Below are positions 1-64,000 of a stretch of DNA of 64,000 nt, in pieces (position 1 is the first letter of the stretch; each line of letters begins with the position of its first letter). The DNA is taken from positions 352,001-416,000 of the forward strand of contig CBDFLQ010000005.1 of assembly GCA_965249275.1 (NCBI GenBank). Reading direction: 5' to 3'. The position numbers and the translations under genes were made by a program. This stretch comes from Dehalococcoidia bacterium (lineage in GTDB: Bacteria > Chloroflexota > Dehalococcoidia > Plut-88900). The notes below the pieces were generated by a model, which was not told where the DNA came from, searched no databases, and worked only from the letters and a program-made list of their open reading frames with translations.

Positions 1-343
1 AGGTCGGTGACTCTTGGGCAGGGGCGGGAGGCCAACCTGCGATGACCCCACGTGTCTTTTAGCTAGGCGGACGAGGTGAGTGGGGTGTTCTCGTCCACAA
101 GACGCTTGGCTCGACCATTCGGAGGAATGGGAGCACGAACCCGCTGCCGTCGTCTACCGAACGGAACTCTCGGATGGTGACGACGGTGGAGTCCCATAAG
201 GGCTCGATGGCCCTTAGCAAGCCCTGCATAGGCGGGCTGTTATATTTCGCTGAGCTATGCGCATAGCTTAGACTCGAACGCGCCGGGTGAAGGGTGCGTC
301 GAGTAGGCCGGTCTCGCAAGCCTACATGCTGCTTAGAGTCGAT

Positions 344-600
344 GGACCTCCCATCGCCTGATGGGTGGGGGAAGGTTGAGCCGGGGCCTTAGGTATGAGG
401 AGATGGCGGCTTTCGCTTGAGCCGTGGGGCGGTGTGGGCCGCCCTTTGGGATGGGCTGGGACGTTGAGTCCTCGTGTGGGCCGGGGATGGTGTTCCCCCT
501 GGGTTGTGGTTCCTCCTTGGGTTTTGGGTGAGTGACGGGCCAGTCGAGGATGAATATAGTACATGTGTACAAGTCTGGTCAAGGGGTTGGTGTCACTTTC
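344..600 (-). repeat. ~260-bp dispersed non-coding element, copy 1 (diverged copy 2 at ~19768-20022), carrying a leftward promoter
   Basis: Long colinear similarity with 19768-20022, e.g. GGTATGAGGAGATGGCGGC and TGTGGTTCCTCCTTGGGTTT; minus-strand TTGACC-18nt-TATATT with GTAC-N4-GTAC in the spacer. Confidence 0.8.
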
Positions 601-691
601 GGGCCTCACTCAGCTATGACGTCTATTGGCCTGGACGCACTGAGGCTCCTACAATGAAGGCCGAGCGGCAGTATCCTGACTGCATCAGATC

Positions 692-1489
692 ATGATTGCT
701 TCCAATCTTCAAAGGGTTGTCCACAACGCGCTTGGCCCGGAACCCGACTCACGGGTCGGCAAAGTCCTATCGGTGTCCCTGACTGCCCTAATTGTCTTGA
801 ACATCACCGCTCTGGTTTTCGAAACAGTCGATGAGATTCACGACCTATCGCCGCGGGCCTTTGGGGTCTTCGAGGCCGTGTCAGTGGGCGTGTTCACAAT
901 CGAGTATCTGCTGCGGGTTTGGAGCTGTGTCGCCGACCCAAGATATTCCCACCCGATATCAGGACGATTGAGATTCATCGCATCTCCCCTAGCCCTCGTA
1001 GACTTGATAGCCATACTCCCTTTCTACGCAGCCCTACTCAACCTTTTTGGGCTGGACTTCAGAGTATTGCGGGCAGCCCGACTCATGGGACGCGCAGCTA
1101 GGTTGGGGCAATATTCCTCCGGTCTACGAACCCTTGGACGAGTCGTGCAAGCCAAGAGAACCGAACTGGTAACGGTAATAATGGTGCTATCGCTTCTCCT
1201 GCTGCTGTCATCCTCCTTGATGTTCTACGCCGAAAATGACGCTCAACCTGACGTCTTCTCCAGCATACCGGAGACCATGTGGTCGGGAATCATTACTCTG
1301 ACTACAGTCGGCTATGGCGACGCATACCCGATAACGGCGGTGGGACGTACGCTAGCGGGGTTGATGGCGGTCTTGGGAATAGGTCTTTTCGCCCTACCCG
1401 CCGGTATCCTGGGGTCGGGCTTCATTGAAGAGGTGCAGCATCGGGTGGGGCGGGGTAAGACGTGCCCTCATTGTGGGGAGCAACTATAA
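692..1489 (+). CDS. Voltage-gated potassium channel / ion transporter
   Basis: Six-TM pattern, Arg-rich S4 (FRVLRAARLMGRAAR), pore signature TTVGYGD, C-terminal CPHCG. Confidence 0.92.
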   Translation: MIASNLQRVVHNALGPEPDSRVGKVLSVSLTALIVLNITALVFETVDEIHDLSPRAFGVFEAVSVGVFTIEYLLRVWSCVADPRYSHPISGRLRFIASPLALVDLIAILPFYAALLNLFGLDFRVLRAARLMGRAARLGQYSSGLRTLGRVVQAKRTELVTVIMVLSLLLLLSSSLMFYAENDAQPDVFSSIPETMWSGIITLTTVGYGDAYPITAVGRTLAGLMAVLGIGLFALPAGILGSGFIEEVQHRVGRGKTCPHCGEQL

Positions 1490-1581
1490 CGAATAATCCC
1501 ACGAAATCTAAGCAATGAGGGACGGGGACCAAAATCAAGTAGAGGCGACCGTTCAACCTCTGTGCGGAAGGATACAGAGTA

Positions 1582-2070
1582 ATGGTATTTAAGTGGATCA
1601 AAGATATATTTGTAGGCGACTCTGGTGACGAGCCCACAAAAAGGGGTAGCTCTCAACGCATGAACATCGACATAGCATCCTTTAGCCGGGGCGATTATGT
1701 GGTTGACATTGTTGGGGAGTCTCACTACGTTGATGCACTTAAACGCGCCAAACAAGGAGCAGAAAAGGACGGGAGCAAGAACGTTGTCACCACTGTCCTT
1801 GTGCGAGAGCCCGACAACAAGTTCGATAAGAACGCGATACAAGTATGTGCAGTTGTGAACGAAGAAATGGAACCTGTAGGATATCTGAGTCGCAACACAG
1901 CTCGGGACTACCGCAAGGCCGTAGACCTGTGGCAAAGAAAGGGATACTTCGTCAGCTGCAAGGCTGCATTATTCAGCAGTGAGGGAAGGAAGGCCAATAT
2001 AGGCGTTTGGCTGGACTTACCCACCCCCGATGAGATCGAAAAGGACTATGCTCAGCAATTCCCTGGCTAA
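1582..2070 (+). CDS. HIRAN domain-containing protein
   Basis: IVGESHY...LVREPDNKFDKNAIQV...VGYLSR matches the HIRAN motif. Confidence 0.8.
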   Translation: MVFKWIKDIFVGDSGDEPTKRGSSQRMNIDIASFSRGDYVVDIVGESHYVDALKRAKQGAEKDGSKNVVTTVLVREPDNKFDKNAIQVCAVVNEEMEPVGYLSRNTARDYRKAVDLWQRKGYFVSCKAALFSSEGRKANIGVWLDLPTPDEIEKDYAQQFPG

Positions 2071-2314
2071 ACTAAGGCATCCAGCGACAGCTCTCTGCCT
2101 ATTGATAGAAGAATTCCTTTGGGACTTTGGCCGCGTCTAGCGAAGGAAGGCGACCAGCCGGTCACCCCTACGTGGAAGGAAGCCATTCCAATTGGACAAT
2201 GCTTCGACGGAATCAGGATGCGTGGCCCCTTGGCTTGGACTCACGCCAGCACAGCGTCTTCGGCAGGGTCGGGGATGATGGGGAGGGTGTAATGAGAGAC
2301 GTGTGTGGGCAAGT

Positions 2315-2575
2315 CCTAGATTCCTCGCGGGACCTCGGAATGACAGGGGAGAATAGGGTGGGGTGGCGTCGGGCGGACGCGACTGATTGGCAGCGCGGGG
2401 CCTCCCCCCGCTCGACCCTTCGATCCGCCTCGGCGGACTTTCAGCTAGCTCAGGGTGAGCGGCCCCACCCAGGGCAACAACGAGGGTTTGCCCCTACGGG
2501 GGAGGGGATGGATTCCGGCTCGGGGGCCGGAATGATCCACCTAAGGCGGACAGGCTCCCCTAGGATGGAATGGGG
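2315..2575. repeat. Cluster of REP-like palindromes (families C, B with nested E, and D)
   Basis: CCTAGATTCCTCGCGGGACCTCGGAATGACA, CCGCTCGACCCTTCG...CTCAGGGTGAGCGG and GGATTCCGGCTCGGGGGCCGGAATGA all recur elsewhere in the window. Confidence 0.75.
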
Positions 2576-2578
2576 GGG

Positions 2579-4054
2579 TTAGGGGTAGAAGAGTTTTTCG
2601 GCGGCTTTGGTTAGGTCTGGGCGGAAGTTGGGGTGGGCGATGTTGATTAGCTCTCGGGCGCGTTCTCTGTTGGACTTGCCTAAAAGCTGAGCAACGCCGT
2701 ACTCGGTGATGATGGTGTCGGCGAAGGTGCGGGGTACGCTGACTATGGTGCCTTCCTCGTGCTGGGGGACGATTCTCGAGGATATGCCACCCAGGGCCGT
2801 AGACCTGAGCAGGGTGATGCCTCGGCCACCCCTGGACATAACCGCTCCCATCTGGAAGTCGAACTGACCGCCGGTGCCGCTCATCAGTCGACCCCCGAAA
2901 ACGGTCTCGGCGTTAATCTGGCCGGTCAGGTCGACGGAGAGGGCGTTGTTTATGGAGACCATGTTGTCGTTGAGGGCGGCGGTGGTGGCTTTAGCGACGT
3001 AGTCGACATCAAGCTGCTCGATGAGGGGGTTCTCGTGAGCGTAGTCCAGCTCTTTGTAGGTGGACCCGAGCAGTGCCCCGAATATGGCCTTGTCCTTGTG
3101 GAGCGTCTTGCGGGCCCCGGTGATCACGCCCCGCCTTATCAGGTCGATCACACCCGGAATGCCCATTTCAGAGTGCCAGCCCAGGTCTTTCCTGTCGTCG
3201 AAGGCGCCGACAGTGGCGAGGAAGCGGCTCGGGGTTCCGGTACCGATCTGCAGGGTGGTTCCGTCTTTCACGAGCTCCGAAACGTAACCAGCGATTGTCT
3301 TGGCGTCCTCTGAGGGCTCGATCCAGCACTGGTACGCAGCGAAACGCTGGATCTGCTTCACGTCTCTCGACACCAGGTGAGGGAGGTGTTCGGAACGGTC
3401 TCGGGGGTCCATGTTGGGGACGAACTCGTCCAGGAGCGCACGCACATCTTCGTCTTCCACCGAGGCCAGCAAGTCCGAAGCCTGGGCATCGGACAGCTGA
3501 ACGGGCGTGTTCTCGACGAACTTGTCTATCTCCGAGACGTGGACGTAGTTGTGCCCGTAGGTCCGAATCTGCGAGCTATCTACCTGGGCGATGACCTTCT
3601 TCGAACGCCTGACAAAGCCACGCTTGTTCCAGAGGTGCCCGCCGAAGCTGCAGTAGCCGTTGGCGTCGGGGGGAGAGGTGACGACCATGAAGACGTCCAT
3701 GGGGGGCACGTCGCCGAAGTCGGTCGAATAGCGCTGGAACTGGGTGGAGAAGATCATGGGGATGTAGTCGACGATGCGGCGGTCGAGGGCGGAGCGGCCC
3801 ATCTCTCCGAGGATCTGCTCGATGGTCACGGTGAAAGAGTCGCTCCAGCTGGGGTCGAACCAGCCGGGGTCTTCGATGGGAGCGTCGCAGGTTATCAGGA
3901 TGTCCTTAAGCTCGTCGCGGCGCGCGGCAAGGGCGTGGATTAGGGAGTCGGGGTGTGGGTAGATGGGGATGTAGACCCGGTCGCCGGAGTTGACGAGTTG
4001 GACGGCCTCCTCGGGGGAGACTAGGTTGCGGTTATAGTGGTCTTGCCAGGTCAC
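2579..4054 (-). CDS. Acetyl-CoA hydrolase / 4-hydroxybutyrate CoA-transferase family protein
   Basis: Motifs TLQIGTG, HSEM, INNALSVDLTGQ, SGTGGQFDF, ITEYGVAQLLGK. Confidence 0.9.
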   Translation of the reverse strand: MTWQDHYNRNLVSPEEAVQLVNSGDRVYIPIYPHPDSLIHALAARRDELKDILITCDAPIEDPGWFDPSWSDSFTVTIEQILGEMGRSALDRRIVDYIPMIFSTQFQRYSTDFGDVPPMDVFMVVTSPPDANGYCSFGGHLWNKRGFVRRSKKVIAQVDSSQIRTYGHNYVHVSEIDKFVENTPVQLSDAQASDLLASVEDEDVRALLDEFVPNMDPRDRSEHLPHLVSRDVKQIQRFAAYQCWIEPSEDAKTIAGYVSELVKDGTTLQIGTGTPSRFLATVGAFDDRKDLGWHSEMGIPGVIDLIRRGVITGARKTLHKDKAIFGALLGSTYKELDYAHENPLIEQLDVDYVAKATTAALNDNMVSINNALSVDLTGQINAETVFGGRLMSGTGGQFDFQMGAVMSRGGRGITLLRSTALGGISSRIVPQHEEGTIVSVPRTFADTIITEYGVAQLLGKSNRERARELINIAHPNFRPDLTKAAEKLFYP

Positions 4055-4120
4055 GGGAGTCTAACTTTCTTGGTGGGCCGTTTAGCTAACTTCGTAGGCT
4101 GCTCATTTGAAGCCCAGTTT

Positions 4121-4166
4121 CACCCTCACCCTAGCCCTCTCCCGTCGAGGGAGAGGGGACAGGACC
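4121..4166. repeat. REP-like palindrome family A (IS481 target)
   Basis: CACCCTCACCCTAGCCCTCTCCC(A/G)TCGAGGGAGAGGGGA; also at ~10672, 15964/17274, 24397, 39058 and 47321. Confidence 0.85.
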
Positions 4167-5467
4167 GGTACAGACCGGGCAGAAAGGTAACACATAAACC
4201 GGGGACATGGGTAACACATCGTGGGATTGTATTAGGCAATCCCAGAGGAGGAAGATGTGTTGCCTTGGAAAGACACGAGCATAGAATCGGAGCGGTTGCA
4301 GTTCATCGAGCGTCACACTGCGGGAGAGGAGACTATTGCTGAGCTGTGCCGCCGGTCCGGGATCAGCCGCAAGACGGGCTACAAGATAATCGGCCGATAC
4401 GAGGCGTATGGTGAGGACGGTCTACTTGACCTAAGCCGGGCTCCTCACAGCCATCCCAACGCCACTTCCATAGAGGTGGCTAAGCGTATCATCGAGGCGA
4501 AGCGCACCCATCCCACATGGGGCCCGAAGAAGATCGTCGCCTGGTTGCATTCCATCGAGCCCTACGTGCCCTGGCCTTCCTCCAGTACTGCGGGCGCCAT
4601 ACTGGACCGTGTGGGTCTGGTGAGGCGGCGCAAGCGGCGGCGCAGGGCTACACGCTGGGGCGAGCCCTTCGCCCACGCCCGGCACCCCAATGACGTGTGG
4701 GCCATCGACCTGAAGGGCTGGTTCCGCACGGATGACGGAATGCGGATAGACCCCCTTACAGCCCAGGACGCCATGTCCCGCTACTTACTGGTATGCGACC
4801 CTCTCGACCGCCCTGCCGGCCCGGAAGTCAAGCGCTCTCTGGAGAGAACCTTCCGAGAGTACGGCATCCCTCGGGCCATACGCACCGACAATGGTCCGCC
4901 CTTCGCCAGTGTGGGTCTGGGCAGCCTCTCACCACTCTCAGCATGGTGGGTCAAGCTCGGGATCGTACCCGAACGCATAGAGCCCGGTCACCCCGAACAG
5001 AATGGACGCATCGAGCGCCTTCACCGGACCCTCAAGGCCGAGACCGCAACACCTCCAAAGGCCAACTGGAGACGACAACGCAGAGCCCTCGAACGCTTCA
5101 GACACACCTACAACTTCGAGAGGCCACATGAGGCCCTGGGGCAGCAACCACCAAGCCGGCTGTACACGCCCTCGATCAGACCCTATCCCACACGTATCAG
5201 CTCGCCCGAGTACAACGCCGGTGTCACCGTACGTAGTGTCCGCAGCAACGGACAGATCAAGTGGAAGGGAGATATGCTCTACGTGAGCGAGTCCCTCAAG
5301 GGCGAACCCATCGGCCTGGTCCAGATAGACGAACGAACCTGGTCCATACAGTTCGGGCCACTCATCATCGGACTCCTTGATGACCCCACCAGAAGGGTCG
5401 ACAAAACCCCAGTCAAAGTGTTACCTATGTCCTCGGTCTAACTGTTACCCATGTCCCCGGTCGTACA
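4167..5467 (+). mobile_element. IS481-family insertion sequence, copy 1 (1301 bp)
   Basis: Ends GGTACAGACCGGG... and ...CCCCGGTCGTACA; repeated subterminal GGTAACA motifs; flanking GACC duplication; matches 15973-17273 in reverse orientation. Confidence 0.93.
4257..5441 (+). CDS. IS481-family DDE transposase
   Basis: N-terminal HTH; WAIDLKG, IRTDNGPPF and PEQNGRIERLHRTLK rve core. Confidence 0.95.
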   Translation: MLPWKDTSIESERLQFIERHTAGEETIAELCRRSGISRKTGYKIIGRYEAYGEDGLLDLSRAPHSHPNATSIEVAKRIIEAKRTHPTWGPKKIVAWLHSIEPYVPWPSSSTAGAILDRVGLVRRRKRRRRATRWGEPFAHARHPNDVWAIDLKGWFRTDDGMRIDPLTAQDAMSRYLLVCDPLDRPAGPEVKRSLERTFREYGIPRAIRTDNGPPFASVGLGSLSPLSAWWVKLGIVPERIEPGHPEQNGRIERLHRTLKAETATPPKANWRRQRRALERFRHTYNFERPHEALGQQPPSRLYTPSIRPYPTRISSPEYNAGVTVRSVRSNGQIKWKGDMLYVSESLKGEPIGLVQIDERTWSIQFGPLIIGLLDDPTRRVDKTPVKVLPMSSV

Positions 5468-5582
5468 GACCCCCCGCTCATACTTCGAGTGCCTCAGCAC
5501 GAGCGGCCCAGGCCCCACCATGAGAAGTTAGGCAAAGGTTACGCCTCGGCGCATCTGCGACTCATTGAGCAAGGAGGGGATG

Positions 5583-6221
5583 CTAGTAGCGGACTCGGCC
5601 GGGGAAGGTTAGGTTCCAGAAGGTGGCGGTGGGCTTGACCTCGAAGAGGTGCCAGAAGTTCTTGATGTTGTTGGGGTAGACTTCGCGCTCGAAGCGCTCC
5701 CAGTCTTCCTTGGAGTCCCAGCCCGTGACCTGAGAGCCGACCCTATCCTCCTCGGTCGAAAGGAGGACGCATACGAACCGGTTCCCGGGGGCTGCCACCA
5801 GTGGAGCCATGACCTCTCCCCTGTAGTGGCCGGCCACCGTTTCCACCTGCCCCTCGTGGAGCTTGAAGCGGCTGGTCCTGACGTACATAGGCGAGGGGTT
5901 GGCGAGGGAGTTTTCGTTGATCTGGAGGGTGCCGGGCCACCTGGTCTCCCAGTAATTCACCTCGAAAGGCCCGTCGAAACCGTCCTTCCATCGGGCGTAG
6001 AGGGTGGGACGCACCTCGCTTTCGAAGTGGTCGCAGTCTTCCTTGGATTCCCACGCGCTGACGAACAACCCGTTCTGCTCATCATCGGGCGAGGTCATGA
6101 CGGCGAAGAGTCGGTTGCCGGGGGCTGCGGTAATGGGGCCCATCATCTGTTCACGGATGCCGGATTTTAGGTCGGCGAGGCCCTCGGGGGTCAGGCGGTA
6201 CCTGCTGGTGCGTACGTACAT
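5583..6221 (-). CDS. Tandem ABM (antibiotic biosynthesis monooxygenase)-like dimeric alpha/beta barrel protein
   Basis: Two internal ~100-aa repeats MYVRTSR...APGNR...W(E/D)SKED. Confidence 0.7.
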   Translation of the reverse strand: MYVRTSRYRLTPEGLADLKSGIREQMMGPITAAPGNRLFAVMTSPDDEQNGLFVSAWESKEDCDHFESEVRPTLYARWKDGFDGPFEVNYWETRWPGTLQINENSLANPSPMYVRTSRFKLHEGQVETVAGHYRGEVMAPLVAAPGNRFVCVLLSTEEDRVGSQVTGWDSKEDWERFEREVYPNNIKNFWHLFEVKPTATFWNLTFPGRVRY

Positions 6222-6243
6222 GGCTCTCCGTCCAGTCTTTCGA

Positions 6244-6879
6244 TTAGAAATTGGCGATCACGGGAAACTTGATGGTCCAGAAGGTGGCTACAGGAGGCTC
6301 TTCGAAGACGTGCTCCACCTTTCCGAAGATCTCCGGGAACACGTTGTTGAGATAGTTGTCGCAGGCCTCCTTGGAGTCCCATCCCGAAACCTGGGACCCG
6401 ACCCTTTCCTCCTCCGCCGAATGGAGCACGAAGAGGAATCGGCTGCCCGGCTGGGTCACCACGGGCTGAACAACTTCCTCATCGAAGTTGTTATATACGT
6501 GAGAGACGCCCTCGGGCTTGAACTTGAAGCGGCTGGTGCGGAGGTAGCAGTTCGGGCCGGCGGCCTGCAGCGGGTTGAACTCGAGCCTGCCGGGCCAGTT
6601 AATCTCCCAGAATTTCGGGGTGGGGGGCTCGTCGAAGACCCACTTCCACTCCTCCCACACGGCGGGGTAAACCTCGTTCAGGTAGCGGTCGCAGGCTTCC
6701 CTCGAGTCCCAGCCGCTCATTTGCCGGACTTCGAGAGGGTTGTCGGCGTTCATGAGGACGGCGCAGAAGCGGCCGCCGGGGCTGTCGAGTATCGGGCCGG
6801 CCACGTTGGTCTGATAGCCCTTTTCTACGGAGGGAATGGACTCCGCCTTAAGTAAGGCCCGTCTATCCATAACGAACAT
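6244..6879 (-). CDS. Tandem ABM-like protein, paralog of 5583-6221
   Basis: Two repeats with PGxRF...SGWDS(R/K)EACD; shares EEDRVGSQVTGWDSKE-like segment with its neighbour. Confidence 0.7.
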   Translation of the reverse strand: MFVMDRRALLKAESIPSVEKGYQTNVAGPILDSPGGRFCAVLMNADNPLEVRQMSGWDSREACDRYLNEVYPAVWEEWKWVFDEPPTPKFWEINWPGRLEFNPLQAAGPNCYLRTSRFKFKPEGVSHVYNNFDEEVVQPVVTQPGSRFLFVLHSAEEERVGSQVSGWDSKEACDNYLNNVFPEIFGKVEHVFEEPPVATFWTIKFPVIANF

Positions 6880-6944
6880 ATTAAGCTCCCTGGCGCCTGA
6901 GTCTCGGGATTAGAATGGCGGGGTCATTGTAGCACGGGGGTTGG

Positions 6945-8609
6945 TTAGCCGGGCCCCGGCTCCGGGGCCGCTTCCTTAGCGAAATGGTGCCTCTTACGCA
7001 GCGGTATCTCCTTCAACCCAACCAGGACTACGGCACCGAGCACCGCAAACACCGCCGCCACGATGAAAACCTCCTGAATCGACGATGCCAGGCTCTCTCT
7101 CATGGCCTCCACCACCGACTCCAGAACTGCGCTCTCGCCGAGCCCTTCCAGCCGCTCCTCCAGCATGGTGCGGGCCTCAGGGCTGATGAGGGCGTTGGGG
7201 TCACCGAGGTCTTCGGTCAGCGCTGTGCCCATCAGCTCACGGGTCTCGGGGGAGAGGTTGGCGGCGAGGTGGGTCGAGAGCCGTGAGGCCAGCAGCGAGC
7301 CCATCACCGCCACGCCCAGTGAACCGCCGATACTCCTGAAGAACTGGACGAAGGCGGTGACCAGCCCCATGAGTCCGTAGGGAAACGCATTTTGCACCAC
7401 TATGGTGAACAGGGGGAAGGTTATTCCCAGTCCCGCGCCCACTATCACCATGTTCCTGGCCATCACGCCGCTGGACGTGGTGCTGTCCATCGTCGCCAGC
7501 AGAATCACCCCTGTCGTCATCACGCCCATGCCGAGCAGGGCGAGGTATCTATAGCGGCTCCAACGGGACAGGGCCAGCCCTGCCAAGGTGCTGCTGACAA
7601 CCGCGCCGAGCATCATCGGCGTGAGCACCAGCCCCGAGTTGGTGGCGGAGTCACCGAGTACACCCTGCCCGAAGAGGGGGACGAATATGATGATCCCGAA
7701 CATAGTCATTCCGCTGAAGAACGTTGACACTGCGACCACGGTGAATATCCGGTTCTTAAAGAGCGAGAGGGGGAGGAGCGGTTCCGGGGCGCGGGTCTCG
7801 ATTAATAGGAACATCAGGAGCATCGCGGCTCCAAAAGCCAGCGACACAATGACCTGAGGCGAGCCCCACGGGTATTGCTGCCCGGCCAGGGAGACGCCCA
7901 GCATCAACGGGAGCAGCCCACCGATCAGTGCTGCAGCGCCCCAGTAGTCGACCTTCTGGTTTATACCTGTCCGGGACATCGCTGGCATGGCGGCGATGAG
8001 GGCAATCAGCGCTGCGCCGCCCACGGGCAGGTTTATGTAGAAAATCCAACGCCAGCTGAGGGTGTCGGTGAGGTAACCGCCGACGAGGGGGCCGACGATG
8101 CTGGCTATCCCAAAGACGGCGCCGATTAACCCCTGCCACTTTCCTCGCTCGGCGGGAGGGAAGATGTCACCGATGACGGTGAAGGTGTTGGACATCAAGA
8201 CAGCCGCCCCGGCCCCCTGAACTCCCCGGAAGATGATGAGCTGCAGCATGTTCTGGGATACGCCAGCCAAGGCCGAGCCCAACAGGAACACCGCTATCCC
8301 GATAATGAACAGCAGCCTTCGGCCGTAGATGTCCGACATCCGGCCCACAACCGGCACCAGGGAAGTCGACATTACGAGGTACGCGGCAACAACCCACGAT
8401 ATCTGACTGATGCCACCGAGGTCGGTGACGATTCGCGGCAAGGCCGTCGCCACGATGGTCATGTCGAGGGCGGCGAGGAACAGGCACATCATCGTGCCGA
8501 GGAGGATGAAGACGATGCGGGTTCTACTGAGTCTTCCGACAGAGGACAAGGCCGACGTCGCGTCTGACTGCTCGGTGGGTCCAGTCTTTTGCGCGTCCGA
8601 CTTGTTCAT
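6945..8609 (-). CDS. MFS transporter, DHA2 (EmrB/QacA) family
   Basis: [36 protein letters not shown]; about 14 TM; start placed at MNKSD. Confidence 0.92.
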
Positions 8610-8720
8610 ATCTCTCCGGCTGCTGAAGCGGGTAAGGGCCACAGCGATGCTACGACGCCGGGGTCGGCAAGTCAAAATCCGAATTGCCGGTGCTATCATG
8701 CGGCCAAAGTCAGCCACATT

Positions 8721-8852
8721 GAGACCTTTGCATAATTACGTATTGCTTCTGTTGTACTATCCAGATCACACGACTTCCACCCCCCGCTCATACTTCGAGA
8801 GCCTCAGCACGAGCGGCCCCGGCCCCTCCAACACTAGTTATGAAAAGGTGTC
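8721..8852. mobile_element. Putative MITE with GAGACCTTTGCATAA-type termini containing a family B REP
   Basis: Left end GAGACCTTTGCATAA, right end TTATGAAAAGGTGTC; related elements at 10699-10829 and 47389-47508. Confidence 0.6.
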
Positions 8853-8859
8853 CGACGGG

Positions 8860-10425
8860 ATGCAGAGTCTCTTCAAAGAAATTCCGAGGCTGGTACTGCA
8901 TAACGCTAACGTGATAACCCTGAACCCGAGCGCGCCGCGGGCCACGGGGGTTGTGTGCGAGGGCGGGGTGATCACATCAACATCGGACGTGGACGTACGA
9001 CTGGCACTCCGATCCGGGGAGTACGATGAGATTGACTGTGAGGGGCGTACAGCGCTTCCCGGTTTCATCGATGCTCACGTGCATTTTTTGGCCTATGCCT
9101 CGTCTCTGACCAGTGTCGACTGTTCGCCCCAGGCTGTAGCCTCCATCCTCGACATCACAGCCGCCCTCAGCGAGCGTGCCAAGAGAACCCCGGAGGGCGA
9201 ATGGGTGCGGGGGGCGGGTTATGACGAGTTCCGGCTCCGAGAGAAGCGGCATCCGACCCGTTGGGACCTCGATCCTTGCCTTCCCGACCATCCCGTCAAG
9301 CTCGGGCATAGGTCGGGGCACGGGACGGTGTTGAACAGCCGGGCTTTGGACTTGGCCGGGATCAGTATTGAGACACCCGAACCAATCGCCGGTTTTATAG
9401 ACCGGGACATCAACACGGGAGAGCCCACGGGCCTGTTCATAGATTTAGACGACTGGCTGGACGAGCGGCTCGGGCCCCAGCCTCGGGGCGAGGAGATGGA
9501 ACCTGCCGCCCGTCAAGCCGCCGAGGTCTTCCTATCCAAGGGAATCACTTCCTTTCACGACGCATCTCCGTGCAACTCCCTCAAACGGTGGAGCTTCTTT
9601 CAGTCGTTGGTCTCGGGCCCCGGGCCTTTCCCCCGTGCAACCATCATGCCCGGCTTCCAGCACTTGAGGGAGTTCGTCGGGGCGGGGCTAGGGTTTGGGG
9701 AGGGGGATGACAGGCTGCGGGTCGGGCATTGCAAGATCGTGCTATCACAGGCGGGTGGGACACTGCAACCTTCGCCTCTGGAGCTCAGGGAGGCCGTGCG
9801 GGAGGCGGCGGCGGTCGGGTTCCCGGTGGCAATTCACGCCGTGGAGGAGGCGGAGGTAGAGGCCGCCATCAAGGCCATTGAGTCCATCGATGCTCCCGGC
9901 CTGGCTCACCGGATTGAGCATGCGTCCATCTGTCCCCCGTCCCTCATAGCGAGGATGAAGGCGAGGAACGTAACCGTCGTGACCCAACCCGCCTTCGTCT
10001 ACCACAGTGGGGACAGGTACCTTGCCGAGCTGCCCGAAAGAGACATCGCCAACCTCTATCCGCTAAGGGCATGGTTGGACTCGGGGCTCAGTGTTGCAGC
10101 CTCGTCGGATGCTCCGGTGACGCCACCCGACCCGCTTCTCGGGATCCAGGCCGCAGTATTGCGCAGGGCTCGCACGGGCCAACCGGTCTCCCGAGAGCAA
10201 GGGGTATCCATAGCTGAGGCGATGGCCCTTCACGGTGGCACGGCATCTCATTACGGGGGTCTCGGGGGCCGGGTTGGTGTGGTCAGGAGGGGCGATTTGG
10301 CAGATTTTGTCGTGCTGGACCGGGACCCGATGAGTGTTCCGGCTGAGGAGATCGGTGGGATAGGGGTGTGGGTGACGGTTGTCGGGGGGTGGGGTGGCCT
10401 TCGGGGCCCGGTAGGGGAGGGGTGA
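8860..10425 (+). CDS. Amidohydrolase family 3 (YtcJ-like) metallo-hydrolase
   Basis: LPGFIDAHVH, SGHG, AIHA, HRIEH, SSDAPV, G.LADFVVLDRDP; start placed at MQSLF. Confidence 0.9.
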   Translation: MQSLFKEIPRLVLHNANVITLNPSAPRATGVVCEGGVITSTSDVDVRLALRSGEYDEIDCEGRTALPGFIDAHVHFLAYASSLTSVDCSPQAVASILDITAALSERAKRTPEGEWVRGAGYDEFRLREKRHPTRWDLDPCLPDHPVKLGHRSGHGTVLNSRALDLAGISIETPEPIAGFIDRDINTGEPTGLFIDLDDWLDERLGPQPRGEEMEPAARQAAEVFLSKGITSFHDASPCNSLKRWSFFQSLVSGPGPFPRATIMPGFQHLREFVGAGLGFGEGDDRLRVGHCKIVLSQAGGTLQPSPLELREAVREAAAVGFPVAIHAVEEAEVEAAIKAIESIDAPGLAHRIEHASICPPSLIARMKARNVTVVTQPAFVYHSGDRYLAELPERDIANLYPLRAWLDSGLSVAASSDAPVTPPDPLLGIQAAVLRRARTGQPVSREQGVSIAEAMALHGGTASHYGGLGGRVGVVRRGDLADFVVLDRDPMSVPAEEIGGIGVWVTVVGGWGGLRGPVGEG

Positions 10426-10698
10426 GGCAGGGCCAAGGGTACAAATTGAAGGTGGTACTTTCAAATTGTACTGCGGTCGTCCGATGGCTATCAGAGAATC
10501 TGCGCCCATGTCTCCAAAATCTACCTGATTAGTCCCAAAACCAAGGTCGATTGGGGGGCAAGCGCCCTAGATTCCTCGCGGGGCCTCGGAATGACAGGTA
10601 AATGGGTAGGCTCTACCCTTTAGAGGGACTTTTGGCTTGTGTGGTAAGAAAAAACGCCGATGTTTCGGAACACCCTCACCCTAGCCCTCTCCCATCGA

Positions 10699-10829
10699 GA
10701 GCCCTTTGCGTAACTGGGGTTTGCAGCTTCTCTACCAGCCAGATCGCCTAATCTCCACCCCCGCTCATACTTCGAGAGCCTCAGCACGAGCGGCCCCGGC
10801 CCCTCCAGCACAGGTTATGCAGAGGTCTC
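10699..10829. mobile_element. Putative MITE inserted in the centre of a family A REP
   Basis: GAGCCCTTTGCGTAACT...GGTTATGCAGAGGTCTC, flanked by ATCGA/ATCAA within CCCTCTCCCATCGA|GGAGAGGGGA. Confidence 0.65.
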
Positions 10830-10907
10830 ATCAATGGAGAGGGGATGGGACGCCTCTCAATGTGCCTTTTGGAGGACTACGAAAAGGTGGAGCAAGGCCG
10901 GATATCT

Positions 10908-11882
10908 CTAGTTCTTCCTGATGAGAACGTAGGGCGGGAGCTCCATGAGGGCTTTGCGGTATTGGGTGTCGGGGAGGGGGGAGAGGGCATCCTCGGCTTT
11001 GCGGCAGAAGTCGGTGGCGATGGCGTAGGAATCCTCGATAACCGAGGAGTTGTTGATCATCTCCAAGGCTCGTTGCAGGGGCTTGTCGTCCCCCGGGGCC
11101 TGGAAGATTGCCTTCACCGGGTCCTCGTCGGGGTACCTTTCCTGGAGCAGCAGAGCCGGCAGGGTGAGTACACCATGGGCCAGGTCTGCCCCAACGGGTT
11201 TGCCGACTTCCTTTTCCGTCCCCTGGAAGTCGAGAATGTCGTCGATTATCTGGAAGGCCATGCCCAGGCAGTAGCCGAAGGTGTGGAACCTTTCGACCGT
11301 GTCTTCGGGAGCGCCGCTCAGTATGGCCCCGGACTCCGCCGCAGTGGTGAAGAGCGACGCTGTCTTCTGACGGATCCTCTCATAGTAGTCGTCCCTCCCG
11401 GTCGTCCAGTCGAAGGCGCCTAGTCGTTCCTGAAGCTCGCCGCGGGAGAGGTACATTATCGTCTCGGAAAAGAGGCGTATGACCCTGACGTTCTCGGTGG
11501 CGCAGACGAACGTCGCAGACTTGGCGAAGAGGTAGTCACCGACCAGAACCGCAGCGTTGTCTCCCCAGAGGTTGCTGATGGTCGGCTTTCCGCGTCGGAT
11601 GGCCGCCTTGTCTATGGTGTCGTCGTGGACAAGGGTGGCGATGTGGAGAAGCTCGACGGCGCAGGCCATGAGCCGGGGTGAGGCGGGATCGTGGTCATGG
11701 AACTTGGAGGAGAGGATGGTGATGGCGGGCCTCGTGCCCTTGCCTATGCTCTTCAGAGCGTGAGCGAGCATAGCCGCCAGGCCGGGAAAGTCCTCTTCGG
11801 CGATGGCAACCAAGTCTGACCTGACCAGGTTAAGCTCTTCCCTGATCGGTTTGTAGATAGACAGCGACTTGGCAGAGGGCAT
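10908..11882 (-). CDS. Polyprenyl diphosphate synthase (IspB/HepT family)
   Basis: FARM LVHDDTIDKAAIRRGK and SARM FQIIDDILD; GKPVGADL. Confidence 0.93.
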   Translation of the reverse strand: MPSAKSLSIYKPIREELNLVRSDLVAIAEEDFPGLAAMLAHALKSIGKGTRPAITILSSKFHDHDPASPRLMACAVELLHIATLVHDDTIDKAAIRRGKPTISNLWGDNAAVLVGDYLFAKSATFVCATENVRVIRLFSETIMYLSRGELQERLGAFDWTTGRDDYYERIRQKTASLFTTAAESGAILSGAPEDTVERFHTFGYCLGMAFQIIDDILDFQGTEKEVGKPVGADLAHGVLTLPALLLQERYPDEDPVKAIFQAPGDDKPLQRALEMINNSSVIEDSYAIATDFCRKAEDALSPLPDTQYRKALMELPPYVLIRKN

Positions 11883-11897
11883 GGGCAGACGTTGTCC

Positions 11898-13568
11898 TTA
11901 GCCCGAGACCTGTTCCAGCCTGGCGGTCTCCACCTCGGCCACTTCGTCTTCCAGCTTGGTGAACAGGGGTGAAGGCTTCTGAAGCTCGCGTCCAGGGACG
12001 GGGGCCTCGATCTTCCACTCAGAGCGCTCGTCCAACTCACCCAGGCCCAGGTAGCCGTGCAGCATCCGGGAACTGAAGGGCAAGAACGGATAGAGCATGG
12101 TCTTCAGGGCCGTGACAACGGAGATAGCACACCAGAGAGTCGTGGCGGCGGCGTCCTTGTCTTCCTTGACCTGCCGCCACGGAGCCTTACGGTCGAGGTA
12201 GCGGTTCGCCTCCTGGGCCAGGCCTACTGCCTGCCTGATGGCCTCCTTGAAACGGCACCGGTATAGAAGATCGTCAACTTCGGCGAAAGTCTGGTTGATC
12301 TTGTCGAGCATATCCGTTTCGTCGGAAGAGAGGGGTCCGGGCGACGGGACCTTGCCATCGAAGTTCCGGTAGGTAATTGTCAGCACCCGGTGCACGAGAT
12401 TGCCGTAGGTGCCGACAAGCTCGCCGTTGTTCCTACGCACGAACTCACCCCATGTAAAGTCGGAGTCCGAGGTGTCGGGCATGTTGGCCGAGAGGTAGTA
12501 CCTCATTAGGTCGGGGGGGAAGTTGTCCAGGTAGTCGTTGAGCCAAACGGCCCAGTTACGGCTGGTGGAAAGCTGCCTGCCGTCGATGTTCAGGAACTCG
12601 TTGGCGGGGACGTCATAGGGGATAGCCCGGCCGCCGTAGCCGAGCAGGATCGCCGGCCAGATGATCGTGTGGAAGGGGATGTTGTCCTTGCCGATGAAAT
12701 AGTATGTCTTCGCGTCATCTCCCCAGAAGTCCCGCCACTTCTCGGGCGTGCCGCGGTTTTTGGCCCACTCTATGCTCGCCGAAAGGTAGCCGATTACCGC
12801 TTCGAACCAGACGTATATTCTTTTGTCGTCGAGACCCGGCAAGGGAATTGGGATTCCCCAGTCAATGTCCCGGGTGATGGCCCTGTCTTTCAACCCGTCC
12901 TTGAGCATCTGGAGGGTGAAGTTCTGCACGTTGGTGCGCCAGTGGTCCTGGGTCTCGACCCATTCGATAAGCCGGTCCTGAAAGGCGCTCAGCTTAAGGA
13001 AGTGGTGCTCCGACCTGCGAATCTCCGGCGTAGCGCCACAGACCCGGCACTTCAGGTCCAGGAGGTCGGTGGGATTGAGAGGTTTGCCGCAGGCATCACA
13101 CTGGTCGCCGCGGGCCCCGGTGTTGGCGCAATAGGGACACGTGCCTTCCACGTAGCGGTCGGGGAGGTAGCGGTTGCAGCTGGGGCAGTGGGGGAGCATC
13201 ATCCCATCTTTGTAGATGTACTCCTTGGAAAGAAGGTCCAGGAAGATATCCTGCACGACCTCCTGGTGGTTCTTAGTCCGGGTAGTGGTGAATAGGTCGA
13301 AGGAGATGCCCATCCGGTCCCAGGACTCGAGGAACAGGGCTTGGAACTTGTCCACGATCTCCTGGGGGGATACGCCTTCTTTCTCAGCGCGGAGGGTAAT
13401 TGGGGTGCCGTGCTGGTCGCTGCCCGAGACCATCAGGACCTCGTTGCCCTTGGCGCGATGGTATCGGGCGAAGATGTCTGCGGGGAGGTAGGCCCCGGCC
13501 AAGTGGCCCAAGTGTAAAGGGCCGTTGGCGTAGGGCCAAGCGACTGCTACTAAGATGCGTTCGGACAA
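11898..13568 (-). CDS. metG: Methionine--tRNA ligase
   Basis: AWPYANGPLHLGH, zinc knuckles, YVWFEAVIGY, GKDNIPFH, QLSTS (KMSKS-like). Confidence 0.97.
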   Translation of the reverse strand: MSERILVAVAWPYANGPLHLGHLAGAYLPADIFARYHRAKGNEVLMVSGSDQHGTPITLRAEKEGVSPQEIVDKFQALFLESWDRMGISFDLFTTTRTKNHQEVVQDIFLDLLSKEYIYKDGMMLPHCPSCNRYLPDRYVEGTCPYCANTGARGDQCDACGKPLNPTDLLDLKCRVCGATPEIRRSEHHFLKLSAFQDRLIEWVETQDHWRTNVQNFTLQMLKDGLKDRAITRDIDWGIPIPLPGLDDKRIYVWFEAVIGYLSASIEWAKNRGTPEKWRDFWGDDAKTYYFIGKDNIPFHTIIWPAILLGYGGRAIPYDVPANEFLNIDGRQLSTSRNWAVWLNDYLDNFPPDLMRYYLSANMPDTSDSDFTWGEFVRRNNGELVGTYGNLVHRVLTITYRNFDGKVPSPGPLSSDETDMLDKINQTFAEVDDLLYRCRFKEAIRQAVGLAQEANRYLDRKAPWRQVKEDKDAAATTLWCAISVVTALKTMLYPFLPFSSRMLHGYLGLGELDERSEWKIEAPVPGRELQKPSPLFTKLEDEVAEVETARLEQVSG

Positions 13569-13646
13569 TGCATAAGCCCTCGGGGGAACAGGATGATTCT
13601 AGCACGGGGTGGGGGGAGGGGCAATTCTCAGACCACCGTTGCTGCT

Positions 13647-13775
13647 CTCAGCAATCAGCAGCGTACGTCACTATCCCCGCTCATACTTCGAGAGCCTCAG
13701 CACGAGCGGCCCCACCCCAGGGATGGATTCACGCCTCGGCGCATCTTCGACCGGCTCCGGGGCCGGAATGACGGA
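13647..13775. repeat. Composite REP direct repeat, left of higBA
   Basis: Near-identical to 14464-14593 in the same orientation. Confidence 0.85.
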
Positions 13776-13791
13776 CCTCTGACCGTGTGGG

Positions 13792-13824
13792 GGTGATGCA
13801 TGACGATTGACGTCATGCATCACC
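13792..13824 (+). promoter_or_regulatory. Probable HigA operator overlapping the higBA -35 element
   Basis: Perfect 14-bp inverted repeat GGTGATGCATGACG-attga-CGTCATGCATCACC containing TTGACG, with TATATT downstream. Confidence 0.65.
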
Positions 13825-13844
13825 GTATTGTATATTGAGTCGGC

Positions 13845-14129
13845 ATGATTCTTGGATACAGTGACAGCAGGACCCGGCGGTTTGCAGAGGGATTGTTCGT
13901 TCCTGCGTTCCAAGGTTTTGAGAAGCAAGCGGCAAAGCGGTTATCCATTTTGAACGCGGCACCGTTCCTGGACACCTTGAGAAAATTGCCAAGCAATCGT
14001 ATAGAGGCCCTAAGGGGAGCGAGAGACGGGCAATATTCGATCAGGATTAACCAGCAATGGCGCATCTGTTTCACATGGGCGGGAGGTGATGAAGGGCCTT
14101 ATGACGTTGAAATCGTGGACTATCACTAG
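13845..14129 (+). CDS. higB: HigB (RelE/ParE-family) toxin
   Basis: PSNRIEALRGARDGQYSIRINQQWRICF...VEIVDYH. Confidence 0.93.
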   Translation: MILGYSDSRTRRFAEGLFVPAFQGFEKQAAKRLSILNAAPFLDTLRKLPSNRIEALRGARDGQYSIRINQQWRICFTWAGGDEGPYDVEIVDYH

Positions 14130-14146
14130 AAGGGGAGAATAGGGAC

Positions 14147-14434
14147 ATGTTTAGTCGGTCGGTTCATCCGGGAGAAATACTCAAGGACGAATTGGAGGAG
14201 TTCGGCGTGAGCCAGGCGGCTTTCGCCCGCCAGATCGACGTGCCGCCGAATCGGGTCAGTCAGATAATCACCGGGAAGAGGTCGGTAACTGGGGATACGG
14301 CGTTGCGGTTCGGGCACTGGTTCGGGATCGAGCCTCAGTTCTGGCTAAATCTCCAAAGCCAGTTTGACTTGGCTACGGCAGAACGTAGAGCTGGGGCAGA
14401 AATCAAGGCTCTACCCAAGGCGACTCGGGAATAA
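14147..14434 (+). CDS. higA: HigA antitoxin (HTH_3)
   Basis: VHPGEILKDE...RSVTGDTALR...PQFWLNLQ. Confidence 0.93.
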   Translation: MFSRSVHPGEILKDELEEFGVSQAAFARQIDVPPNRVSQIITGKRSVTGDTALRFGHWFGIEPQFWLNLQSQFDLATAERRAGAEIKALPKATRE

Positions 14435-14463
14435 CGGAGGGGCGGGAGGGGATGGGAGGTCTC

Positions 14464-14593
14464 CTCAGCATCAGCGGCGAATGTTACCCCCTCCCCGCTC
14501 ATACTTCGACGGGCTCAGCACGAGCGGCCCCACCCCAGGGATGGATTCACGCCTCGGCGCATCTTCGACCGGCTCGGGGGGCGGAATGACGGA
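14464..14593. repeat. Composite REP direct repeat, right of higBA
   Basis: Near-identical to 13647-13775. Confidence 0.85.
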
Positions 14594-14687
14594 ACGTGGA
14601 TGTGAGATATAAAGAGGACGTTGCGCAACCCCATTTGCCCACCTTCCCTTGCGGCGTTATCCTTGCCTCCGACCCAGGGAGGCCCCT

Positions 14688-15995
14688 TTGCCAAGCAATA
14701 CACGCTACCGTTCAGTTAGAGGCACGGAAGACATCCTGCCCGACGCCCAGCCAAGATGGCGCAGTGTCCGGGACACTATGGTTTCCGTCTGCGAGCGGTA
14801 TTCGTACGGCCAGATAGATACGCCGATCTTCGAGGACTACAACCTTTTTGTGCGGGGAGTCGGGGAGGTGACGGATATCGTGGAGAAGGAGATGTACCTG
14901 ATCCCCGACAGATCGGGCAGCGACACCCTGGCCCTCCGCCCTGAGGCCACCGCCGCCGTCTGCCGCGCCTACCTCCAGCACGGTCTCCACACCCGGCCTC
15001 AGCCCATACGCCTATACACGGTCATGGCCCCGATGTTCCGCTACTCCAGGCCGCAGTCGGGGCGGCTCAGGCAGTTCCACCAGCTGAACGTCGAGGCGAT
15101 AGGAGACCCTGACGCGACTGTCGACGCGGAGATTCTTGGGCTCTGCTGGCAGGTGTTCGCAGAGCTGGGCCTGACGGGCCTCACCCTCCAGCTGAACAGC
15201 ATCGGCGATGCCGCGTGCCGTCCCGCATACGTGCAGGCGCTCAAGTCTTACTACGGAGAACGGGTCGAGCAGCTGTGCCGGGACTGCACGGCGCGGCTGG
15301 ACAGGGCGCCACTACGGCTGCTCGACTGCAAGGAAGAGAGATGTCAGCCATTTATCGAAGGGGCGCCCCGCAGCCGCGACCTTCTCTGCGCCGAGTGCGA
15401 GGCCCATTTCGCCGACCTGGTCGGCTTTCTGGAAGCGATGGACGTGCCCTTTGTGCTCGACCACCGGCTGGTCCGGGGGCTGGACTACTACACCCGCACG
15501 GTATTCGAGGTACAGACTGAGGCAGAAGGGGGTCAAAACGCACTCGGGGGTGGGGGGAGGTACGACGGGTTGATAGAGGAGATTGGCGGTAAGCCTACGC
15601 CGGGTGTCGGGTTTGCGATGGGCATCGAGCGGATAATTCTCAACCTGGAGAAGCAGGCCGTGGCGGCTCCCGAGCCACAATTGCCCTCGGTCTTCGTGGC
15701 CTACGTCGGGCAGAAGGCAAGGGAGCGGGCGGTCGTGCTGTCCGCGGAGCTGGTTAGGGCGGGTGTTGCGAACGTGCTCGGTCCTGCATCGAAGAGTCTG
15801 AAGGCGCAACTGCGGCAGGCGGGGGGGATGGGGGTGCCTTACGTGGCGATCATCGGAGAGGATGAGGCGGAGCGGGGGGTGGTGACGCTGCGGAATATGT
15901 CGGAGAGGACGCAGGAGGAGGTTGGGGTGGGGGGGCTTGTCTCCGCGCTGCATCACTCGGGATCACCCTCACTGTACGACCGGGGACATGGGTAA
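14688..15995 (+). CDS. hisS: Histidine--tRNA ligase (last few codons supplied by IS481)
   Basis: RGTEDILP, LRPEATA, GRLRQFHQ, LVRGLDYYTRTVFE, GGGRYDGL; TTG start after GGGAGG. Confidence 0.96.
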   Translation: MPSNTRYRSVRGTEDILPDAQPRWRSVRDTMVSVCERYSYGQIDTPIFEDYNLFVRGVGEVTDIVEKEMYLIPDRSGSDTLALRPEATAAVCRAYLQHGLHTRPQPIRLYTVMAPMFRYSRPQSGRLRQFHQLNVEAIGDPDATVDAEILGLCWQVFAELGLTGLTLQLNSIGDAACRPAYVQALKSYYGERVEQLCRDCTARLDRAPLRLLDCKEERCQPFIEGAPRSRDLLCAECEAHFADLVGFLEAMDVPFVLDHRLVRGLDYYTRTVFEVQTEAEGGQNALGGGGRYDGLIEEIGGKPTPGVGFAMGIERIILNLEKQAVAAPEPQLPSVFVAYVGQKARERAVVLSAELVRAGVANVLGPASKSLKAQLRQAGGMGVPYVAIIGEDEAERGVVTLRNMSERTQEEVGVGGLVSALHHSGSPSLYDRGHG

Positions 15996-17273
15996 CAGTT
16001 AGACCGAGGACATAGGTAACACTTTGACTGGGGTTTTGTCGACCCTTCTGGTGGGGTCATCAAGGAGTCCGATGATGAGTGGCCCGAACTGTATGGACCA
16101 GGTTCGTTCGTCTATCTGGACCAGGCCGATGGGTTCGCCCTTGAGGGACTCGCTCACGTAGAGCATATCTCCCTTCCACTTGATCTGTCCGTTGCTGCGG
16201 ACACTACGTACGGTGACACCGGCGTTGTACTCGGGCGAGCTGATACGTGTGGGATAGGGTCTGATCGAGGGCGTGTACAGCCGGCTTGGTGGTTGCTGCC
16301 CCAGGGCCTCATGTGGCCTCTCGAAGTTGTAGGTGTGTCTGAAGCGTTCGAGGGCTCTGCGTTGTCGTCTCCAGTTGGCCTTTGGAGGTGTTGCGGTCTC
16401 GGCCTTGAGGGTCCGGTGAAGGCGCTCGATGCGTCCATTCTGTTCGGGGTGACCGGGCTCTATGCGTTCGGGTACGATCCCGAGCTTGACCCACCATGCT
16501 GAGAGTGGTGAGAGGCTGCCCAGACCCACACTGGCGAAGGGCGGACCATTGTCGGTGCGTATGGCCCGAGGGATGCCGTACTCTCGGAAGGTTCTCTCCA
16601 GAGAGCGCTTGACTTCCGGGCCGGCAGGGCGGTCGAGAGGGTCGCATACCAGTAAGTAGCGGGACATGGCGTCCTGGGCTGTAAGGGGGTCTATCCGCAT
16701 TCCGTCATCCGTGCGGAACCAGCCCTTCAGGTCGATGGCCCACACGTCATTGGGGTGCCGGGCGTGGGCGAAGGGCTCGCCCCAGCGTGTAGCCCTGCGC
16801 CGCCGCTTGCGCCGCCTCACCAGACCCACACGGTCCAGTATGGCGCCCGCAGTACTGGAGGAAGGCCAGGGCACGTAGGGCTCGATGGAATGCAACCAGG
16901 CGACGATCTTCTTCGGGCCCCATGTGGGATGGGTGCGCTTCGCCTCGATGATACGCTTAGCCACCTCTATGGAAGTGGCGTTGGGATGGCTGTGAGGAGC
17001 CCGGCTTAGGTCAAGTAGACCGTCCTCACCATACGCCTCGTATCGGCCGATTATCTTGTAGCCCGTCTTGCGGCTGATCCCGGACCGGCGGCACAGCTCA
17101 GCAATAGTCTCCTCTCCCGCAGTGTGACGCTCGATGAACTGCAACCGCTCCGATTCTATGCTCGTGTCTTTCCAAGGCAACACATCTTCCTCCTCTGGGA
17201 TTGCCTAATACAATCCCACGATGTGTTACCCATGTCCCCGGTTTATGTGTTACCTTTCTGCCCGGTCTGTACC
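15973..17273 (-). mobile_element. IS481-family insertion sequence, copy 2 (1301 bp)
   Basis: Reverse complement of 4167-5467; flanked by CAC duplication inside a family A REP. Confidence 0.93.
15999..17183 (-). CDS. IS481-family DDE transposase
   Basis: Protein identical to that of 4257-5441. Confidence 0.95.
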   Translation of the reverse strand: MLPWKDTSIESERLQFIERHTAGEETIAELCRRSGISRKTGYKIIGRYEAYGEDGLLDLSRAPHSHPNATSIEVAKRIIEAKRTHPTWGPKKIVAWLHSIEPYVPWPSSSTAGAILDRVGLVRRRKRRRRATRWGEPFAHARHPNDVWAIDLKGWFRTDDGMRIDPLTAQDAMSRYLLVCDPLDRPAGPEVKRSLERTFREYGIPRAIRTDNGPPFASVGLGSLSPLSAWWVKLGIVPERIEPGHPEQNGRIERLHRTLKAETATPPKANWRRQRRALERFRHTYNFERPHEALGQQPPSRLYTPSIRPYPTRISSPEYNAGVTVRSVRSNGQIKWKGDMLYVSESLKGEPIGLVQIDERTWSIQFGPLIIGLLDDPTRRVDKTPVKVLPMSSV

Positions 17274-17621
17274 CACCCTAGCCCTCTCCCATCGAGGGAG
17301 AGGGGATAAGACCCGCCCCAATTCCGCTCTTGAGACCCTTCGACTCTGCTCAGGGCGAGCGGAATACCCCTACCCTAGGAATGGAAACGCCGTACTTCGT
17401 GTGCCGGTCCAAAGGCCGGGATGACGGGTAGGGACCACGAGGGACGGTTCTGAAGAGAGGTTAGTGGATGGGCAAGTCCTAGATCCCTCGCGGGGCCGCG
17501 GGATGAGAAGGGGTTGGGGGTGGTTTCTTCGGGACGCACTCCGTACCGGTTAGCGTGGAGGACTTGGGGGCGTGCTATACTCTAGCCTCGCCGGAGGAGC
17601 CGGCCCTCGCCTCGTTGAGCC

Positions 17622-19247
17622 ATGACTAAACTCCGAGCAGCTCTCGCCCAGATCAACACCACCGTCGGCGACCTGCGAGGCAACACGGCCAAGATTCTCG
17701 AGTATATCGACCGGGCCCGGGCCGAGGGCGCCGATCTCGTAACCTTCCCCGAGTTGACTATCACGGGCTACCCCCCCGAAGACCTGCTCTATAAGCACAA
17801 CCTTATTCGCGATAACCGCGAGCGTCTCGACGAGGTTATCGAGCATTCGGTGGGGATTGCCGTGGTAGTCGGGTTCGTCGATAGGGATGGGGAGCTTTTC
17901 AACGCCGCAGCGGTGATACAGGACCGGCGGCTTCTCGGCATCTATCACAAGATCCACCTGCCCAACTACAGCGTCTTCGACGAAAAGCGGTATTTCCAGT
18001 CGGGCAGTGAATGTCCGGTCTTCGACATCAACGGGACGTGCGTCGGGGTGAACGTGTGTGAGGACATCTGGTTCGAGTCGGGGCCGACCAACGTCCAGAG
18101 CAAGGCCGGGGCGCGGATCATCATGAACATCAACGGCTCGCCCTATCACCGGGGCAAGGGCCGGTTCAGGGAGCAGATGCTGGCCGACCGGGCACGGGAC
18201 AACGGGGTCTACGTCTTCTACACCAACCTGGTCGGGGGGCAGGACGAGCTGGTATTCGACGGAGGAAGCTGCGTCTTCTCTCCGTCGGGGGATGTGCTGG
18301 CGCGAGGCAAGCAGTTCGAAGAGCACCTGCTTATGGTGGATATCGATCCCGACGCCACTCACCCCGCCGTCGACCCTGCACCCGAGCCCGCTCTCGCCGA
18401 CCTGGAAGAGGTCTACGAGGCACTGACAATCGGGACGCGGGACTACGTTCGAAAGAACGGCTTCGAGAAGGTCGTAATCGGGCTGTCGGGGGGGATCGAT
18501 TCCACATTGACGGCAACCATCGCAGCGGACGCCCTTGGGCCTGAGAACGTGGTCGTCGTGACAATGCCGTCCCGGTACTCGTCGGAAGGGTCGATCGCAG
18601 ATTCTGACATCCTGGCGAAGAATCTCGGAGTGAAGCTGTGGAACATCTCGATTGAGGACATGTTTCAGTCGAGCCTCGACTCGCTGGACCCGCTGTTTGC
18701 GGGCACGGGGTCGGGCGTCGCGGAGGAGAACCTGCAGGCCCGGATGCGGGGCAACCTGCTGATGGCGATCTCCAACAAGTTCGGGTGGCTGGTGCTGACC
18801 ACGGGCAACAAGAGCGAGATGGCGATGGGCTACGGCACGCTGTACGGCGATATGGCCGGGGGGTTTGCGGTGATCAAGGACGTGCCCAAGGTGCTGGTCT
18901 ACGAGCTGGCCGAGACCCGCAACGCCCGGGGCCCGAGCCCGGTTATCCCTCAGAGCGTTATCGACAAGGAGCCCAGCGCAGAGCTGCGCCCCGACCAGAA
19001 GGACACCGACAGCCTGCCTCCCTACAGCGTTCTTGACCCGGTGCTGGAGGCCTACGTGGAGCAGGACAAGTCTCCGGCGGACATCATAGGCATGGGGTTC
19101 GACGAGGAGATGGTGAAGCGGGTGATCAAGGCGGTGGACCGGAACGAGTACAAGCGTCGGCAGGCGGCGCCTGGGGTGAAGATCACGCCGAGGAACTTCG
19201 GGCGGGACCGCCGGATGCCGATTGTGAATTGGTATCGGGGGTTTTGA
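17622..19247 (+). CDS. nadE: Glutamine-dependent NAD+ synthetase
   Basis: CN-hydrolase domain (FPEL, K, CEDIW) fused to SGGIDS, ENLQAR, TTGNKSE, PSAELRPDQKD, EYKRRQ. Confidence 0.96.
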   Translation: MTKLRAALAQINTTVGDLRGNTAKILEYIDRARAEGADLVTFPELTITGYPPEDLLYKHNLIRDNRERLDEVIEHSVGIAVVVGFVDRDGELFNAAAVIQDRRLLGIYHKIHLPNYSVFDEKRYFQSGSECPVFDINGTCVGVNVCEDIWFESGPTNVQSKAGARIIMNINGSPYHRGKGRFREQMLADRARDNGVYVFYTNLVGGQDELVFDGGSCVFSPSGDVLARGKQFEEHLLMVDIDPDATHPAVDPAPEPALADLEEVYEALTIGTRDYVRKNGFEKVVIGLSGGIDSTLTATIAADALGPENVVVVTMPSRYSSEGSIADSDILAKNLGVKLWNISIEDMFQSSLDSLDPLFAGTGSGVAEENLQARMRGNLLMAISNKFGWLVLTTGNKSEMAMGYGTLYGDMAGGFAVIKDVPKVLVYELAETRNARGPSPVIPQSVIDKEPSAELRPDQKDTDSLPPYSVLDPVLEAYVEQDKSPADIIGMGFDEEMVKRVIKAVDRNEYKRRQAAPGVKITPRNFGRDRRMPIVNWYRGF

Positions 19248-19767
19248 GGGGAGGGGGTGATTCGCGATTGAGCGGAATTCCCCGCCCCAGATCCCTCGTG
19301 GAGCCTCGGGATGACATGGGGGCAAGCCCGCTGAGATATTGAGTTGTGGTGGGAGCTTGGTTTTGGTTGTTGGGAGGGGGCAGGCGATGGAAGGTCCGTG
19401 ACTAGAAACCAGGCCGGGGGTTGCTGCCGAGCCGTCGGCACCGGGCTGGATTATCCCCACACGTTGCCGGCTGTGGTCAGGGTTGTGTGGGGCAGATCCC
19501 AAATCGTGAGCGGCACATGACCGGACCGCTGACGTGGAAGATGCCGCCTGAGGCGGTCTTTCAGAACCGGCGTCCCGGTGCATCCGCCGGGTAGACGGGT
19601 GGCAGGGACGGCGGGACAAACAAGGACACGAGGGCCTTGCTAAACCGGTGGTCGGTTGACCTACCGGGAAAACCGGCACGCAATGGGCCGGGGTAAACGC
19701 ACCCGATGATGGGGGGCGTTGAATCGGCAGGGGCGTCGTTGGACGGGGCCTGCCGAGCATAGTCTGT

Positions 19768-20022
19768 GGATCTTCCATCGCCTGGGTTGCGGGGGAAGGT
19801 GAGCCTGGGCCTTTGGTATGAGGAGATGGCGGCGTTTGCTTGAGCCGGGCACTGCTGATGCAGAGCCACGGGATGGGCTTAGACGTTGAGTCCTCCGGTG
19901 GGCCGGGGCTGTGGTTCCCCCTGGGCTGTGGTTCCTCCTTGGGTTTAGGGTGAGTGATTGGCCAATCGGGGGTGAATATAGTACAGATGTACAATTCGGG
20001 TCAAGGGGTTCGTGTCACTTTT
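19768..20022 (-). repeat. ~260-bp dispersed non-coding element, copy 2
   Basis: Colinear with 344-600; TTGACC-18nt-TATATT and GTACAGATGTAC. Confidence 0.8.
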
Positions 20023-20074
20023 GGGGGGGAGGGGTTATCCTAATCCATCAAGGGATAGGGGAGAGGACAGATAA

Positions 20075-23000
20075 TTGAAGGACAGCACACACGAACAAAC
20101 GCTAAACGTCGCACTGGGCGAAGTTCTCAATGAACTACGGCGAAGCTGGAATGCCCGTAGCGAACGGACGGGGAACGTGCTAGTAGAAGGTGGCCGCCCC
20201 GACATCCTAGTGGAAGAGGCGAGCGGATGGCCTATCGTCATTGAGGCTGAACGCAGCAATCATACAGAAGCAGAGGCTGACGCCAAGGCGCGGTTAGGGC
20301 TTACGGTCGCCAATACCGGAAGGCAGATAGAAACAGCGATCGCCCTTGTCTACCCCTCCGAACTTCACACGCTTGACGGTTCCGCACTGCGCAAAGAGAT
20401 AGGCCAAACCCAAGAGTTGGAATATGCACTGTACACCCGCCGAGCTGAAGAAGAACCGGAGCGTTTACCCACGCAAGGATGGATAAAGGGTGGGGTGCGG
20501 GACCTGGCGATGCTGGTACAGCGGGCGGCGGTGCCTCCACCCAGGATCGAGGCTCTGGCTACTGAACTAGAGAATGGAGTGCGGATTGCAGGGGACGAAT
20601 TTACGCGGAGGCACAAATACGGAGGTGAATTGGGAGCGCGAGCAGCTAAGGTTCTGGGTCAGGATGATGATGCCGAAGGCCAGACACGCAGAATGGTTAT
20701 GACCGTTATAGCTAATGCACTAGTTTTCCATGAGTCCCTGGCAGAGGCCGAATTCCTAATTGAAGAGAGCGAGGGAGGCCCTGAACGCGCAGTGCGACCC
20801 GTCGCCCACTTCCGTCCCGGAGGTTTGTTTGCCCACGCTGACCTTTGCTTGGAATGGGAACGCATCCTGCGCATCAACTACTGGCCCATTTTCTGGTCCG
20901 CCAAAGAGATGCTGGGCCTAATGCCCACCCACACGGCCCACGCAGTGCTAGACCGGCTCTGGCATACCGGACAGAAGCTGGTTGCGGGCGGTGTAACACG
21001 GTCTCACGATCTGACGGGGATAATCTTCCAAAGGCTCATTGCCGACCGCAAGTTTCTTGCGACCTACTATACCCGGCCTGAAGCAGCGGCGCTCCTGGCG
21101 GCTCTGGCTTTGCCCGCGGACAACCCACTGGGCGGGGCAAACTGGGGAGACGAGGAGACACTAGCCAGTGCACAAATTGGAGACTTTACCTGTGGGACGG
21201 GAACCCTGCTCTCGATGGCGTACCAGAGGATGACTTTGCTCCACGAATTGCACGGCGGTGACCCTCGCAAGCTTCACAGGCCGATGATGCGGCACGGGCT
21301 GGTAGGCCTAGACGTCCTTAACATCGGCGTTCACTTGACGGCGGCTATGCTGGCGGGAAGCCATCCCGATACTCCGTTCGATGGGGAATGCCTATTGACA
21401 ATGCCCTATGGCAAGCAAGGCGACAAAAGTGTTGCTATAGGGTCCCTGGAATTGCTGGCACCATTTGTACAATCGTCGTTTATTGACACTGCAACGGCGG
21501 TGTCGGCAGGGGGCAGGTCTCCTGAAGCTGTTCAAGACATAGTGGATCGGACAGGGAATGGGAAGTTCGATCTGGTAATTATGAACCCACCCTTTGTGCG
21601 GTCCACTGGAATGGAAGGTGAGAAGCTAGCCAAAGGCAATTCGGCATTCGCAGGCCTAAAGAATGACAAGCCCACACAAAAGAAGATGCAAAAGCGCCTA
21701 GTCTCCCTTAGGGGGAGTGCGCCACTTGGTACTGGGAACGCGGGGCTTGCAGCAGATTTCTTGGATGTTGCATTGCGCAAAGCCAGGCAAGACGGGATCA
21801 TTGCTCTGGTGCTACCGCTCAGCGCAATTAGTGGTGTGGTATGGGAGATGGCTCGCAAGACAATCTTCAAGGAATGCACGGATATCGTCACAGTAACCAT
21901 AGCAGGTGCTCGTTCTGATGAGTCCTCTTTCTCTGCCGATACAGGCATGGCCGATTGCTTATTGATTGCTCGCAAGGGTGGGGAAGACGATGAGAAAAGG
22001 GGTATTTTCGTAGTGCTGCACAAAAGCCCGAGGTCAGCAGTTGAAGCCGAATTACTTGCAGCTGAGATCGCGAGAGTTCGACAACCCGGCCGCATGGCGA
22101 CGGTGGAGCACATGGATGGTGAAAGCACAATTATCATAGGAGGGCAAGAATACGGAGTGGTTCTTGATGCTCCACTTCCTGAGTCCGGGCCGTGGCCTTT
22201 GGTGGGGATTCGGGATGCGGAGGTCGCCCATGTAGCTTGGACTCTCGAGCGAGGGGCTTTGGTGCAACTTGGGCGGCCTGGACACGAGTCTTTGAAGTTG
22301 CCAATCGTTGCCGTCGGAAAGATTGGTGGACGAGGGCCCTATCATGCAGACATCTACTGGAGTCAATCAGATGGAACTCCACGCGGCCCTTTTGAGTTGA
22401 TTAGACCGGCGGTCAACCCTGTTCCAACATATCCAATGCTATGGGCTCACGACGCCAAGAAGGAGCGAAGACTGGTTTTGAAACCTGACTCCGAGGGGCG
22501 AATAAAGCCAGCATCGGGAAAGATGACTGAGGATCGAATCACGGATAAGGCTGCACAAATTTGGGTGACAGCGACACGGGCTCATTACAATCGAGACTTG
22601 CAGTTCAATTCGCAATCTTTGATTGTGGCGATGACTAACCGGCCTTGCATCGGAGGACGGGCTTGGCCATCGGTCATCTTTCAGGACCCGGAGTATGAAT
22701 ATGCATTTGCATTGTGGTGCAACTCTACGTTGGGCTTACTGATGCACTGGTGGGCAACCAACAAGACGCAATCGGGGCGTGGGACTACTACAGTCACGGG
22801 CATCCCTAACATTCCTACGGTAGATGTGCGAACGCTGACAAAGAAGCAGTTGGGCGAGGCAAAAGACGCTTTCAATGTGATGAAAGGGTTGCGCTTCCTT
22901 CCCTTCGACCAGATAGACGGGGATCCGGCTCGTGCAGAGTTGGACCGACGCCTGCTGGTGGACGTGTTAGGTCTGCCGGAATCGCTAGTGGTTGCTGGAG

Positions 23001-23119
23001 GACCAATAGACTTGTTGAGGCGCAAGCTAGCCCGCGAGCCACAGATTCATGGGGGTAAGAAGTCGCGGGTTGTGTTTCAAGATGATGGGGAACGGTCAGA
23101 GCAACGTACGGACCGTTGA
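20075..23119 (+). CDS. Type IIG-like restriction-modification fusion (PD-(D/E)xK-like N-terminus, N6-adenine MTase, probable TRD)
   Basis: RPDILV...VIEAE; YYTRP; motif I DFTCGTGTLL; motif IV MNPPF; 1014 aa. Confidence 0.82.
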   Translation: MKDSTHEQTLNVALGEVLNELRRSWNARSERTGNVLVEGGRPDILVEEASGWPIVIEAERSNHTEAEADAKARLGLTVANTGRQIETAIALVYPSELHTLDGSALRKEIGQTQELEYALYTRRAEEEPERLPTQGWIKGGVRDLAMLVQRAAVPPPRIEALATELENGVRIAGDEFTRRHKYGGELGARAAKVLGQDDDAEGQTRRMVMTVIANALVFHESLAEAEFLIEESEGGPERAVRPVAHFRPGGLFAHADLCLEWERILRINYWPIFWSAKEMLGLMPTHTAHAVLDRLWHTGQKLVAGGVTRSHDLTGIIFQRLIADRKFLATYYTRPEAAALLAALALPADNPLGGANWGDEETLASAQIGDFTCGTGTLLSMAYQRMTLLHELHGGDPRKLHRPMMRHGLVGLDVLNIGVHLTAAMLAGSHPDTPFDGECLLTMPYGKQGDKSVAIGSLELLAPFVQSSFIDTATAVSAGGRSPEAVQDIVDRTGNGKFDLVIMNPPFVRSTGMEGEKLAKGNSAFAGLKNDKPTQKKMQKRLVSLRGSAPLGTGNAGLAADFLDVALRKARQDGIIALVLPLSAISGVVWEMARKTIFKECTDIVTVTIAGARSDESSFSADTGMADCLLIARKGGEDDEKRGIFVVLHKSPRSAVEAELLAAEIARVRQPGRMATVEHMDGESTIIIGGQEYGVVLDAPLPESGPWPLVGIRDAEVAHVAWTLERGALVQLGRPGHESLKLPIVAVGKIGGRGPYHADIYWSQSDGTPRGPFELIRPAVNPVPTYPMLWAHDAKKERRLVLKPDSEGRIKPASGKMTEDRITDKAAQIWVTATRAHYNRDLQFNSQSLIVAMTNRPCIGGRAWPSVIFQDPEYEYAFALWCNSTLGLLMHWWATNKTQSGRGTTTVTGIPNIPTVDVRTLTKKQLGEAKDAFNVMKGLRFLPFDQIDGDPARAELDRRLLVDVLGLPESLVVAGGPIDLLRRKLAREPQIHGGKKSRVVFQDDGERSEQRTDR

Positions 23120-23218
23120 GCAAGAAGGGAGAGCGGCCCCCCGCCCTCTGGATTCCTGATCGGGGTCGGGAATGACGGAGTGGAGCGGAATGCTCCATAC
23201 CCTTGGCAAGGCTAGCGG

Positions 23219-23247
23219 TTGACACGATGGTGTAGAACACATATCCT
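23219..23247 (+). promoter_or_regulatory. recA promoter with possible LexA (GAAC-N4-GTTC-type) box
   Basis: TTGACA-17nt-TATCCT; AGAACACATATCCT overlaps the -10 (two mismatches to consensus). Confidence 0.5.
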
Positions 23248-23303
23248 AACGGCAGGTCGCAAGTAATTGTCCATGGGAAAGGGCGCGTGCTATTATCGCT
23301 ACC

Positions 23304-24344
23304 ATGACGACGGAAAAGACAAAGGCCCTGGATTTGGCCCTTGGGCAGATTGAAAAGCAGTTTGGACAGGGGTCTATCATGCGGCTGGGGGACGCCCGCA
23401 GCGGCATGGAGGTCGAGGCGATACCAACGGGATCCCTGGGTCTCGACATTGCCCTCGGGATCGGGGGGGTGCCCAAGGGGCGGATCTGCGAGGTATTCGG
23501 CGCGGAGTCGGCAGGGAAGTCTACTCTCGGTCAGCACCTGATGGCCCAGTCACAGGCCTCGGGCGGCATGGCGGCCTATATCGACGCCGAGCATGCTATG
23601 GACCCGTCCTACGCCGCCAAGTGCGGCATCATTGTCGACGAGCTCCTCATCTCACAGCCCGACACCGGTGAACAGGCCCTGGAAATCGCCGAGGCCCTGA
23701 TTCGCTCTAACGCGGTGGACATTGTCGTGGTGGACTCGGTGGCGGCGCTGGTGCCGAGGGCGGAGATAGAGGGGGAGATGGGCGACACGCACGTCGGGCT
23801 GCAGGCTCGGCTGATGTCGCAGGCGCTACGAAAGCTTACCGCCGCCACGAGCCGCTCGAATTGCGCCGTGGTCTTCATCAACCAGCTTCGGGAGAAGGTC
23901 GGGGTCATGTTCGGGAGCCCGGAGGTGACGCCGGGGGGTCGGGCGCTGAAGTTCTATAGCTCGGTGCGGATAGACCTGCGGCGGATTGAGTCGATAAAGC
24001 ATCAATCGGCGATAGTCGGGAACCGGGTGCGGGCCAAGGTGGTGAAGAACAAGGTGGCGGCGCCCTTCCGGGTGGCGGAGTTCGACATCATGTTCAATGA
24101 GGGGATCAGCCGGGTAGCCGACCTGGTGGACCTGGGCGTGCTGTACGGGATACTCAAAAAAAGCGGGGCATTTTACTCGTGGGACGGGACTCGGCTGGGG
24201 CAGGGTCGGGAGAACTCGAAGGACTTTCTCAGGGAAAACAAGTCTATGGCTTTATCCCTCGAGAACCTCATCCGGGAGGCTGCGGAGTTGCCCTTGCTAC
24301 CAGTGCCGGCGTCGGTGAATGGGGCGGAGGGGGAGATGTTTTAG
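23304..24344 (+). CDS. recA: Recombinase RecA
   Basis: [41 protein letters not shown]. Confidence 0.99.
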
Positions 24345-24396
24345 GGGTGTCCGCGATAGGACCTTCGCGTACCTATACTGTAGGCTTTCCGGAATC

Positions 24397-24555
24397 ACCC
24401 TCACCCTAGCCCTCTCCCATCGAGGGAGAGGGGATAAGACCCTCCGCTCATACTTCGAGAGCCTCCCGCCTCGGCGGATCTATGACAGCACGAGCGGCCC
24501 CGCGCCCCCCAACACAGGCAATGCAGAGGTTACGCCTTAGTGCATCTGCGACTCG
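24397..24555. repeat. Composite REP cluster (A+B+E plus MITE end)
   Basis: Intact A-B junction GGGGATAAGACCCTCCGCTCATAC; equivalent to the empty IS481 site at 4167. Confidence 0.8.
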
Positions 24556-24570
24556 TCACGAGAGGGGGAA

Positions 24571-26142
24571 TTACCCCACTACACCCTCACGGAGGTCTCT
24601 TATGGCCTCGTGGGCGGCGTTGTGGCCGGGGGCGCCTCGGACGGTGCCTCCAGGGTGTGTGCCTGCTCCGCAGAGGTAGTAGCCGGAGACCGGGGTACGG
24701 TAGTCGCTCATGCCACGTATCGGGCGGGCATTGAAGAGCTGGGCGAGGGCGTTCTCGGTGTGGAACATGTGCCCGTGGGTCAGGTAGAGCTTCTCCTCCA
24801 GGTCCTTGGGCGACAGGAACTGATAGTCGATGATGGCATCCGGGATGTTGGGGGCGTACTGGGCCAGGGTGTCGATACAGCGTTTGCCGAAGATGTCGCG
24901 CTCCGTTTCCCAGTCGGTGTCTCGGAGGTGGTAAGGAGCGTACTGCACGAAAACCCCCATGCTGTGCTTGCCCTCCGGCACGATGGTCGAGTCAGTCGCT
25001 GAGTGGATGACGCAGTACATGTAGGGCTCTCGGGACGTCTTCCCGAACTTGGCGTCGTCCCAGGCGCGTTCGAGATAGTCTACAGAGGGGCAGATCTTGA
25101 AAGGACCGATGTGCTGGGGCCCGAGCTCCTTGCCGGGGATGGCGGTGAAGTCGGGAAGCTCGCTGAGGGCGAGGTTGATCTTGAATACGATGCCCTCGCT
25201 TCTCACCGAGGACAACCTACGGCGGAAACTCTCGTCCAGGTGGTCGGGTTCCAGGAGGCCGAGGAGGCTGCGCTTGGGGTCGGCGTTGGATAGCACTACG
25301 CGGGCATTTAAGACCTCGCCGTTCAGCAGCTCCACCCCTGATGCCTTCTCATCACGAATGATTACTCGGGCTACCTCGGCTTCCGTGCGCACCTCGGCGC
25401 CGTGGCTGCGGGCACAACGGGCCAGGGACGCGGTTATCCCGCCCATGCCTCCGGGGACGGCGCCTATGGGGATGCCAAGCTCGGGCCAGTAGTGGAGCAT
25501 CATGTAGACGCTGCCCGGGGAGTAGGGCCCGGCCGCCAGACCTACCACCCCATTCGAGCAGATGCTGGCCTTGGCTTCCTCGGTCTCGAAGCGGGCGTCC
25601 AGGAAGTCTTTCATCGGACTCACCAATATTTCCTGGAAGAAGTAGGCGTCCTCGGGGTCCGAGAACTGCCGGGCGATCTCCTCGACGCTGAGCGGGGGTC
25701 TCAGTTCGAGGGGCTTGAGCACAGCGGCGAGCCTGTCCATGCGCTTACGCAGGTCCAGGAATGCCTGACCGTCCTTTCGGGAGAACTTTGCGAACTCATC
25801 GAGAGTCTTGACGGGGTCGCTCCACCAGAGCATGTAGCGGTTATCGGGGTAGAGCTGCAGGGCCACGGGGTCGTAGGGAACCAAGGGGCCGTAGCCGAAC
25901 TTGTGGAGCTCGAGGTCGGCGGCGATCTTGGGTTTAAGTAACCCCCCGACCATAGCAGCGGTCGAGATTCGGAAGCCGGGGAAGGTCTCCTCCGTCACCG
26001 AGGCCCCACCCACGACCTCCCTTCGCTCAAGGACCGCTACTTTCAGGCCAGCCTTCGCCATGTAGTAGGCAGCGACCAGCCCGTTGTGTCCACCGCCGAT
26101 TATTACTGCATCCCAATCGGTAGCCATAGCTCGTCCCTCCAA
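24571..26142 (-). CDS. Phytoene dehydrogenase-like NAD(P)/FAD-dependent oxidoreductase
   Basis: IIGGGHNGLVAA, GGMGGIT, YLCGAGTHPGG.V.GAPGHNAA; true start is probably MATDWD. Confidence 0.9.
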   Translation of the reverse strand: MEGRAMATDWDAVIIGGGHNGLVAAYYMAKAGLKVAVLERREVVGGASVTEETFPGFRISTAAMVGGLLKPKIAADLELHKFGYGPLVPYDPVALQLYPDNRYMLWWSDPVKTLDEFAKFSRKDGQAFLDLRKRMDRLAAVLKPLELRPPLSVEEIARQFSDPEDAYFFQEILVSPMKDFLDARFETEEAKASICSNGVVGLAAGPYSPGSVYMMLHYWPELGIPIGAVPGGMGGITASLARCARSHGAEVRTEAEVARVIIRDEKASGVELLNGEVLNARVVLSNADPKRSLLGLLEPDHLDESFRRRLSSVRSEGIVFKINLALSELPDFTAIPGKELGPQHIGPFKICPSVDYLERAWDDAKFGKTSREPYMYCVIHSATDSTIVPEGKHSMGVFVQYAPYHLRDTDWETERDIFGKRCIDTLAQYAPNIPDAIIDYQFLSPKDLEEKLYLTHGHMFHTENALAQLFNARPIRGMSDYRTPVSGYYLCGAGTHPGGTVRGAPGHNAAHEAIRDLREGVVG

Positions 26143-26295
26143 AGCCCGTGCCGGGCGGATGTGGTCGGGGGTAGGTTAGGAATGGGGGGAGTCGGGTGTC
26201 AAGCGGGGTTCCTTACTTCACCTTACATTTTGCAATTGCAAAGCTGAAGCTCTAGAATGAGGTTCAAATATTTACCTATTACGTAATGCGTTACA

Positions 26296-26574
26296 ATGAT
26301 TCAAAACTTCACTGATCGAGAATCGAGAAAATTCTTCGAGGGCTTTCGATTCAGGGCCTTCCAAGACTCTGAGTATCATGCATATCACAGGTTGACGATC
26401 TTGGACAATGCAGCTTTCCTGCGAGACTTGGCAGCTTTACGCAGCAATAAACTGGAGTCACTCTCCGGCATTCGGGAGGGACAATTCAGCATATGGGTCA
26501 ATCGAAAGTGGCGAATCTGTTTCCGTTGGGGAGATGAAGGGCCCTATGCAGTGGAAATAGTGGACTACCATTGA
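26296..26574 (+). CDS. higB: HigB toxin, second copy
   Basis: SNKLESLSGIREGQFSIWVNRKWRICFRW...VEIVDYH. Confidence 0.9.
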   Translation: MIQNFTDRESRKFFEGFRFRAFQDSEYHAYHRLTILDNAAFLRDLAALRSNKLESLSGIREGQFSIWVNRKWRICFRWGDEGPYAVEIVDYH

Positions 26575-26587
26575 AGAGGTTTCTGGA

Positions 26588-26920
26588 ATGAGCATGACCA
26601 TATCGAACCGTATGCGGCCCGTGCATCCGGGCGAGATTCTCAAGGAGGAGCTACAGGAGATAGGCATGTCCGCCAACGCCTTGGCCAAGGCTCTTTGGGT
26701 TCCCGCCAACCGCATCACCTCAATACTCAATGGCAGCCGAGCTGTGACCGCCGACACCTCTCTCCGACTCTCCCGTTACCTGGGCACGAGCCCCGAATTC
26801 TGGCTGAATCTCCAGAAAACGTTCGAACTGCGCACCGCTCAAATTGCGTCGGAAATGCGCATCAACACGATGATCCAGCCACGCCAAGAAAGTCCGTTAC
26901 CTACAGCTTCCTCAGATTAG
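26588..26920 (+). CDS. higA: HigA antitoxin, second copy
   Basis: MRPVHPGEILKEE...RAVTADTSLRL...PEFWLNLQ. Confidence 0.92.
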   Translation: MSMTISNRMRPVHPGEILKEELQEIGMSANALAKALWVPANRITSILNGSRAVTADTSLRLSRYLGTSPEFWLNLQKTFELRTAQIASEMRINTMIQPRQESPLPTASSD

Positions 26921-26927
26921 CTCTCCA

Positions 26928-27566
26928 ATGCCCCAGATCACCGATATCCGAGCCCAGAAAAACCGGCGGGACCGAGTCAACGTGTTTATTGATGGGCGCT
27001 ATGCCTTCGCGCTGGACCAGATATCCATGTTCGACGCCCGACTCGAGATCGGACAGGATGTTTCGGAGGAACGTCTTGAAGAGCTAGTCGACAAGGCGGG
27101 GCTTGACTCTGCAATGTCGGTGGCGCTCCGATATCTCACCACTCGGCCCCGGAGTGAACGCGAGCTGCGTGACCGGCTCCGGCGTCGGCAGATTGGAGAG
27201 GTGGTTATAGACCGCACAGTGGAGCAGCTTAGGGCTAAGGGGCTGCTCGACGACTTCACATTCGCACAGTATTGGGTCGACCAGCGGGTAACTTTCAGGC
27301 CTCGCAGCCGGAGGATGCTGGAGATGGAACTGAGGCAGAAGGGTGTCGACGGCGAGGCCATAGAGGGCGTGACCCTGGACATGGACGATGAGGCTGAGGC
27401 CTACCGGGCCGCTCAGCGAAGGGCCCGCTCGCTGCCCGCCGATGACTTCGACGCCTTCTTCAAGAAGCTTGTCGCTCATTTGAAGCGTCGTGGGTTTGGG
27501 TATGGCACGGCTGCGAAGACTGCGAGGGGGTTGTGGGCAGAGGTGACCTCCTCGGGGGAGTGCTGA
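26928..27566 (+). CDS. recX: Regulatory protein RecX
   Basis: RVNVFIDG.YAF, RPRSERELRDRL, LLDDFTFA, ELRQKGV, LKRRGFGY. Confidence 0.92.
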   Translation: MPQITDIRAQKNRRDRVNVFIDGRYAFALDQISMFDARLEIGQDVSEERLEELVDKAGLDSAMSVALRYLTTRPRSERELRDRLRRRQIGEVVIDRTVEQLRAKGLLDDFTFAQYWVDQRVTFRPRSRRMLEMELRQKGVDGEAIEGVTLDMDDEAEAYRAAQRRARSLPADDFDAFFKKLVAHLKRRGFGYGTAAKTARGLWAEVTSSGEC

Positions 27567-27736
27567 AACGGCCTGGCCCCTTGAGGCATTCATGGTAACA
27601 GCCACTGCGCCCGGAGATAGGGATCCCGGCGCGGGGTCTCCGGATGACGATTCAATCGGCATGTCTGCGGGGGAACCCTCTCCCCCTTGGTCCCCCTCTC
27701 CCTTAGGGCCATAAAGGGAGAGGGGGAGGGATGAAC

Positions 27737-27777
27737 AGAGGCAGACGCCTGTGCGTTAGCACAGGCGTCTGCCTCTA
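27737..27777. terminator. Strong hairpin between convergent recX and LLM genes
   Basis: AGAGGCAGACGCCTGTGC-gtta-GCACAGGCGTCTGCCTCT perfect inverted repeat; no U-tract. Confidence 0.5.
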
Positions 27778-27810
27778 GTTCGGTACTTGGGCGGGGGGAC
27801 AGGAGAAGTA

Positions 27811-28944
27811 CTAGTTGAAGTGGGGAATGACTTCTGAGGCGAAGAGGTCTAGGCTGCGCATTACCTGCTTGAAGGTCAGGGCCGGGAAATTCAGGAACAG
27901 GGCGAGATGCCGGCAGCCCGTCTCTGATATCAGCTCCTCGATCTGCTCCCTTACCGTCTCAGGAGACCCAACGAGGATCAGGTCGTGCTTTAGGTTGAAG
28001 TCGAAGTAGCTGAGGTTGTAGTCGTCGTCGGTTAGCTCGTGCTCGAAGGCCATACGGGTGCGGACCTTGCGGGGGTCGTGCTTGGCCCACTCGCCGAACA
28101 TGTTGAACCCGTCACGCACGTCATTCACCGCCTCTTCGTAGGTCTCGGCGATGTAGGTGGGACGCATTACGGCCACCTTCTCGCCTGGCTGGAGGTCCTG
28201 GCCCTCGGTCTCCAAGGAGACTTCGTTGTAAATGCCCCACGCTTCCCTGATCTTCTCATACGACAGTGCCAGGCATATGTTCCCCATTCCCCTGCTTGCG
28301 GCGAACCGGTGGGAGGGTATGGAGTCGCCCATCTGCCACATGGGGGGATGGGGCTTCTGGTAGGGTTTCGGGTGTACTCCGAGGGCAATCAACTCTCCGT
28401 CGGGGGAGTGGAATCGGGTGTCGCGGGTGGAAGTCGAGGGCTCTATCCATCCCGGCTCAGGGAAGCGGTAGAACTCGCCCGAGTAGGTGAATGCATCCTC
28501 AGTCCAGGCCTTCTTGACGATGTCGAGGGACTCTGCGAAGAGGGCGTAGCTGCGGTCGTGGTCTCGGCGGTCGGCGTCGGGGTGGAACTGGATTGAAGCC
28601 CGGCTGTTCAATCCCCGGGCCACGCCGAAGTCGACGCGGCCCTTGGAAAAATGGTCCAGCAGAGCGACGTCCTCTGCGACACGGAGGGGGTGCCAGTCGG
28701 GCAGGATGACACCGCATTGGCCTATGCGAAGGGTGTCGGTGTGGGCGGCGAGGTCTTGCCCGAGCATCAGCGGGTTCGGCGAAGTCCCGAGCCAGCCATC
28801 CCATGCGAAATGGTGCTCGGCGATCCAGACCCCCGTGAAGCCGCCCTGTTCCAGCAGCCGGGCCTCGTCCCGCATCTCGTCGACCATTTTGTCCCACGGG
28901 TAGACGCTGCCGAGGTGGTAGTAAGGCGTGCTATCGAATCTCAT
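27811..28944 (-). CDS. LLM-class flavin-dependent oxidoreductase (luciferase-like monooxygenase)
   Basis: WIAEHHF, HPLRVAEDVALLDHFSKGRVDFGVARG, PKPYQKPHPP, VGSPETV; start placed at MRFDST. Confidence 0.93.
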   Translation of the reverse strand: MRFDSTPYYHLGSVYPWDKMVDEMRDEARLLEQGGFTGVWIAEHHFAWDGWLGTSPNPLMLGQDLAAHTDTLRIGQCGVILPDWHPLRVAEDVALLDHFSKGRVDFGVARGLNSRASIQFHPDADRRDHDRSYALFAESLDIVKKAWTEDAFTYSGEFYRFPEPGWIEPSTSTRDTRFHSPDGELIALGVHPKPYQKPHPPMWQMGDSIPSHRFAASRGMGNICLALSYEKIREAWGIYNEVSLETEGQDLQPGEKVAVMRPTYIAETYEEAVNDVRDGFNMFGEWAKHDPRKVRTRMAFEHELTDDDYNLSYFDFNLKHDLILVGSPETVREQIEELISETGCRHLALFLNFPALTFKQVMRSLDLFASEVIPHFN

Positions 28945-29043
28945 GGGGCCTTCCTTCGCTGCTCTCTTAGGCTCGGGACCTAGGGGTCGAATGTTACCAC
29001 CAAGGGGGGAGGGGTGGGGCAATCAGCGGGAGGGTTAAGTAGC

Positions 29044-29400
29044 CTAGTAGAAGATGGAACGGGTGGGGACTAGTCGCCATTGCACCGGGTCGGCTGCAAG
29101 GCGCAGGCCTTCAAGGGTGTAGGCCCCCAGGAGGGGTGGGGTGCCGTCTTCGCCGAATATCACCAATGAGACCTCACTGGCCCCGTCTATGGTGACCCAG
29201 ACCCGTCCCATCTCCAGCTCAACGATTCGACCGTCCGCCAGTTCGAATTCGGCTTTGCCGATTGATGCGACGCCCAACCGGCGCAACATACCGTATGGCA
29301 ACATGGTATAGGTTGCCCCGGTGTCCACCGTTGCCTCGATGTCCAGCACCTCTCCGCCGTCCATGCTGGTAATTTGTAACGGCGAGCTAAAAACTCCCAT
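29044..29400 (-). CDS. Clan AA retropepsin-like aspartyl protease
   Basis: ATVDTGATYT, LADGR, LLGAYTLEGL. Confidence 0.85.
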   Translation of the reverse strand: MGVFSSPLQITSMDGGEVLDIEATVDTGATYTMLPYGMLRRLGVASIGKAEFELADGRIVELEMGRVWVTIDGASEVSLVIFGEDGTPPLLGAYTLEGLRLAADPVQWRLVPTRSIFY

Positions 29401-29546
29401 ATTGGGAACCTCTTTCTAAGCTATGTCGCCTGGCTATGTCACCTGATGGCTGGAACTCAATCCAAACCTTACCAAAAGCTGCAGCAAGTTTGCCACACAT
29501 CTCAATCCCTGTGGTATTTTGAGCATGCCCAACGGCTCAACTGGAG

Positions 29547-30104
29547 ATGCTTGCCTTGAACATGACAAATGCCGACCAATCCTTTATCCGAAGGATGTAC
29601 ACCGCCGACAACCTACCTGTCTTGCAACGACTCCCCGACGCATCAGTCGACCTCATCTACCTGGACCCGCCCTTCAATTCCAACCGGGACTACGCTGCGC
29701 CTATAACGGTTAAGAACCCCAAGACCGGCAAGCGGGAAAAGCACCTGGCCGAGTTCAAGGACACTTGGACTTTCACTGATGACGACGCCGAGTGGTTATA
29801 TGTTATTAGGTCTGACTATCCCACCGTCTATGCAGTGATCGAGTCAGTCAAAACAGCCCACAGCTTCCGCATGGCGGGCTACTTGTGCATGATGGCTGTC
29901 CGGTTACTCGAAATGCAACGCATTCTCAAGCATAGCGGGGCGATATATCTACACTGCGATCCTACCGCATCTCACTATCTGAAACTGCTCATGGACACAG
30001 TATTCGGCCCGTCAAACTTCAAGGCTGACATTACTTGGAGGCGAACTAGCAGCCATAACGACGTAAGGCGGAATTACGGTGCATTGGGAGACAACTTATT
30101 CTTT
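29547..30104 (+). pseudogene. 5' fragment of a DNA methyltransferase-HNH gene interrupted by the IS1595 element
   Basis: VDLIYLDPPFNS, IYLHCDPTASHYLK; joins in frame to 33913 when the element and one TSD are removed (DNLFF|YTKSTNF...MPYSKEH). Confidence 0.9.
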
Positions 30105-30152
30105 GGGAATTATATACAATAAGGCATCAGGAATTGGCCTGATAAACCATAC

Positions 30153-30554
30153 CTATCGTGGACGACGGCCCAACGTCGAGGTTGTGTGACCTGTTGCCGT
30201 GTTATTTTCCGCCGACCACTCCCAATTTCGGGTCAACTCTTTCAGCCATTGGGCACCTTCGGCAGCATCAAAATCACTCGCACCGCAATCGGGCCAATTG
30301 GGGCGACCAGAATAGTTCATCTTCACTCCCTGCGCCGATGCAATGAACCAGACCGAATCAGCGTCTGTTCGCTCCTTAGAATTATCACGACCCCATTCAA
30401 CGTACATTGAAAAGGGAGACACATTTACATTCGTCGGCCAAACAAAATCGTTCGGAAGATGCTCCAACAGCGCCTCCAGCGCCTGCGTCATCTGATGCAT
30501 GCTGTCTACCACCCCGTACATGGACCCGCATCCCGAAGAACCTTCAATCGTCAT
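30153..30554 (-). CDS. Hypothetical protein (transposon cargo)
   Basis: 133-aa ORF with AAGGAG RBS upstream of ATG; no recognised motif. Confidence 0.6.
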   Translation of the reverse strand: MTIEGSSGCGSMYGVVDSMHQMTQALEALLEHLPNDFVWPTNVNVSPFSMYVEWGRDNSKERTDADSVWFIASAQGVKMNYSGRPNWPDCGASDFDAAEGAQWLKELTRNWEWSAENNTATGHTTSTLGRRPR

Positions 30555-30658
30555 AATACTCCTTGCTTACGAACATCTTAGCTATCCAACTGTCTCTTTT
30601 TCCCGCGTCTCGCCGTAGGTCTTTACTACTCTCTCGGGGTTTGAGAACGTGGGTTGGT

Positions 30659-30747
30659 GGGTAAGTGCCGGAACCGGCAGACGGGCTATCCTGCCAAGAT
30701 AGTGGCCCTTCGTGGTCGTAGGGGTTCGATCCCCCTCTTACCCACCA
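30659..30747 (+). tRNA. Class II tRNA with Leu-type body and GCC (Gly) anticodon
   Basis: Acceptor GGGTAAG/CTTACCC + A73 + CCA; D arm CCG-GAACCGGCAGA-CGG; anticodon arm CTATC-CTGCCAA-GATAG; long variable arm; T arm AGGGG-TTCGATC-CCCCT. Confidence 0.9.
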
Positions 30748-30757
30748 ACCCCTCTAA

Positions 30758-30985
30758 TTATCCTCGAGGCGGGAAGGGATCGTTGCCGTAGCTGTCCTTC
30801 TCCCTGATCTTCCCGTCCTTGCCATGTAAGTAATACTCGGCGTCATGGTTTCGAGCAACCTGCCGGCCGTAAGAATCTGCCTCGGCCTGGGTATCGAAGG
30901 ACTTCGTAATCCTCGATGCTCCGCCCTTCCGCACAGCCCACTTATCCCCATAGGGAACGGTGTGTTGAGTTTCTTTGCGTGCCAT
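30758..30985 (-). CDS. DUF2188-family small protein
   Basis: QHTVPYGDKWAVRKGGASRIT..FDTQAEA...LHGKDGKIREKDSYGNDPFPPRG. Confidence 0.8.
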   Translation of the reverse strand: MARKETQHTVPYGDKWAVRKGGASRITKSFDTQAEADSYGRQVARNHDAEYYLHGKDGKIREKDSYGNDPFPPRG

Positions 30986-31002
30986 TACATTACCTCTGTT
31001 AT

Positions 31003-31152
31003 CTAAGGTGCTACCTCTTTATGGTCCTTCCCGTCGTCCTGCTCCTCACCCTTCTTGGGATTCGGCCCCTTCACCACCGCCCGTAGCACATCCTCAAACG
31101 TGTCGGGTATGTGGAGCCTCTCAAACGGGCTTCTGTCTTCGCTCTTTTTCAT
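31003..31152 (-). CDS. Small hypothetical protein (LHIPDTFEDVLRAVVK type)
   Basis: 49-aa ORF co-oriented with the transposase and DUF2188 gene. Confidence 0.5.
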   Translation of the reverse strand: MKKSEDRSPFERLHIPDTFEDVLRAVVKGPNPKKGEEQDDGKDHKEVAP

Positions 31153-31322
31153 CTTATATAGATTATACCCCCACTTGCCTGAGATTGAAACACCTGTGCG
31201 GTATGGCACTATAGAAACTAAGGGGGGGTAAGTAGACGGTAGACTTTACCCTCCCTACCTGTTGATAATTCCAATATAGAAGAAAGCCTTGGAGGTTAAT
31301 CACATCTCCAAGACTCTCATCA

Positions 31323-31411
31323 GCCGTAGTGGTGGAACTGGTAGACACGCCCGGCTTGCACCCGGGTGGACTAATCGTCCGTGCAGGGTTCGAATCCCGC
31401 CTACGGCACCA
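31323..31411 (+). tRNA. Class II tRNA with Leu-type body and TGC (Ala) anticodon
   Basis: Acceptor GCCGTAG/CTACGGC + A73 + CCA; Leu-like GTGGTGGAACTGGTAGACACGC; anticodon arm CCCGG-CTTGCAC-CCGGG; variable arm GGAC-TAATC-GTCC; T arm with one bulged A; no G3:U70. Confidence 0.9.
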
Positions 31412-31501
31412 CTCTTCTTGATCCCTATTTTCATTATAAACACCTCTTCACCTTCCTGTAAATTCGTTGACGTCTACCCCCTGTGGGTGTACCTTGTCCC
31501 C

Positions 31502-31592
31502 GCTTAGGTAGTCTACCCGTACGCTGAACGTTATTTGGGCATGGGGCCGCTCATGCCCCCTTGCCAGTGAAACGGGCCAGGACTGCCTAAGC
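31502..31592 (+). ncRNA. Putative long-hairpin RNA or leader behind its own promoter
   Basis: GCTTAGGTAGTC/GACTGCCTAAGC, CCCGT/ACGGG and GGGCATG/CATGCCC nested stems; TTGACG-17nt-TACCTT at ~31468-31496. Confidence 0.45.
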
Positions 31593-31627
31593 AACGGTCA
31601 CCAGCCTAGCTGCAAGGGGGTTCCAAT

Positions 31628-32173
31628 ATGACAAAAAGCCGAATCGGGTTTTGGCTACTCATCTCTCTAATCCCTATGGGATTACTCACCTTCCTCGGAT
31701 TCATCATAAGCATTGTTCTATTCATAGGGTCCAGTAGTGATGAACCAGAGGGAGCCGAAATAGCATGTACCTTTGTCTTCTTTGCTTCGCTCTTCTACTG
31801 GTGGGGTGCTCTCTTCACCGGCATCGGATTGAAGATATTGTCCAGGCGGGAAAATCAGCAGATGTTTGCTCAAGCTCAGCGATACGCCGAGGTACACGGA
31901 TGGCAACCCATCTCGCAGTCCGCATGGAGAGCACTTAAAGCAGACAGAGCTTCCCTTGCTGTAAGTCGAAGCATTCAGGGGACGATGTATACCCTCACTA
32001 TCGCATCAGGAGTGAACACCACCACTGTCACTAACTTCGCTACACCTCTATGGGCACTACAATTTGGTGACTGGTTATGGGAGAGAACGGGGGGCGAAAA
32101 CATCACCCCAGAGACAGCACAGGCTCAACGGCAAGAATGGTCTCAGAACTTGGCAATCATTCCCACCGTCTAG
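31628..32173 (+). CDS. Hypothetical membrane protein (two N-terminal TM helices; transposon cargo)
   Basis: 181-aa ORF with two hydrophobic segments and AAGGGGG RBS. Confidence 0.7.
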   Translation: MTKSRIGFWLLISLIPMGLLTFLGFIISIVLFIGSSSDEPEGAEIACTFVFFASLFYWWGALFTGIGLKILSRRENQQMFAQAQRYAEVHGWQPISQSAWRALKADRASLAVSRSIQGTMYTLTIASGVNTTTVTNFATPLWALQFGDWLWERTGGENITPETAQAQRQEWSQNLAIIPTV

Positions 32174-32188
32174 CCATCCATACGGTAA

Positions 32189-33106
32189 CTACACATTGGT
32201 AATTAAGTCGTCGTAGGTTAGTCGCTTGCCGTGCGTTCCCTTGATCAACCTCTTCATCTGGTCAAGGGTATCCATGGGCCGGTCGTTGTGCCGCCCAGCG
32301 AACTCGGTGGCATAGCGGCTCAAGTGTTTGGGAGAGACATGGTGGTAAGTACCCATAATCCCCCGCTTGAGCATGGCCCAGTGGCTCTCGATGCTGTTGG
32401 TCGTAACCTCACCCCTAACGTACTCCCCGGTGGCATGATCAACCGCTTCGTGCTTCAAGGGAATACCCCTGTAGGAGAGGTGTCCATCACTGTGCAAGGT
32501 AGCGTCCGGTTCAACGTTGTCGAGAACGAATCCTTGGAGAATGGGTTTCTTCGTAGAGGGAAGCACCTCGGCCTTGATCTGATTAGTTGGCTTATCCAAG
32601 AGCCCCGCCACGATGGCCTTACCTTTAGGCCCTCTCCCCATGCCTCTCCACTTCCCGCCAACGTAGGTCTCATCCACCTCGACAGGCCCTCCGAAGAGTC
32701 CCTGCTCTGACTCCCACGCCTTCCGTATCCTGTGCGCCAAGTGCCAAGCTGATTTTTGGGTAATGTTGAGGTCCCGATGCAATTTCATCGAGGAAACGCC
32801 CTTGAGGTTCGTGGTCATGAGGTAAATGGCGATACCCCACTTGGAGAGAGGAAGGTTGGAACCGTGCATGACGGTGCCAGTTTTGACGGAAAATTCCAGC
32901 TGGCAGTAGGTGCAGTGTAAGGGCTTTACCTTGCGGTTGGGGCGACGGGTGATCTCCATGCCGCCACAGCGGGGGCATGATATACCGCTGGGCCAACGAG
33001 ACTCGATGAATAACTGCTCAGCCTTTTCCTCGGTGGAGAATAATTTAGTGACCTCCAGAAGGGACAAACCCTTCCGATAATGCTTACCTGGGGCGTTCCG
33101 TGCCAT
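32189..33106 (-). CDS. IS1595-family transposase
   Basis: Zn ribbon CPRC...CTYC, KGVSSMKLHRDL, VEVDETYVGG, HSDG, TNSIESHW, HLSRY; start placed at MARNAPG after a TTTACA-17nt-TATAAT promoter. Confidence 0.95.
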   Translation of the reverse strand: MARNAPGKHYRKGLSLLEVTKLFSTEEKAEQLFIESRWPSGISCPRCGGMEITRRPNRKVKPLHCTYCQLEFSVKTGTVMHGSNLPLSKWGIAIYLMTTNLKGVSSMKLHRDLNITQKSAWHLAHRIRKAWESEQGLFGGPVEVDETYVGGKWRGMGRGPKGKAIVAGLLDKPTNQIKAEVLPSTKKPILQGFVLDNVEPDATLHSDGHLSYRGIPLKHEAVDHATGEYVRGEVTTNSIESHWAMLKRGIMGTYHHVSPKHLSRYATEFAGRHNDRPMDTLDQMKRLIKGTHGKRLTYDDLITNV

Positions 33107-33220
33107 GCGCTGATCTCCTACTTCGGCTATCCTTGTTGACATAACTATTATAACACATCTCCTAATTTGTGTAAACAATGCCCAAGCAATGGAGAAAACA
33201 TGGAAAATACTGCTAAAACT

Positions 33221-33250
33221 TGGACACAATTTCAGTGGAAATAGTATCAT
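33221..33250 (+). promoter_or_regulatory. Putative sigma70 promoter for the structured-RNA array
   Basis: TGGACA-18nt-TATCAT immediately upstream of the first structured unit, divergent from the transposase promoter. Confidence 0.5.
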
Positions 33251-33256
33251 ACGGAG

Positions 33257-33410
33257 GGCAGGGTACGCAAGGAATTTATGGCACCAGGAGGCACCAATGG
33301 TCCCCTATCGGGGAATGAAACTCAGCCGGCTCCACTTTGAATAGACGTTCTGCAAAAACGTCGTGGGGTTGGCTACAAGAAGGACATTTTAGACCCTTGC
33401 ATACCCTGCC
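33257..33410 (+). ncRNA. Structured RNA unit 1, with an anticodon-like stem-loop (GCA)
   Basis: Closing stem GGCAGGGTAcGCAAGG/CCTTGCaTACCCTGCC; inner AGCCGGCTCCAC/GTGGGGTTGGCT; hairpin GACGTT-CTGCAAA-AACGTC. Confidence 0.6.
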
Positions 33411-33419
33411 AATACAACG

Positions 33420-33516
33420 TGAGAGGACATGCCTGTTGGTGCAGGCCAGAATTTGCCAAACTCTTGAGAACGTTGGCATATCCAACGTTGCGGTTCGATT
33501 CCGATCCTCTCCGCCA
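33420..33516 (+). tRNA. Irregular (9/3-like, allo-tRNA-like) tRNA with GCC anticodon and G73
   Basis: GAGAGGA/TCCTCTC acceptor core ending GCCA; D arm GCCTG-TTGGTG-CAGGC; AGAAT-TTGCCAA-ACTCT; long extra arm AACGTTGG/CCAACGTT; 3-bp T stem CGG-TTCGATT-CCG. Confidence 0.7.
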
Positions 33517-33542
33517 TCAAATAATTTGTATTATCATATAGA

Positions 33543-33660
33543 TGAGGGGAGTAGTGGTAATCCGGTAGACTCTCGATGTTCCCAACATCGGCATTGCTTA
33601 GGTAGTGTGTGTCAGACGCTGGCACAGAGTTTTTACAGAGGAACCATCTACTCTCCTTCA
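33543..33660 (+). ncRNA. tRNA-like unit with CCC anticodon loop and no canonical T arm
   Basis: TGAGGGGAGTAGTGGT/ACCATCTACTCTCCTTCA stem; Leu-like GGTAGAC; CGATG-TTCCCAA-CATCG; extra arms GCATTGC/GTAGTGT and GTGTCAG/CTGGCAC. Confidence 0.55.
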
Positions 33661-33673
33661 AGATTATACATGT

Positions 33674-33743
33674 CGCAGTCCCTGGCTGTGTGACAGGAAC
33701 GCCTTGGTACCAGCGTTGGGCTTTCAACCTGACTGCGCCTCCA
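33674..33743 (+). ncRNA. Small cloverleaf-like unit
   Basis: CGCAGTC/GACTGCG acceptor-like stem followed by CCTCCA; arms CCTG/CAGG, AACGC/GCGTT and GGG-CTTTCAA-CCT. Confidence 0.4.
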
Positions 33744-33760
33744 TATCTCCTCAATTTGAA

Positions 33761-33874
33761 TGGGAAACAAGATGGACGACCAGACATATGTCACTGTTGG
33801 AGGTTTGGCAAGACCTCCTTGATGAATTAGCGCTCGTGTTCAGCGTCGCTTCATATCTGGTCGTCCATCTCCCA
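33761..33874 (+). ncRNA. Structured RNA unit with long closing stem and TTGGCAA loop
   Basis: AGATGGACGACCAGA/TCTGGTCGTCCATCT 15-bp stem ending CCCA; inner GGAGGT-TTGGCAAG-ACCTCC. Confidence 0.5.
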
Positions 33875-33912
33875 CTGCTTGATGCCTTATTGTATATAAT
33901 TCCCTATTCTTT

Positions 33913-34800
33913 TATACGAAGAGCACTAATTTCATATTTAATACTCAATACATGCCTTACTCCAAAGAGCACATGGAGAAATTTTACTCCCACATCGATA
34001 AAGACGGCAGAAAGTACAGCACTGACAATTTGAGAAGCCCTGCACCCAGACCTAATTTGACTTACGAGTACAAGGGATACAAACCTCACCCCAATGGGTG
34101 GACAGTGTCACTTGAGAGAATGAAGCGACTCGACGCAGAGGGGCGTCTTCATTTTCCGAAAAAGAAGGACGGTCGAATCCGCATAAAGAAATTCCTTGAT
34201 GAAATGCCCGGCGTGCCTATGGGCAATATATGGGATGACATCAGACCTATCTCATCTCACTCTGAAGAACGCCTAGGCTACCCTACCCAGAAACCCTTGG
34301 CCCTGCTAGAACGCGTAATTAGGGCATCCACCAACGAGGGCGATCTAGTTTTGGACCCCTTTGCGGGTTGCGCCACGGCCTGTGTCGCAGCGGAGAAACT
34401 GAAACGGCAGTGGATCGGCATTGACGTGAGCGACCTTGCAGTCAAGCACGTCTTGGAGCGCATCCAGGATGGTTACAACCAGGGCGACTTCCCGGATATC
34501 CTTGAAACAGGGTTCCATCCCGACAAGGTGGATCACTTAGTTATCAGTGGGGAGGCACGCGCCCCGCGCTACCAAGACCGCAAGCCGGAGCTATACGTAC
34601 ACCAGAACGGCAGGTGTGCGGGCTGCCACCTCGAACTCCCGGAGCGCCTTCTGGCCGTGGACCATATTAAGCCGAGATCCAAGGGGGGCGCCGACGCTAT
34701 CGAAAACCTTCAACTCCTCTGCACTGACTGCAACTCCCGCAAAGGCAACCGGGACATGAAATACCTGTTGGAGTCCCTAAAGAGGGACGGAATAATTTAG
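33913..34800 (+). pseudogene. 3' fragment of the DNA methyltransferase with C-terminal HNH nuclease domain
   Basis: GYPTQKPLALLERVI, VLDPFAGCAT (motif I), CAGC...VDHIKPRSKGG...NLQLLCTDCNSRKG; internal ATG at 33952. Confidence 0.9.
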
Positions 34801-34818
34801 AGGCGAGGGCTTTCCAAT

Positions 34819-35757
34819 ATGACCATAGACATTCACAACCACATCTGGACCCGGGAGTATCTTTCCGACCACTGGTGGGATATTTACGCAAACTTTTTCT
34901 CTAGCTATATCACCGACTCCCCATTCTCGGGGACGCCGGAGGAGATAGACCGGAACCTGTTTGCCAAATGCTTTGATCCCGACGGCTCGGAGTGCATAGT
35001 GGAGATGGATGAGGCGGGGATAGACGTGGCCGTGGTCACGGCCATCGACGGGTCATGCGCGCTGGGGGAGGCGCCCAAGTCGATAGAGGAGCAGAACCGG
35101 GAGCTCGCCGACATCTGCGCCGCCTACCCGGAACGCTACATCTTCTTCTCGTGCATCGACCCACGGGCCCCGGGGGCGCTGGAGTTCGTCGAGCGCTCCG
35201 TCGAGGAGTGGAATGCCAAGGGATTCAAGTTTCACCCCAACATGAGTGGGCTGTATCCGTGGCACGAGGCGGCATACCCGATCTACGAACGGCTCCAGGC
35301 TCTCGGGCTTCCCGTCTTGTTTCACACGGGCCAGATGTTCGAGCCTCTCGATCCCAAGTTCAGCCAGCCAAAGGAGCTCATCCAAGTCCTCACCGACTTT
35401 CCGGATTTGAAAGTCATTGCCGCTCATCTCGGCATTGCGTCATGGCGGGAGTTGATTGAAGTGGCGCGGGACAGGCCGAACCTGGTGACAGACTTCTCGG
35501 CGTTCCAGCATGAGGCGGCCAACAACTATGGGAGGTTCTGCATCGTGCTCAGACGGGTGATCGATGGCCTGGGCGTCGATCGCGTCCTATTCGGGTGCGA
35601 CGGCCCAGTGTGGACTCGATGGTATTCCCGCAAGTGGTGGGTAGACCTTGTGAGAAACATGCCTGACAACCCCACGGAGAAGGCGTCGTTTACTCATGAA
35701 GAGGTCGAGGCCATGCTTCACGGCAACGCGGTTCGGGTGTTGGGGCTCGGGGCCTGA
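34819..35757 (+). CDS. Amidohydrolase family 2 protein
   Basis: IDIHNH, GFKFHP, PVLFHTG, IAAHLG, RVLFGCDGP. Confidence 0.9.
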   Translation: MTIDIHNHIWTREYLSDHWWDIYANFFSSYITDSPFSGTPEEIDRNLFAKCFDPDGSECIVEMDEAGIDVAVVTAIDGSCALGEAPKSIEEQNRELADICAAYPERYIFFSCIDPRAPGALEFVERSVEEWNAKGFKFHPNMSGLYPWHEAAYPIYERLQALGLPVLFHTGQMFEPLDPKFSQPKELIQVLTDFPDLKVIAAHLGIASWRELIEVARDRPNLVTDFSAFQHEAANNYGRFCIVLRRVIDGLGVDRVLFGCDGPVWTRWYSRKWWVDLVRNMPDNPTEKASFTHEEVEAMLHGNAVRVLGLGA

Positions 35758-36095
35758 CACTGCAACCCCCACCCCAGCCCTGGATTCCTGCCTCCGCAGG
35801 AATGACGGCATAACGTGCGTTTCGCGTCGAGGCCATGCTGCACGGCAACGCGGTCCGGGTGTTGGGGCTGAAATCGTAGGCTTCTCTTACGCCCACGCGC
35901 CCTTCGGCCCGCTCGACCCTTCGAGAGCCTCCCGCTTCGGCGGATCTGCGACAGGATGAGCGGCGGGAGTGGTGAAACGGGGCAAATACGAGCGGTGGGA
36001 GTGTGAGATGGGGTCAGAGTGATTCTTCTCCTTTGTTGCCCGTTTACGCTATACGTATTACACTGGCCCGACACCAATCAGGGAGACCGAATGCC

Positions 36096-36671
36096 ATGAC
36101 GACCAAGCAACGAGCCACCTATGCCAGTATGGAGACCAGCACCCCCGAGGACTGGGCAATCATCAAAACCCATGGGTCCCAGCGGCGGGACAAGGTCTAT
36201 AACTCCCTGATGGCTATGTTGAAACAGATGGAGCTATCCGACGACGGCGGGCCTGTCACGGGCCTCGAGCACTCCCTGCAGTCGGCCACACGGGCATACG
36301 AGGACGGCGCCGACGATGAGACCGTCTTCATCGCACTGTTCCATGACATCGGGCAGATCGTTTCGCAGGACAATCACTCGGAGGTCGCTGCGGCCATTCT
36401 CAGGCCCTACATCTCGAAGAAGAACCACTGGATCGTCCAGCATCACGGGGAGTTCCAGGGCTACTACTTCTGGCACCACGTGGGCAAGGACCGCAACGCC
36501 CGGGACAAGTACCGGGACAATCCCTACTACCAAGCATGCGTCGACTGGTGCCACAAGTACGACCAGAACGCTTTCGACGCGAACTACCCGACCAAGCCAC
36601 TGGAGTTCTTCGAACCCATCGTGGAGAGGGTAATGTCCCGGGGGCCCTGGCAGGCGTACGAGACTGCGTAG
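36096..36671 (+). CDS. HD-domain metal-dependent phosphohydrolase/oxygenase (PhnZ-like)
   Basis: LEHSLQSATRA, ALFHDIG, NHSEVAA, QHHGEFQ, YDQNAFD. Confidence 0.85.
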   Translation: MTTKQRATYASMETSTPEDWAIIKTHGSQRRDKVYNSLMAMLKQMELSDDGGPVTGLEHSLQSATRAYEDGADDETVFIALFHDIGQIVSQDNHSEVAAAILRPYISKKNHWIVQHHGEFQGYYFWHHVGKDRNARDKYRDNPYYQACVDWCHKYDQNAFDANYPTKPLEFFEPIVERVMSRGPWQAYETA

Positions 36672-36812
36672 CCCCTCCTCCACTCATACTTCGAGAGCCT
36701 CAGCACGAGCGGCCCCACGCCCCCATCAATACTTCAACTGGCCCCTGTGTCCGCTGGAGGTCTATCCTCGACAGTATGAGCGGCCCCACATCCCTCCCTT
36801 AATTGGCGGGGG

Positions 36813-38075
36813 TCAACATGAGGGGCGTTGTGCCACCTCTGAGCCTCCCGGCATCACTGACCGGAATATCCCCGGCAATGTCCTTATACGCTCGCGGTCT
36901 ACGGCGAGGATTCCGACACTGAGGGCGACGTAGAGGGCGGCGAAGGCGAAGCGTGCTTCGTTGGAGCCTAAGAAGGCGAGAGATGTGAAGAGTTCTCCAA
37001 CAAGCTGCAACACCAGTTGCGCGGTGAACAGCACGAATAGAGCGATAGCTCCTCTCAGCGAGATTGACAACTTCAGAATCAGTACTATCGCGAATAGTGA
37101 CTGAGCCGCAGTCAAGAACACTTCTATCGCCTGCTGATTGTTCATCGCCAGCCCAACCACCTCCCACACCGATTGAGACTCAATCCAAGATATGTTGTAA
37201 GCAGTGGGCAGCGTAGCCACTAGCAGGGTCCACTGGTTCACCTTCGAGGACACCAGGATCCCAATCCCGTCCTCCCCTCTGTTCCTTAGCACGAATATGG
37301 CCGCGAGGAGCATCTCGGGGGCCTCCGAGGCCATAGGTGCGACCCACTGGATGAGCAGGAACTCACTAAGGCCGAGGCTGTGACCTGTCTCTTTAAGGCT
37401 TTCGACGAAAGGTTCGGCAACTATCAGAATTGTCCCTGCGGCTACGACAAATAAAGCTAATACCACGGTGCGGCGCTTTGCCGTAGGCAGTGCCCCTATC
37501 AGAGCCGAGGGGCCAACCAGCTCCGCCTCCACCACTTCCGACTTGAAGTTGGTCCAAACGAAGAGGCAGAAGAGGGCGCCGAGGACGAGGGTGTCGGCGA
37601 GGTGAAGCTGGCCCCTGAGAACGATAGTGAATGCGTACAGGGTGGCAATGAGCAGGATGGCCAGGGCAGGAGAGGCCCCGCCGCCGATGGACAGAGCCCT
37701 CTTGCGGGTCTTGAACCAGTAAATAAATACAACGAGGCTCCAGCCGATGCCAATGAGGAGTCGGTTGGCGCCGGTCATGTTGGCCGTGGCGAGGTTGGCG
37801 TTATCGGGGATGTAGGCGGCGGTCCAGGCCAGATAGACGTCGATGGCGTATTCGGGGAGGACGGCGACGATGGCGAGGACGGAGATGGCGAGGGCCTTGG
37901 GGATGTCGATCTCGGCGACTTCGGAGGCCCAGGACAAGAGGAATGCACTCCCGATTATGGCCAGCCCGAACAATGAAGCGGCTGCAACGTCCGGGAGGTG
38001 CGCCCCAGAGCTCCAAATAGCGAGGCCGGGGACTGTCGCGCCGATGGCAATCGGGATCCAGATGGCCTGTTTCAT
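36813..38075 (-). CDS. Sodium/calcium exchanger (CaCA) family antiporter
   Basis: Alpha repeats AVLPEYA...ANMTGAN and APMASEAPE...SSKVNQ. Confidence 0.88.
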   Translation of the reverse strand: MKQAIWIPIAIGATVPGLAIWSSGAHLPDVAAASLFGLAIIGSAFLLSWASEVAEIDIPKALAISVLAIVAVLPEYAIDVYLAWTAAYIPDNANLATANMTGANRLLIGIGWSLVVFIYWFKTRKRALSIGGGASPALAILLIATLYAFTIVLRGQLHLADTLVLGALFCLFVWTNFKSEVVEAELVGPSALIGALPTAKRRTVVLALFVVAAGTILIVAEPFVESLKETGHSLGLSEFLLIQWVAPMASEAPEMLLAAIFVLRNRGEDGIGILVSSKVNQWTLLVATLPTAYNISWIESQSVWEVVGLAMNNQQAIEVFLTAAQSLFAIVLILKLSISLRGAIALFVLFTAQLVLQLVGELFTSLAFLGSNEARFAFAALYVALSVGILAVDRERIRTLPGIFRSVMPGGSEVAQRPSC

Positions 38076-38159
38076 GGGGTGTGGGGGGTCGGGGGTGGGG
38101 GACTTGACATTATTTGAGTTTAAGGTAGCTGAAGTTCCGAGGGACTGATAGCACTTCCA

Positions 38160-39032
38160 TTACCGACGGTTAATCGCATGCTTCTTATCACACAACTGCA
38201 CTTGGCAAAAGCGATTATCGTCAGATTTAACACCTCCCCACTCGCCGAGTATGGGGAATTCCTTGAACCCGCGGCTTTCCATGTGGTCCTTAACCGCTTT
38301 GCGGACTTCCCGATTTTGAGTCTGAAGCGGATCGATGTAGTGATGGATGAGGTTGGTAAGCGTCGCGTGCATCAAATCCGTGGGTTCAACACTTACGAGT
38401 ACGGAAGCGATTCCATCTGAATACTCGGCGTGGGAAGGCTGATCTGAGTAAACAAAAGGCGTTTCCGCTTGCTCTCTGAGCGACCTTGGCATTGATATAT
38501 GTTCTCCTGGCTCTGGATGCGTGCCAAGAATCGGCTCACTGCCCTTGGTCGGCCTTCCGGCTGCCAAGGTTGGATGCCAGAGTAGCAGTAGTTTTAGTGC
38601 ACATTGATGAGCTGCTTCCTTGGATATCGTTACATCCAGAAGACGGCCATCTCGGCCTGAGAATGCAGCTGTTACATCCTCCAAAATCCATCGGTTGCCG
38701 TCTGTTAGGGCACCGTAGAAGAGCTTTTGGTCCCAGGTGTATTTGAAAACTTGATCTTGATGGGCTTCCAGTGGCTCGTTCAGTCGCTTGGCCTCAATGA
38801 AAGCCCTCGGTTTGCCGTCCAAGCCAAGTAGAGCGTAGTCGGCCCTGCCATTACCCGCCTGATATTCAGGAGTTACCAATGCGGGGTCTGAGGCATCCCA
38901 GCCGAGCGCGTTCAGTACAGGGTCAATAAGTGCAAGGCGCGTCCGATATTCGTTCTGGCTGAGGGTGTTGCCGTGCTCGCGAATACGTCCTTGAACGGTT
39001 TGGATTGCGGTTACGAGGTCGTCCAGCAACAT
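38160..39032 (-). CDS. HsdR_N-type restriction endonuclease domain protein
   Basis: NEYRTRLALIDPVLNALGWD, PEY, RADYAL, FIEAK, LTDG.RW. Confidence 0.8.
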   Translation of the reverse strand: MLLDDLVTAIQTVQGRIREHGNTLSQNEYRTRLALIDPVLNALGWDASDPALVTPEYQAGNGRADYALLGLDGKPRAFIEAKRLNEPLEAHQDQVFKYTWDQKLFYGALTDGNRWILEDVTAAFSGRDGRLLDVTISKEAAHQCALKLLLLWHPTLAAGRPTKGSEPILGTHPEPGEHISMPRSLREQAETPFVYSDQPSHAEYSDGIASVLVSVEPTDLMHATLTNLIHHYIDPLQTQNREVRKAVKDHMESRGFKEFPILGEWGGVKSDDNRFCQVQLCDKKHAINRR

Positions 39033-39358
39033 TATCTTGTTTTCACTCTTACCGTTTTCACCCTCACCCCCTCGGGGGACTCGGGGCAGGCTCTAGCCCT
39101 CTCCCATCGAGGGAGAGGGGACAGGATTCCTCCGCGAGGTGCCTGGGAGGATTGCGCAAAGGTATTATCGAAGGAGAAGGCACCGGGTTTCAAGAGCACT
39201 CCCGATCATGTACGCCCTAGCCGGTCAGGACTACCAGGGTTATCAGGAGGGCGATTTGGGTTGCGCCCATTGCCACTATTGCCAGAAACTGCCAGTCAAA
39301 CCGGCCATTGATTTCGCGTAGCCCGGCGGACAGCCTCTGGATGCCCACGGCCCGCCTC

Positions 39359-40159
39359 TCAGGACACGATTTCCAGTATCTTGAATTTCATCGCGCCAGC
39401 GGGGGCTACGACAACCACCTCATCCCCATTCGACCTGCCGAGCATCGCCTTGCCCACGGGGGAAGCTATGGATATCCTGCCCTCGGAGATCTTGGCTTCG
39501 CTGGGCGAGACCAGCTTGTACTGGACCTTGTTGCCGTTAGTCAGGTTCTCCAGTGCGACGGTGCGTCCTATGGCCACCCTGGAGTCTGCGCTCCGAATAT
39601 GGTCTTCGTTCAGCAGCTCCGCCGTTCGAACTAACGCTTCCAGCTCCAGGATCCGGGACTCTACCCGGCCCTGGTCTTCTCTAGCGGCATCCAGGGGAGC
39701 GTTCTCCCGGAAGTCCTTGTCCGCTGCAGCCTTCATTATCGCCTCGGCGAGGGCGCCCCGCCTCGACTTCAGCTCCTTAAGCTCGGTCTGGATCCTTTCG
39801 AAGCCTTCGGCGGTAAGCTGGGAGACTACCCGTGCGCGCTTCGGCCCTTCTTTGGAGGTGGTCTGGGACTTCCTGACCCTAAAACTTGGGGCAAGGCTTA
39901 TGCGGAAGGTGCCCTGCTTGTGGGCGAAATTCAAAAAAGCCCGCACGTGAGGCGAGCTTTCCGTTGCTGCCATTTTGCTCAGGTCCTGGGCATAACGCTC
40001 GACTTCCTGACCCGTGACGTTCACTGCCGGCCGGTCTTTGCCGCACCACCTCACAAATTTTGCCACGGCGGGTTCAATCTTCATGCGTTTCTTTTGCGTG
40101 AGGGTCTCAAGGTATTGGGTTGCCAGGTCATCAAGGGTCAGATCGGTCACACTATCCAT
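39359..40159 (-). CDS. greA: Transcription elongation factor GreA with N-terminal extension
   Basis: LTAEG...DFRENAPLDAAREDQ, ISIASPVGKAMLG, APAG. Confidence 0.88.
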   Translation of the reverse strand: MDSVTDLTLDDLATQYLETLTQKKRMKIEPAVAKFVRWCGKDRPAVNVTGQEVERYAQDLSKMAATESSPHVRAFLNFAHKQGTFRISLAPSFRVRKSQTTSKEGPKRARVVSQLTAEGFERIQTELKELKSRRGALAEAIMKAAADKDFRENAPLDAAREDQGRVESRILELEALVRTAELLNEDHIRSADSRVAIGRTVALENLTNGNKVQYKLVSPSEAKISEGRISIASPVGKAMLGRSNGDEVVVVAPAGAMKFKILEIVS

Positions 40160-40412
40160 TCTCAGTTCCCGCTCGCGTTGCTAAAGAAGGTCTACAATGA
40201 AGATCGTTCAAATCCACCTGCCAGAATAGCGGCCCACCCCTACCAACGCTTCACAAACTCAGCCGTACAGGGTCGGCTGCCAGGCTAACCACTTTCAAAC
40301 AAGTATATTACAGGCGAACAACCGGCACAAACGGACTCGTCTTCGACACTGTCCGTCTTTCATAATATAATGGCTTTGGAGGCATACAGGCGTACCGGGA
40401 AAGCCGCATGAC

Positions 40413-42356
40413 ATGAGAAGCAGTTTTATCTATCTCATCATAATCGTCGCGATCGTCGCGATTGTCTTCACGCTCTTCCAGCCATCCTACGGCACGGAGG
40501 ACATTGATCTGTCCGACGTCATATCCATGGCCAAGAGCAATCAGATCAAGGAGATAGAGGTCGACGGGGACAAGCTGACCATCACGGCTCTGGACAATCA
40601 GCGCTACGAGTCCCGAAAAGAGCCCGGCTCCAGCATAGTCGATACTCTGACTGACAACGGCGTCGATATCAGCGCCGGACCCAGCATCCGGGTCAAGGAG
40701 AGGAGCCAGCTCAGCAGCCTCTTCGGGCTCTTCCTCAATTTCCTGCCCCTGATCTTCTTTGGCGCGGTGCTTCTCTTCCTGCTCCGCCAGGCGCAAGGCG
40801 GCAGCAACCAGGCCATGGGCTTCGGCAGGAGCCGAGCCCGTATGTTTGTAGGCAGCAAGACGACCATCACGTTCATGGACGTCGCCGGTGTGGAGGAGGC
40901 GAAGCAGGACCTCCAGGAAGTAGTGGAGTTCCTCCGATTCCCAGAGAAGTTCGCTGCCCTCGGGGCAAAGGTGCCGAGGGGAGTACTGCTGGTCGGGTCC
41001 CCGGGCACGGGCAAGACCCTTCTGAGCCGAGCCGTTGCCGGAGAAGCGGGTGTCCCGTTCTTCTCCATAAGCGGCAGCGAATTTGTCGAGATGTTCGTCG
41101 GAGTGGGTGCATCCCGGGTGCGGGACCTGTTCGACCAGGCCAAGCGCAACGCTCCGTGCATAATATTTGTAGATGAGATAGACGCCGTGGGCCGACACCG
41201 GGGCGCGGGTCTCGGGGGTGGGCACGACGAGCGGGAGCAGACCCTCAACCAGATACTGGTCGAGATGGACGGCTTTGATTCGTCGACCAATGTCATAGTG
41301 CTGGCCGCCACCAACCGCCCCGACATCCTGGACCCCGCCCTGCTGCGTCCTGGCCGCTTCGACCGGCGCGTCGTCCTAGACCTGCCCGATATCAACGGCA
41401 GACGGGAAATCCTAACCGTTCACTCCAAAGGCAAGCCAATGGCCGATGACGTGGACCTTGAAGTGCTGGCCAAGCAGACCCCAGGTTTCAGCGGCGCCGA
41501 CCTTGCCAACCTGCTCAACGAGGCCGCTATCCTTGCAGCCCGCCACTCTCAGAAGACCATCACAACCCGGCAGGTCGAAGAGGCCATAGACCGGGTTATC
41601 GCAGGCCCGGAGCGCAGGAGCCGCCTTATCAGTGTCAAGGAGAAGGCAATCACCGCCTACCACGAGGTCGGGCACGCATTGGTGGCCCGAATGTTGGAGC
41701 ACTCCGACACCGTTCATAAAGTCTCTATCGTGGCTCGGGGTGGGATGGGGGGATACACGCGGCTCCTTCCCTCCGAAGACCGCTACCTCTACAGCCGCTC
41801 CCAGTTCAAGGCCATGTTGGCCACGGCACTCGGGGGGCGGGTCGCCGAGGATCTGACCTTCAACGAGATCACTACGGGCGCCTCCAACGATTTGGAACAC
41901 GCCACCAAGCTGGCCCGGCGCATGGTCACCGAGTACGGAATGAGCGACACCCTCGGGCCCCGGACTTTCGGGCACAAGGAAGAGCTGGTATTCCTGGGCA
42001 AAGAGCTGTCCGACTCGCGCAACTACAGTGAAAAGATCGCTGTCAGCATCGACCAGGAGATCCAGGACCTGATCCAATTTGCTGAGAACACCGCCCGCGA
42101 CATCCTTATCGCCAACAAGCTCAAGCTGGGCCAGCTAGCCGAGTACGTCATGCAAGTCGAGACCCTGGACGGAGACGACCTTGCCGCTGCCTTCGATGCG
42201 GATGCAACGGCTGATCTCACGGTTGTCGTGCCTGCGGTGGTGGCTGCCAAAGCCCCTCCGCCTGCCGTCGAGCCCGAGAAGGACACACCGGCGCCGGAAC
42301 AGCGCGCTCCCGCCTCGGACACCCCGTCCCTGGAGCCGGAGGCGGGCCGGACTTAG
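40413..42356 (+). CDS. ftsH: ATP-dependent zinc metalloprotease FtsH
   Basis: Two [25 protein letters not shown]. Confidence 0.98.
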
Positions 42357-42383
42357 GCGTCCGCCCATCCCTCCGTTTCTGTT

Positions 42384-42596
42384 CTACGCATCCTGAAACT
42401 CTCGCCAGTCGATTCCCAACTGCCTAATTGCTGAGCGCAGTGTTCCCATTTTCAGGTCTCGTCCTCCCCAGTCCGGCAGTGGGGCATTTTTTCGTGTTTC
42501 AGGGTTGAACCATCTTCTATGAGAACCTCCGCTTCTAGTCGGGACTTCGTGGCATCCCAGACTCGACAGCTTGCGGGTGACCTCCCGGTATCTCAC
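42384..42596 (-). CDS. hicA: HicA-family toxin
   Basis: GGSH..W, DLKMGTLRSAIRQLGI. Confidence 0.88.
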   Translation of the reverse strand: MRYREVTRKLSSLGCHEVPTRSGGSHRRWFNPETRKNAPLPDWGGRDLKMGTLRSAIRQLGIDWREFQDA

Positions 42597-42844
42597 GGCG
42601 CGGGAACGGTTATGACAGCCTCAATGGATAGCGAGCCGTTGGTCTCGTCCACCTGAATAATCGGCGGCAAGGCGCGCCCCTCGTCCTCGTAGATCTCCAA
42701 AACGACCGCAAAGGCGTCCTCTGCGTTGGCTAAACATTCCGGGATAGTCTCGCCTTCAGTAATAAGCTCCGGGAGCAGGGGAGAGGTAACTGTATATCCT
42801 CCTTCAGGCTGAGGCTCCAGTACCAGAGGTATTCTCGCTATCAT
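42593..42844 (-). CDS. hicB: HicB-family antitoxin
   Basis: EGGYTVTSPLLPELITEGETIPECLANAEDA; overlaps hicA (GTGA). Confidence 0.88.
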   Translation of the reverse strand: MIARIPLVLEPQPEGGYTVTSPLLPELITEGETIPECLANAEDAFAVVLEIYEDEGRALPPIIQVDETNGSLSIEAVITVPAP

Positions 42845-43067
42845 GGGGCAACTCCAAGAGCGGAGCAGATCACTTCTGCCGATTTTGAGGTTGTCATATT
42901 TTCAAACACCGGACGCACGGATTTCATTCGTCCATGCTGGAGAAAAAGAGTAGGTCTTCAGTAAAGCTATCCGAACCCCCTCACGCTGTCAAACTCCCCA
43001 CCCCGGATACCCCGTCTCTGGAGCCGGAAGCGGGTCGGACTTAGGATTCGGTCTCGGTGAGAGGGGG

Positions 43068-45662
43068 CTAGGGAGTGACCTCGTACTCCAGCTCCACGAG
43101 CTTTCGGCCCTCGTTGTAGACGTGGAGCCGGTATTCCCCAGGCGCCCAGAGATCCGATGGTGATTGCCCTACTTGCAACCACCATGACCATAAGCTGCCG
43201 TTGTGTCGGGCGTCTGCAGTGAACGTCACGGTGCGGCGCCCGAATTCAAATCCGTCTTCGTAGTAGTGCACCAGCTCCAGGGGGACCTCCGTATTCGAAC
43301 CGACGTTATAGTCCCAGCGTAGCAGGAGCCAGAGGTAGTCGTCCACGGCCTCGGCGGAGATGCTGGTTAATGGCGTTCCTTCCTGAGTTGCGGACAAGTA
43401 AGCCGTGTGGATGCGTCCGTTGATGGTGCGGAGAATGGGATTGGTTCGGCCGATCTCTTGGTCGGAAGGGGCATAGGGTTCGGTTCCGTCATACCAGCGG
43501 GCGGCTATTGTCTCGACTATGGAAACATCTTCATCCTCATCGCCCTTAAAGGCAGTCCTGACGTGCTCTATCCCGACCTCCGTGTCATCCTGCATCTCAA
43601 CCTCGTCTTCGATTTGAGAGAGCAGATAGAGGTCTCGCAACCCTTCTCGGAAGCTGTCTTCGTCCAGATTGCGGTACAGGTCTACGAAGAGGCGTTCGCC
43701 CAGCGCATAGTTGCAGGTGAATGCACTGTCAGTGCCATCCTCGCTTGTGACGTCCAAGTTTTCCAATTCGGCGATAGTGCGCACATAGCCACAGGGGTCA
43801 TTGGTAACCTCTATAGACCCACCGGTACGAGCGTTTTCGGAGGTGGATGCCATGAAATCCGAGGCACCTTCGTCAACCCAATTGCTGTTGCCGCTCCAAT
43901 AGTAATGGGCTACTTCGTGAGCAACTAGCGAGCCGGCAAACTCCGCCTCATGACTTCCGTCATCGACATCGTATTTGGGCAGGGTGACGATATGCGTACC
44001 GTAGTAGTTGCCACCGAACGTTGGGGTTACAGCATCACCGACGAGCCAACCAACATAGTTGGTAGGAAAGGGGACACCCATGAACTCCTCGGCATGGAGT
44101 ACGGAGTGTTCCAGCAGTTCCATGCTTCGGTCTGCGCCTGGGCCTGTGCGGATGATGGCAAGGTCGGTCTCCCCGGCCAGGGGCAATTCGATGACGCGCT
44201 CTTCCAAGGTGACCTGATCAGGATCGAGCAGGGTATCGATTAGTATCGGGTTGGTGTCGCTAACTCCGTAGAGAGAGGCGACAATCTTGGCCCAGTCGTC
44301 GGTGATGCCGTCGCTGAGGGTCGGGTGGGAGAGGACGCGCTGGTAATCAGCTTGTCTAAACCACGCCATATCGACAAGGGATTCCAGGGCCGATACATCT
44401 GGCGGTTCAAGGGTTTCTAGGAAGGGCATGTCGACAATGCGCGATGCCTGCCCCTCGTTCTTATGCGAGAGATATGAGAGTTCTTCAAGCGCCTGTGCCT
44501 CCTGCTCCCCTATGCCCTCCTGGACCCATTCCAAGGCAACGACTGACAAAGCGACCTCTGCATCATTGAAGCCGCTGAACCAGTCAATCGCTTCAGCCTC
44601 TACGCCCGTAATGCCATCCTGCACCCAGCCCAACTCAACGACTGACGACGCAAGCCCTGCGTCGTCATTAGCGATGTAGGACAACTCTTGGATCGTCTTG
44701 ACTTCTATCTCTTCAATGCCATCCTGCACCCAGCTCAGGGCCACGACTGATGACGCAACCTCCTCATCACCAAAATTGTTCATCCAGCGAACTGCTTCAG
44801 CCTCCAAGTCTTCAATACCGTCATGCATCCAATCCAAATCGACGATGGATGAAACGACTGGACGGCTTGTCACTGCGATATACAACAAGTCCTGGATCAC
44901 CTCTGACTCTCTGGCATCAAGGCCATCTATAACCCAAGGCAATGATTTGATCTCCCTTGCCAAAGCAGGGCTGCCCTGGTCCAGCCAACGGGAGTTTACA
45001 AATCCATTCCAGACGGCCGCGGAGAACGGTGTGGGCGAAGGCGTAGGGCTAGGTGTGGGCGATGGGTCCGGGGCCGGAGTAGGCACGGGTGTTGGTGTGG
45101 GCGAGGGGGTAGGGCTAGGCGTGGGCGAGGGGGTAGGGCTAGGCGTGGGCGAGGGGGTAGGGCTAGGCGTGGGCGAGGGGGTAGGGCTAGGCGTGGGCGA
45201 GGGGGTAGGGCTAGGCGTGGGCGAGGGGGTAGGGCTAGGCGTGGGCGAGGGGGTAGGGCTAGGCGTGGGCGGCGGGGTAGGGCTAGGCGTGGGCGAGGGG
45301 GTAGGGCTAGGCGTGGGCGGCGGGATAGGGCTAAGCGTAGGCGAGGGAGTGGGGCTAGGTGTGGGCGAGGGTGTCGGGATTGGCGTGGGTGAGAGTGTCG
45401 GGCTCGGTGTAGGTACCGGCTCAGGGGTGGGTGCGGGGACGGGTGTCGGCGTGGGATTGGGCGTAGATATCGGGATGGACGTAGGTTCGGGTGTAGAAGC
45501 CGAGGTCGGGCCAGCTTGCACCGTGGCTTCAGTGATTGGCGTCGCCATGGCCGTCGGGGGTAGGGTTTGGGGGATGGTGGGCACGGGAGTGGGCAGCGTA
45601 CTTCGACATCCCATCAAAGCCACAAAGCTGATAAGAATCAATATCGATATATACAGTTTCAT
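43068..45662 (-). CDS. Lipoprotein with Pro/Thr/Ser linker, helical repeats and gluzincin (HEXXH) peptidase domain
   Basis: Lipobox LMGC; (TPSP)n; repeated LxWVxDGIxxxE; AHEVAHYYW...WVDEG. Confidence 0.8.
45097..45360. repeat. 24-bp coding tandem repeat (~11 units)
   Basis: GTGGGCGAGGGGGTAGGGCTAGGC; seven consecutive perfect units from 45097, then variants. Confidence 0.95.
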
Positions 45663-45671
45663 ATTCCTCCC

Positions 45672-46508
45672 TCAACCTCGCGAGAACAAGCCCCTAGTTC
45701 GCGAGACTCCTGCCATACCCGTGAGTATCAGGAACCCCGCAACGAACCCGCCGATGTGCGCCCAGTAGGCCACTCCCTGCGAGAACTCGCCGCCCAGGGA
45801 GATGAACCCGCTGAAGAACTGGATGATCACCCATATACCGATGAGCATCCACGCGGGTATCGCTACCACGGTGATCAGAATCATGAAGACCACCGTTTGT
45901 ATCCGGGAGTGGGGGAAGAGGACAAGATAGCCACCCAACACACCCGCTATCGCTCCGCTGGCCCCGATGGTCGGTATTGCGGAGTCCATGTCTATGGCCA
46001 CCTGTGCCGCAGAGGCGAACAGCCCCGATATCAGATAGAACGCCAGGAACTTGACGCGGCCCATTCGGGCCTCCAAGTTATTTCCAAACACCCAGAGGAA
46101 GAGCATGTTCCCTATAAGGTGCATCCAGCCGCCGTGCATGAACATGGAGGTGAAGAGGGTTACCCAGGGGCCCGGGCCGCCATCGTAGACGTTTCGAATG
46201 TCCGTGAACTGCACCGTCCCGTCATTACCGATCCTCAGCGCGTGCCGGGCCAACGTCCCCGACACCCCCTCCACATCCAGCACAGACCTATCGCCTTGCT
46301 CCAACAGCGCCGTCACCTGCTCCCCCAGGTCTCCCCGCCCCGTGAGCTCGTATGGAAGAACGCCATAGTTGTTGTAGAAACGGGACAACCCGAAATCGTC
46401 CAGCAGCAGGATTTGATAAAGGAAGACGAGGATGCACACGGCCATGATGGCCACGTTTACTACGGGGATGCCCTGTCTGGGGTGATCGCGGTCTGATATG
46501 GGGAACAT
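45672..46508 (-). CDS. Rhomboid family intramembrane serine protease
   Basis: MFMHGGWMHLIGNM, GASG, VAYWAHIGG. Confidence 0.93.
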   Translation of the reverse strand: MFPISDRDHPRQGIPVVNVAIMAVCILVFLYQILLLDDFGLSRFYNNYGVLPYELTGRGDLGEQVTALLEQGDRSVLDVEGVSGTLARHALRIGNDGTVQFTDIRNVYDGGPGPWVTLFTSMFMHGGWMHLIGNMLFLWVFGNNLEARMGRVKFLAFYLISGLFASAAQVAIDMDSAIPTIGASGAIAGVLGGYLVLFPHSRIQTVVFMILITVVAIPAWMLIGIWVIIQFFSGFISLGGEFSQGVAYWAHIGGFVAGFLILTGMAGVSRTRGLFSRG

Positions 46509-46622
46509 TGATGTAGTAGAGGGTCCGGGCTTTCTCGGATGGTCTGATGACTACATTAGAGAGTCGGATTTGGGCTGTCAATCGAGCCACGGGACCTGCG
46601 CCAAGTGATAGAATAAGCCGCC

Positions 46623-47276
46623 ATGCCGACCCAACCAATCGAGGCCGTCATATTCGACATGGACGGCGTACTGGCAGACAGCGAACCCCTATATCACCTC
46701 TCCATGAACCAGGTGCTGCAGGCACACGGACACTCCCTGACCGACGAGGACAACCGTATCATCCTGGGCACGACGGTCATACACACCTGGCAGTGGCTCA
46801 AGGACCGCTTCGAGCTCGACGGGGAACTTGAAGAATGGATTGGGGTATATGACCGGATAATCCTGAAGAACCTCAAGGAAAATGTCGAGCCGTCTCCGGG
46901 GCTCTATGACCTTCTCGACACGCTCAAGTCCCGTGACCTGCCCATAGGGCTCGCCTCTTCCTCCCAGGCCAACTGGGTCGATACCGTGCTCACGACGCTC
47001 GACGTCAAGGACAGGTTCAGCGTCGTAGTCTCGGGCGACATGGTTACCAACGGCAAGCCCGCCCCCGAGATCTTCCTGAAGGCGGCGGGTGATCTCGGGG
47101 CTGAGCCTTCGCGGTGTCTTGTTTTTGAAGACTCGCCGCACGGGATTCAGGCTGGGAAGGCCGCAGGGATGACGGTGGTGGCGGTGTTGACCGACCTGAC
47201 TCGGGACCTGGACCTCTCGCTGGCCGACCGAAGGATCGAGTCTCTGTCGGACTTCGATTTCTCGCTGTTGGGGTGA
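46623..47276 (+). CDS. HAD-family phosphatase
   Basis: FDMDGVLADS, GKPAPEIF, VFEDS. Confidence 0.92.
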   Translation: MPTQPIEAVIFDMDGVLADSEPLYHLSMNQVLQAHGHSLTDEDNRIILGTTVIHTWQWLKDRFELDGELEEWIGVYDRIILKNLKENVEPSPGLYDLLDTLKSRDLPIGLASSSQANWVDTVLTTLDVKDRFSVVVSGDMVTNGKPAPEIFLKAAGDLGAEPSRCLVFEDSPHGIQAGKAAGMTVVAVLTDLTRDLDLSLADRRIESLSDFDFSLLG

Positions 47277-47320
47277 CTCCTGCCTAACTAGTACGTAAAA
47301 TTCTGGCAAGTTATGAGTCA

Positions 47321-47575
47321 CCCTCACTCTCCTCGGCGAGTCTTTGACACTAGCCCTCTCACGCCTCGGCGCATCTACGACCCATCGAGAGACATTTGCG
47401 TAACTCCCAGAGCGGGACCGAATTGGCTAGCTTTTTCATTCTAAACAATCGTGAATTCCCGACCCTGGATTCCCGTTTTCACGGGAAAGACGGTTATGCA
47501 GAGGTCTCATCGAGGTAGAGGGGATCGGACATCCCCCCGCTCATACTTAGACGTACTCAGCACGAGCGACCCCTC
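47321..47575. repeat. Nested REP/MITE cluster (A with E and MITE 47389-47508 inserted, then B)
   Basis: CCCATCGA|GAGACATTTGCGTAACT...GGTTATGCAGAGGTCTC|ATCGAGGTAGAGGGG. Confidence 0.75.
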
Positions 47576-47648
47576 CCCATCAGGGCAAATTGACGGTCAA
47601 TAGCGGCGCCCGCTACACTACGGCCACTTTCCTTGTGAGGATAAAACC

Positions 47649-48818
47649 ATGACCGAACCGACTCCCAAGACCCTCCTCGGCCCTGGCCCTAGCAACGTAC
47701 ATCCCCGCGTCTACTCCGCTATGTCGGGGCCCGTGCTGTCTCACATGGACCCCGACTTCTGGGCCATCATGGACGAAACCGTAGAGCTTCTGCGGGAAGT
47801 CTTCCAGACGGGCAACGGCCTGACGCTTCCCATATCGGGTAGCGGGTCTGCCGGGATGGAAGCCGCCTTATTTAACTCCCTCGAGCCGGGCGACACCGTG
47901 GTAGTCGGTGTAGCGGGGTTCTTTGCTTCCCGAATCGTCGAGATCGCGCAGCGCTGCGATGCCCATGTAGTCCCCGTCGAGGCTGAGTGGGGTAAGGCTG
48001 TTTCCGCCGCTGCCGTCGAGGAAGCCCTGGCCGCTCATCCAGAGACGAAGGTAGTGGCGCTGGTACATTGCGAAACGTCCACAGGAGTATTGCAGCCCCT
48101 GGAGGAGATCGGGCAGCTGGCTCGGGCCCACGGGGCACTGTTCCTAGTCGACAGTGTCGCCTCCCTCGGCGGGCAACGACTCCCGGTCGACGAACTGGGA
48201 ATCGACATCTGCTACAGCGGCAGTCAGAAGAGCCTGAGCTGCCCTCCGGGTCTCGCGCCCATCACCATGAGCCCTCGCGCTGTCGAAGCCATGAAATCGC
48301 GCAAGACCCCTTGCAGAAGCTGGTACCTTGACCTGTCCATGCTGGACGAGTACTGGATCAGCGGCCGGAAATATCATCACACCGCCCCCGCATCCATGAT
48401 CTACGCGTTGCGGGAGTCGCTCCGAATCCTGGTCGAAGAGGGACTGGAGAACAGTTTCGCACGGCACCAGTTGAACGCCGATGCACTACGGGCAGGTGTC
48501 GATGCCATGGGCCTGTCCATCGTGGCCGACGAAGAAGTACGCTCCAACACCGTGAACGGCGTCCGCATGCCCGATGGGGTGGATGCCAACGCCGTACGCA
48601 TGGCCTTGCTGAAGGAACACAACATCGAGACAGGGGGCGGACTCGGGCCGTTCGCGGGGAAAGTGGTAAGGGTCGGGCTGATGGGCTATTCGTCGCAGGA
48701 AACGAACGTACTCTTAGTACTCTCGGCCTTGGGACGGGTGCTAAACGGCTTGGGCTACGAGGTTGCGGCCTCGGCGGGAGTGGGTGCGGCGAGTCGGGTG
48801 TACGGCGGAGCGTCCTAG
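47649..48818 (+). CDS. Alanine/serine--glyoxylate aminotransferase (class V)
   Basis: LLGPGPSN, VHCETSTG, SGSQKSLSCPPG, YHHT. Confidence 0.93.
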   Translation: MTEPTPKTLLGPGPSNVHPRVYSAMSGPVLSHMDPDFWAIMDETVELLREVFQTGNGLTLPISGSGSAGMEAALFNSLEPGDTVVVGVAGFFASRIVEIAQRCDAHVVPVEAEWGKAVSAAAVEEALAAHPETKVVALVHCETSTGVLQPLEEIGQLARAHGALFLVDSVASLGGQRLPVDELGIDICYSGSQKSLSCPPGLAPITMSPRAVEAMKSRKTPCRSWYLDLSMLDEYWISGRKYHHTAPASMIYALRESLRILVEEGLENSFARHQLNADALRAGVDAMGLSIVADEEVRSNTVNGVRMPDGVDANAVRMALLKEHNIETGGGLGPFAGKVVRVGLMGYSSQETNVLLVLSALGRVLNGLGYEVAASAGVGAASRVYGGAS

Positions 48819-50137
48819 CCCGACTTCTCTTCCTGCCGGTACGCCTGGTCCAGCAGTTCAACCACGTGGTAAGACCGCGTCGTCTGGCCGTTCTTTCGCA
48901 ACCCCAAGTCGAGCTGCAGCATGCATCCGGGGTTGGCCGTGGTAACGAAGTCCGCATCAACTTCCATCACATCCCGCATCTTGCTGTCCAGAATCTGCAT
49001 CGAGAGATCGGGGTTGACGATGTTGTAGATGCCCGCCGCTCCGCAGCACTTGTCGGAGTTGCGCATCTCAGAAAACTCCACGCCGGGAATCGAAGACAGC
49101 AGCTTGCGCGGAGCCTCCTTTATTCTCTGGGCGTGGGCCAGATGGCACGAGTCCTGGTAGGTGACCCGCTTCTTGAAACCCGTCTGGGGGGGGACGAGGG
49201 GGAGGGCGGCGAGGAACTCGTTGACGTCCTTGACCTTTGAAGTGAACGTCTTAGCTTTCTCGGAGTACCGAGCATCGTGCTCCAGGAGCTCATCGTACTC
49301 CTTCAGCATGGCCCCGCACCCCGCTGCATTGACGACCACGGTGTCGGCGCTTTCAAAGGCGTCGATGTTCTTTCGGGCCATCTGCCGCGCCGCCTTCCGT
49401 TCGCCGCTGTGTACATTCAAAGCGCCACAGCAGCCTTGCGCACCCGGTATGTCGACCATACACCCGTTTTTGGAGAGAACATTCACCGTGGCCAGGTTCA
49501 CGGGCCCGAACACCAAGGGCATTATGCACCCCGAGAACAGCGCAACTCTTTGCTTCTGTTCTCCTTCTGCCGCCACACTCTTCGCTCTTCCACGGGGATA
49601 CGGGCTTAAGGCCAGCTTTGGCATCATAGATTCCATCTGTGAGAGGCGGGAGGGCAGCAGCGACAGTATCCGGGACTTCCGTACCAGCCATTGCACTCCC
49701 GATGCCTGATAGAGCGCTAGCATCTGAAAGGCCAAGCCGAGTCTGCGCTTGTGAGGAAACATGTGCCTGAAGACGAAGTTCTTGACAGTCCTTTCGATGA
49801 AGGGCTGGGAGGTCTGTTCCTGGATGCGGGCCCGGGTCTCGGTCATCAGGCTCCCGAAGGGCACCCCGGAAGGGCACGCTGCCTCGCAGGCGCGGCACAG
49901 GAGGCAAAGGTCCATGTGCTCCACCAGCTTGTCCGTGTACCCGAATCGACCCTCGGCCACCGCTTTCATAAGGGCAAGTCTGCCCCTTGGAGACTCGGTT
50001 TCCAGGCCGAGCTCCAGGTAAGTGGGGCATTCGTTCAGGCACAGGCCGCAGTGGACGCATCGGTAAAGCTCATCAGCGGTTACTCCGCCTACCGACAGGT
50101 CAAGGAGGTCAATTACCGATTGGTCTGCCCTCACCAA
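48815..50137 (-). CDS. glcF: Glycolate oxidase iron-sulfur subunit
   Basis: CVHCGLCLNECP, CLLCRACEAACPS, two CCG motifs, ANPGC. Confidence 0.9.
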   Translation of the reverse strand: MVRADQSVIDLLDLSVGGVTADELYRCVHCGLCLNECPTYLELGLETESPRGRLALMKAVAEGRFGYTDKLVEHMDLCLLCRACEAACPSGVPFGSLMTETRARIQEQTSQPFIERTVKNFVFRHMFPHKRRLGLAFQMLALYQASGVQWLVRKSRILSLLPSRLSQMESMMPKLALSPYPRGRAKSVAAEGEQKQRVALFSGCIMPLVFGPVNLATVNVLSKNGCMVDIPGAQGCCGALNVHSGERKAARQMARKNIDAFESADTVVVNAAGCGAMLKEYDELLEHDARYSEKAKTFTSKVKDVNEFLAALPLVPPQTGFKKRVTYQDSCHLAHAQRIKEAPRKLLSSIPGVEFSEMRNSDKCCGAAGIYNIVNPDLSMQILDSKMRDVMEVDADFVTTANPGCMLQLDLGLRKNGQTTRSYHVVELLDQAYRQEEKSG

Positions 50138-50141
50138 AGTC

Positions 50142-51449
50142 CTATATTCCCTTCACAAATCTGCCAGGGTTCAGTGTCCCGTTCGGGTCGAACTGCTCTT
50201 TAATCCGCTTCATCAGGTCGACCTGGGGCCCTTCGAAGCCCCACACGTCGATACGTTCCTTCAATTGTGCCGGGCAGACCTCGACGACGCAATGGCCGTT
50301 CAGCGCCCCGGTTATCTCCCGCATTCTCTTCACCCGGGTCTCAATCTCATCAATGGAGAGGCCCTCGTCCCACCAGTACCCGTAGACGACTCCGTTGACC
50401 ATGTTACAGGAAACCGCCCAGTTCTCGCCGGAAATCTGCTTAATGCGGTTCACGAGGGTCACGGCGTCGGAGGGCAGGCAGGTGGCCTTGATTATCATAG
50501 TTGCGGGGGACACGGGGCGTCGTCCCGCGTCCCGGACTCTCTGCCACACCTCTGCTGTTCCCTCGGCGTCCTTTCGGGTCACTCGCCAGCCATTCGAATC
50601 GCATAACTCTACGACGCTCCGGGCTTGACGCTCAACCGCGTCACTCATACCGCCTATCTGCAACACCACCGAGTATCCATCCGAAACCCCCACCCCCTCC
50701 CCACCGATTAGCTGAAGGGCCACGGGGGTTACACCGGCTTCGCGCAGACCCTTCACAAAGGCTCCGGCCTCCAGGGGGGTCTTGCACGTAACGACTTGGG
50801 TGCAGGTTTCCTTGAACAGCGGGGCCAGCTTGAAAGCCGCCTCCACGATGATGCCCAGGGTCCCCAACGCCCCGGTGTACAGCTTGTTCATGTCGTACCC
50901 CGAGACGTTCTTGACCACCTTACCGCCGCCCTTGGTCACGTCGCCGTTCGGGTTCACGACCTTTATGCCGATCAGCCTGTCTCTGATCGCGCCGAATTGC
51001 GCCCTAATCGGGCCGCTGGAGTTGGCAGAAAGGATACCTCCGATGGTCGCTCTGTCCGGCAGGGGCGGGTCGAGGGGCAAGAACTGGCCATTTTCCCCCA
51101 ACTCTTCCTGCAAAGACGCAAGGGTTATCCCCGCTTCTACTACCACCGTGAGGTCTGAGGGCTCGTAATCCAGGACCCGGTTCAGCCTTGAGGTGCTGAT
51201 AACGAGATCGTTGCCACGAGGCCGGTTGCCCAGCCCCATCGCCGTTCCTCCACCCCAGGGCACGACCACCTTCCCATCCCGGTCCGCCGCCGAGAGGAGA
51301 TTGCTCAACTCCTCGATGGTGTTGGGAAAGACGACCGCTTCCGGCTCTAGGCCATCCACAGCGTATCCTTTGACACCCTGCCCGTGAGTTATTTTACGGT
51401 TGCGGGGAATCCGGTCGATCTCCCATTGCAGGGTGTGGGGAATGGCCAT
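50142..51449 (-). CDS. glcE: Glycolate oxidase FAD-binding subunit
   Basis: GGKVVKNVSGYDM.KL, FDP.G.LNPG. Confidence 0.88.
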   Translation of the reverse strand: MAIPHTLQWEIDRIPRNRKITHGQGVKGYAVDGLEPEAVVFPNTIEELSNLLSAADRDGKVVVPWGGGTAMGLGNRPRGNDLVISTSRLNRVLDYEPSDLTVVVEAGITLASLQEELGENGQFLPLDPPLPDRATIGGILSANSSGPIRAQFGAIRDRLIGIKVVNPNGDVTKGGGKVVKNVSGYDMNKLYTGALGTLGIIVEAAFKLAPLFKETCTQVVTCKTPLEAGAFVKGLREAGVTPVALQLIGGEGVGVSDGYSVVLQIGGMSDAVERQARSVVELCDSNGWRVTRKDAEGTAEVWQRVRDAGRRPVSPATMIIKATCLPSDAVTLVNRIKQISGENWAVSCNMVNGVVYGYWWDEGLSIDEIETRVKRMREITGALNGHCVVEVCPAQLKERIDVWGFEGPQVDLMKRIKEQFDPNGTLNPGRFVKGI

Positions 51450-51479
51450 GACGCTCTAACGCAGGGTGTCGGGCTCGGC

Positions 51480-52394
51480 CTACGACCCGGACAGCCAATC
51501 CTTGAGCACCTGGATGTGGTCCGGGGTGGTACCGCAACACCCACCTATGATCCGCGCTCCTTGCCCGCGCCACTCCCTGGCGTATTCGAGGTACTGCGCA
51601 GGGTTCAGGGCGTGGTCCCTGCTTCTTGGGCTGCCGTGGCCGGGGAAATGGGCATACGCGCCGAACGTTCCCGCCCAATTCTTTTTGACTATTTCCAACC
51701 CGGGCCCGGTTTCGCCCACGGCGGTGTGCATCACAAACACAGCATCGATGTCTTTGTCCTTGATGGCGTCCATGGCTTCCTGAAGGGACACTCCCCCGCT
51801 TTTGCCCTCAATTCCAAGATACAGTTCGCCTTCAACCGGGACCACGGAGTATCCGATCCAGACTGGAAGCCCCAACTCCTTAGCGACATCGATCACAGCC
51901 AGGGCATCCGATATCCGAATCAGCATCTCCCCTACCGCGACGTCAGGGCCGCCCTTGGCCAGCTCGCCAAGCTGCTCACGGTAAGTTTCCACCGCTTTTT
52001 CGTAGGGCACCGGAATACTGGCTTCCAGTTTGGGGGACATGGTAGATACGGAAGCTGCAATGACAACCGAGTCCTCCGCGCCGGCGTTCTTCCTGGCCTG
52101 CACGGCCATGTCGATTGCCGACTTGTTGGCCTCGGCGACCTTGTGCTCGAGCCCGCCGGCAGCCAGCATGTCTCGGCCCGTGGAGAAGGAGTTGGTGATA
52201 ATAACTTCGGCGCCCGCTTTTATGTATTCCTCGTGGACTTCCCTGACCACCTCAGGGTGGGTGATCATCGGGCCACCCGACCATACTTTGGGGCTGGATA
52301 TTCCTCTTCTTTCGAACTCCGATCCCATCCCGCCGTCTATCAACACCGTTTCACCGGCCGCAAGCCGGGCCTGCATCTTTTCAAAGTTGTTCAT
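51480..52394 (-). CDS. Homocysteine S-methyltransferase family protein
   Basis: IDGGMGSE, HEEYIKAGA, IIGGCCGTTPDHI. Confidence 0.9.
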   Translation of the reverse strand: MNNFEKMQARLAAGETVLIDGGMGSEFERRGISSPKVWSGGPMITHPEVVREVHEEYIKAGAEVIITNSFSTGRDMLAAGGLEHKVAEANKSAIDMAVQARKNAGAEDSVVIAASVSTMSPKLEASIPVPYEKAVETYREQLGELAKGGPDVAVGEMLIRISDALAVIDVAKELGLPVWIGYSVVPVEGELYLGIEGKSGGVSLQEAMDAIKDKDIDAVFVMHTAVGETGPGLEIVKKNWAGTFGAYAHFPGHGSPRSRDHALNPAQYLEYAREWRGQGARIIGGCCGTTPDHIQVLKDWLSGS

Positions 52395-52439
52395 GTTCGC
52401 TTTCCTTGCAAAGTGCTTTAGTAGTTTAAGTCATGGCCT

Positions 52440-53882
52440 CTAGACATACATCCCCGAAACCTGGGGCACGGGTCTATGAAGCGCCGACTCTTGATGCGAA
52501 GGCGCTTCGTCGGGGAAGATCTTGCCAGGATTGAAGGTTGCCTTAGGGTTGAAGGCTGCTCGCAGGCGTTTCATGGCATCCATGTCCTCCTGGGTGAAGG
52601 CCCAGGGCATGTACATCTGCTTCTCCACTCCTATGCCATGTTCGCCCGTCAGCGCGCCTCCTACGTCGATGCAAGCCCTCATCACCTCTCCGCCCGCTTG
52701 TATCACTCTCTCCTTGACCCCCGCCTCGTGCTCGTCGAAAAGGATTATCGGGTGCAGGTTGCCGTCCCCGGCATGGAATACGTTGCCGGCCAGGACCTGG
52801 TAACGGCTGAATATCTCCTCTATTTTCTTCATCACTTCCGGCAGCTTGCTGCGGGGGACCACTCCGTCCACTATGTAATAGTTGGGGGCCACGCTTCCCA
52901 GGGCCCCGAAGGCGCTCTTACGCCCGGCCCACAGCCTTTCCCGCTCGGCGGGATCGTCGGCGGCGCGCACCAGGGTAGCTTTGTTGGCCTTGCAGATTTC
53001 CTCAATGGCCGAGGCTTCCTCCCTTGTCGACTCTTCCAGCCCCTCCACCTCTATGAGAAGCACGGCCCCGGCGTCCATTGGGAACCCTGCCTTTATCACC
53101 TTCTCCACGGCCCGGATTACCACGTCATCTATCATCTCAAGGGCTGCAGGAATTATGCCCGCCCCTATCACTGCCGAGACCGTGTTCGTTGCGTCGATAG
53201 GGTCGTCGTAGACTGCCAGCAGGGTCTTGACCGACTCGGGCTTGGCCATGAGCCGGACTATCACCTTGGTGACCACCACGAATGTCCCTTCTGATCCAAC
53301 GATGGCTCCCGTCAGGTCGTAACCCGGCACATCCCGCACCTTGCTCCCAACCCACATGAGGTCGCCGTTGTGCAGCACTACCTCAAGGCCCAAAACGTGG
53401 TTGGTCGTCACACCATAGGAGAGGCAATGAGGCCCTCCCGCATTCTCAGACACGTTTCCGCCGATGGTGCACGCCTTCTGACTGGAAGGGTCGGGGGCGT
53501 AGTAGAGCCCGAACTGGCTCACGGCAGCGCTCAGGTCCACGTTCACGAGGCCAGGCTCCACCACCGCAACGAGGTTCTCCGTATCGACCTCCAGGACTTT
53601 CTTCAGCCGGGTCAGCGGCAGAAGGAGACCGCCGGTCGAGGCCAGGGCGCCGCCGCTTATGCTGGTGCCCGCGCCCCGGGGCACGATGGGTATTCCCTCC
53701 CGGTGAGCGATTTTGACTGTTTTAGCCACTTCCTCGGCGGAGCCGGGTACGACCACTACTTCCGGATAGCCGGTTGCCTGGGAGCCGTCATATTCGAAGA
53801 CAATCAGGTCCTCGGGGGCGTACAGGACGTACCGCTCCCCTACCACACCGATGAGCTCTTCGATTATTTTCTGCGGGATCAT
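52440..53882 (-). CDS. glcD: Glycolate oxidase subunit GlcD
   Basis: PDPSS..CTIGGN..ENAGG.HC..YG, HAGDGNLHP, GEHGIG. Confidence 0.92.
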   Translation of the reverse strand: MIPQKIIEELIGVVGERYVLYAPEDLIVFEYDGSQATGYPEVVVVPGSAEEVAKTVKIAHREGIPIVPRGAGTSISGGALASTGGLLLPLTRLKKVLEVDTENLVAVVEPGLVNVDLSAAVSQFGLYYAPDPSSQKACTIGGNVSENAGGPHCLSYGVTTNHVLGLEVVLHNGDLMWVGSKVRDVPGYDLTGAIVGSEGTFVVVTKVIVRLMAKPESVKTLLAVYDDPIDATNTVSAVIGAGIIPAALEMIDDVVIRAVEKVIKAGFPMDAGAVLLIEVEGLEESTREEASAIEEICKANKATLVRAADDPAERERLWAGRKSAFGALGSVAPNYYIVDGVVPRSKLPEVMKKIEEIFSRYQVLAGNVFHAGDGNLHPIILFDEHEAGVKERVIQAGGEVMRACIDVGGALTGEHGIGVEKQMYMPWAFTQEDMDAMKRLRAAFNPKATFNPGKIFPDEAPSHQESALHRPVPQVSGMYV

Positions 53883-54060
53883 TTCGTCTGTTCCCTAGAA
53901 GTTGGCTCGTGCCCTAAGGGGCAAGGGCCTCAAGATTTCTAACAATCCTACCACCTGATGTATTATTAGGACATGGCAGAAGAACCGAGAGAAAACAGGG
54001 AGCCGTCTGCGCGCCCTAAACCGCCCAGCCCATTCGTACCTATGCAGAAGGGCTTCCCGC

Positions 54061-54567
54061 CTAAGAAGAAATAGGAAATGCTGCTCTGGTAAAAATCCAG
54101 ACTAGCAGAAATATTATTTCAAGCGCTGCTGCGGGAAGCGCCAATATGAACGCGGTGCCCTTGCTATCCAAGTGACGACGGTTATCATCCCACGCTGTTT
54201 GTACCCATTCGTAAATCTCCAACTTGAATGTATCTGCATCGAAATCCCAGTAAAATTTTCGAAGCAAGCCAGGACTTAATGTAGCCAAGGCATTGAAGTC
54301 CCTTGCTCGAAAACCTTGATACACCCAGAACCCCACCCACAGGAAAGCCCCTACTCCCAGATACAAAAACCAATTAGGCCAATAATGCCAAATCGTCAAT
54401 CCAGGTTCTCCTGGAACAATAGGCAAAAGGCCTACAACAATAATCGACACCGCAAGGGTGCCGATCAGTTTTGTGTCAATTGAAGAGGCCTCCCGACTTG
54501 ACGAGTCCAAAGCCTTGATCGCCAAGTTGTAAGCCGAATTTAGCGTCTTCGGTTCTACTGAACTCAT
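54061..54567 (-). CDS. Hypothetical membrane protein (AT-rich)
   Basis: 168-aa ORF with three hydrophobic segments. Confidence 0.65.
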   Translation of the reverse strand: MSSVEPKTLNSAYNLAIKALDSSSREASSIDTKLIGTLAVSIIVVGLLPIVPGEPGLTIWHYWPNWFLYLGVGAFLWVGFWVYQGFRARDFNALATLSPGLLRKFYWDFDADTFKLEIYEWVQTAWDDNRRHLDSKGTAFILALPAAALEIIFLLVWIFTRAAFPISS

Positions 54568-54657
54568 CCAGCCTCTAAGAGTTAACGTCCGTAGCGTATC
54601 AATCTAATTCGGGGCTTAGTCTATCACCCCACCCCTTCACCGACTATAATCCCCTTC

Positions 54658-55797
54658 ATGAAAATCGTCGTTGCGCCCCAGGCGTTCAAGGGGAGCCTCG
54701 GGGTGTTCCAGGTCTCCAATGCAATAGTCGCCGGCGTCCGTCGCGTCTTCCCCGATGCCGAAGTCCTCATCTCTGCTATGGCCGACGGCGGGGACGGCAC
54801 ACTTGAAGTCCTCATGCGAGGCACGGGCGGACGCACTTACGAGGACACTGTCACTGGGCCCCTCGGCGAGCCCGTCAAGGCCCTCTGGGGAGTACTGGGC
54901 AGCACTGATACCGCCGTCGTGGAGATGGCCAACGCCTCCGGGCTGGCCCTCGTCCCCAGGGACAGGCGCGACCCCCTAATTACGACAACTTACGGCACAG
55001 GAGAACTGATCCGACGAGCCCTCGACAACGGCTACCGCAAGTTCATCCTTGGTGTCGGGGGGAGCGCCACTTGCGACGGCGGTGCAGGCGTCGCCAAGGC
55101 CCTGGGCGTGAGGTTCCTGGATGAGTCCGGGGCCGAGCTTCCCTTTGGGGGTGGTCCCATGGCCCGGCTCGCAAAAATCGACGTCTCGGGTATCGATCCA
55201 CGGGCCATCGAGTCCATCTTCCAAGTCGCCACCGACGTCACCAATCCGCTCTGCGGCCCAGAGGGTACCGCTGCCATTTACGGCCCTCAGAAGGGAGCAA
55301 CTCCCACCATAATCGACCAGCTGGACGCCGCAATGGGAAACTTCGCAGACGTGGTGCGCCGGGACTTCGGCATCGACCAGAGGGACGATCCGGGGGCCGG
55401 AGCGGCGGGAGGGCTCGCCTACGGCATGAAGGTGTTCTTCCCGACAGAGCTCAGGGCGGGTGTAGAGGTGGTGGCCGACGCCGTCAAGTTCGTCGAGCAG
55501 CTTGAGGGCGCGGACCTGGTCATCACCGGCGAGGGGCAGATCGACGGGCAGTCATCCTACGGGAAGACGATCATGGGCGTCGCCTCAAGGGCCAAGGGAC
55601 TCAATATCCCGGTCATAGCCCTCGCAGGCAGCCTCGCTCCCGAGTACCGCTCCATCTACGAGCAGGGTGTTACTTCGGTTATGAGCATCGCGCCCGGTCC
55701 GATCGCTCTTGACGCCGCGATCCACGACGCCGATGCCCTCCTCACCGAGGCCACCGAGAGATCGCTCCGCATGGTGTCTATCGGAATGGGCCTCTGA
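54658..55797 (+). CDS. Glycerate kinase (GlxK/GarK family)
   Basis: APQAFKGSL, MADGGDGT, GGSAT.DGG, GPQKGA, TGEG. Confidence 0.94.
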   Translation: MKIVVAPQAFKGSLGVFQVSNAIVAGVRRVFPDAEVLISAMADGGDGTLEVLMRGTGGRTYEDTVTGPLGEPVKALWGVLGSTDTAVVEMANASGLALVPRDRRDPLITTTYGTGELIRRALDNGYRKFILGVGGSATCDGGAGVAKALGVRFLDESGAELPFGGGPMARLAKIDVSGIDPRAIESIFQVATDVTNPLCGPEGTAAIYGPQKGATPTIIDQLDAAMGNFADVVRRDFGIDQRDDPGAGAAGGLAYGMKVFFPTELRAGVEVVADAVKFVEQLEGADLVITGEGQIDGQSSYGKTIMGVASRAKGLNIPVIALAGSLAPEYRSIYEQGVTSVMSIAPGPIALDAAIHDADALLTEATERSLRMVSIGMGL

Positions 55798-55838
55798 GCC
55801 ACATTCAGACCAATAAGATCACGAAAATGGGGGCCTAG

Positions 55839-56540
55839 TTGGAAAATGTCACCGGCCCGGACGCCGAACTCAGGGGCTGCAAGTTCCCGGTCTTGGACAA
55901 GGGCTACGTTCACCTCCTCGACTACATAGGCGGCGACGAGCGGATCCTGGACGCGGCCCGGGTATCGACCGGCGCGAAGTCGGACCCCGAACGTGACCGC
56001 CGCCTCATCTTCTTCCTTATGGAGAACAAGCACGGCACTCCCTTCGAGCATGTTGTGTTCCAGTTCGTTATCAAGTGCCCCATATTTGTCGCACGTCAAT
56101 GGCTCCGTCACCGCATAGCCAGCTACAACGAGCGCTCGGCGCGCTACCGCATCTTCAAAGAAGAGTTCTATGTCCCATCCCTCGAGGACCTTCCCGGCAT
56201 CTTCGACGACGAAGACCTGAAGGAATACGAGGAGATGATGCACAGCGAGCACGAGTTCTATGAGCGTATGCTGGAGAAAGCCAAGCCTTTCAAGGAGCAT
56301 CGCAAGCGCACCAGGGAAGTGTTCCGGGGAGTGCTGGGTACGGCCTACTACACGGAGTTTTACTGGACGCTCAACTTCCGTGCACTTATGAACTTCCTGG
56401 AGTTACGGCTGGGAGAAGGCGCGCAGCCTGAGATCCGCGCCTACGCCCTAGCCATCGAGAAGATTGCCCAACGCGTCGCTCCTCTGGCATTCGAGGCCTT
56501 TGACGAGTTTTTCCTCAAGCCCGCAAGGGTCCATGGCTAG
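55839..56540 (+). CDS. thyX: FAD-dependent thymidylate synthase
   Basis: HGTPFEH, RQWLRHRIASYNERSARY, AQPEIR. Confidence 0.96.
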   Translation: MENVTGPDAELRGCKFPVLDKGYVHLLDYIGGDERILDAARVSTGAKSDPERDRRLIFFLMENKHGTPFEHVVFQFVIKCPIFVARQWLRHRIASYNERSARYRIFKEEFYVPSLEDLPGIFDDEDLKEYEEMMHSEHEFYERMLEKAKPFKEHRKRTREVFRGVLGTAYYTEFYWTLNFRALMNFLELRLGEGAQPEIRAYALAIEKIAQRVAPLAFEAFDEFFLKPARVHG

Positions 56541-57165
56541 CTCACCGCGACTTCCCGGCCTTTGCCTTGTCACCGATTCCTCGGTAGCTCTTCATGCGCC
56601 TTTAGAAGAAGTGGTGGCCGAGGCGGTGTCGGGTGGGGTGGGGATGGTGCAAGTCAGGGAGAAATCCCTGTCTACGGGCGAGCTCTGCGAACTTGCAGCG
56701 AAGCTGCGTCTAGTCACAAGGGGCAAGGCGCTTCTCATGGTTAACGACCGAGTTGACGTGGCCCTCGCCGTCGAAGCGGACGGTGTTCACCTTCCCTCCG
56801 AATCTCTGCCTGCCTGTTTCGTGAACAAGCTTGGTGGAGGGAGGCTGTTGGTTGGCAGGTCTGTGCACAGTGTTGAGGAGGCCCTGGTTGCCGAGAGCGA
56901 TGGCGCTGACTATCTAATACTCGGGACAATCTACGGCACTGCCTCCCATCCCGGCCGCCCGCCGTCGGGACCCGGGTTGATAGAGGCAGTCAAGACTCGG
57001 GTACGTACGCACGTCTATGCCATCGGCGGGATCAATGCCTCCAATGCTGGGGAGGTGATGAGCGCTGGGGCGGACGGCGTTGCCGTCATACGCTCAATTC
57101 TGGGAGCGCCCGATCCTCGCACTGCAGCTAGGGAGATTGCGGAGATAGTTGAAGGCCACAGATAA
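56533..57165 (+). CDS. thiE: Thiamine phosphate synthase
   Basis: VQVREK, VNDRVD, GRSVHS, TASH, AIGGI. Confidence 0.88.
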   Translation: MASSPRLPGLCLVTDSSVALHAPLEEVVAEAVSGGVGMVQVREKSLSTGELCELAAKLRLVTRGKALLMVNDRVDVALAVEADGVHLPSESLPACFVNKLGGGRLLVGRSVHSVEEALVAESDGADYLILGTIYGTASHPGRPPSGPGLIEAVKTRVRTHVYAIGGINASNAGEVMSAGADGVAVIRSILGAPDPRTAAREIAEIVEGHR

Positions 57166-57186
57166 ACTTTGGAAGAGAGGTCCCGG

Positions 57187-57954
57187 ATGCTCGATTTATC
57201 GGATAGTCACACACATTTGGAGGACTATGGGCCGCAGCTCCCGGAGGTCGTGCAACGGGCGCGGGATGTCGGGGTCAGGCGGATCATCACTGCCGGAAGC
57301 TCTCTGGAATCTTCCAGGGCCGCCGTACAGATAGCCGAGGAGTATCCCGACATCTATGCAGGTGTCGGCATTCATCCCCACGCCGCCCACCTAAACATCA
57401 CCGAGGCCACCTTCGATGAGCTTCGCAGTCTGGCCAAGTCCAGCGAGAAAGTGCTCATGATCTGCGAACCGGGTCTGGACTATTTCAAGAGCAAGGCGCC
57501 CAGGGAGGTGCAGCAGGACGTCTTCCGCCAGCACCTGCGCCTGGCCCGGGACCTGAGCCTGCCTGTCGTGTTCCACAGCCGGGAGGCCTATTGGGACTGC
57601 CTACGCATTCTTAAGGAGGAGCGGGTCTACGAGGTCGGGGCTATAATGCACTACTTCGTGGCCGACCAGCGAATCGCCGAGGAGTGCATGGACATGGGAA
57701 TCTATGTTTCCTTTTCGAAGACGCTCCTCAGCCTCCACCACCTCCATCCCATCGCCAAGTCCCTGCCCCTTGAGTACATGGTCATCGAGACCGACTCTTT
57801 CCCCCAGCCATGGAGAAAGAAGAACCCGTTGGAACCTGCCCAGCTGCTGCGCGTCGCCGAGAAGATCGCCGAGCTGCGCGGCATAACCGTCGAGGAAGTG
57901 GCCCGTCATACGACGGCCAACCTAAAGTACGTGGTCGGGGCTAAGTTACTATAG
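57187..57954 (+). CDS. TatD-family hydrolase
   Basis: DSHTH, GIHPH, GLDY, FHSR, IETD. Confidence 0.9.
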   Translation: MLDLSDSHTHLEDYGPQLPEVVQRARDVGVRRIITAGSSLESSRAAVQIAEEYPDIYAGVGIHPHAAHLNITEATFDELRSLAKSSEKVLMICEPGLDYFKSKAPREVQQDVFRQHLRLARDLSLPVVFHSREAYWDCLRILKEERVYEVGAIMHYFVADQRIAEECMDMGIYVSFSKTLLSLHHLHPIAKSLPLEYMVIETDSFPQPWRKKNPLEPAQLLRVAEKIAELRGITVEEVARHTTANLKYVVGAKLL

Positions 57955-58798
57955 GTGTGTCGTCCCGATTGGCCCACTCACCCATTGAACCGTCGTAGTT
58001 GCTGACGTTCTCGTAGCCGAGGAGTCGGAGGGCAAACATTACGTGCGCCGCACGTATTCCGCCTTGTCAGTAGGTGACTACCTTCTTTTCGGGAGTGATC
58101 CCCGCCGACTCGTAAAGCTGCCTTAGCTCTCTGGGCGGCAGGAAAGTCCTGAACTCGTCATCGGTGACGGCTTTCGTCCACTCGATATGGGTGGTGTCGG
58201 GTATGTGACCGCCGCGCTTGTTGCCCCGGGTCAGGACGCCCGTGTATTCGGCGTCGGTGCGGACGTCCAGGGTAACCCATGCAGAATCGTTGAGCCGATC
58301 CTTCAACTGGTCGAGGGTGCAGTTGTAGTCAGGCAGCAGGTTTGACGAAAATGTCGCAGGCCCGTGGGGAGACATAGGCTTGCCGCTGTGATACAGAGAC
58401 AGGGGCACGGCCTCGACGGGTCGACCCTCGCTTATCCATTTGTTCCAGCCACCGTTGAGCACCCGTACCTTCTCGTGACCGTGCATTCTCAATAGCCACC
58501 AGAGACGGCCGGCGTAGAGGCCACCCCAATCGTCGTAGGCGATCACGTCGTGCTCATCGCCGATGCCGACTGCGCTCATTGCCTCGGCGAACCGGTCGGG
58601 GCCCATGACCAGAACTCTGTTGTCCGGGTCCTTGAAGTAGTCGCGGTTCAGACCCATCGAGCCGGGGATGTGGGCTCGTTTATAGGCGTCGATAGGACCC
58701 ATGTCAACGATCCTCAGATTGGGATCATCCAGGTGCTCTGCGAGCCACTCTGTCTCGACCAGTAGGTCGGGCCTGTCGTGCTTGTTGTCGTTAGTCAT
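57941..58798 (-). CDS. Tandem-domain rhodanese/sulfurtransferase, probable selenoprotein (Sec at TGA 58067-58069)
   Basis: Read-through gives VVTY-U-QGGIRAAH...YDGSMGEWAN, completing the rhodanese signature; SECIS-like hairpin TACGTGC-GGC-GCACGTA just 3' of the TGA. Confidence 0.9.
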
Positions 58799-58814
58799 GG
58801 TGTGTCCTGTCTAT

Positions 58815-59174
58815 TCAACTCCCGCCGACTGCGTTTTCGAGCGCCGCAACATCGTAGCCCACCACGGGCGTCGACCCACCTACGACTATCGGCCTCTTTA
58901 GCAGTGCCGGTTCCTGGGTCATGAGGTCCAGCTTCTCGGCGTCAGAGAGGGCGTCGATGTCCAGGCCCAGCTTCTTCACTGCCCTGCTCTTGCGGGAGAA
59001 GAGCTTGTCCATCGGGATGAGCTCAAGCAAACCTTCGATCTCTTCCCGAGACAAAGGTTCCTTGAAGATATCCCTCTCTATGTGGTCGATCTCCTTCTGC
59101 GAAAGAAACTCTTTCGCTCTTCTGCAGGAAGTTCAGGAGCGTTTTGTGTACAGAGTGATCTCGGGTGCAGGCAT
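58815..59174 (-). CDS. ArsC/Spx-family protein, probable selenoprotein (UxxC; TGA 59133-59135)
   Basis: MPAPEITLYTKRS-U-TSCRRAKEFL...LLKRPIV; AGGAGG RBS; hairpin GCGAAAGA-GTT-TCTTTCGC after the TGA. Confidence 0.88.
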
Positions 59175-59391
59175 AATCTCCTCCTGATGCATATGATGCG
59201 GTTTATGAGGCCATTCTACGCGGCCCCTTCCCTCTAAGTCCAGAAGCCCATTCTCCCCCCAAATTGACACTCCCACCACCCGACTATAGAATAAGGGCCG
59301 CTTTCCGGGGGAATATTATCAACTTCGTTGCCTATGGACTGGGACACGCGCCCCTGTCATGGCACACCCCGTTAGTTACAGGAGGTCGATA

Positions 59392-60537
59392 ATGGCAGAT
59401 CTGTCCCGTATGGCCGCGATCGTCGGAGTGGATGAGTCCGACGAAATAGGCAAAGTACCCAACAAGTCCCGTCTCCAGCATGGCTCGGAGGCCGCCTTCA
59501 ACGCCCTGGACGACGCCGGTCTTTCTCTCTCGGATGTCGACGGTCTATTCGTCGCCGGCCCGTCCCCCTATAACATGGCCGAGTACATGGGCTTCACCCC
59601 CAAGTACACTGACGGCACCAACGTCGGCGGCTCCTCTTTCGTCATCTACGTGGAGCACGCCCTTGCCGCGATCAGTGCAGGGCTTATCGACGTAGCCCTC
59701 ATCGTGCACGGCGAAGCGGGACGGAGCACTCGGGCCTACGCGGGGGACGACCCCAACATGCCCATCGCACAGTATGAACACCCCTACGGCCTGGTCATCG
59801 AGCCTCACGCTTACTCCCTGGCCTGCACGCGCTACATGCACGAGTTCGGCGAGGAGCGCACTCGCAACGCCCTGGCAGAGATAGCCGTGTCTACCCGTAA
59901 GTGGGCGCAGCTCAACCCCAAGGCCTACATGCAGGACCCGATGTCCATCCAGGACTACCACGACTCCCGCTGGATATCCTGGCCCTTCCACCTCCCCGAC
60001 TGCTGCCTCGTCACCGATGGCGGCGGCGCAACGGTCATCACTTCGGCGGCGGTGGCCAAGAGCACTAAGAAGAGTCCCGTCTGGATCCTCGGGGCAGCCG
60101 AAGGTCACGACCACGGCGAGGGCATCCTGCAGCAGAATGACCTCGCTTCGACTATAGCCAGGGAGACCGGGCCTCGGGCCCTGGAGATGGCGGGTCTCAA
60201 ACACTCCGACATCGACCTCGCCATGATCTACGACTCTTTCACCTATACGGTCCTCATCACCCTCGAGTCCCTCGGCTTCTGCGGAAGGGGCGAGGGCCCC
60301 GACTTCGTCGCTAACCAGCGCACAGCTCCCGGCGGCGACTTCCCAATGAACACCAACGGCGGCGGACTTTCCTACTGCCACACCGGCATGTACGGCATGT
60401 TCCTCCTGCTGGAGGCCACGCGGCAGCTGAGAGGCGAGTGCGGAGATCGGCAAGTCGCGGGCGCCAAGACCAGCTTGGTCAACGGCACGGGCGGCACCCT
60501 GTCCTCCACCGGCACCATTGTCCTGGCCTCCGACTAG
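59392..60537 (+). CDS. Thiolase-like (SCP2/Ltp2-type) protein 1
   Basis: GGSS, WAQLNP, DCC..TDGG, IYDSFT, NTNGGGLS..H. Confidence 0.9.
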   Translation: MADLSRMAAIVGVDESDEIGKVPNKSRLQHGSEAAFNALDDAGLSLSDVDGLFVAGPSPYNMAEYMGFTPKYTDGTNVGGSSFVIYVEHALAAISAGLIDVALIVHGEAGRSTRAYAGDDPNMPIAQYEHPYGLVIEPHAYSLACTRYMHEFGEERTRNALAEIAVSTRKWAQLNPKAYMQDPMSIQDYHDSRWISWPFHLPDCCLVTDGGGATVITSAAVAKSTKKSPVWILGAAEGHDHGEGILQQNDLASTIARETGPRALEMAGLKHSDIDLAMIYDSFTYTVLITLESLGFCGRGEGPDFVANQRTAPGGDFPMNTNGGGLSYCHTGMYGMFLLLEATRQLRGECGDRQVAGAKTSLVNGTGGTLSSTGTIVLASD

Positions 60538-60575
60538 CAGGAACCGGCGAGCTACTTCGTAAGAGGAGAATAAAT

Positions 60576-60986
60576 ATGGCAGACTACAACCTTCCCGTCC
60601 CCGTTCCCCAGCCAGAGTCCGACTTCTACTGGGAGAAGGCCAAGGCCCACGAGCTGTGGTTCCGCAAGTGCAACGCCTGTGACAAGGCCTACTTCTACCC
60701 CCGGGACTTCTGCCCCACCTGTCACACCAAGGACGTTTCCTGGACGCAGAGCAGCGGCAAGGGCTCCATATACGCCTTCACCATCGTGCATCGGTCCCCG
60801 CCCCCGTTCCGCGAAGTGTGCCCTTACGTGGCCGCCCTTGTGGAGCTTGAAGACGGCGTACGAATCCCAACGAACATCGTTATCGACGACCCGACTCCCG
60901 AGAACGTCTCTATAGGGATGGCCGTAGAGATCGTCTTCGACGACATAACCGACGAGATCTCGCTGCCCAAGTTCAAGCCTGCCTAG
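60576..60986 (+). CDS. DUF35 Zn-ribbon/OB-fold protein
   Basis: C..C...YPR..CP.C, GKGSIYAFT, PY....VELEDG. Confidence 0.9.
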   Translation: MADYNLPVPVPQPESDFYWEKAKAHELWFRKCNACDKAYFYPRDFCPTCHTKDVSWTQSSGKGSIYAFTIVHRSPPPFREVCPYVAALVELEDGVRIPTNIVIDDPTPENVSIGMAVEIVFDDITDEISLPKFKPA

Positions 60987-61052
60987 CTCCCGCTGCCGGT
61001 TCCTTCTTGGAGTAGCGCAAACGGGGGCCCATCGAGGCCTGGGAGGTGTGAG

Positions 61053-61376
61053 ATGGCGACTCCGCCGTGGAAACGTAAGGCCAAGCGCATGGCTCGCGCC
61101 GGTAAGTCCATCTCGAAAATCGCAAAAGAGGTGGAGGTAGACTATTCGGATGTGTGGGGCTACGTGCGCAATGTCCAAGGCACTGAATTTGCTAGCTGGC
61201 AGGGCGCAAAGCGGATAGTAAATAACCGCCTCAAGGATCTTGTCGATGAAGAGGACCCGGGACAAAGAGAACATCTGACGAAAGATGTGATCCAATGCGT
61301 GAATTATCTATACAAAGAAGCAAGGCGTTTGAGTCGCAAGATTGAGGGTGCCAATAAGGCATCTGACCAAAAGTAG
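61053..61376 (+). CDS. Hypothetical protein, possible N-terminal HTH
   Basis: 107-aa ORF with GGAGG RBS; GKSISKIAKEVEVDYSDVWGYV. Confidence 0.55.
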   Translation: MATPPWKRKAKRMARAGKSISKIAKEVEVDYSDVWGYVRNVQGTEFASWQGAKRIVNNRLKDLVDEEDPGQREHLTKDVIQCVNYLYKEARRLSRKIEGANKASDQK

Positions 61377-61400
61377 CAGGCACAACTGAGGAGGTCCTTA

Positions 61401-62546
61401 ATGGCTGACCTTTCGAGAAAAGCCGCTATCGTCGGTGTGGACGAGTCGAACGAGATAGGCCGCGTCGCCAACAAATCACGCATGCAGCTCGGCTCTGAGG
61501 CTGCGTTCAATGCCCTTGACGACGCCGGGCTATCACTCTCGGATGTTGATGGACTGTTCATTGCTGGCCCATCTCCCTACTCGATGGCCGAGTACATGGG
61601 TTTCACTCCCAAGTACACGGACGGGACCAACGTGGGAGGCTCCTCCTTCATCATCCACGTAGAGCACGCCCTGTCCGCCATCAACTCCGGCCTCATGGAC
61701 GTGGCTATCATAATCCACGGAGAGGCGGGCCGAAGCACCCGGGCCTATCCGGGAGACGACCCCAACATGTCCGGGGCGCAGTACGAGGATCCCTACGGTT
61801 TCGTCATCGCGCCCCACGGCTATGCTACAGCCTGCTCCCGATACATGAACGAGTTCGGTGAGGACCGGACCCGAAACGCTTTGGCAGAGATCGCAGTCGC
61901 TACCCGGAAGTGGGCGCAGCTCAACCCCAAGGCCTTCATACAGGACCCCATGTCCTTCGAGGACTACCACGACTCCCGCTGGATTTCCTGGCCGTTCCAC
62001 CTCTTCGACTGCTGTCTCGTTACCGACGGCGGCGGCGCTACAGTCATCACCTCCGCGGCTGTGGCCAAGAACACCAAGAAGAAGCCCGTCTGGATCTTAG
62101 GTTCTGCAGAGGGGCACGATCACGGAGACGGCATTGGACAGCAGGCGGACCTCTGCTCGACCATCGCCCGGGAGACCGGGCCGCGAGCCCTTTCCATGGC
62201 AGGCCTCACCCACTCCGACATCGACCTCGCCATGATCTACGACTCCTTCACGTACACCGTCCTCATCACCCTGGAGTCTCTCGGCTTCTGCGGCCGGGGC
62301 GAGGGCCCCGATTTCGTTGCCAACCAGCGCACGGCTCCCGGCGGCGATTTCCCCATGAACACCAACGGAGGCGGGCTCTCCTACTGCCACACCGGCATGT
62401 ACGGCATGTTCCTGCTTCTGGAAGCAACCCGGCAGCTGAGGGGCGAGTGCGGAGACCGACAGGTGCCGAACGCCAAGACCTGCCTGGTCAACGGCACGGG
62501 AGGCACCCTATCCTCCACCGGCACCCTGGTGTTGGCCACCGACTAG
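61401..62546 (+). CDS. Thiolase-like protein 2 (close paralog of 59392-60537)
   Basis: Same motifs; long identical C-terminal segment. Confidence 0.9.
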   Translation: MADLSRKAAIVGVDESNEIGRVANKSRMQLGSEAAFNALDDAGLSLSDVDGLFIAGPSPYSMAEYMGFTPKYTDGTNVGGSSFIIHVEHALSAINSGLMDVAIIIHGEAGRSTRAYPGDDPNMSGAQYEDPYGFVIAPHGYATACSRYMNEFGEDRTRNALAEIAVATRKWAQLNPKAFIQDPMSFEDYHDSRWISWPFHLFDCCLVTDGGGATVITSAAVAKNTKKKPVWILGSAEGHDHGDGIGQQADLCSTIARETGPRALSMAGLTHSDIDLAMIYDSFTYTVLITLESLGFCGRGEGPDFVANQRTAPGGDFPMNTNGGGLSYCHTGMYGMFLLLEATRQLRGECGDRQVPNAKTCLVNGTGGTLSSTGTLVLATD

Positions 62547-62564
62547 CCTTTCCTACGAAAACAG

Positions 62565-62601
62565 AAACAGGGGAGTGCTCTAGAGCACTCCCCTGTTTTT
62601 T
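62565..62601 (+). terminator. Rho-independent terminator
   Basis: AAACAGGGGAGTGCTC-TA-GAGCACTCCCCTGTTTTTT. Confidence 0.8.
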
Positions 62602-62696
62602 ATATCGGAATATTCGTGGTTAGTTCAGGGAAAATCGGAGAATCAAGAGGTTCGGTGAATAGAGGGCGGGCCAACAGTGAAAACTGTCGTTCCCAT

Positions 62697-62906
62697 CTAA
62701 TCGATCAAACCTTGAATGAAGACCGCCAGCGTGGTGGCAATGGCTACGGAACTGATGACCATACCTACCATCCACCTAATTATGCGAGGCTCGATTTGGC
62801 CAATATCAGCCCTTAGGCGTGACTCAAGACGCGCGAGGTCTTCTTTGGTAGCAAGAGAGTCCAGACGTCCCTCAATATAGCTAACCCGCTCTTCAATAGT
62901 CATCAT
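62697..62906 (-). CDS. Small coiled-coil protein with C-terminal TM (DUF1640/CCDC90-like)
   Basis: LATKEDLARLESRL...IIRWMVG. Confidence 0.7.
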   Translation of the reverse strand: MMTIEERVSYIEGRLDSLATKEDLARLESRLRADIGQIEPRIIRWMVGMVISSVAIATTLAVFIQGLID

Positions 62907-63008
62907 TTTGTATTAGCTTGTGGCCGAGAATATAATCACCCTATAGCACATAAGCCCCACCCGTCAACTCTCTCGTTTGTTATGTCCAGACTTTCGTCGG
63001 CGCCCGGG

Positions 63009-63701
63009 TCAGTTCAGGGAGAATCGGGGGCGCTCCGAGGAGTCGTCCTTACGGCTGCCTCGAGCCTCTTTCTTCCTTCTCTCCGACAAGAAGAGCTCCA
63101 GGCTCAGGTTGGTGGACTGAAGGAGTTTTAGTTCTTCCTCCAGCCGCACTGTAGCGGACGAGGTCTCCAGAAGACCCTGCTTCTCACGCGTCCCGGTCAT
63201 CAGCTCCGCAGCAACGGTGTAAGACAGTCTCTCCGGGTCTTCATCCAGGTCAACCGTACCTTCTCCCATGCCTCGCAAGGAGGCCAACAGCGACCTGTAG
63301 GTCTTGAAGTGGCCCACCACCCGCGTGGTCAGCTCCTCGGGCGCCGACTCCTCCGTCCTCTCCAGCACCTCGATGCTTCCAACCATGTACGGCGTTATCT
63401 GTTGGATGTCTACGATGCGGAAGACCTCTTCTCCGACTGCGCTCACGAGCATACGGCCGCCGCCCTGCGGGACCACGTCCATGATTCTGGCAACCGTACC
63501 TATCTCAAAGGGCACGGCCGCTCCCCCCACTTCCTTCCCGGACTTGATCAGCACTACCCCGAATGTCATGTCCCCTTCCAGGCACTTGTTCATCATCTGC
63601 TTGTACCGCTCTTCGAATACTCGGAGAGGCAGTGACATGCCGGGATAGAGGACCACGTTGAGGGGGAATAGAGGCAGGTCTCGAGGACCGGAGTCGGGCA
63701 T
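63009..63701 (-). CDS. LON peptidase substrate-binding domain protein
   Basis: LPLFPLNVVLYPG..LPLRVFEERYK.M, IGTVARI. Confidence 0.9.
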   Translation of the reverse strand: MPDSGPRDLPLFPLNVVLYPGMSLPLRVFEERYKQMMNKCLEGDMTFGVVLIKSGKEVGGAAVPFEIGTVARIMDVVPQGGGRMLVSAVGEEVFRIVDIQQITPYMVGSIEVLERTEESAPEELTTRVVGHFKTYRSLLASLRGMGEGTVDLDEDPERLSYTVAAELMTGTREKQGLLETSSATVRLEEELKLLQSTNLSLELFLSERRKKEARGSRKDDSSERPRFSLN

Positions 63702-63704
63702 AAG

Positions 63705-64000
63705 CTATCCCTGGGCCGCGGAGTCTGAGGTCTCGCGCTCCGGCATTCGCTTGCTGATCTCGCCTTCTATGAAGGAGAAGTCCTCTTCGGAGAACAGGTG
63801 GACGTTGCCCTGAAAGGCCAGATGCCAGTGCTGCGGAGGCCATCTCTTCACGTATTCCAGGTGCGGTACTATCGTCTTGGCGTCCACGTACGTTCCCGGT
63901 TCGAGGATCAGCTCGGGCTTGATGCCGAACCGGAAGGGGTACTCCTCGCCCTTCTTCTTGCTGTTCCAGATCGGGGCGTGATCTTCGTAGTAGGGCGACG
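63705..64000 (-). CDS. EVE-domain protein (partial; runs off the window)
   Basis: Frame reads SPYYEDHAPIW...EEYPFRF..KPE...WHLAFQG. Confidence 0.65.
   Translation of the reverse strand, partial: SPYYEDHAPIWNSKKKGEEYPFRFGIKPELILEPGTYVDAKTIVPHLEYVKRWPPQHWHLAFQGNVHLFSEEDFSFIEGEISKRMPERETSDSAAQG

Follow-up and report, generated by a model that had tools for sequence, protein, structure and literature searches.

The window, a 64-kb stretch of DNA, contains an intact IS1595-family transposon at positions 30105-33904, present in one copy in the 2.9-Mb assembly. Direct reading and a repeat search confirm the precise bounds, perfect inverted repeats and target duplication that a sequence-only reading had proposed. 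The terminal inverted repeats, perfect over 25 nt and 91% identical over 33 nt, lie at 30105-30129 (GGGAATTATATACAATAAGGCATCA) and 33880-33904 (exact reverse complement of GGGAATTATATACAATAAGGCATCA). By direct reading, the 8-bp target site duplication TATTCTTT occupies 30097-30104 and, identically, 33905-33912. Related elements share GGGRATTATATA-type ends with this transposon. IS1595 members generate 8-bp duplications and can carry passenger genes. The transposon sits in frame inside a DNA methylase-HNH gene whose two halves are still open. The 5' half (29547..30104, plus strand; Pfam N6_N4_Mtase 8.7e-12) is an open reading frame of exactly 186 codons, ending at the first base of the transposon, and the 3' half (33913..34800, plus strand) matches N6_N4_Mtase at 1.4e-23 and HNH at 9.8e-15 over 33952-34800, position 33913 being in frame with 33952 and free of intervening stop codons by direct reading. 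A contig of the source sample covers 29648-34808 with zero differences. The insertion into the methylase-HNH gene is probably fairly recent.

The transposase gene (32189..33106, minus strand; 305 aa from the ATG at 33106) encodes an N-terminal zinc ribbon and a DDE domain. Pfam (DDE_Tnp_IS1595 1.8e-30, Zn_ribbon_IS1595 3.5e-08) and NCBIfam (transpos_IS1595 3.5e-50) matches confirm the IS1595 transposase proposed from the sequence; a promoter-like site lies at 33175-33147 (minus strand), and the protein shares 50-60% identity with its counterparts in eight related elements. Four protein genes travel with it. The 133-aa ORF at 30153..30554 (minus strand) has 11 homologues at E <= 0.001 and no assigned function: Pfam, PADLOC, PHROG and NCBIfam gave zero matches, and its AlphaFold model (pLDDT 83) resembled no fold in the PDB at E <= 0.001. 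The 75-aa product of 30758..30985 (minus strand) is indeed a DUF2188 protein (PF09954, 4.8e-21) and also matches the PADLOC defence candidate PDC-S16 (5e-32) and phrog_3220 (2.9e-25). A tiny 48-aa protein (31003..31149, minus strand) is of a family characteristic of these IS1595 elements: with an iterated HMM search (E < 0.01) it was recovered from 46 of the 76 bounded ones (1.9e-13 for the window copy). The 181-aa ORF at 31628..32173 (plus strand), earlier described as a 2-TM protein, shows two hydrophobic N-terminal segments by direct reading; it has 25 homologues at E <= 0.001, itself counted, none bearing a family name, and no Pfam match. Searches with Pfam, PADLOC, PHROG, NCBIfam and fold comparison recognised no nuclease, toxin or tRNA-using enzyme in the cargo, and the transposon holds no synthetase gene. 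Together with these four genes, the passengers include two structurally intact tRNA genes of probable hybrid identity and what look like decayed tRNA remnants.

At default thresholds ARAGORN calls exactly two tRNAs in the entire window, the same CCA-ending pair with GCC and TGC anticodons that had been picked out from the sequence alone. We named them EL1 (30659..30747, plus strand) and EL2 (31323..31411, plus strand). Each is an 89-nt class II tRNA with a long extra arm, 7/5 acceptor/T geometry, a Leu-type D arm, A73 and an encoded CCA. Their D arms agree with those of all five host tRNA-Leu and not with those of host Ser or Tyr tRNAs. The anticodon of EL1, GCC, corresponds to the Gly codons GGC/GGU and that of EL2, UGC, to the Ala codons GCA/GCG/GCU; the proposed mismatch between body and anticodon holds for both. 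The acceptor, D, anticodon and T stems of EL1 are all free of mismatches (ARAGORN), and the gene can be aligned with the host tRNA-Leu set, its anticodon stem being fully paired though most of its positions differ from those of the host tRNA-Leu. Rfam gives EL1 a sub-threshold tRNA-Sec match only (27.4 bits versus a cut-off of 47) and calls EL2 a tRNA (47.2 bits). The T stem of EL2 contains two non-standard pairs or one bulged A, which could reduce folding or EF-Tu binding.

LeuRS and SerRS largely ignore the anticodon, the LeuRS identity rules being derived from work in E. coli. Since LeuRS does not read the anticodon, EL1 and EL2 are probably charged with leucine. Charging according to the anticodon, with glycine and alanine, would make them ordinary supplementary tRNAs that, like those of phages, help a new host to express the genes of the element. 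GlyRS recognises C35 and C36, both present in EL1. Furthermore, some class II-bodied tRNAs in our wider scans may be cognate, such as those with GUU (Asn), which have G73 and CCA; these lie in loci with at least four tRNA genes in one of four metagenome cases (L157) and 14 of 15 viral cases, many of them large phage-like sets. However, bacterial GlyRS prefers U73 and EL1 has A73; alanine identity is defined by a G3:U70 pair, which is absent from EL2 because it has C3-G70; and the host already encodes its own normal tRNA-Gly(GCC) and tRNA-Ala(UGC) elsewhere in the genome. We consider anticodon-matched charging very improbable.

The sequence-only reading had also reported a third, irregular tRNA with GCC and about four more closed-stem units, forming a tRNA-like RNA array. 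The third tRNA, EL3 (33421..33516, plus strand; anticodon loop UUGCCAA), appears at lowered thresholds only: ARAGORN finds it only at -ps80, Rfam scores it as tRNA-Sec at 34.6 bits against a cut-off of 47, and a class II model built here gives 17.1 bits with filters off. It has a Ser-like acceptor end (G73, CCA), a 7-bp acceptor stem, an 8-bp extra arm and a 3-bp T stem, with a 1-72 mismatch and an A-C pair in the anticodon stem. Three of the other units, all on the plus strand, fold far beyond shuffled sequences. The first, at 31502..31593 upstream of the 181-aa ORF, has a 13-bp closing stem (MFE -51.9 kcal/mol, z -6.07; 0 of 200 shuffles equally stable) and neither a tRNA-model match nor a homologue among the related loci. 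The second, at 33544..33658 (z -5.68), is the only one of these units with tRNA-like sequence: a Leu-type 5' half, whose D arm was read against the tRNA alignment, is followed by a hairpin with loop UUCCCAA and no T loop, and a terminator-like hairpin lies within it at 33608-33626. The third, at 33761..33874 (z -5.54), is closed by a 19-bp stem formed by an inverted repeat, and its inner hairpin loop holds UUGGCAA. Two other segments fold no better than shuffles: 33668-33748 (z -0.44) and 33257-33399 (z -0.88, with the 3' arm of the closing repeat left out), the latter belonging to a unit at 33257..33410 (plus strand) that an inverted repeat search shows to be closed by a 16-nt repeat, with a hairpin loop CUGCAAA and a promoter-like site at 33221-33250 (plus strand). 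The CCC, GCA and GGC loops named earlier are all present. EL3 and the 33544-33658 unit look like decayed tRNA remnants. Searches of 89 related loci and of 400 genomes from the phylum turned up no homologue of the array to the right of the transposase; it looks partly like such remnants, and so it should not be called a system.

Mismatched tRNAs recur in relatives of the element, a positive outcome of the check that the sequence-only reading had proposed. Among 75 bounded related elements, nine carry odd tRNA-like genes, with 12 tRNA-model matches in total (E <= 0.01). Their density is 0.081 per kb in cargo versus 0.017 per kb in flanks, a ~4.7-fold excess (binomial p 4e-4, on related loci that are not independent). 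Eight flank matches are also called by ARAGORN and are ordinary tRNAs; of the two further ones, that in L028 is weak and that in L074 is a truncated partial match. Among the cargo matches are Ser-type bodies whose anticodon is GAG or CCA, class I bodies of Arg-like type with GCU, and degenerate tRNA-likes in L042, L049, L066 and L073.

A search pattern for strict Leu scaffolds, with every Leu anticodon excluded, matched more than 120 metagenome stretches, a lower bound, and 65 viral contigs. Of 80 metagenome sequences extracted, 52 are well formed; the acceptor stem is good in 63, and 53 of these have A73. Compensatory changes occur at 13 of 25 stem pairs among nine related metagenomic members, and such divergence is seen also between members sharing the same mismatched CGC anticodon. 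A scaffold can also recur almost unchanged with another anticodon: outside the anticodon, only two positions distinguish L146 (GCC) from L167 (GTC). Within the class, the anticodon arm is what varies between otherwise similar scaffolds. The transposase clade of the window lies beside the tRNA in only 7 of 80 metagenome and 3 of 65 viral loci, many of these contigs being short. We place EL1 and EL2 in this class, which combines Leu-type bodies with non-Leu anticodons and is scattered yet widespread; its mobile carriers are IS1595 elements, phage-like contigs and recombinase-flanked DNA.

These data bear on whether the tRNAs are functionless hitch-hikers, picked up with passenger DNA and now decaying, with odd anticodons arising by neutral mutation. 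The clear degeneration of EL3 and the 33544-33658 unit, the degenerate tRNA-likes in relatives and the lack of homologues of the right-hand array all fit such decay. The search for close homologues of EL1 and EL2 was negative; their nearest relative is a decayed EL1-like copy in a same-genus genome, outside any recognisable IS, and in another same-genus genome a second copy of tRNA-Leu(CAA) is damaged and has CCA as its anticodon. None of 400 further genomes from the phylum contains the strict pattern, which makes the trait rare and perhaps short-lived. However, EL1 keeps all its stem pairs, including the diverged anticodon stem; to turn a Leu anticodon into GCC or UGC, two or three of its three bases must change, and the rest of the gene shows no comparable damage; class members with the same anticodon diverge through compensatory changes; and tRNA-likes are denser in cargo than in flanks. 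Decay of hitch-hikers is an unlikely account of the tRNAs.

Alternatively, the tRNA-shaped RNAs may be functional for the element or its host outside translation: they could divert tRNA-targeting nucleases or tRNA-binding proteins as decoys or sponges, have a regulatory role, provide processing signals in the cargo transcripts or donate aminoacyl groups in a non-ribosomal reaction. The leader and trailer of EL1 lengthen its acceptor helix to ~15 bp (30651-30751), the 5' leader pairing with the discriminator, CCA and trailer; this helix might impede normal end processing and, like the long stems that close the units nearby, is unlike ordinary pre-tRNAs. EL2 has its weakened T stem. Both genes lie antisense to, and between, minus-strand passenger ORFs and downstream of a good promoter-like site at 31462-31433 (minus strand). 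The UUGGCAA loop of 33761-33874 complements the EL3 anticodon loop at 7 of 7 positions and that of EL1 at 6 of 7, and the PDC-S16 match of the DUF2188 passenger is the one indirect hint at the decoy and antiviral roles that the sequence-only reading had raised. In contrast, loop complementarity is absent from eight other elements checked, and about 0.46 chance 7-mer matches are expected in 3.8 kb; the searches above recognised no nuclease, toxin or tRNA-using enzyme in the cargo; tRNA orientation relative to the transposase differs among elements; and canonical anticodon loops, A73 and CCA are needed by a translating tRNA, not by mere structure. We regard a non-translational role as unlikely.

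We favour, with a probability of roughly 0.55, the reading that EL1 and EL2 are passenger hybrid-identity tRNAs, leucylated by the host LeuRS and reading Gly and Ala codons. The anatomy, the mismatch, its recurrence and the structural conservation are observed. From these we infer that both genes would be transcribed and processed like host tRNAs, that LeuRS, blind to the anticodon, would load them with leucine, and that they would then insert Leu at GGC/GGU and GCA/GCG/GCU codons; whether for the element or for its host, any benefit belongs to the same inferred part. The tRNA-Gly and tRNA-Ala of the host would compete for these codons, and such decoding would probably be infrequent. Several observations weigh against this reading: only a weak promoter-like site lies upstream of EL2 and none upstream of EL1, no RNA run was found to contain the stretch, EL1 has its 15-bp helix and EL2 its weakened T stem, close homologues are lacking, the trait is rare among the phylum genomes searched, and few of the metagenome and viral loci have the transposase clade nearby. 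Because similar mismatches turn up repeatedly on related mobile DNA, such tRNAs may act as a mobile source of miscoding.

Passenger-carrying insertion sequences of the IS1595 family were reportedly named 'transporter IS' by Siguier, Gagnevin and Chandler in 2009. The window transposon is an intact member of this kind, with its zinc-ribbon DDE_Tnp_IS1595 transposase, short inverted repeats, 8-bp duplication and variable passengers; unlike other transporter IS, its group keeps the tiny protein in most elements. Full-text searches centred on IS1595 or insertion sequences yielded no report of tRNA genes, mismatched or otherwise, as passengers of the family.

Passages of Mukai et al. (2017, NAR, PMC5389517) describe allo-tRNAs, natural bacterial class II-like tRNAs whose anticodon and identity disagree, proposed to be missense/nonsense suppressors or non-coding RNAs. 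They occur mainly in Acidobacteria and relatives, near transposon-related genes and toxin-antitoxin systems, and polycistrons of irregular tRNA-like sequences accompany them. EL1 and EL2 resemble them in class, mismatch, transposon context and irregular neighbours. Allo-tRNAs, however, have 8/4 or 9/3 acceptor/T geometry and mostly serine identity, whereas EL1 and EL2 have 7/5 geometry, A73 and D arms of Leu type; the irregular EL3 is the sole Ser-like unit here. The tRNAProX/ProRSx pairs of Streptomycetaceae, as outlined in parts of Schuntermann et al. (2023, PMC10404621) and a review (PMC11415595), are likewise bacterial hybrid-identity tRNAs, inserting the 'wrong' amino acid at codons for Ala, Asn or Thr. 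Constitutive expression is toxic in E. coli, and beta-lactam tolerance can rise with co-expressed beta-lactamase. They differ from EL1 and EL2 in having a class I proline body and their own synthetase gene, and those parts report no mobile-element context.

Nematode nev-tRNAs are class II tRNAs derived from tRNA-Leu with Gly or Ile anticodons; according to Hamashima et al. (2012, PMC3333845), they are charged in vitro with leucine only and decode GGG as Leu in vitro, a precedent for our favoured reading. Hamashima et al. (2015, PMC4300185) report no detectable in vivo mistranslation by conserved nev-tRNAs, which counts against our favoured reading and for a non-translational role. Unlike EL1 and EL2, nev-tRNAs are eukaryotic, chromosomal, lineage-specific and vertically conserved, and not transposon-borne. 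They share with EL1 a Leu-type class II body with a Gly anticodon and, by analogy, are the closest model of how EL1 may act.

On its sequence features, the element at 30105-33904 is an ordinary member of the IS1595 family. Its inverted ends are perfect over 25 nt (GGGAATTATATACAATAAGGCATCA and its reverse complement), and an 8-bp target-site duplication, TATTCTTT, borders it on the left and on the right. The 305-aa DDE transposase (32189-33106, minus strand) matches PF12762 (1.8e-30), the zinc ribbon PF12760 (3.5e-08) and NF033547, NCBIfam transpos_IS1595 (3.5e-50), so that the bounded IS1595 transposon proposed in the sequence-only reading is borne out. The zinc ribbon is N-terminal, as IS1595 membership demands, and D145, D207, N237, E240 and K247 are invariant in nine aligned transposases. 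The 2.9-Mb, 7-contig assembly has a single copy of the element. It is inserted in an N6/N4 DNA methylase-HNH gene, whose 5' half stops exactly at a codon boundary (30104) and whose 3' half (33913) continues without a stop in the frame of the downstream ORF. Both halves remain open, as would be expected if the insertion is fairly recent.

Metagenome contigs give further views of this site. In the source sample, one contig spans 29648-34808 with 0 differences from the window. In two runs of this sample, contigs at 35-52x depth join 29531 directly to 34819, pointing to more abundant relatives without the whole methylase-HNH gene. Some contigs fuse the outermost 13-17 nt of the two ends directly to each other (30117/33892, 30121/33888), one of them with a 15-nt palindrome between the ends; these fusions could stem from a miniature derivative, from different elements that share these ends, or from misassembly at the inverted repeat. 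One run from a different study contains a 214-nt contig that agrees at every position with 30539-30752, which covers the tRNA gene EL1 and its leader, indicating that the same or a very close element is present in a second sample. Among the runs listed as containing the element, none is an RNA run.

In the 64-kb window ARAGORN calls two tRNAs and no more, both of them within the element: EL1 (30659-30747, plus strand) and EL2 (31323-31411, plus strand). Each is 89 nt long, with a long extra arm, a 3-bp D stem and A73 followed by an encoded CCA. We aligned them with the host's five Leu, four Ser and one Tyr tRNAs, and the D arms of both follow the tRNA-Leu pattern, not that of Ser or Tyr; plain pairwise identity to host tRNAs is too crude for EL2, where it gives a Leu/Gly tie. 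The main stems of EL1 are all free of mismatches, and the T stem of EL2 has two non-standard pairs or, alternatively, one bulged A. Neither tRNA has a leucine anticodon (NAG or YAA): EL1 carries GCC and EL2 carries UGC, and so we class them as Leu-type bodies only, not as tRNA-Leu genes. The body-anticodon mismatch that had been noticed in two CCA-ending tRNAs is therefore real.

One rival reading is charging with the amino acid that the anticodon names, glycine for EL1 and alanine for EL2. The alanine identity mark is G3:U70, and the bacterial glycine marks are U73 with G1-C72 and C2-G71. EL2 has C3-G70, and EL1 has A73 and G2-C71, which makes cognate charging very improbable. The host has its own tRNA-Gly(GCC) and tRNA-Ala(UGC) elsewhere in the genome, both ordinary and 75-76 nt long.

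The reading that we prefer, at a probability of roughly 0.55, is that the passenger tRNAs are leucylated. Bacterial LeuRS relies on A73 and the architecture of the D arm. The anticodon is not read by the Leu, Ala, Ser and Pyl synthetases, according to PMC11028032. Because LeuRS ignores the anticodon and relies on features that both tRNAs have, EL1 and EL2, if expressed, should be leucylated, and the charged tRNAs would then read GGY and GCN codons as Leu. Another rival is that these are RNAs with a role outside translation. It is a doubtful alternative: canonical anticodon loops, A73 and CCA speak for translation, and what favours the rival includes the acceptor helix of EL1, which leader and trailer lengthen to ~15 bp so that the CCA is buried inside.

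We examined whether related elements also carry such tRNAs. Relatives of the transposase occur in 18 of 41 related genomes, the window's own counted, and a species-genome collection yielded 466 confirmed matches. The best 80 of these 466 come from metagenome-assembled genomes labelled Dehalococcoidia or Chloroflexota, Acidobacteriota, Binatia, Paracoccaceae, Gammaproteobacteria and others. Similar GGGRATTATATA-type ends bound 75 of 89 related elements, and the duplication matches at 7 or 8 of 8 positions in nearly all. The bounded elements measure 1342-5434 bp, indicating a variable passenger load. Related loci were searched with two covariance models made from the host's own tRNAs (E <= 0.01). 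The non-transposase cargo gave 12 matches in nine elements over 147.5 kb (0.081 per kb), versus 10 matches over 580 kb of flanks (0.017 per kb). The cargo is thus enriched (binomial p 4e-4, with related loci that are not independent of one another). Eight of the 10 flank matches are ordinary tRNAs by ARAGORN, one of the remaining two being a cut partial and the other weak. The 12 cargo matches are not ordinary tRNAs, and so the recurrence that the sequence-only reading had set as a check is indeed seen. Ser-type bodies appear with GAG in L020 and with CCA in L087; Arg-like class I bodies carry GCU in L027; and the cargo of L076 holds a class I body with a GCU anticodon, nearest to host tRNA-Met, and a tRNA bearing C33. 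At L199 a Leu-type tRNA with a UUA anticodon adjoins an IS1595 transposase.

Around IS copies in a same-genus genome we also observed a ~37-nt palindromic repeat (L017 4059-4110, 4825-4876 and 10354-10390; L022 10308-10342 and 10507-10541), which looks like a dispersed repeat of REP or MITE type.

The protein passengers contain no synthetase domain in any ORF of the element. The DUF2188 passenger proposed earlier obtained its family match and also matches the PADLOC defence candidate PDC-S16. ORF133 (133 aa, 30153-30554, minus strand) has 11 homologues and a confident predicted structure. It has no family match in Pfam, PADLOC, PHROG or NCBIfam, its Atlas scores are below 0.8, and its model finds no fold match in the PDB at E <= 0.001. 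ORF181 (181 aa, 31628-32173, plus strand) has two hydrophobic segments; its 25 homologues, itself counted, all lack a name. A 48-aa protein (31003-31149, minus strand) belongs to a family present in 46 of 76 bounded elements of this IS1595 group. Its members, L096, L101 and L042 for example, are basic and roughly 40-80 aa long, have an RGRP-like motif followed by a conserved helix, and usually lie near one element end; the family looks like an accessory factor of this group.

Decay is visible in other parts of the cargo. The irregular unit EL3 (33421-33516, plus strand) has an acceptor end of the host tRNA-Ser type (G73, CCA), an 8-bp extra arm and the loop UUGCCAA. It also has a mismatch at 1-72, an A-C pair in the anticodon stem and a T stem of only 3 bp, and it falls below all curated thresholds. 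The unit at 33544-33658 (plus strand) begins like a Leu-type tRNA, with a D arm and then a hairpin with the loop UUCCCAA, and lacks a T loop. Together with 31502-31593 and 33761-33874 it folds far better than shuffled sequences (z -5.5 to -6.1). Two further units fold no better than shuffles, so that the proposed tRNA-like array stands only in part: the irregular third tRNA and three strongly folding units are there, and the region to the right of the transposase (33107-33904) has no homologue among the 89 related loci, nor in 400 genomes of the phylum except for one marginal 46-nt match. Because homologues are lacking in these sets, we read the region as probable decayed tRNA copies plus hairpins, not as a demonstrated array. 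The cargo DNA on the left gave a single 53-nt match to the related loci. Several further tRNA-like units in the cargo of related elements are degenerate as well. These observations would suit a decaying hitch-hiker, meaning tRNA copies carried along and eroding; with the mismatch-free stems of EL1 on the opposite side, that explanation seems unlikely.

The loop of a hairpin at 33805 is exactly complementary to the EL3 loop and can also pair with EL1. None of eight other elements examined has a same-strand hairpin complementary to an anticodon loop, and a single 7-mer match is expected by chance ~0.46 times. We therefore dropped such pairing as a general mechanism.

We next turn to the wider class. 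The scan pattern combined a Leu-type D loop, a 7-nt anticodon loop, a long extra arm and a T loop, and required that the middle base of the anticodon not be A, which excludes every Leu anticodon. More than 120 metagenome stretches match. Among the 80 metagenome loci listed, the commonest anticodons are UGG (9), CGC (7), GCC (6), GUC (6), UGA (6, at least three of which are ordinary tRNA-Leu(GAG) in the wrong register), UGC (5) and UUA (4). In a set of 80 sequences, made up of 78 metagenomic ones (two cut ones removed), EL1 and EL2, 52 form six or more of the seven acceptor pairs together with four or more of the five anticodon-stem pairs. Of the 63 whose acceptor stem is good, 53 have A73. Among nine related members, 13 of 25 stem pairs show compensatory changes, also between members sharing the mismatched anticodon CGC; an 85-row alignment, in which ordinary and odd tRNAs are mixed, was set aside for this count. 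The structure of the class is thus conserved. Different anticodons, or entire anticodon arms, occur on near-identical scaffolds.

Viral contigs gave 65 pattern matches, 15 of which are class II-bodied tRNAs with GUU; the others include Gly, Pro and stop anticodons. Six tRNAs from the metagenome scan were checked, four with GUU and two with other anticodons, and all show G73; of the 15 GUU tRNAs on viral contigs, 14 sit among at least four other tRNA genes. The discriminator base and these tRNA-rich settings suggest that the GUU tRNAs may be cognate. Phage-like arrays of 11-26 tRNA genes include a class II GUU (Asn) tRNA (L157 2975-5996; viral L279, L282, L283 and L291), and the GUU members examined in the metagenome scan, L157 included, have G73 and CCA. 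This may be a genuine long-armed tRNA-Asn.

The transposase clade of the element adjoins the tRNA in 7 of 80 metagenome loci and in 3 of 65 viral loci; the metagenome contigs mostly measure only 1-4 kb. Neighbours in 18 longer loci include a serine recombinase, a tyrosine integrase and two IS1-like transposases, and are otherwise housekeeping or unknown genes. The strict pattern has 0 matches in 400 other genomes of the phylum. A looser pattern applied to 40 relatives returned only a decayed EL1-like copy and a damaged tRNA-Leu(CAA) duplicate. The former (L266 5987-6072, same-genus genome G006) resembles EL1 at the 3' end and in the extra and T arms. Its anticodon arm reads UGG (Pro), its acceptor stem is broken, and no IS1595 transposase lies within 6 kb. 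The latter (L267 5116-6070, same-genus genome G007) is a near-full copy ~680 bp downstream of a normal tRNA-Phe/tRNA-Leu(CAA) pair, outside any IS, with the anticodon now CCA and the 5' acceptor strand damaged. The scans indicate that the trait is rare in individual genomes, recurs across environments and extends beyond IS1595.

We tentatively raise a broader possibility, which we think rather improbable as it stands: that 'programmable' Leu-type (some Ser- or Arg-type) tRNAs circulate on IS1595 transporter elements and also on some phages and other mobile DNA, with the anticodon arm exchanged or mutated and the scaffold recognised by LeuRS kept. Such tRNAs would form a transferable missense and nonsense suppressor toolkit that imposes codon-specific Leu misreading on recipient cells, and might serve as a stress or bet-hedging device, a weapon between elements or a stage on the way to codon reassignment. 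Few natural tRNAs uncouple the anticodon from its amino acid, and those that do are central to understanding why the genetic code is stable and how it can change. Those known from bacteria, allo-tRNAs and tRNAProX, are lineage-bound curiosities. If Leu-type tRNAs with Gly, Ala, Pro, Asp or stop anticodons do ride transposons and phages across phyla, mistranslation or suppression would become a transferable trait, and elements with mismatched tRNAs would be a ready source of orthogonal-looking tRNA scaffolds.

In the literature searched, with supplements (including the figures of Mukai et al.) beyond its scope, we found no description of IS1595-borne or Leu-type mismatched bacterial tRNAs. Among the systems compared, tRNA-Sec was rejected, as RF01852 scores EL1 at 27.4 and EL3 at 34.6 bits, under the gathering threshold of 47. 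Likewise, the tRNAProX/ProRSx system does not fit: EL1 and EL2 are class II, not proline-type class I, and the passengers encode neither ProRSx nor any other synthetase domain. For allo-tRNAs, Mukai 2017 (PMC5389517) describes a 12-bp acceptor branch split 8/4 or 9/3. The geometry of our tRNAs differs: EL1 splits 7/5 and has standard pairs throughout; EL2, also 7/5, has two non-standard pairs in the T stem and fails a 9/3 reading at two pairs; and in EL3 the acceptor is 7 bp long and the T stem 3 bp. EL1 and EL2 resemble allo-tRNAs, which are associated with mobile or toxin-antitoxin loci, in having anticodons unfit for their identity and in their mobile setting, with both genes inside a transposon. 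The nearest worked example for EL1 and EL2 is the nev-tRNAs of nematodes. PMC4300185 reports no detectable mistranslation by nev-tRNAs in vivo, which tempers any claim of real miscoding by EL1 and EL2; according to PMC3333845, nev-tRNAs are charged with Leu only and decode GGG as Leu in vitro.

What the first reader, a model, noticed from the sequence alone, without database searches (positions are those of the whole stretch)
30659..30747. tRNA with leucine identity but a glycine (GCC) anticodon
Seen: a well-formed cloverleaf with a long variable arm, A73, a Leu-type D loop (A14 A15, G18 G19, A20a) with U48, and anticodon GCC. It lacks bacterial Gly determinants (U73, C2:G71; here G2:C71), and tRNA-Gly is normally class I. 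GCC is two substitutions from the nearest bacterial Leu anticodon (GAG), so simple drift is less likely. The leader GGGTTGGT (30651-30658) pairs perfectly with ACCAACCC (30744-30751), extending the acceptor stem over the CCA, which might gate maturation. Inference: it would insert Leu at GGC/GGU codons.
Basis: partly seen in the sequence, partly recalled or inferred. Interest (0 to 1): 0.85.

Follow-up and report, generated by a model that had tools for sequence, protein, structure and literature searches.

The report
Transposon-borne leucine tRNA with glycine anticodon
A jumping gene in an uncultured Dehalococcoidia bacterium carries two well-formed leucine-shaped transfer RNAs whose anticodons read glycine and alanine codons, so if they are active they would put the wrong amino acid into proteins.

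Summary
Window 30659-30747 (+) is an 89-nt class II tRNA with anticodon GCC. It scores 47.8 bits on Rfam tRNA. On models built from the host's own tRNAs it scores 71.9 bits (Leu), 45.1 (Ser) and 24.3 (Gly). The 8-bp leader/CCA pairing is real and unusual.

A second Leu-bodied tRNA with anticodon UGC (Ala) lies at 31323-31411. Both are cargo of a 3.8-kb IS1595-family transposon (30105-33904; 33-nt inverted repeats, 8-bp target duplication) that split a DNA methylase-HNH gene.

Related transposons in other Dehalococcoidia carry Leu-bodied tRNAs with AGC and CUC anticodons. In 80 metagenome contigs found by a Leu-body pattern, ARAGORN reads 59 non-Leu anticodons. Of those 59, 21 sit beside an IS1595 transposase, against 0 of 17 with canonical or ambiguous Leu anticodons. 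Stems are kept by compensatory changes.

Charging by LeuRS and Gly-to-Leu decoding are inferred, not shown. No RNA data exist. The closest precedents are nematode nev-tRNAs, bacterial allo-tRNAs and tRNAProX. I rate this a new variant of a known kind, interest about 0.7.

The parts
29547..30122 (+). N-terminal half of a DNA methylase gene (the target gene), cut by the insertion
   Evidence: Pfam N6_N4_Mtase, profile positions 1-94 of 221. In silico removal of 30105-33912 gives one open frame of 481 aa running to 34800.
30097..30104 (.). Left copy of the 8-bp target-site duplication TATTCTTT
   Evidence: Read from the sequence; identical to 33905-33912.
30105..30137 (.). Left terminal inverted repeat of the IS1595-family element
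   Evidence: 33 nt, 91% complementary to 33872-33904. The terminus GGGAMTTATATAC is shared with the elements in L024 and L040.
30153..30554 (-). orf133, a passenger ORF of unknown function
   Evidence: No Pfam, NCBIfam or PADLOC family. 11 unnamed homologues in the 5.8-billion-protein search. Not found in 400 other Dehalococcoidia genomes.
30651..30658 (+). 5' leader complementary to A73-CCA plus 4 trailer bases
   Evidence: (I2).
30659..30747 (+). Leu-bodied class II tRNA, anticodon GCC (the finding)
   Evidence: ARAGORN. Rfam 47.8 bits. Leu/Ser/Gly models 71.9/45.1/24.3 bits.
30758..30985 (-). DUF2188 protein (PADLOC candidate PDC-S16)
   Evidence: Pfam PF09954, 75.1 bits. PADLOC PDLC04941, 108.5 bits.
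31003..31209 (-). orf68, a passenger ORF of unknown function
   Evidence: No family. A 62% identical homologue lies next to an orf181 homologue in G008.
31240..31269 (+). Weak sigma-70-like promoter match upstream of the second tRNA
   Evidence: 9 of 12 consensus matches. The number of sites in the region is not above shuffles.
31323..31411 (+). Second Leu-bodied class II tRNA, anticodon UGC (Ala); T stem has one bulged or mismatched base
   Evidence: ARAGORN. Rfam 47.2 bits. Leu/Ser/Gly models 77.9/47.1/24.6 bits.
31433..31462 (-). Strong sigma-70-like promoter match pointing leftwards, antisense through both tRNAs into orf68-DUF2188-orf133
   Evidence: TTTACA-18-TATAAT, 11 of 12. Consensus match only.
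31628..32173 (+). orf181, a predicted membrane protein; a passenger shared with related elements
   Evidence: Homologues of 35-52% identity lie next to IS1595 transposase genes or remnants in three of four other Dehalococcoidia MAGs with an orf181 homologue. No family.
32189..33250 (-). IS1595-family DDE transposase
   Evidence: NCBIfam NF033547, 170.3 bits (cut-off 75). Pfam DDE_Tnp_IS1595 plus Zn_ribbon_IS1595.
33389..33787 (-). orf132, unknown, upstream of the transposase
   Evidence: No family.
33872..33904 (.). Right terminal inverted repeat
   Evidence: I1.
33905..33912 (.). Right copy of the target-site duplication TATTCTTT
33952..34800 (+). C-terminal half of the split methylase, fused to an HNH nuclease domain
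   Evidence: Pfam N6_N4_Mtase, profile positions 132-216 of 221, plus HNH.

Best explanation
The feature is a real tRNA gene with a leucine-type body and a glycine anticodon (GCC). It and a sister gene (leucine-type body, alanine anticodon UGC, 31323-31411) are passenger genes of a 3.8-kb IS1595-family transposon that recently inserted into a DNA methylase-HNH gene of a Dehalococcoidia genome. All of that is shown.

The rest is inferred. Bacterial LeuRS reads A73 and the D/T-loop corner, not the anticodon. The host's single LeuRS would therefore charge the matured RNA with leucine, and it would compete with the normal tRNA-Gly(GCC) at GGC/GGU codons, inserting Leu for Gly. The sister tRNA would insert Leu for Ala at GCA and wobble-read codons. 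Output is probably kept low. I found no consensus promoter upstream. The 5' leader also locks A73-CCA into a 15-bp helix, which should hinder RNase P and 3' maturation.

The element belongs to a wider, apparently undescribed habit of IS1595-type transposons: carrying class II tRNAs whose anticodons do not match their bodies, ochre suppressors included. Mistranslation or readthrough is thus a transferable trait of the transposon. What the transposon gains is unknown; host stress tolerance, addiction and toxicity are all possible.
For: Real tRNA of Leu type:
- ARAGORN and Rfam at 47.8 bits.
- Host-derived models give Leu 71.9, Ser 45.1 and Gly 24.3 bits. Host Ser and Tyr reach at most 61 bits on the Leu model.
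- The best global alignments among the 44 host tRNAs are to Leu genes.
- All E. coli Leu determinants are present (sequence; PMC9976931 passages).
- Anticodon-loop positions 33-38 (UGCCAA) equal those of the host's own tRNA-Gly(GCC), with A37 rather than the G37 of CUN-reading Leu tRNAs. The loop suits its anticodon.

Not a fresh mutant of a host gene: only 54-61% identical to the five host Leu tRNAs.

Cargo of a transposon:
- Inverted repeats, perfect 8-bp duplication, IS1595 transposase.
- GC falls to 0.50-0.52 against about 0.59.
- Excision in silico restores a 481-aa frame.

Recurrence:
- Elements with the same termini carry Leu-bodied tRNAs with AGC (L024) and CUC (L040) anticodons.
- Of 29 loci sampled around related transposase genes in Dehalococcoidia, 8 hold tRNA-like genes. 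Six of those 8 hold odd ones by my reading.
- A Leu-body pattern found at least 120 metagenome stretches. Of the 80 returned, ARAGORN reads 59 non-Leu anticodons.
- An IS1595 transposase lies within 26-1300 nt in 21 of those 59. It lies near 0 of 8 with canonical Leu anticodons and 0 of 9 with ambiguous loops. 18 of the 22 linked loci share the window's convergent layout.
- Inverted repeats enclose tRNA plus transposase in 5 of 15 loci examined.

Selection on structure:
- 9 Dehalococcoidia Leu-like odd tRNAs: 97.2% of cells paired, 16 of 20 pairs with changes on both sides, 0 of 500 shuffles as high.
- 12 tRNAs of the GGG-acceptor group that includes this one: 96.3% paired, 14 of 20 pairs.

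Precedent that such tRNAs work:
- nev-tRNA-Gly is leucylated and decodes GGG as Leu in vitro (PMC3333845, abstract).
- allo-tRNAs insert Ser at Leu codons and kill E. coli (PMC5389517, sections 15-16).
Against: - No expression, processing or charging data. No RNA run holds the stretch.
- No sigma-70-like promoter was found upstream of the GCC tRNA. The strongest promoter match nearby reads the opposite strand.
- The leader/CCA helix could block maturation altogether rather than tune it.
- GGC+GGU make up 56% of Gly codons, and Gly is 9.4% of all codons. An active Gly-to-Leu tRNA should therefore be quite harmful.
- G2:C71 differs from C2:G71, which all five host Leu tRNAs have.
- LeuRS rules come from E. 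coli and Aquifex, not Dehalococcoidia.
- The sister tRNA has a flawed T stem.
- In nematodes, conserved and mature nev-tRNAs gave no detectable mistranslation in vivo (PMC4300185, abstract).
- The covariation sets were picked by a pattern that fixes D-loop, T-loop and CCA features. Their differences may also partly descend from different parental Leu genes.
Confidence: 0.5

Rival explanations
1. The two tRNA-shaped RNAs are made but not used for decoding. They would serve the transposon or its cargo in another way. They could be RNase P/Z processing signals. They could be antisense partners of the minus-strand transcript that runs through them into orf68-DUF2188-orf133. Or they could be decoys for tRNA-targeting enzymes.
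For: - A strong promoter-like site (11 of 12) at 31462-31433 reads antisense through both tRNAs into three minus-strand ORFs.
- The CCA end of the GCC tRNA is sequestered in a 15-bp helix.
- Mukai et al. found that most allo-tRNA-UAU species were inactive in translation. [quoted passage not shown]
- nev-tRNAs give no detectable mistranslation in vivo (PMC4300185, abstract).
Against: - A mere processing or antisense signal has no need for A73, encoded CCA, G18G19, a canonical T loop, U33 and a purine at 37, all kept together.
- It also has no need for an anticodon loop identical at positions 33-38 to that of the host Gly tRNA.
- In the largest related group (UUA, 20 contigs) the loop CUUUAAA is kept in 19 of 20 while acceptor stems vary (14 distinct). 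That points to selection on the anticodon itself.
- The antisense layout is not shared. In the UUA-type elements the neighbouring ORF is on the tRNA strand.
Confidence: 0.25
2. The genes are functionless hitch-hikers: Leu tRNA copies picked up by the transposon whose anticodons mutated, now decaying.
For: - Decayed copies do exist in relatives. G007 has a 3' duplicate of tRNA-Leu(CAA) with anticodon CCA and an unpaired 5' acceptor strand. G077 and G129 have broken copies.
- The sister tRNA (UGC) has a bulged T stem.
- In G008 the stretch holding the UGC tRNA (window 31204-31463) is simply absent between conserved flanks.
Against: - The GCC tRNA has no broken pair in any stem, although it is only 54-61% identical to host Leu tRNAs.
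- GCC is two changes from any Leu anticodon.
- Divergent transposons of the same subfamily (transposases 53-60% identical) each keep a well-paired Leu-bodied tRNA.
- Four independent GCC-anticodon Leu-bodied tRNAs with different stems exist: the window, L106, L130 and L215.
Confidence: 0.12
3. The RNA is charged with glycine (or another amino acid that fits or tolerates the anticodon), so it is only an oddly shaped cognate tRNA and causes no miscoding.
For: - It has G1:C72, G3:C70, C35 and C36, which are part of the bacterial Gly identity set (PMC9976931 passages).
- Leu-bodied tRNAs with Gly/Ala/Asp anticodons mostly share a GGG acceptor start (9 of 13), unlike the UUA group (3 of 20). Acceptor stem and anticodon are therefore not independent.
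Against: - It lacks U73 and C2:G71, both present in all three host Gly tRNAs.
- It scores 24.3 bits on the host Gly model, below ordinary host Leu tRNAs at 27-32.
- It has a long variable arm and a Leu-type D loop.
- The sister tRNA lacks the G3.U70 pair that AlaRS needs (sequence).
Confidence: 0.08

Closest known systems
nev-tRNAs of nematodes (Hamashima et al. 2012, PMC3333845; 2015, PMC4300185; abstracts read)
   Same: Class II tRNAs derived from tRNA-Leu that carry Gly (CCC) or Ile (UAU) anticodons. They are charged only with leucine in vitro and can decode Gly codons as Leu in vitro.
   Different: They are eukaryotic nuclear genes confined to nematodes, they tend to target rare codons, and they are not reported on mobile elements. 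Here the host is a bacterium, the anticodon GCC reads the commonest Gly codons, and the gene rides on a transposon.
allo-tRNAs and 'irregular tRNA polycistrons' (Mukai et al. 2017, PMC5389517; sections 14-16 and passages read; figures and supplements not seen)
   Same: Bacterial class II tRNAs whose anticodons (35 codons, stops included) do not match their identity. Some are active missense or nonsense suppressors in E. coli. They have been noted near toxin-antitoxin genes and a transposon-related ORF.
   Different: allo-tRNAs are defined by an 8/4 or 9/3 acceptor/T-stem layout and serine identity (G73). This tRNA is 7/5 with A73 and a Leu-type D loop. No IS1595 link or Leu-bodied class is described in the text I read; their Figure 4 and supplements could overlap with the UUA-type elements I saw.
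tRNAProX / ProRSx of Streptomyces and Kitasatospora (as summarised in PMC11415595, passages read)
   Same: Natural bacterial tRNAs with the body of one isotype and the anticodons of others (Ala, Asn, Thr). They cause mistranslation when expressed in E. coli.
   Different: They are class I proline-type, have A33, A34 and other oddities, and are paired with a dedicated synthetase. Here U33 is normal, only one LeuRS gene is found, and no synthetase lies in the element.
IS1595-family insertion sequences with passenger genes (ISfinder description, recalled; not checked in a call)
   Same: DDE transposase with an N-terminal zinc ribbon, terminal inverted repeats, 8-bp target duplication, and some members carrying passenger genes.
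   Different: I found no paper linking IS1595 to tRNA passenger genes. Here tRNA genes are the recurrent cargo.

Membership tests
tRNA (Rfam RF00005) | Cloverleaf that scores above the family's gathering score | tested here: met
   47.8 bits against 29 for 30659-30744. ARAGORN call.
Bacterial tRNA-Leu | Discriminator A73 | tested here: met
   A at 30744, followed by encoded CCA.
Bacterial tRNA-Leu | Tertiary core: U8:A14, A15-U48, G18G19, A20a, canonical T loop (E. coli and Aquifex determinants, PMC9976931) | tested here: met
   All present by position in the sequence. The determinant list comes from passages read.
Bacterial tRNA-Leu | Body scores best on a Leu model | tested here: met
   Host-derived models give Leu 71.9, Ser 45.1 and Gly 24.3 bits. 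The models are small (5, 4 and 3 sequences).
Bacterial tRNA-Leu | Leu anticodon (NAG or YAA) | tested here: not met
   Anticodon GCC.
Bacterial tRNA-Leu | Aminoacylation by LeuRS | not testable with these tools
   One LeuRS gene in the genome. No biochemical data.
Bacterial tRNA-Gly | U73, G1:C72, C2:G71, C35, C36, short variable region | tested here: not met
   A73, G2:C71 and a 17-nt variable region. Only G1:C72, C35 and C36 fit. Gly model 24.3 bits.
allo-tRNA (Mukai et al. 2017) | 12-bp acceptor branch arranged 8/4 or 9/3 | tested here: not met
   7-bp acceptor stem and 5-bp T stem.
allo-tRNA (Mukai et al. 2017) | Serine identity (G73, Ser-type arm) | tested here: not met
   A73. The Ser model scores 26.8 bits below the Leu model.
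nev-tRNA | Leu-derived class II tRNA with a non-Leu, non-Ser anticodon | tested here: met
   As in the rows above. The functional likeness is by analogy only.
nev-tRNA | Nematode-specific nuclear gene family | tested here: not met
   Host is a Dehalococcoidia MAG (record titles of close relatives).
IS1595-family transposable element | IS1595-type DDE transposase | tested here: met
   NF033547, 170.3 bits against a cut-off of 75. Pfam PF12762 and PF12760.
IS1595-family transposable element | Terminal inverted repeats and 8-bp direct target duplication | tested here: met
   33-nt repeats, 91% complementary. TATTCTTT on both sides. That 8 bp is typical of the family is recalled, not checked.

The most novel reading that the evidence does not exclude
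IS1595-family transposons are vehicles for a large, unrecognised class of leucine-bodied recoding tRNAs: missense readers of Gly, Ala, Asp, Glu and Pro codons, plus ochre and amber suppressors. On this reading, the meaning of individual codons is a horizontally transferable and selectable trait in environmental bacteria. The element here would be a two-gene 'Gly/Ala to Leu' cassette whose dose is throttled by a leader that locks the CCA end.
Probability: 0.3. Interest if true: 0.9.

Novelty: new variant of a known kind. Interest (0 to 1): 0.72.

Why it matters
Natural tRNAs that break the codon table are known from only a few settings: nematode nev-tRNAs, allo-tRNAs and tRNAProX. Their biological purpose is unresolved. 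Here the mismatch sits on a defined mobile element with clean ends, and the same pairing of transposase and mismatched Leu-type tRNA recurs across soil, peat and sediment metagenomes.

If these tRNAs are active, this would be a route by which mistranslation or stop-codon readthrough spreads between genomes. It would also supply a set of natural, anticodon-independent LeuRS substrates useful for genetic-code engineering. If they are inactive, it poses a clear question: why do transposons keep perfect tRNA shapes?

Either way the claim is directly testable with standard E. coli reporters and in vitro charging.

Tried and rejected
1. 'The transposase needs its own tRNA.' Rejected.
- The transposases of the UUA-suppressor elements examined have no in-frame stop in the aligned core. 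One of the 20 loci aligned (L091, a UGG locus) shows two.
- In a 43-sequence alignment, all 10 consensus-Leu columns are Leu in the window's transposase, with no Gly or Ala there.

2. A conserved protein partner. Not found.
- orf133 next to the GCC tRNA has 11 unnamed homologues and none in 400 other Dehalococcoidia genomes.
- tblastn with the element's proteins found only transposase matches in the metagenome loci.
- The ~135-aa ORF between the tRNAs of UUA-type elements has no significant Pfam match.

3. A second LeuRS. Not found; one gene over the cut-off (genome 87% complete).

4. Expression. No RNA holder listed for the stretch. The runs laid were contigs only. The short-sided joints were not interpreted.

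5. My first anticodon tally of the metagenome hits assumed fixed spacing and misread 22 of 80. It is replaced by the ARAGORN-based tally.

6. Pattern hits G099 and G333 gave no tRNA in ARAGORN. A 95-nt 'tRNA-Arg' in L038 is a GC-rich false call. The reversed-pattern control matched in 4 of 401 genomes by my reading.

7. The leader/CCA pairing is not a family trait.

8. Limits.
- The genome samples were 401 of a larger class.
- The pattern excludes A35 anticodons and requires GGAA, U33, R37, GGTTCRA and ACCA, so counts are lower bounds and are biased towards well-formed genes.
- Figures and supplements of PMC5389517 were not visible and may show related loci.
Full report
**What is there.** ARAGORN finds two 89-nt tRNA genes in the window: 30659-30747 (+) with anticodon GCC and 31323-31411 (+) with anticodon UGC. 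The first is the finding.

Its cloverleaf has no broken pair:
- acceptor GGGUAAG/CUUACCC, U8 G9
- a 3-bp D stem with G13.A22
- D loop A14 A15 C C G18 G19 C A20a G
- anticodon stem CUAUC/GAUAG and loop CUGCCAA
- a 4-bp variable stem followed by G and U48
- T arm AGGGG-UUCGAUC-CCCCU, A73 and encoded CCA

Rfam's tRNA model scores it 47.8 bits (gathering 29) when the stretch is searched alone. The whole-window scan reported only the second gene, at 47.2 bits.

The genome is 2.9 Mb in 7 contigs, 87% complete. It has 44 tRNA genes, among them a normal 75-nt tRNA-Gly(GCC), a normal tRNA-Ala(UGC) and five tRNA-Leu. The two long genes are therefore extras.

Contigs from three runs of one sample reproduce 29648-34600 without a difference. 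A contig from another study equals 30539-30752.

**Which isotype the body is.** I built covariance models from the host's own tRNAs (5 Leu, 4 Ser, 3 Gly).

| tRNA | Leu model | Ser model | Gly model |
|---|---|---|---|
| GCC tRNA (the finding) | 71.9 | 45.1 | 24.3 |
| UGC tRNA | 77.9 | 47.1 | 24.6 |

These are bit scores.
- Host Ser and Tyr tRNAs reach 35-61 bits on the Leu model.
- Host Leu tRNAs reach 27-32 bits on the Gly model.
- So the GCC tRNA is no more Gly-like than any Leu tRNA.
- Among all host tRNAs, its best global alignments are to Leu genes.

It carries the E. coli and Aquifex LeuRS determinants listed in the identity review: A73, U8:A14, A15-U48, G18G19, A20a and the D/T-loop pairs. 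The anticodon and variable arm are not needed (PMC9976931, passages). It lacks U73 and C2:G71 of bacterial tRNA-Gly. The sister tRNA lacks G3.U70 of tRNA-Ala.

One deviation from host Leu genes is G2:C71, where all five have C2:G71.

The anticodon loop from U33 to A38 is identical to that of the host's tRNA-Gly(GCC). It has A37, not the G37 of CUN-reading Leu tRNAs.

**The leader.** GGGTTGGT (30651-30658) pairs with ACCAACCC (30744-30751), giving 8 consecutive pairs beyond the acceptor stem.
- The other 43 host tRNAs have 0-2 such pairs.
- Eight other Leu-like odd tRNAs have 0-4.
- Of 87 pattern-matched tRNAs from metagenome and viral contigs, 86 have 0-4 and one has 9.
- The predicted precursor fold holds the 15-bp helix.

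The pairing is real and beyond chance, but it is a private feature of this copy, not a family trait.

**Context.** GC drops to 0.50-0.52 at 30-34 kb against about 0.59 elsewhere.

The ORF at 29547-30122 is the N-terminal half of an N6_N4 DNA methylase. The ORF at 33952-34800 is its C-terminal half plus an HNH domain.

Between them lies an element with these features:
- 33-nt terminal inverted repeats at 30105-30137 and 33872-33904, 91% complementary
- a perfect 8-bp duplication, TATTCTTT, on both sides
- an IS1595-family transposase at 32189-33250 (-) (NF033547, 170 bits)

Removing 30105-33912 in silico gives one 481-aa frame. The element is single-copy in this genome.

Its cargo, in order:
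- orf133 (-)
- the GCC tRNA (+)
- DUF2188, which is PADLOC candidate PDC-S16 (-)
- orf68 (-)
- the UGC tRNA (+)
- orf181 (+)
- the transposase (-)
- orf132 (-)

A strong promoter-like site at 31462-31433 reads the minus strand through both tRNAs into orf68-DUF2188-orf133. A weak one lies upstream of the UGC tRNA. None was found upstream of the GCC tRNA. These are consensus matches only.

**Relatives.** Record titles of close relatives name Dehalococcoidia MAGs.
- L024 has an element with the same termini (GGGAATTATATAC; 35-nt repeats). It holds an orf181 homologue, a transposase 55% identical, and an 87-nt Leu-bodied tRNA with anticodon AGC (Ala).
- L040 (G290) has a 3.1-kb element with 23-nt repeats and a transposase 53% identical. 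It holds a Leu-bodied tRNA with anticodon CUC (Glu).
- In G008 (same genus), orf68 and orf181 homologues and a transposase remnant lie near a 96-nt Ser-type tRNA (Ser model 69.3, Leu 40.3 bits) with the Leu anticodon UAA.

Transposases of this subfamily (E <= 1e-70) occur in 47 of 401 Dehalococcoidia genomes sampled. In 29 loci of +-1.5 kb around them, ARAGORN finds tRNA-like genes in 8. By my reading, 6 of these hold odd ones: Ser-type GCG and GAU, Leu-type AGA and CUC, and irregular class I genes. The other 2 hold normal-looking host tRNAs.

I ran a pattern for a Leu-type D arm, a long variable arm and a non-A35 anticodon.
- It matched only the two genes in the own genome.
- It matched 11 of 401 class genomes, against 4 genomes for the reversed control by my reading.
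- ARAGORN confirmed 8 of the 10 foreign loci as tRNA-like.
- Four of those are fully formed (CCA, GGC, CUC, CUC). Four are partial or decayed, including an att-like 3' duplicate of tRNA-Leu(CAA) in G007.

In the 80 metagenome loci returned, ARAGORN reads (replacing my fixed-spacing tally):
- 59 non-Leu anticodons: UUA 20, UGG 9, GUC 5, AGG 3, CUA 3, UGA 3, ACC 2, GCC 2, UGC 2, and ten singles
- 8 canonical Leu anticodons
- 9 ambiguous loops
- 4 with no call

An IS1595-type transposase (tblastn E <= 1e-5, 30-44% identity over the aligned parts) lies 26-1300 nt from the tRNA in 22 of the 80 loci. That comprises 21 of the 59 mismatched, 0 of 8 canonical, 0 of 9 ambiguous and 1 of 4 uncalled. In 18 of the 22, tRNA and transposase converge as in the window.

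Long inverted repeats enclose tRNA plus transposase in 5 of 15 loci examined.

The UUA group keeps the loop CUUUAAA in 19 of 20 while showing 14 distinct acceptor strands.

Leu-bodied tRNAs with Gly, Ala or Asp anticodons mostly begin GGG, as this one does (9 of 13, against 3 of 20 in the UUA group).

**Selection on structure.**

| Set | Cells paired | Pairs with changes on both sides | Shuffles as high | Slid controls |
|---|---|---|---|---|
| 9 Dehalococcoidia Leu-like odd tRNAs | 97.2% | 16 of 20 | 0 of 500 | 39-54% paired |
| 12 GGG-acceptor tRNAs, four with GCC | 96.3% | 14 of 20 | 0 of 500 on four of five measures (4 of 500 on pair count) | 46-55% paired |

The GCC tRNA is only 54-61% identical to host Leu tRNAs.

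Two caveats apply. The sets were chosen by a pattern that fixes loop features. Part of the covariation may also be inherited from different parental Leu genes.

**Mechanism.** Shown: a Leu-type tRNA gene with a Gly anticodon, paired with an Ala-anticodon sister, as cargo of a recently inserted IS1595 transposon, and a recurrent association of such tRNAs with such transposons.

Inferred: charging by the single LeuRS, and Leu insertion at GGC/GGU. These codons are 56% of Gly codons and about 5% of all codons. The inference rests on E. coli and Aquifex identity rules and on two precedents. [quoted passage not shown] Low output through the locked CCA end and weak promoter is a further inference.

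Against the inference: no RNA data, the expected toxicity, and the fact that nev-tRNAs give no detectable mistranslation in vivo (PMC4300185, abstract).

**Novelty.** Searches for IS1595 with passenger genes and tRNA, for transposon, missense suppressor, Chloroflexi and anticodon, and for suppressor tRNA, transposase, LeuRS and metagenome found no description of Leu-bodied mismatched tRNAs in bacteria or of tRNA cargo in IS1595 elements.

A 2024 review of mistranslating tRNAs names tRNAProX as the bacterial case and does not contain the word stem 'transpos' (PMC11415595).

Mukai et al. mention irregular tRNA polycistrons and a possible link to transposable elements. Their figures and supplements, which I could not see, may overlap with the UUA-type elements.

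Noticed in passing
window 31323-31411: A second Leu-bodied class II tRNA, anticodon UGC (Ala), lies 575 nt downstream of the first. Its T stem has one bulged or mismatched base. In G008 the stretch 31204-31463 that holds it is absent between conserved flanks.
   Followed up: yes
L021:3824-3919 (= G008:C1, same genus): A 96-nt Ser-type tRNA (G73; Ser model 69.3 against Leu 40.3 bits) carries the Leu anticodon UAA. It sits about 730 nt from an orf68 homologue beside orf181 and a transposase remnant. This is the mirror case of the finding and looks allo-tRNA-like.
   Followed up: partly
L084, L092, L099, L100, L138, L144, L148, L156, L157 (metagenome contigs): A repeated module. It starts with a Leu-bodied tRNA with anticodon UUA (ochre). 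Next comes a conserved ~135-aa ORF on the same strand with no significant Pfam match. About 560 nt from the first tRNA comes a second, class I tRNA-like gene with varying anticodon (UCG, CGC, GCU, CGU, ACU). A convergent IS1595 transposase follows. It may correspond to the 'polycistrons of irregular tRNAs' of Mukai et al. 2017.
   Followed up: partly
L029:1494-1580 (G007, same genus): A near-copy of the adjacent tRNA-Leu(CAA) lies 680 nt downstream of it. It has anticodon CCA and an unpaired 5' acceptor strand. It looks like an attachment-site duplicate left by an integrative element.
   Followed up: no
window 31462-31627: The non-coding stretch upstream of orf181 is 80% identical in DNA to G005. 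That is more than the coding part of orf181 itself (about 49% at protein level). It may hold a regulatory site or small RNA.
   Followed up: no
window 29547-30122 and 33952-34800: The interrupted target gene is a DNA methylase fused to an HNH nuclease (481 aa once the element is removed in silico). It is a possible restriction-modification or phage-derived gene, now inactivated by the insertion.
   Followed up: partly
L058:1321-1410 and L042:9996-10084 (Dehalococcoidia genus g9): Leu-type tRNAs that ARAGORN reads with anticodon AGA (A34). They have no encoded CCA, and their leader pairs 3-4 further bases with the 3' end. One sits directly upstream of an IS1595 transposase together with a 73-nt irregular tRNA (UGC).
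   Followed up: no
L215:1698-3027 (viral contig): A cluster of four irregular tRNA-like genes. It includes a Leu-bodied GCC tRNA with a GGGG acceptor start and an 84-nt class II-like gene with anticodon GUU.
   Followed up: no
window 30758-30985: The DUF2188 protein between the two tRNAs matches PADLOC's candidate defence family PDC-S16 end to end (108.5 bits). Whether this is linked to the tRNAs is unknown.
   Followed up: no

What the first reader, a model, noticed from the sequence alone, without database searches (positions are those of the whole stretch)
31323..31411. tRNA with leucine identity but an alanine (TGC) anticodon
Seen: the classic tRNA-Leu 5' segment GTGGTGGAACTGGTAGACACGC, a long variable arm, A73-CCA and anticodon TGC. 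Position 3:70 is C:G, so the G3:U70 AlaRS determinant is absent. Its stems differ in sequence from the 30659 tRNA yet remain paired, implying two separately maintained anticodon-swapped genes in one element. One extra A is bulged in the T stem. Inference: an Ala->Leu mistranslator.
Basis: partly seen in the sequence, partly recalled or inferred. Interest (0 to 1): 0.85.

Follow-up and report, generated by a model that had tools for sequence, protein, structure and literature searches.

The report
Transposon-borne leucine-type tRNA with alanine anticodon
A jumping gene in this bacterium carries transfer RNAs built like leucine tRNAs but reading alanine and glycine codons, and similar tRNAs turn up on related jumping genes and in phage DNA, so they may be a mobile way of altering how the genetic code is read.

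Summary
Window 31323-31411 (+) is an 89-nt long-variable-arm tRNA with a leucine-type D arm, A73-CCA, C3:G70, anticodon UGC and one extra A in the T stem.

It is cargo of a 3.8-kb IS1595-family transposon (30105-33904; 33-nt inverted ends, 8-bp target duplication) that split a DNA methylase gene. The element also carries a Leu-like tRNA(GCC) and a degenerate selenocysteine/allo-like tRNA(GCC).

It is not a one-off. A pattern for "Leu-type D arm, long variable arm, position 35 not A" hit 84 viral stretches, and its Ala/Gly-anticodon version hit at least 120 metagenome stretches. Of 55 well-formed metagenome members, 50 have A73, none has G3:U70, and 54 have a perfect T stem. Stems covary strongly. 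Eleven of the 55 loci carry an IS1595 transposase.

Charging by LeuRS and Ala-to-Leu decoding are inferred, not shown. This copy's T-stem insertion is atypical and may weaken it. In the host phylum only this genome matched, 1 of 401.

Verdict: real, and a new variant of the known mismatched tRNAs (nev-tRNA, allo-tRNA), on a new vehicle.

The parts
31323..31411 (+). Leu-like long-variable-arm tRNA with anticodon UGC (the finding)
   Evidence: ARAGORN; Rfam tRNA 47.2 bits; compared with host tRNAs
31357..31359 (+). Anticodon TGC inside the loop CTTGCAC (T33, A37)
   Evidence: Sequence; ARAGORN places the anticodon at position 35
31385..31385 (+). Extra A in the 5' strand of the T stem (GC-A-GGG against the family consensus GCGGG)
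   Evidence: 54 of 55 relatives have a 5/5 T stem in register; the alignment consensus lacks this A
30659..30747 (+). Second Leu-like long-variable-arm tRNA: anticodon GCC, A73-CCA, regular T stem
   Evidence: ARAGORN; pattern match; best Rfam hit is only tRNA-Sec at 27.4 bits
33420..33516 (+). Third, degenerate tRNA-like gene: 6-bp D stem with 4-nt loop, loop TTGCCAA, 8-bp variable arm, 3-bp T stem, 3' end GCCA (tRNA-Sec/allo-tRNA-like)
   Evidence: Rfam tRNA-Sec 34.6 bits, below the gathering score of 47; fold; missed by ARAGORN
30105..30137 (+). Left terminal inverted repeat of the transposon
   Evidence: the repeat finder pair I1: 33 nt, 91% complementary
33872..33904 (-). Right terminal inverted repeat
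   Evidence: pair I1
30097..30104 (.). Target-site duplication TATTCTTT, left copy
   Evidence: Read from the sequence
33905..33912 (.). Target-site duplication TATTCTTT, right copy
   Evidence: Read from the sequence
32189..33142 (-). IS1595-family DDE transposase (the open frame runs up to 33250)
   Evidence: Pfam DDE_Tnp_IS1595 106 bits plus zinc ribbon; NCBIfam NF033547 170.7 bits; promoter-like site at 33175-33147
30153..30554 (-). 133-aa passenger ORF of unknown function
   Evidence: No Pfam, NCBIfam or PADLOC match
30758..30985 (-). DUF2188 passenger protein
   Evidence: Pfam PF09954 75 bits; PADLOC candidate PDC-S16
31003..31209 (-). 68-aa passenger ORF, conserved in the related element of G002
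   Evidence: 73% DNA identity in G002
31628..32173 (+). 181-aa predicted membrane protein, passenger
   Evidence: Homologues in G002 (52%), G001 (51%) and G234 (44%); no family match
29547..30122 (+). 5' half of the interrupted N6/N4 DNA methylase-HNH gene (insertion target)
   Evidence: Pfam N6_N4_Mtase, profile positions 1-94 of 221
33952..34800 (+). 3' half of the interrupted methylase-HNH gene
   Evidence: Pfam N6_N4_Mtase, profile positions 132-216, plus HNH

Best explanation
Shown: the locus is a genuine tRNA gene. It belongs to a widespread, structurally conserved family of tRNA-Leu-type molecules (long variable arm, Leu-type D arm, A73) whose anticodons read other amino acids' codons, here alanine (UGC). 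These tRNAs travel as cargo of IS1595-type (and IS1-type) transposons and also occur in phage contigs. In this genome one intact-looking IS1595 element, inserted in a DNA methylase gene, brought in three such tRNAs. Inferred: the host's single bacterial-type LeuRS ignores the anticodon and charges the tRNA with leucine. AlaRS cannot charge it because G3:U70 is missing. When the Leu-tRNA reaches the ribosome it reads GCA/GCG as leucine in competition with the canonical tRNA-Ala(UGC), giving low-level Ala-to-Leu missense decoding. The one-base insertion in this copy's T stem, in the part that EF-Tu contacts (recalled), probably lowers its delivery or stability, so it is likely a weakened member of the family. 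What the transposon gains from the cargo is not known.
For: Real tRNA: ARAGORN and Rfam at 47.2 bits. Leu-type body: the D arm has the same length as the host tRNA-Leu(GAG) D arm and differs at two D-loop bases, with A73-CCA; it is 74% identical to host Leu(GAG) against 57% to host Ala(UGC). No Ala identity: 3:70 is C:G. Transposon cargo: 33-nt inverted repeats, 8-bp duplication, IS1595 transposase, split methylase gene. Of 74 distinct metagenome matches, 55 are well formed; of these, 50 have A73, 0 have G3:U70 and all 55 have A37. Covariation on 58 sequences: 97.1% of cells paired against 62% when shuffled and 42-46% when slid; 18 of 20 pairs change on both sides. The D and T stems, which were not used for filtering, are 98.9% and 98.6% paired. 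Link to transposons: IS1595 transposase in 11 of 55 tRNA loci (240 kb), against 0 of 19 pattern hits that are not tRNAs (107 kb) and 2 hits in the 2.9-Mb host genome. IS1-like transposases sit in a cluster of five loci, four of them not among those 11. The tRNA lies inside the inverted repeats in L155, L123 and L177. Anticodon kept: a search with the transposase alone found 3 viral loci, 2 of them with a tRNA(UGC). Ten transposon-linked tRNA(UGC) genes average 76% identity, yet all keep TTGCA. LeuRS needs A73, the tertiary core and the variable-arm orientation, not the anticodon (PMC2377443, abstract). The host has one LeuRS.
Against: There are no charging, expression or proteome data; no RNA run was listed. 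The T-stem extra A is atypical: 54 of 55 relatives have 5/5 pairs. Together the UGC and GCC tRNAs would address about 40% of Ala and 56% of Gly codons, so efficient decoding would be very harmful and activity must be low or conditional. Analogues can be charged yet silent in vivo: nev-tRNA (PMC4300185, abstract) and the G-1 tRNA1 and allo-tRNA(UAU) species (PMC5389517, section 16). The family was collected with a pattern that fixes D-loop, anticodon-loop and T-loop bases and was then filtered on acceptor and anticodon-stem pairing, so those two stems' percent-paired figures are inflated. The transposases show no need for such recoding. In the host phylum only this genome has such tRNAs, 1 of 401.
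Confidence: 0.5

Rival explanations
1. The tRNA is made, and perhaps charged, but serves a non-translational purpose for the transposon or its host. Examples: a decoy or sponge that presents the anticodon loop of tRNA-Ala or tRNA-Gly to tRNA-targeting toxins or nucleases; a regulator; or an amino-acid donor. It contributes little or nothing to decoding.
For: Studied analogues behave this way. nev-tRNAs give no detectable mistranslation in vivo (PMC4300185, abstract). Six allo-tRNA(UAU) variants were inactive in translation, and the G-1 tRNA1 species were charged but did not decode (PMC5389517, section 16). The anticodon loops copy those of canonical Ala and Gly tRNAs: TTGCCAA in 14 members, YTTGCAA/C in 19, and A37 in all 55, as a decoy would need. 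Efficient decoding of 40-56% of Ala/Gly codons as Leu would be very costly. The neighbouring DUF2188 protein matches a candidate defence family. Some clade members have an altered T loop, TCCGA.
Against: A decoy would not need A73 (kept in 50 of 55), a perfect 7-bp acceptor stem or the full L-shape core. No toxin or nuclease gene is shared among the loci; the recurrent neighbours are transposases, an HTH protein and an unknown 205-aa protein. The element's own passenger proteins have no homologues in the other loci.
Confidence: 0.3
2. This particular copy is an inactive, decaying hitch-hiker. The family may be functional, but the 1-nt T-stem insertion has killed this gene, just as the third tRNA in the element is already degenerate.
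For: The T stem is 3/5 in register, against 5/5 in 54 of 55 relatives. The family consensus T arm lacks the A. X3 in the same element has a 3-bp T stem, a weak anticodon stem and a mismatched first pair. The related element in G002 has lost most of its transposase. The element is single-copy and rare in the phylum.
Against: Apart from the one A, every stem is perfectly paired and all conserved core bases and CCA are intact. With the A bulged out, five Watson-Crick pairs remain. The element itself looks recently active: perfect 8-bp duplication, inverted repeats 91% complementary, and an open transposase frame with a good promoter-like site. Natural tRNAs with one bulged nucleotide in this arm are reported as functional (PMC5389517, abstract).
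Confidence: 0.15
3. It is a true, if odd-looking, alanine tRNA: charged with alanine and decoding GCA correctly.
For: The anticodon UGC, A37 and A73 are the same as in the host's tRNA-Ala(UGC).
Against: 3:70 is C:G and 4:69 is G:C, so there is no G:U pair in the acceptor stem. G3:U70 is described as the most important element for AlaRS (PMC5389517, passage). None of the 27 well-formed Ala-anticodon relatives has it. The body is of the long-variable-arm, Leu type. The host already has canonical Ala tRNAs for UGC, GGC and CGC.
Confidence: 0.03

Closest known systems
[quoted passage not shown] 2012, PMC3333845; 2015, PMC4300185; abstracts read)
   Same: Long-variable-arm tRNAs derived from tRNA-Leu that carry anticodons of other amino acids (Gly CCC, Ile UAU). 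They are charged only with leucine in vitro and can decode a Gly codon as Leu in vitro. The genes are conserved although no mistranslation was detected in vivo.
   Different: nev-tRNAs are eukaryotic and confined to nematodes, and the abstracts do not describe them as cargo of mobile elements. The anticodons differ. Here the genes are bacterial or phage-borne, ride on IS1595/IS1-type transposons, and have not been tested biochemically.
allo-tRNAs and 'irregular tRNA polycistrons' (Mukai et al. 2017, PMC5389517; passages and section 16 read, supplements not seen)
   Same: Bacterial long-variable-arm tRNAs with anticodons for many non-cognate codons, proposed to be missense or nonsense suppressors or regulatory RNAs. 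They are found near toxin-antitoxin systems and transposon-related genes. The third tRNA of this element (33420-33516) has the allo/Sec-like long D stem and short T stem.
   Different: allo-tRNAs are defined by an 8/4 or 9/3 acceptor/T-stem split, a tRNA-Sec-like D arm, and serine (G73) or alanine (G3:U70) identity. The tRNA of this finding has a normal 7/5 layout (plus one extra base), a Leu-type D arm and A73. The main text I read does not describe Leu-type members or IS1595 cargo; the supplements might.
tRNA-ProX/ProRSx mistranslation pairs of Streptomyces
   Same: Natural bacterial tRNAs whose anticodon and amino-acid identity disagree, thought to cause deliberate mistranslation.
   Different: As recalled, those are short-variable-arm Pro-type tRNAs paired with a dedicated synthetase paralogue. 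No extra synthetase is seen here: the host has one LeuRS and the element encodes none.
IS1595-family insertion sequences with passenger genes
   Same: DDE transposase with zinc ribbon (NF033547), terminal inverted repeats and an 8-bp target duplication, all met here. That 8 bp is typical of the family and that some subgroups carry passenger genes are recalled.
   Different: tRNA genes as the recurrent passenger were not found in my literature searches.

Membership tests
tRNA (Rfam RF00005) | Cloverleaf scoring above the family's gathering score | tested here: met
   47.2 bits against 29; also called by ARAGORN
Bacterial tRNA-Leu (long-variable-arm type) | Discriminator A73 | tested here: met
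   A at 31408, followed by CCA; named as critical for LeuRS in PMC2377443 (abstract)
Bacterial tRNA-Leu (long-variable-arm type) | Leu-type D arm and tertiary core (T8, A14, G18G19, T54-T55-C56; 3-bp D stem; same D-loop length as host Leu tRNAs) | tested here: met
   Side-by-side comparison with the 5 host Leu tRNAs; D stem GTG/CAC has 3 of 3 pairs
Bacterial tRNA-Leu (long-variable-arm type) | Long variable arm | tested here: met
   16-nt variable region with a GGAC/GTCC stem; host Leu tRNAs have shorter ones
Bacterial tRNA-Leu (long-variable-arm type) | Leucine anticodon (NAG or YAA) | tested here: not met
   The anticodon is TGC
Bacterial tRNA-Leu (long-variable-arm type) | Aminoacylation by LeuRS | not testable with these tools
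   Needs a charging assay
tRNA-Ala | G3:U70 wobble pair | tested here: not met
   3:70 is C:G, at 31325:31405
tRNA-Ala | Alanine anticodon | tested here: met
   TGC
allo-tRNA (Mukai 2017) | 8/4 or 9/3 acceptor/T-stem arrangement | tested here: not met
   A 7-bp acceptor stem plus a 5-bp T stem with one extra A; an 8th acceptor pair would be T:C
allo-tRNA (Mukai 2017) | tRNA-Sec-like long D stem with tetraloop | tested here: not met
   3-bp D stem and an 11-nt loop region. The third tRNA at 33420-33516 does have this feature
allo-tRNA (Mukai 2017) | Anticodon not matching the identity elements; found near mobile elements | tested here: met
nev-tRNA (Hamashima 2012) | Long-variable-arm tRNA of tRNA-Leu descent with a non-Leu, non-Ser anticodon | tested here: met
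nev-tRNA (Hamashima 2012) | Nematode-specific | tested here: not met
   The context is a bacterial genome with a bacterial tRNA set and tmRNA
IS1595-family transposon (the context) | IS1595 DDE transposase, terminal inverted repeats, 8-bp target duplication | tested here: met
   NF033547 at 170.7 bits against a cut-off of 75; inverted repeats of 33 nt, 91% complementary; TATTCTTT on both sides

The most novel reading that the evidence does not exclude
IS1595/IS1-type transposons, and some phages, have adopted leucine-accepting tRNAs with alanine, glycine and other anticodons as a dedicated, selected cargo. This would be a horizontally mobile 'mistranslation module' that deliberately makes chosen sense codons ambiguous in whatever cell it enters, for example as a selfish or stress-triggered way of diversifying or poisoning the proteome. 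On this reading the UGC anticodon kept across a diverged transposon clade is the functional heart of the element rather than an accident.
Probability: 0.3. Interest if true: 0.9.

Novelty: new variant of a known kind. Interest (0 to 1): 0.75.

Why it matters
Natural tRNAs whose amino-acid identity and anticodon disagree are rare and much discussed, because they test how strictly cells keep the genetic code. The known cases are nev-tRNAs in nematodes, allo-tRNAs and the Streptomyces ProX tRNAs.

This finding suggests that a leucine-type version is common in environmental bacteria and phages, is kept under structural selection, and moves between genomes on simple transposons.

If these tRNAs are charged and used, sense-codon ambiguity would be a transferable trait. 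That bears on codon reassignment, on how mobile elements affect their hosts, and on the design of recoded 'firewalled' organisms. If they are charged but not used, they point to an unknown non-translational job for tRNAs in transposon biology. Either answer can be reached with standard assays.

Tried and rejected
1. Recoding of the transposase. I tested whether the element's transposase needs Ala/Gly-to-Leu reading. The window transposase has one GCA codon, and its GGC/GGT codons sit in conserved Gly columns. Across 9 tRNA-bearing transposases, codons cognate to the cargo tRNA fall in Leu-dominated columns 1 time in 113, against 2 in 68 for non-cognate codons of the same family. Rejected.

2. 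Recent copy of a host tRNA-Leu. X_tgc is only 74% identical to host Leu(GAG), about the same as to distant family members at 74-77%. Rejected.

3. Other copies in the same genome: none.

4. The inverted-repeat pattern in metagenomes gave 0 hits.

5. Close transposase relatives in genome contigs: 3 loci, none with a tRNA.

6. The membrane-protein homologues in G001 and G234 have no tRNA nearby, so that protein is not tied to the tRNAs. The element's p133, DUF2188, p68 and membrane protein have no homologues in the 55 metagenome and 80 viral loci.

7. Expression: no RNA holder was listed. The laid runs are contigs only. They show presence at depth 3-5 and no differences in the tRNA. The joints reported inside the inverted repeats have short sides (about 21 letters) and I did not interpret them. 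A second study's run holds a 220-nt contig identical over 30539-30752, but I did not treat it as independent.

8. Single-sequence folding of the two tRNAs does not return the cloverleaf as the minimum-energy structure, and the z-scores are weak (-1.1 and -1.4). This is usual for tRNAs and I gave it no weight.

9. Promoter and terminator scans were near chance level, 5 found against 3.1 expected; they serve only as pointers.

10. Literature searches found no paper on bacterial Leu-type tRNAs with Ala/Gly anticodons or on tRNA cargo of IS1595. The library is partial and supplements were closed, so the supplements of PMC5389517 may hold related sequences.

Full report
**The object.** ARAGORN finds two 89-nt tRNAs in the window: 30659-30747 (+, anticodon gcc) and 31323-31411 (+, tgc). 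Rfam's tRNA model matches the second at 47.2 bits against a gathering score of 29.

Read directly from the sequence, the tgc gene has these features:
- a perfectly paired 7-bp acceptor stem, GCCGTAG/CTACGGC, with 3:70 = C:G;
- A73 followed by an encoded CCA;
- a D arm of the same length as that of the host's tRNA-Leu(GAG), differing at two D-loop bases;
- a 5-bp anticodon stem around the loop CTTGCAC;
- a 16-nt variable region with its own stem;
- a T arm that reads GC-A-GGG TTCGAAT CCCGC, one base more than a regular 5-bp stem.

The genome (2.9 Mb, 7 contigs, 59% G+C) has 44 tRNA genes. They include canonical short-arm tRNA-Ala(UGC) and tRNA-Gly(GCC), five Leu, four Ser and one Tyr tRNA. The two long-arm genes are therefore extras.

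**The setting.** Both genes lie inside a 3.8-kb insertion whose G+C is lower than its surroundings (about 0.51 against 0.59).
- The insertion is bounded by 33-nt inverted repeats, 30105-30137 and 33872-33904, 91% complementary.
- It is flanked by an 8-bp direct duplication, TATTCTTT.
- It splits an N6/N4 DNA methylase-HNH gene into 29547-30122 and 33952-34800.
- It encodes an IS1595-family transposase (Pfam; NCBIfam NF033547 at 170.7 bits).
- It also holds four small ORFs: 133 aa, a DUF2188 protein, 68 aa, and a 181-aa membrane protein.

A sensitive Rfam scan shows a third tRNA-like gene at about 33420-33516 (+), 170 nt upstream of the divergent transposase gene. It has a 6-bp D stem with a 4-nt loop, the loop TTGCCAA, an 8-bp variable arm, only 3 T-stem pairs and a GCCA end. 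Its best match is tRNA-Sec at 34.6 bits, below threshold. It looks like a worn allo-tRNA. The element is single-copy in this genome.

**Relatives in the genus.**
- G002 carries a decayed cousin of the element. It has a similar repeat end, the 68-aa and membrane-protein genes, and only the tail of the transposase. Its tRNA is different: 96 nt, serine-like (G73), with the leucine anticodon UAA.
- G001 and G234 have the membrane protein without any tRNA.
- G007 has a tandem copy of its tRNA-Leu(CAA) whose anticodon has become CCA.

**A family, not a singleton.** I wrote a pattern for [quoted passage not shown].
- It hits the window twice, against 0.00 expected from shuffles.
- It hits 84 stretches of IMG/VR contigs. 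These give 64 distinct sequences. Of these, 38 have 7 of 7 acceptor pairs, and 23 of those 38 have A73. The anticodons are for Gly, Ala, Pro, Thr, Trp and Asp, plus all three stop codons.

From the 80 metagenome loci returned I got 74 distinct matches, after dropping one at a contig edge. Of these, 55 have at least 6 of 7 acceptor pairs and at least 4 of 5 anticodon-stem pairs. Among the 55:
- A73 occurs in 50;
- G3:U70 occurs in none (C:G 29, G:C 23, U:G 2, A:U 1);
- the T stem is 5/5 in 54, the D stem is 3/3 in 53, and A37 is present in all 55.

On an alignment of 58 sequences (these 55, the two window genes and one viral gene), 97.1% of cells are paired, against 62% after shuffling and 42-46% when partners are slid. 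Eighteen of 20 pairs change on both sides. The covariation score is 0.89 against 0.20. The pattern fixes loop bases, and my filter used the acceptor and anticodon stems. The D and T stems were not filtered, and they are 98.9% and 98.6% paired. These are tRNAs under structural selection.

**How rare in the host's lineage.** The pattern matched only this genome among 401 genomes of the phylum. Among 21 close relatives it matched this genome and the G007 Leu(CAA)-derived CCA copy. The same pattern with A35 finds 1-5 ordinary Leu tRNAs in 21 of 21 relatives, so the pattern is sensitive there. The tRNAs came in with the transposon.

**Link to transposons.** A profile built from the transposases gives these hit counts:

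| Sequence set | Loci or hits with an IS1595-type transposase | Bases searched |
|---|---|---|
| Well-formed tRNA loci | 11 of 55 | 240 kb |
| Pattern hits that are not tRNAs | 0 of 19 | 107 kb |
| Viral loci | 3 of 80 | 786 kb |
| Host genome | 2 hits | 2.9 Mb |

One of the two host hits is this element. The other is a 70-residue remnant beside a canonical tRNA cluster.

A cluster of five loci shares an IS1-like transposase; four of them are not among the 11, and one (L183) is also the weakest of the 11. Only the L183 member was checked against Pfam, at 30.3 bits. Many loci are too short to tell.

In L155, L123 and L177 the tRNA lies inside the element's inverted repeats. In L177 the unit is only about 2 kb: repeat, transposase, one 146-aa ORF, tRNA(UCC), repeat.

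Searching viral contigs with the transposase alone, blind to the tRNA, returned 3 loci. Two have an 86-87-nt tRNA(UGC) upstream. Ten transposon-linked tRNA(UGC) genes average 76% identity (66-98%), yet all keep TTGCA. The anticodon arm of the window gene resembles theirs, with a compensated change at the pair that closes the loop.

[quoted passage not shown] The host has one bacterial LeuRS. AlaRS depends on G3:U70 (stated in PMC5389517, passage), which is absent. The sibling GCC tRNA has A73 where the host's tRNA-Gly has U73. The host GlyRS is the dimeric type, and whether it tolerates A73 is open.

The plain prediction is therefore Leu-tRNA reading GCA/GCG, and for the sibling GGC/GGU. These codons make up 40% of Ala and 56% of Gly codons in long ORFs. 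Full use would be ruinous, so any activity must be weak or conditional.

The extra A sits in the part of the T stem that EF-Tu contacts (recalled knowledge). It is missing from the family consensus. This copy is probably weakened.

I tested whether the transposases need the recoding. They do not.

**Comparison with what is known.**
- nev-tRNAs of nematodes are the closest in working principle: Leu-derived, Gly/Ile anticodons, leucylated, decode GGG as Leu in vitro, silent in vivo (PMC3333845 and PMC4300185, abstracts).
- allo-tRNAs are the closest in setting: bacterial, many anticodons, near transposon-related genes and toxin-antitoxin systems. But they are defined by 8/4 or 9/3 stems and Ser or Ala identity (PMC5389517), which this tRNA does not have.

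My searches found no report of Leu-type members in bacteria or of tRNA cargo in IS1595 elements. The library is partial and supplements were closed. I therefore file it as a new variant of a known kind.

**Limits.** There are no expression or charging data; no RNA run was listed. The metagenome sample is capped and was chosen by pattern.

Noticed in passing
window 30659-30747 (+): A second Leu-like long-variable-arm tRNA with the glycine anticodon GCC, A73-CCA and a regular T stem. It is 69% identical to the UGC gene. Its G1:C72, G3:C70, C35 and C36 might allow partial recognition by the host's dimeric GlyRS (recalled identity rules).
   Followed up: partly
window 33420-33516 (+): A third, degenerate tRNA-like gene (tRNA-Sec/allo-tRNA-like D arm, loop TTGCCAA, 8-bp variable arm, 3-bp T stem, GCCA end), divergent from the transposase gene. 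ARAGORN missed it.
   Followed up: partly
L015 9009-9104 (-) = G002:C1, same genus: A decayed cousin of the transposon carries a 96-nt serine-like tRNA (G73) with the leucine anticodon UAA. This is the mirror-image mismatch.
   Followed up: partly
G007:C1:225183-225243 (+), same genus: A tandem copy of the genus's tRNA-Leu(CAA), about 770 nt from the original, has the anticodon CCA (Trp). It looks like a recent one-base anticodon change in a duplicated chromosomal gene.
   Followed up: no
viral loci L044, L062, L071, L080, L111, L096, L052, L067, L097, L105, L058: Phage-contig tRNAs with the same Leu-type D loop and a long variable arm, but acceptor ends that resemble the cognate identity of their anticodon: U1/G73 with GTT (Asn) or TTG (Gln); a leading G plus C73 with GTG (His); C1:G72/A73 with TGG (Pro). 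The identity rules are recalled. This suggests a long-arm scaffold reused for several amino acids.
   Followed up: no
viral loci L099 and L110: Two tRNAs with identical bodies and flanks, differing only in the anticodon: AGC against TCC.
   Followed up: no
viral locus L050 2939-3027: A long-arm tRNA with anticodon GCC whose acceptor stem has G3:U70 and A73. That is alanine identity with a glycine anticodon.
   Followed up: no
L244 420-506 (-) and L245 2505-2590 (-): Transposon-linked tRNA(UGC) genes whose T loop reads TCCGA instead of TTCGA. Two otherwise diverged copies share this change. Rfam gave no match for them at E up to 0.01.
   Followed up: no
G000:C5:103118-103330 (outside the window): A 70-residue C-terminal remnant of an IS1595 transposase lies about 200 nt from the canonical tRNA cluster Val-Arg-Leu-Val. 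This may hint at how such elements meet tRNA genes.
   Followed up: partly
window 26296-26920 (+): A HigB-like toxin and HTH antitoxin pair sits between recA (23304-24344) and recX (26928-27566).
   Followed up: no
window 31433-31462 (-): A good sigma-70-like promoter match (11 of 12) just downstream of the UGC tRNA, pointing antisense through it toward the 68-aa and DUF2188 genes.
   Followed up: no
loci L130 and L168: Two other mismatched-tRNA loci also lie next to an N6/N4 DNA methylase of the kind interrupted in the window. L168 is fused to an Mrr-like endonuclease domain.
   Followed up: no
loci L141, L146, L155, L182; possibly L177 1538-1978 (-): A conserved protein of about 205 aa with no family match lies beside the tRNA(UGC) in four loci. 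In L177 a 146-aa ORF starts 8 nt after the tRNA on the same strand. Homology between that ORF and the 205-aa protein was not tested.
   Followed up: no
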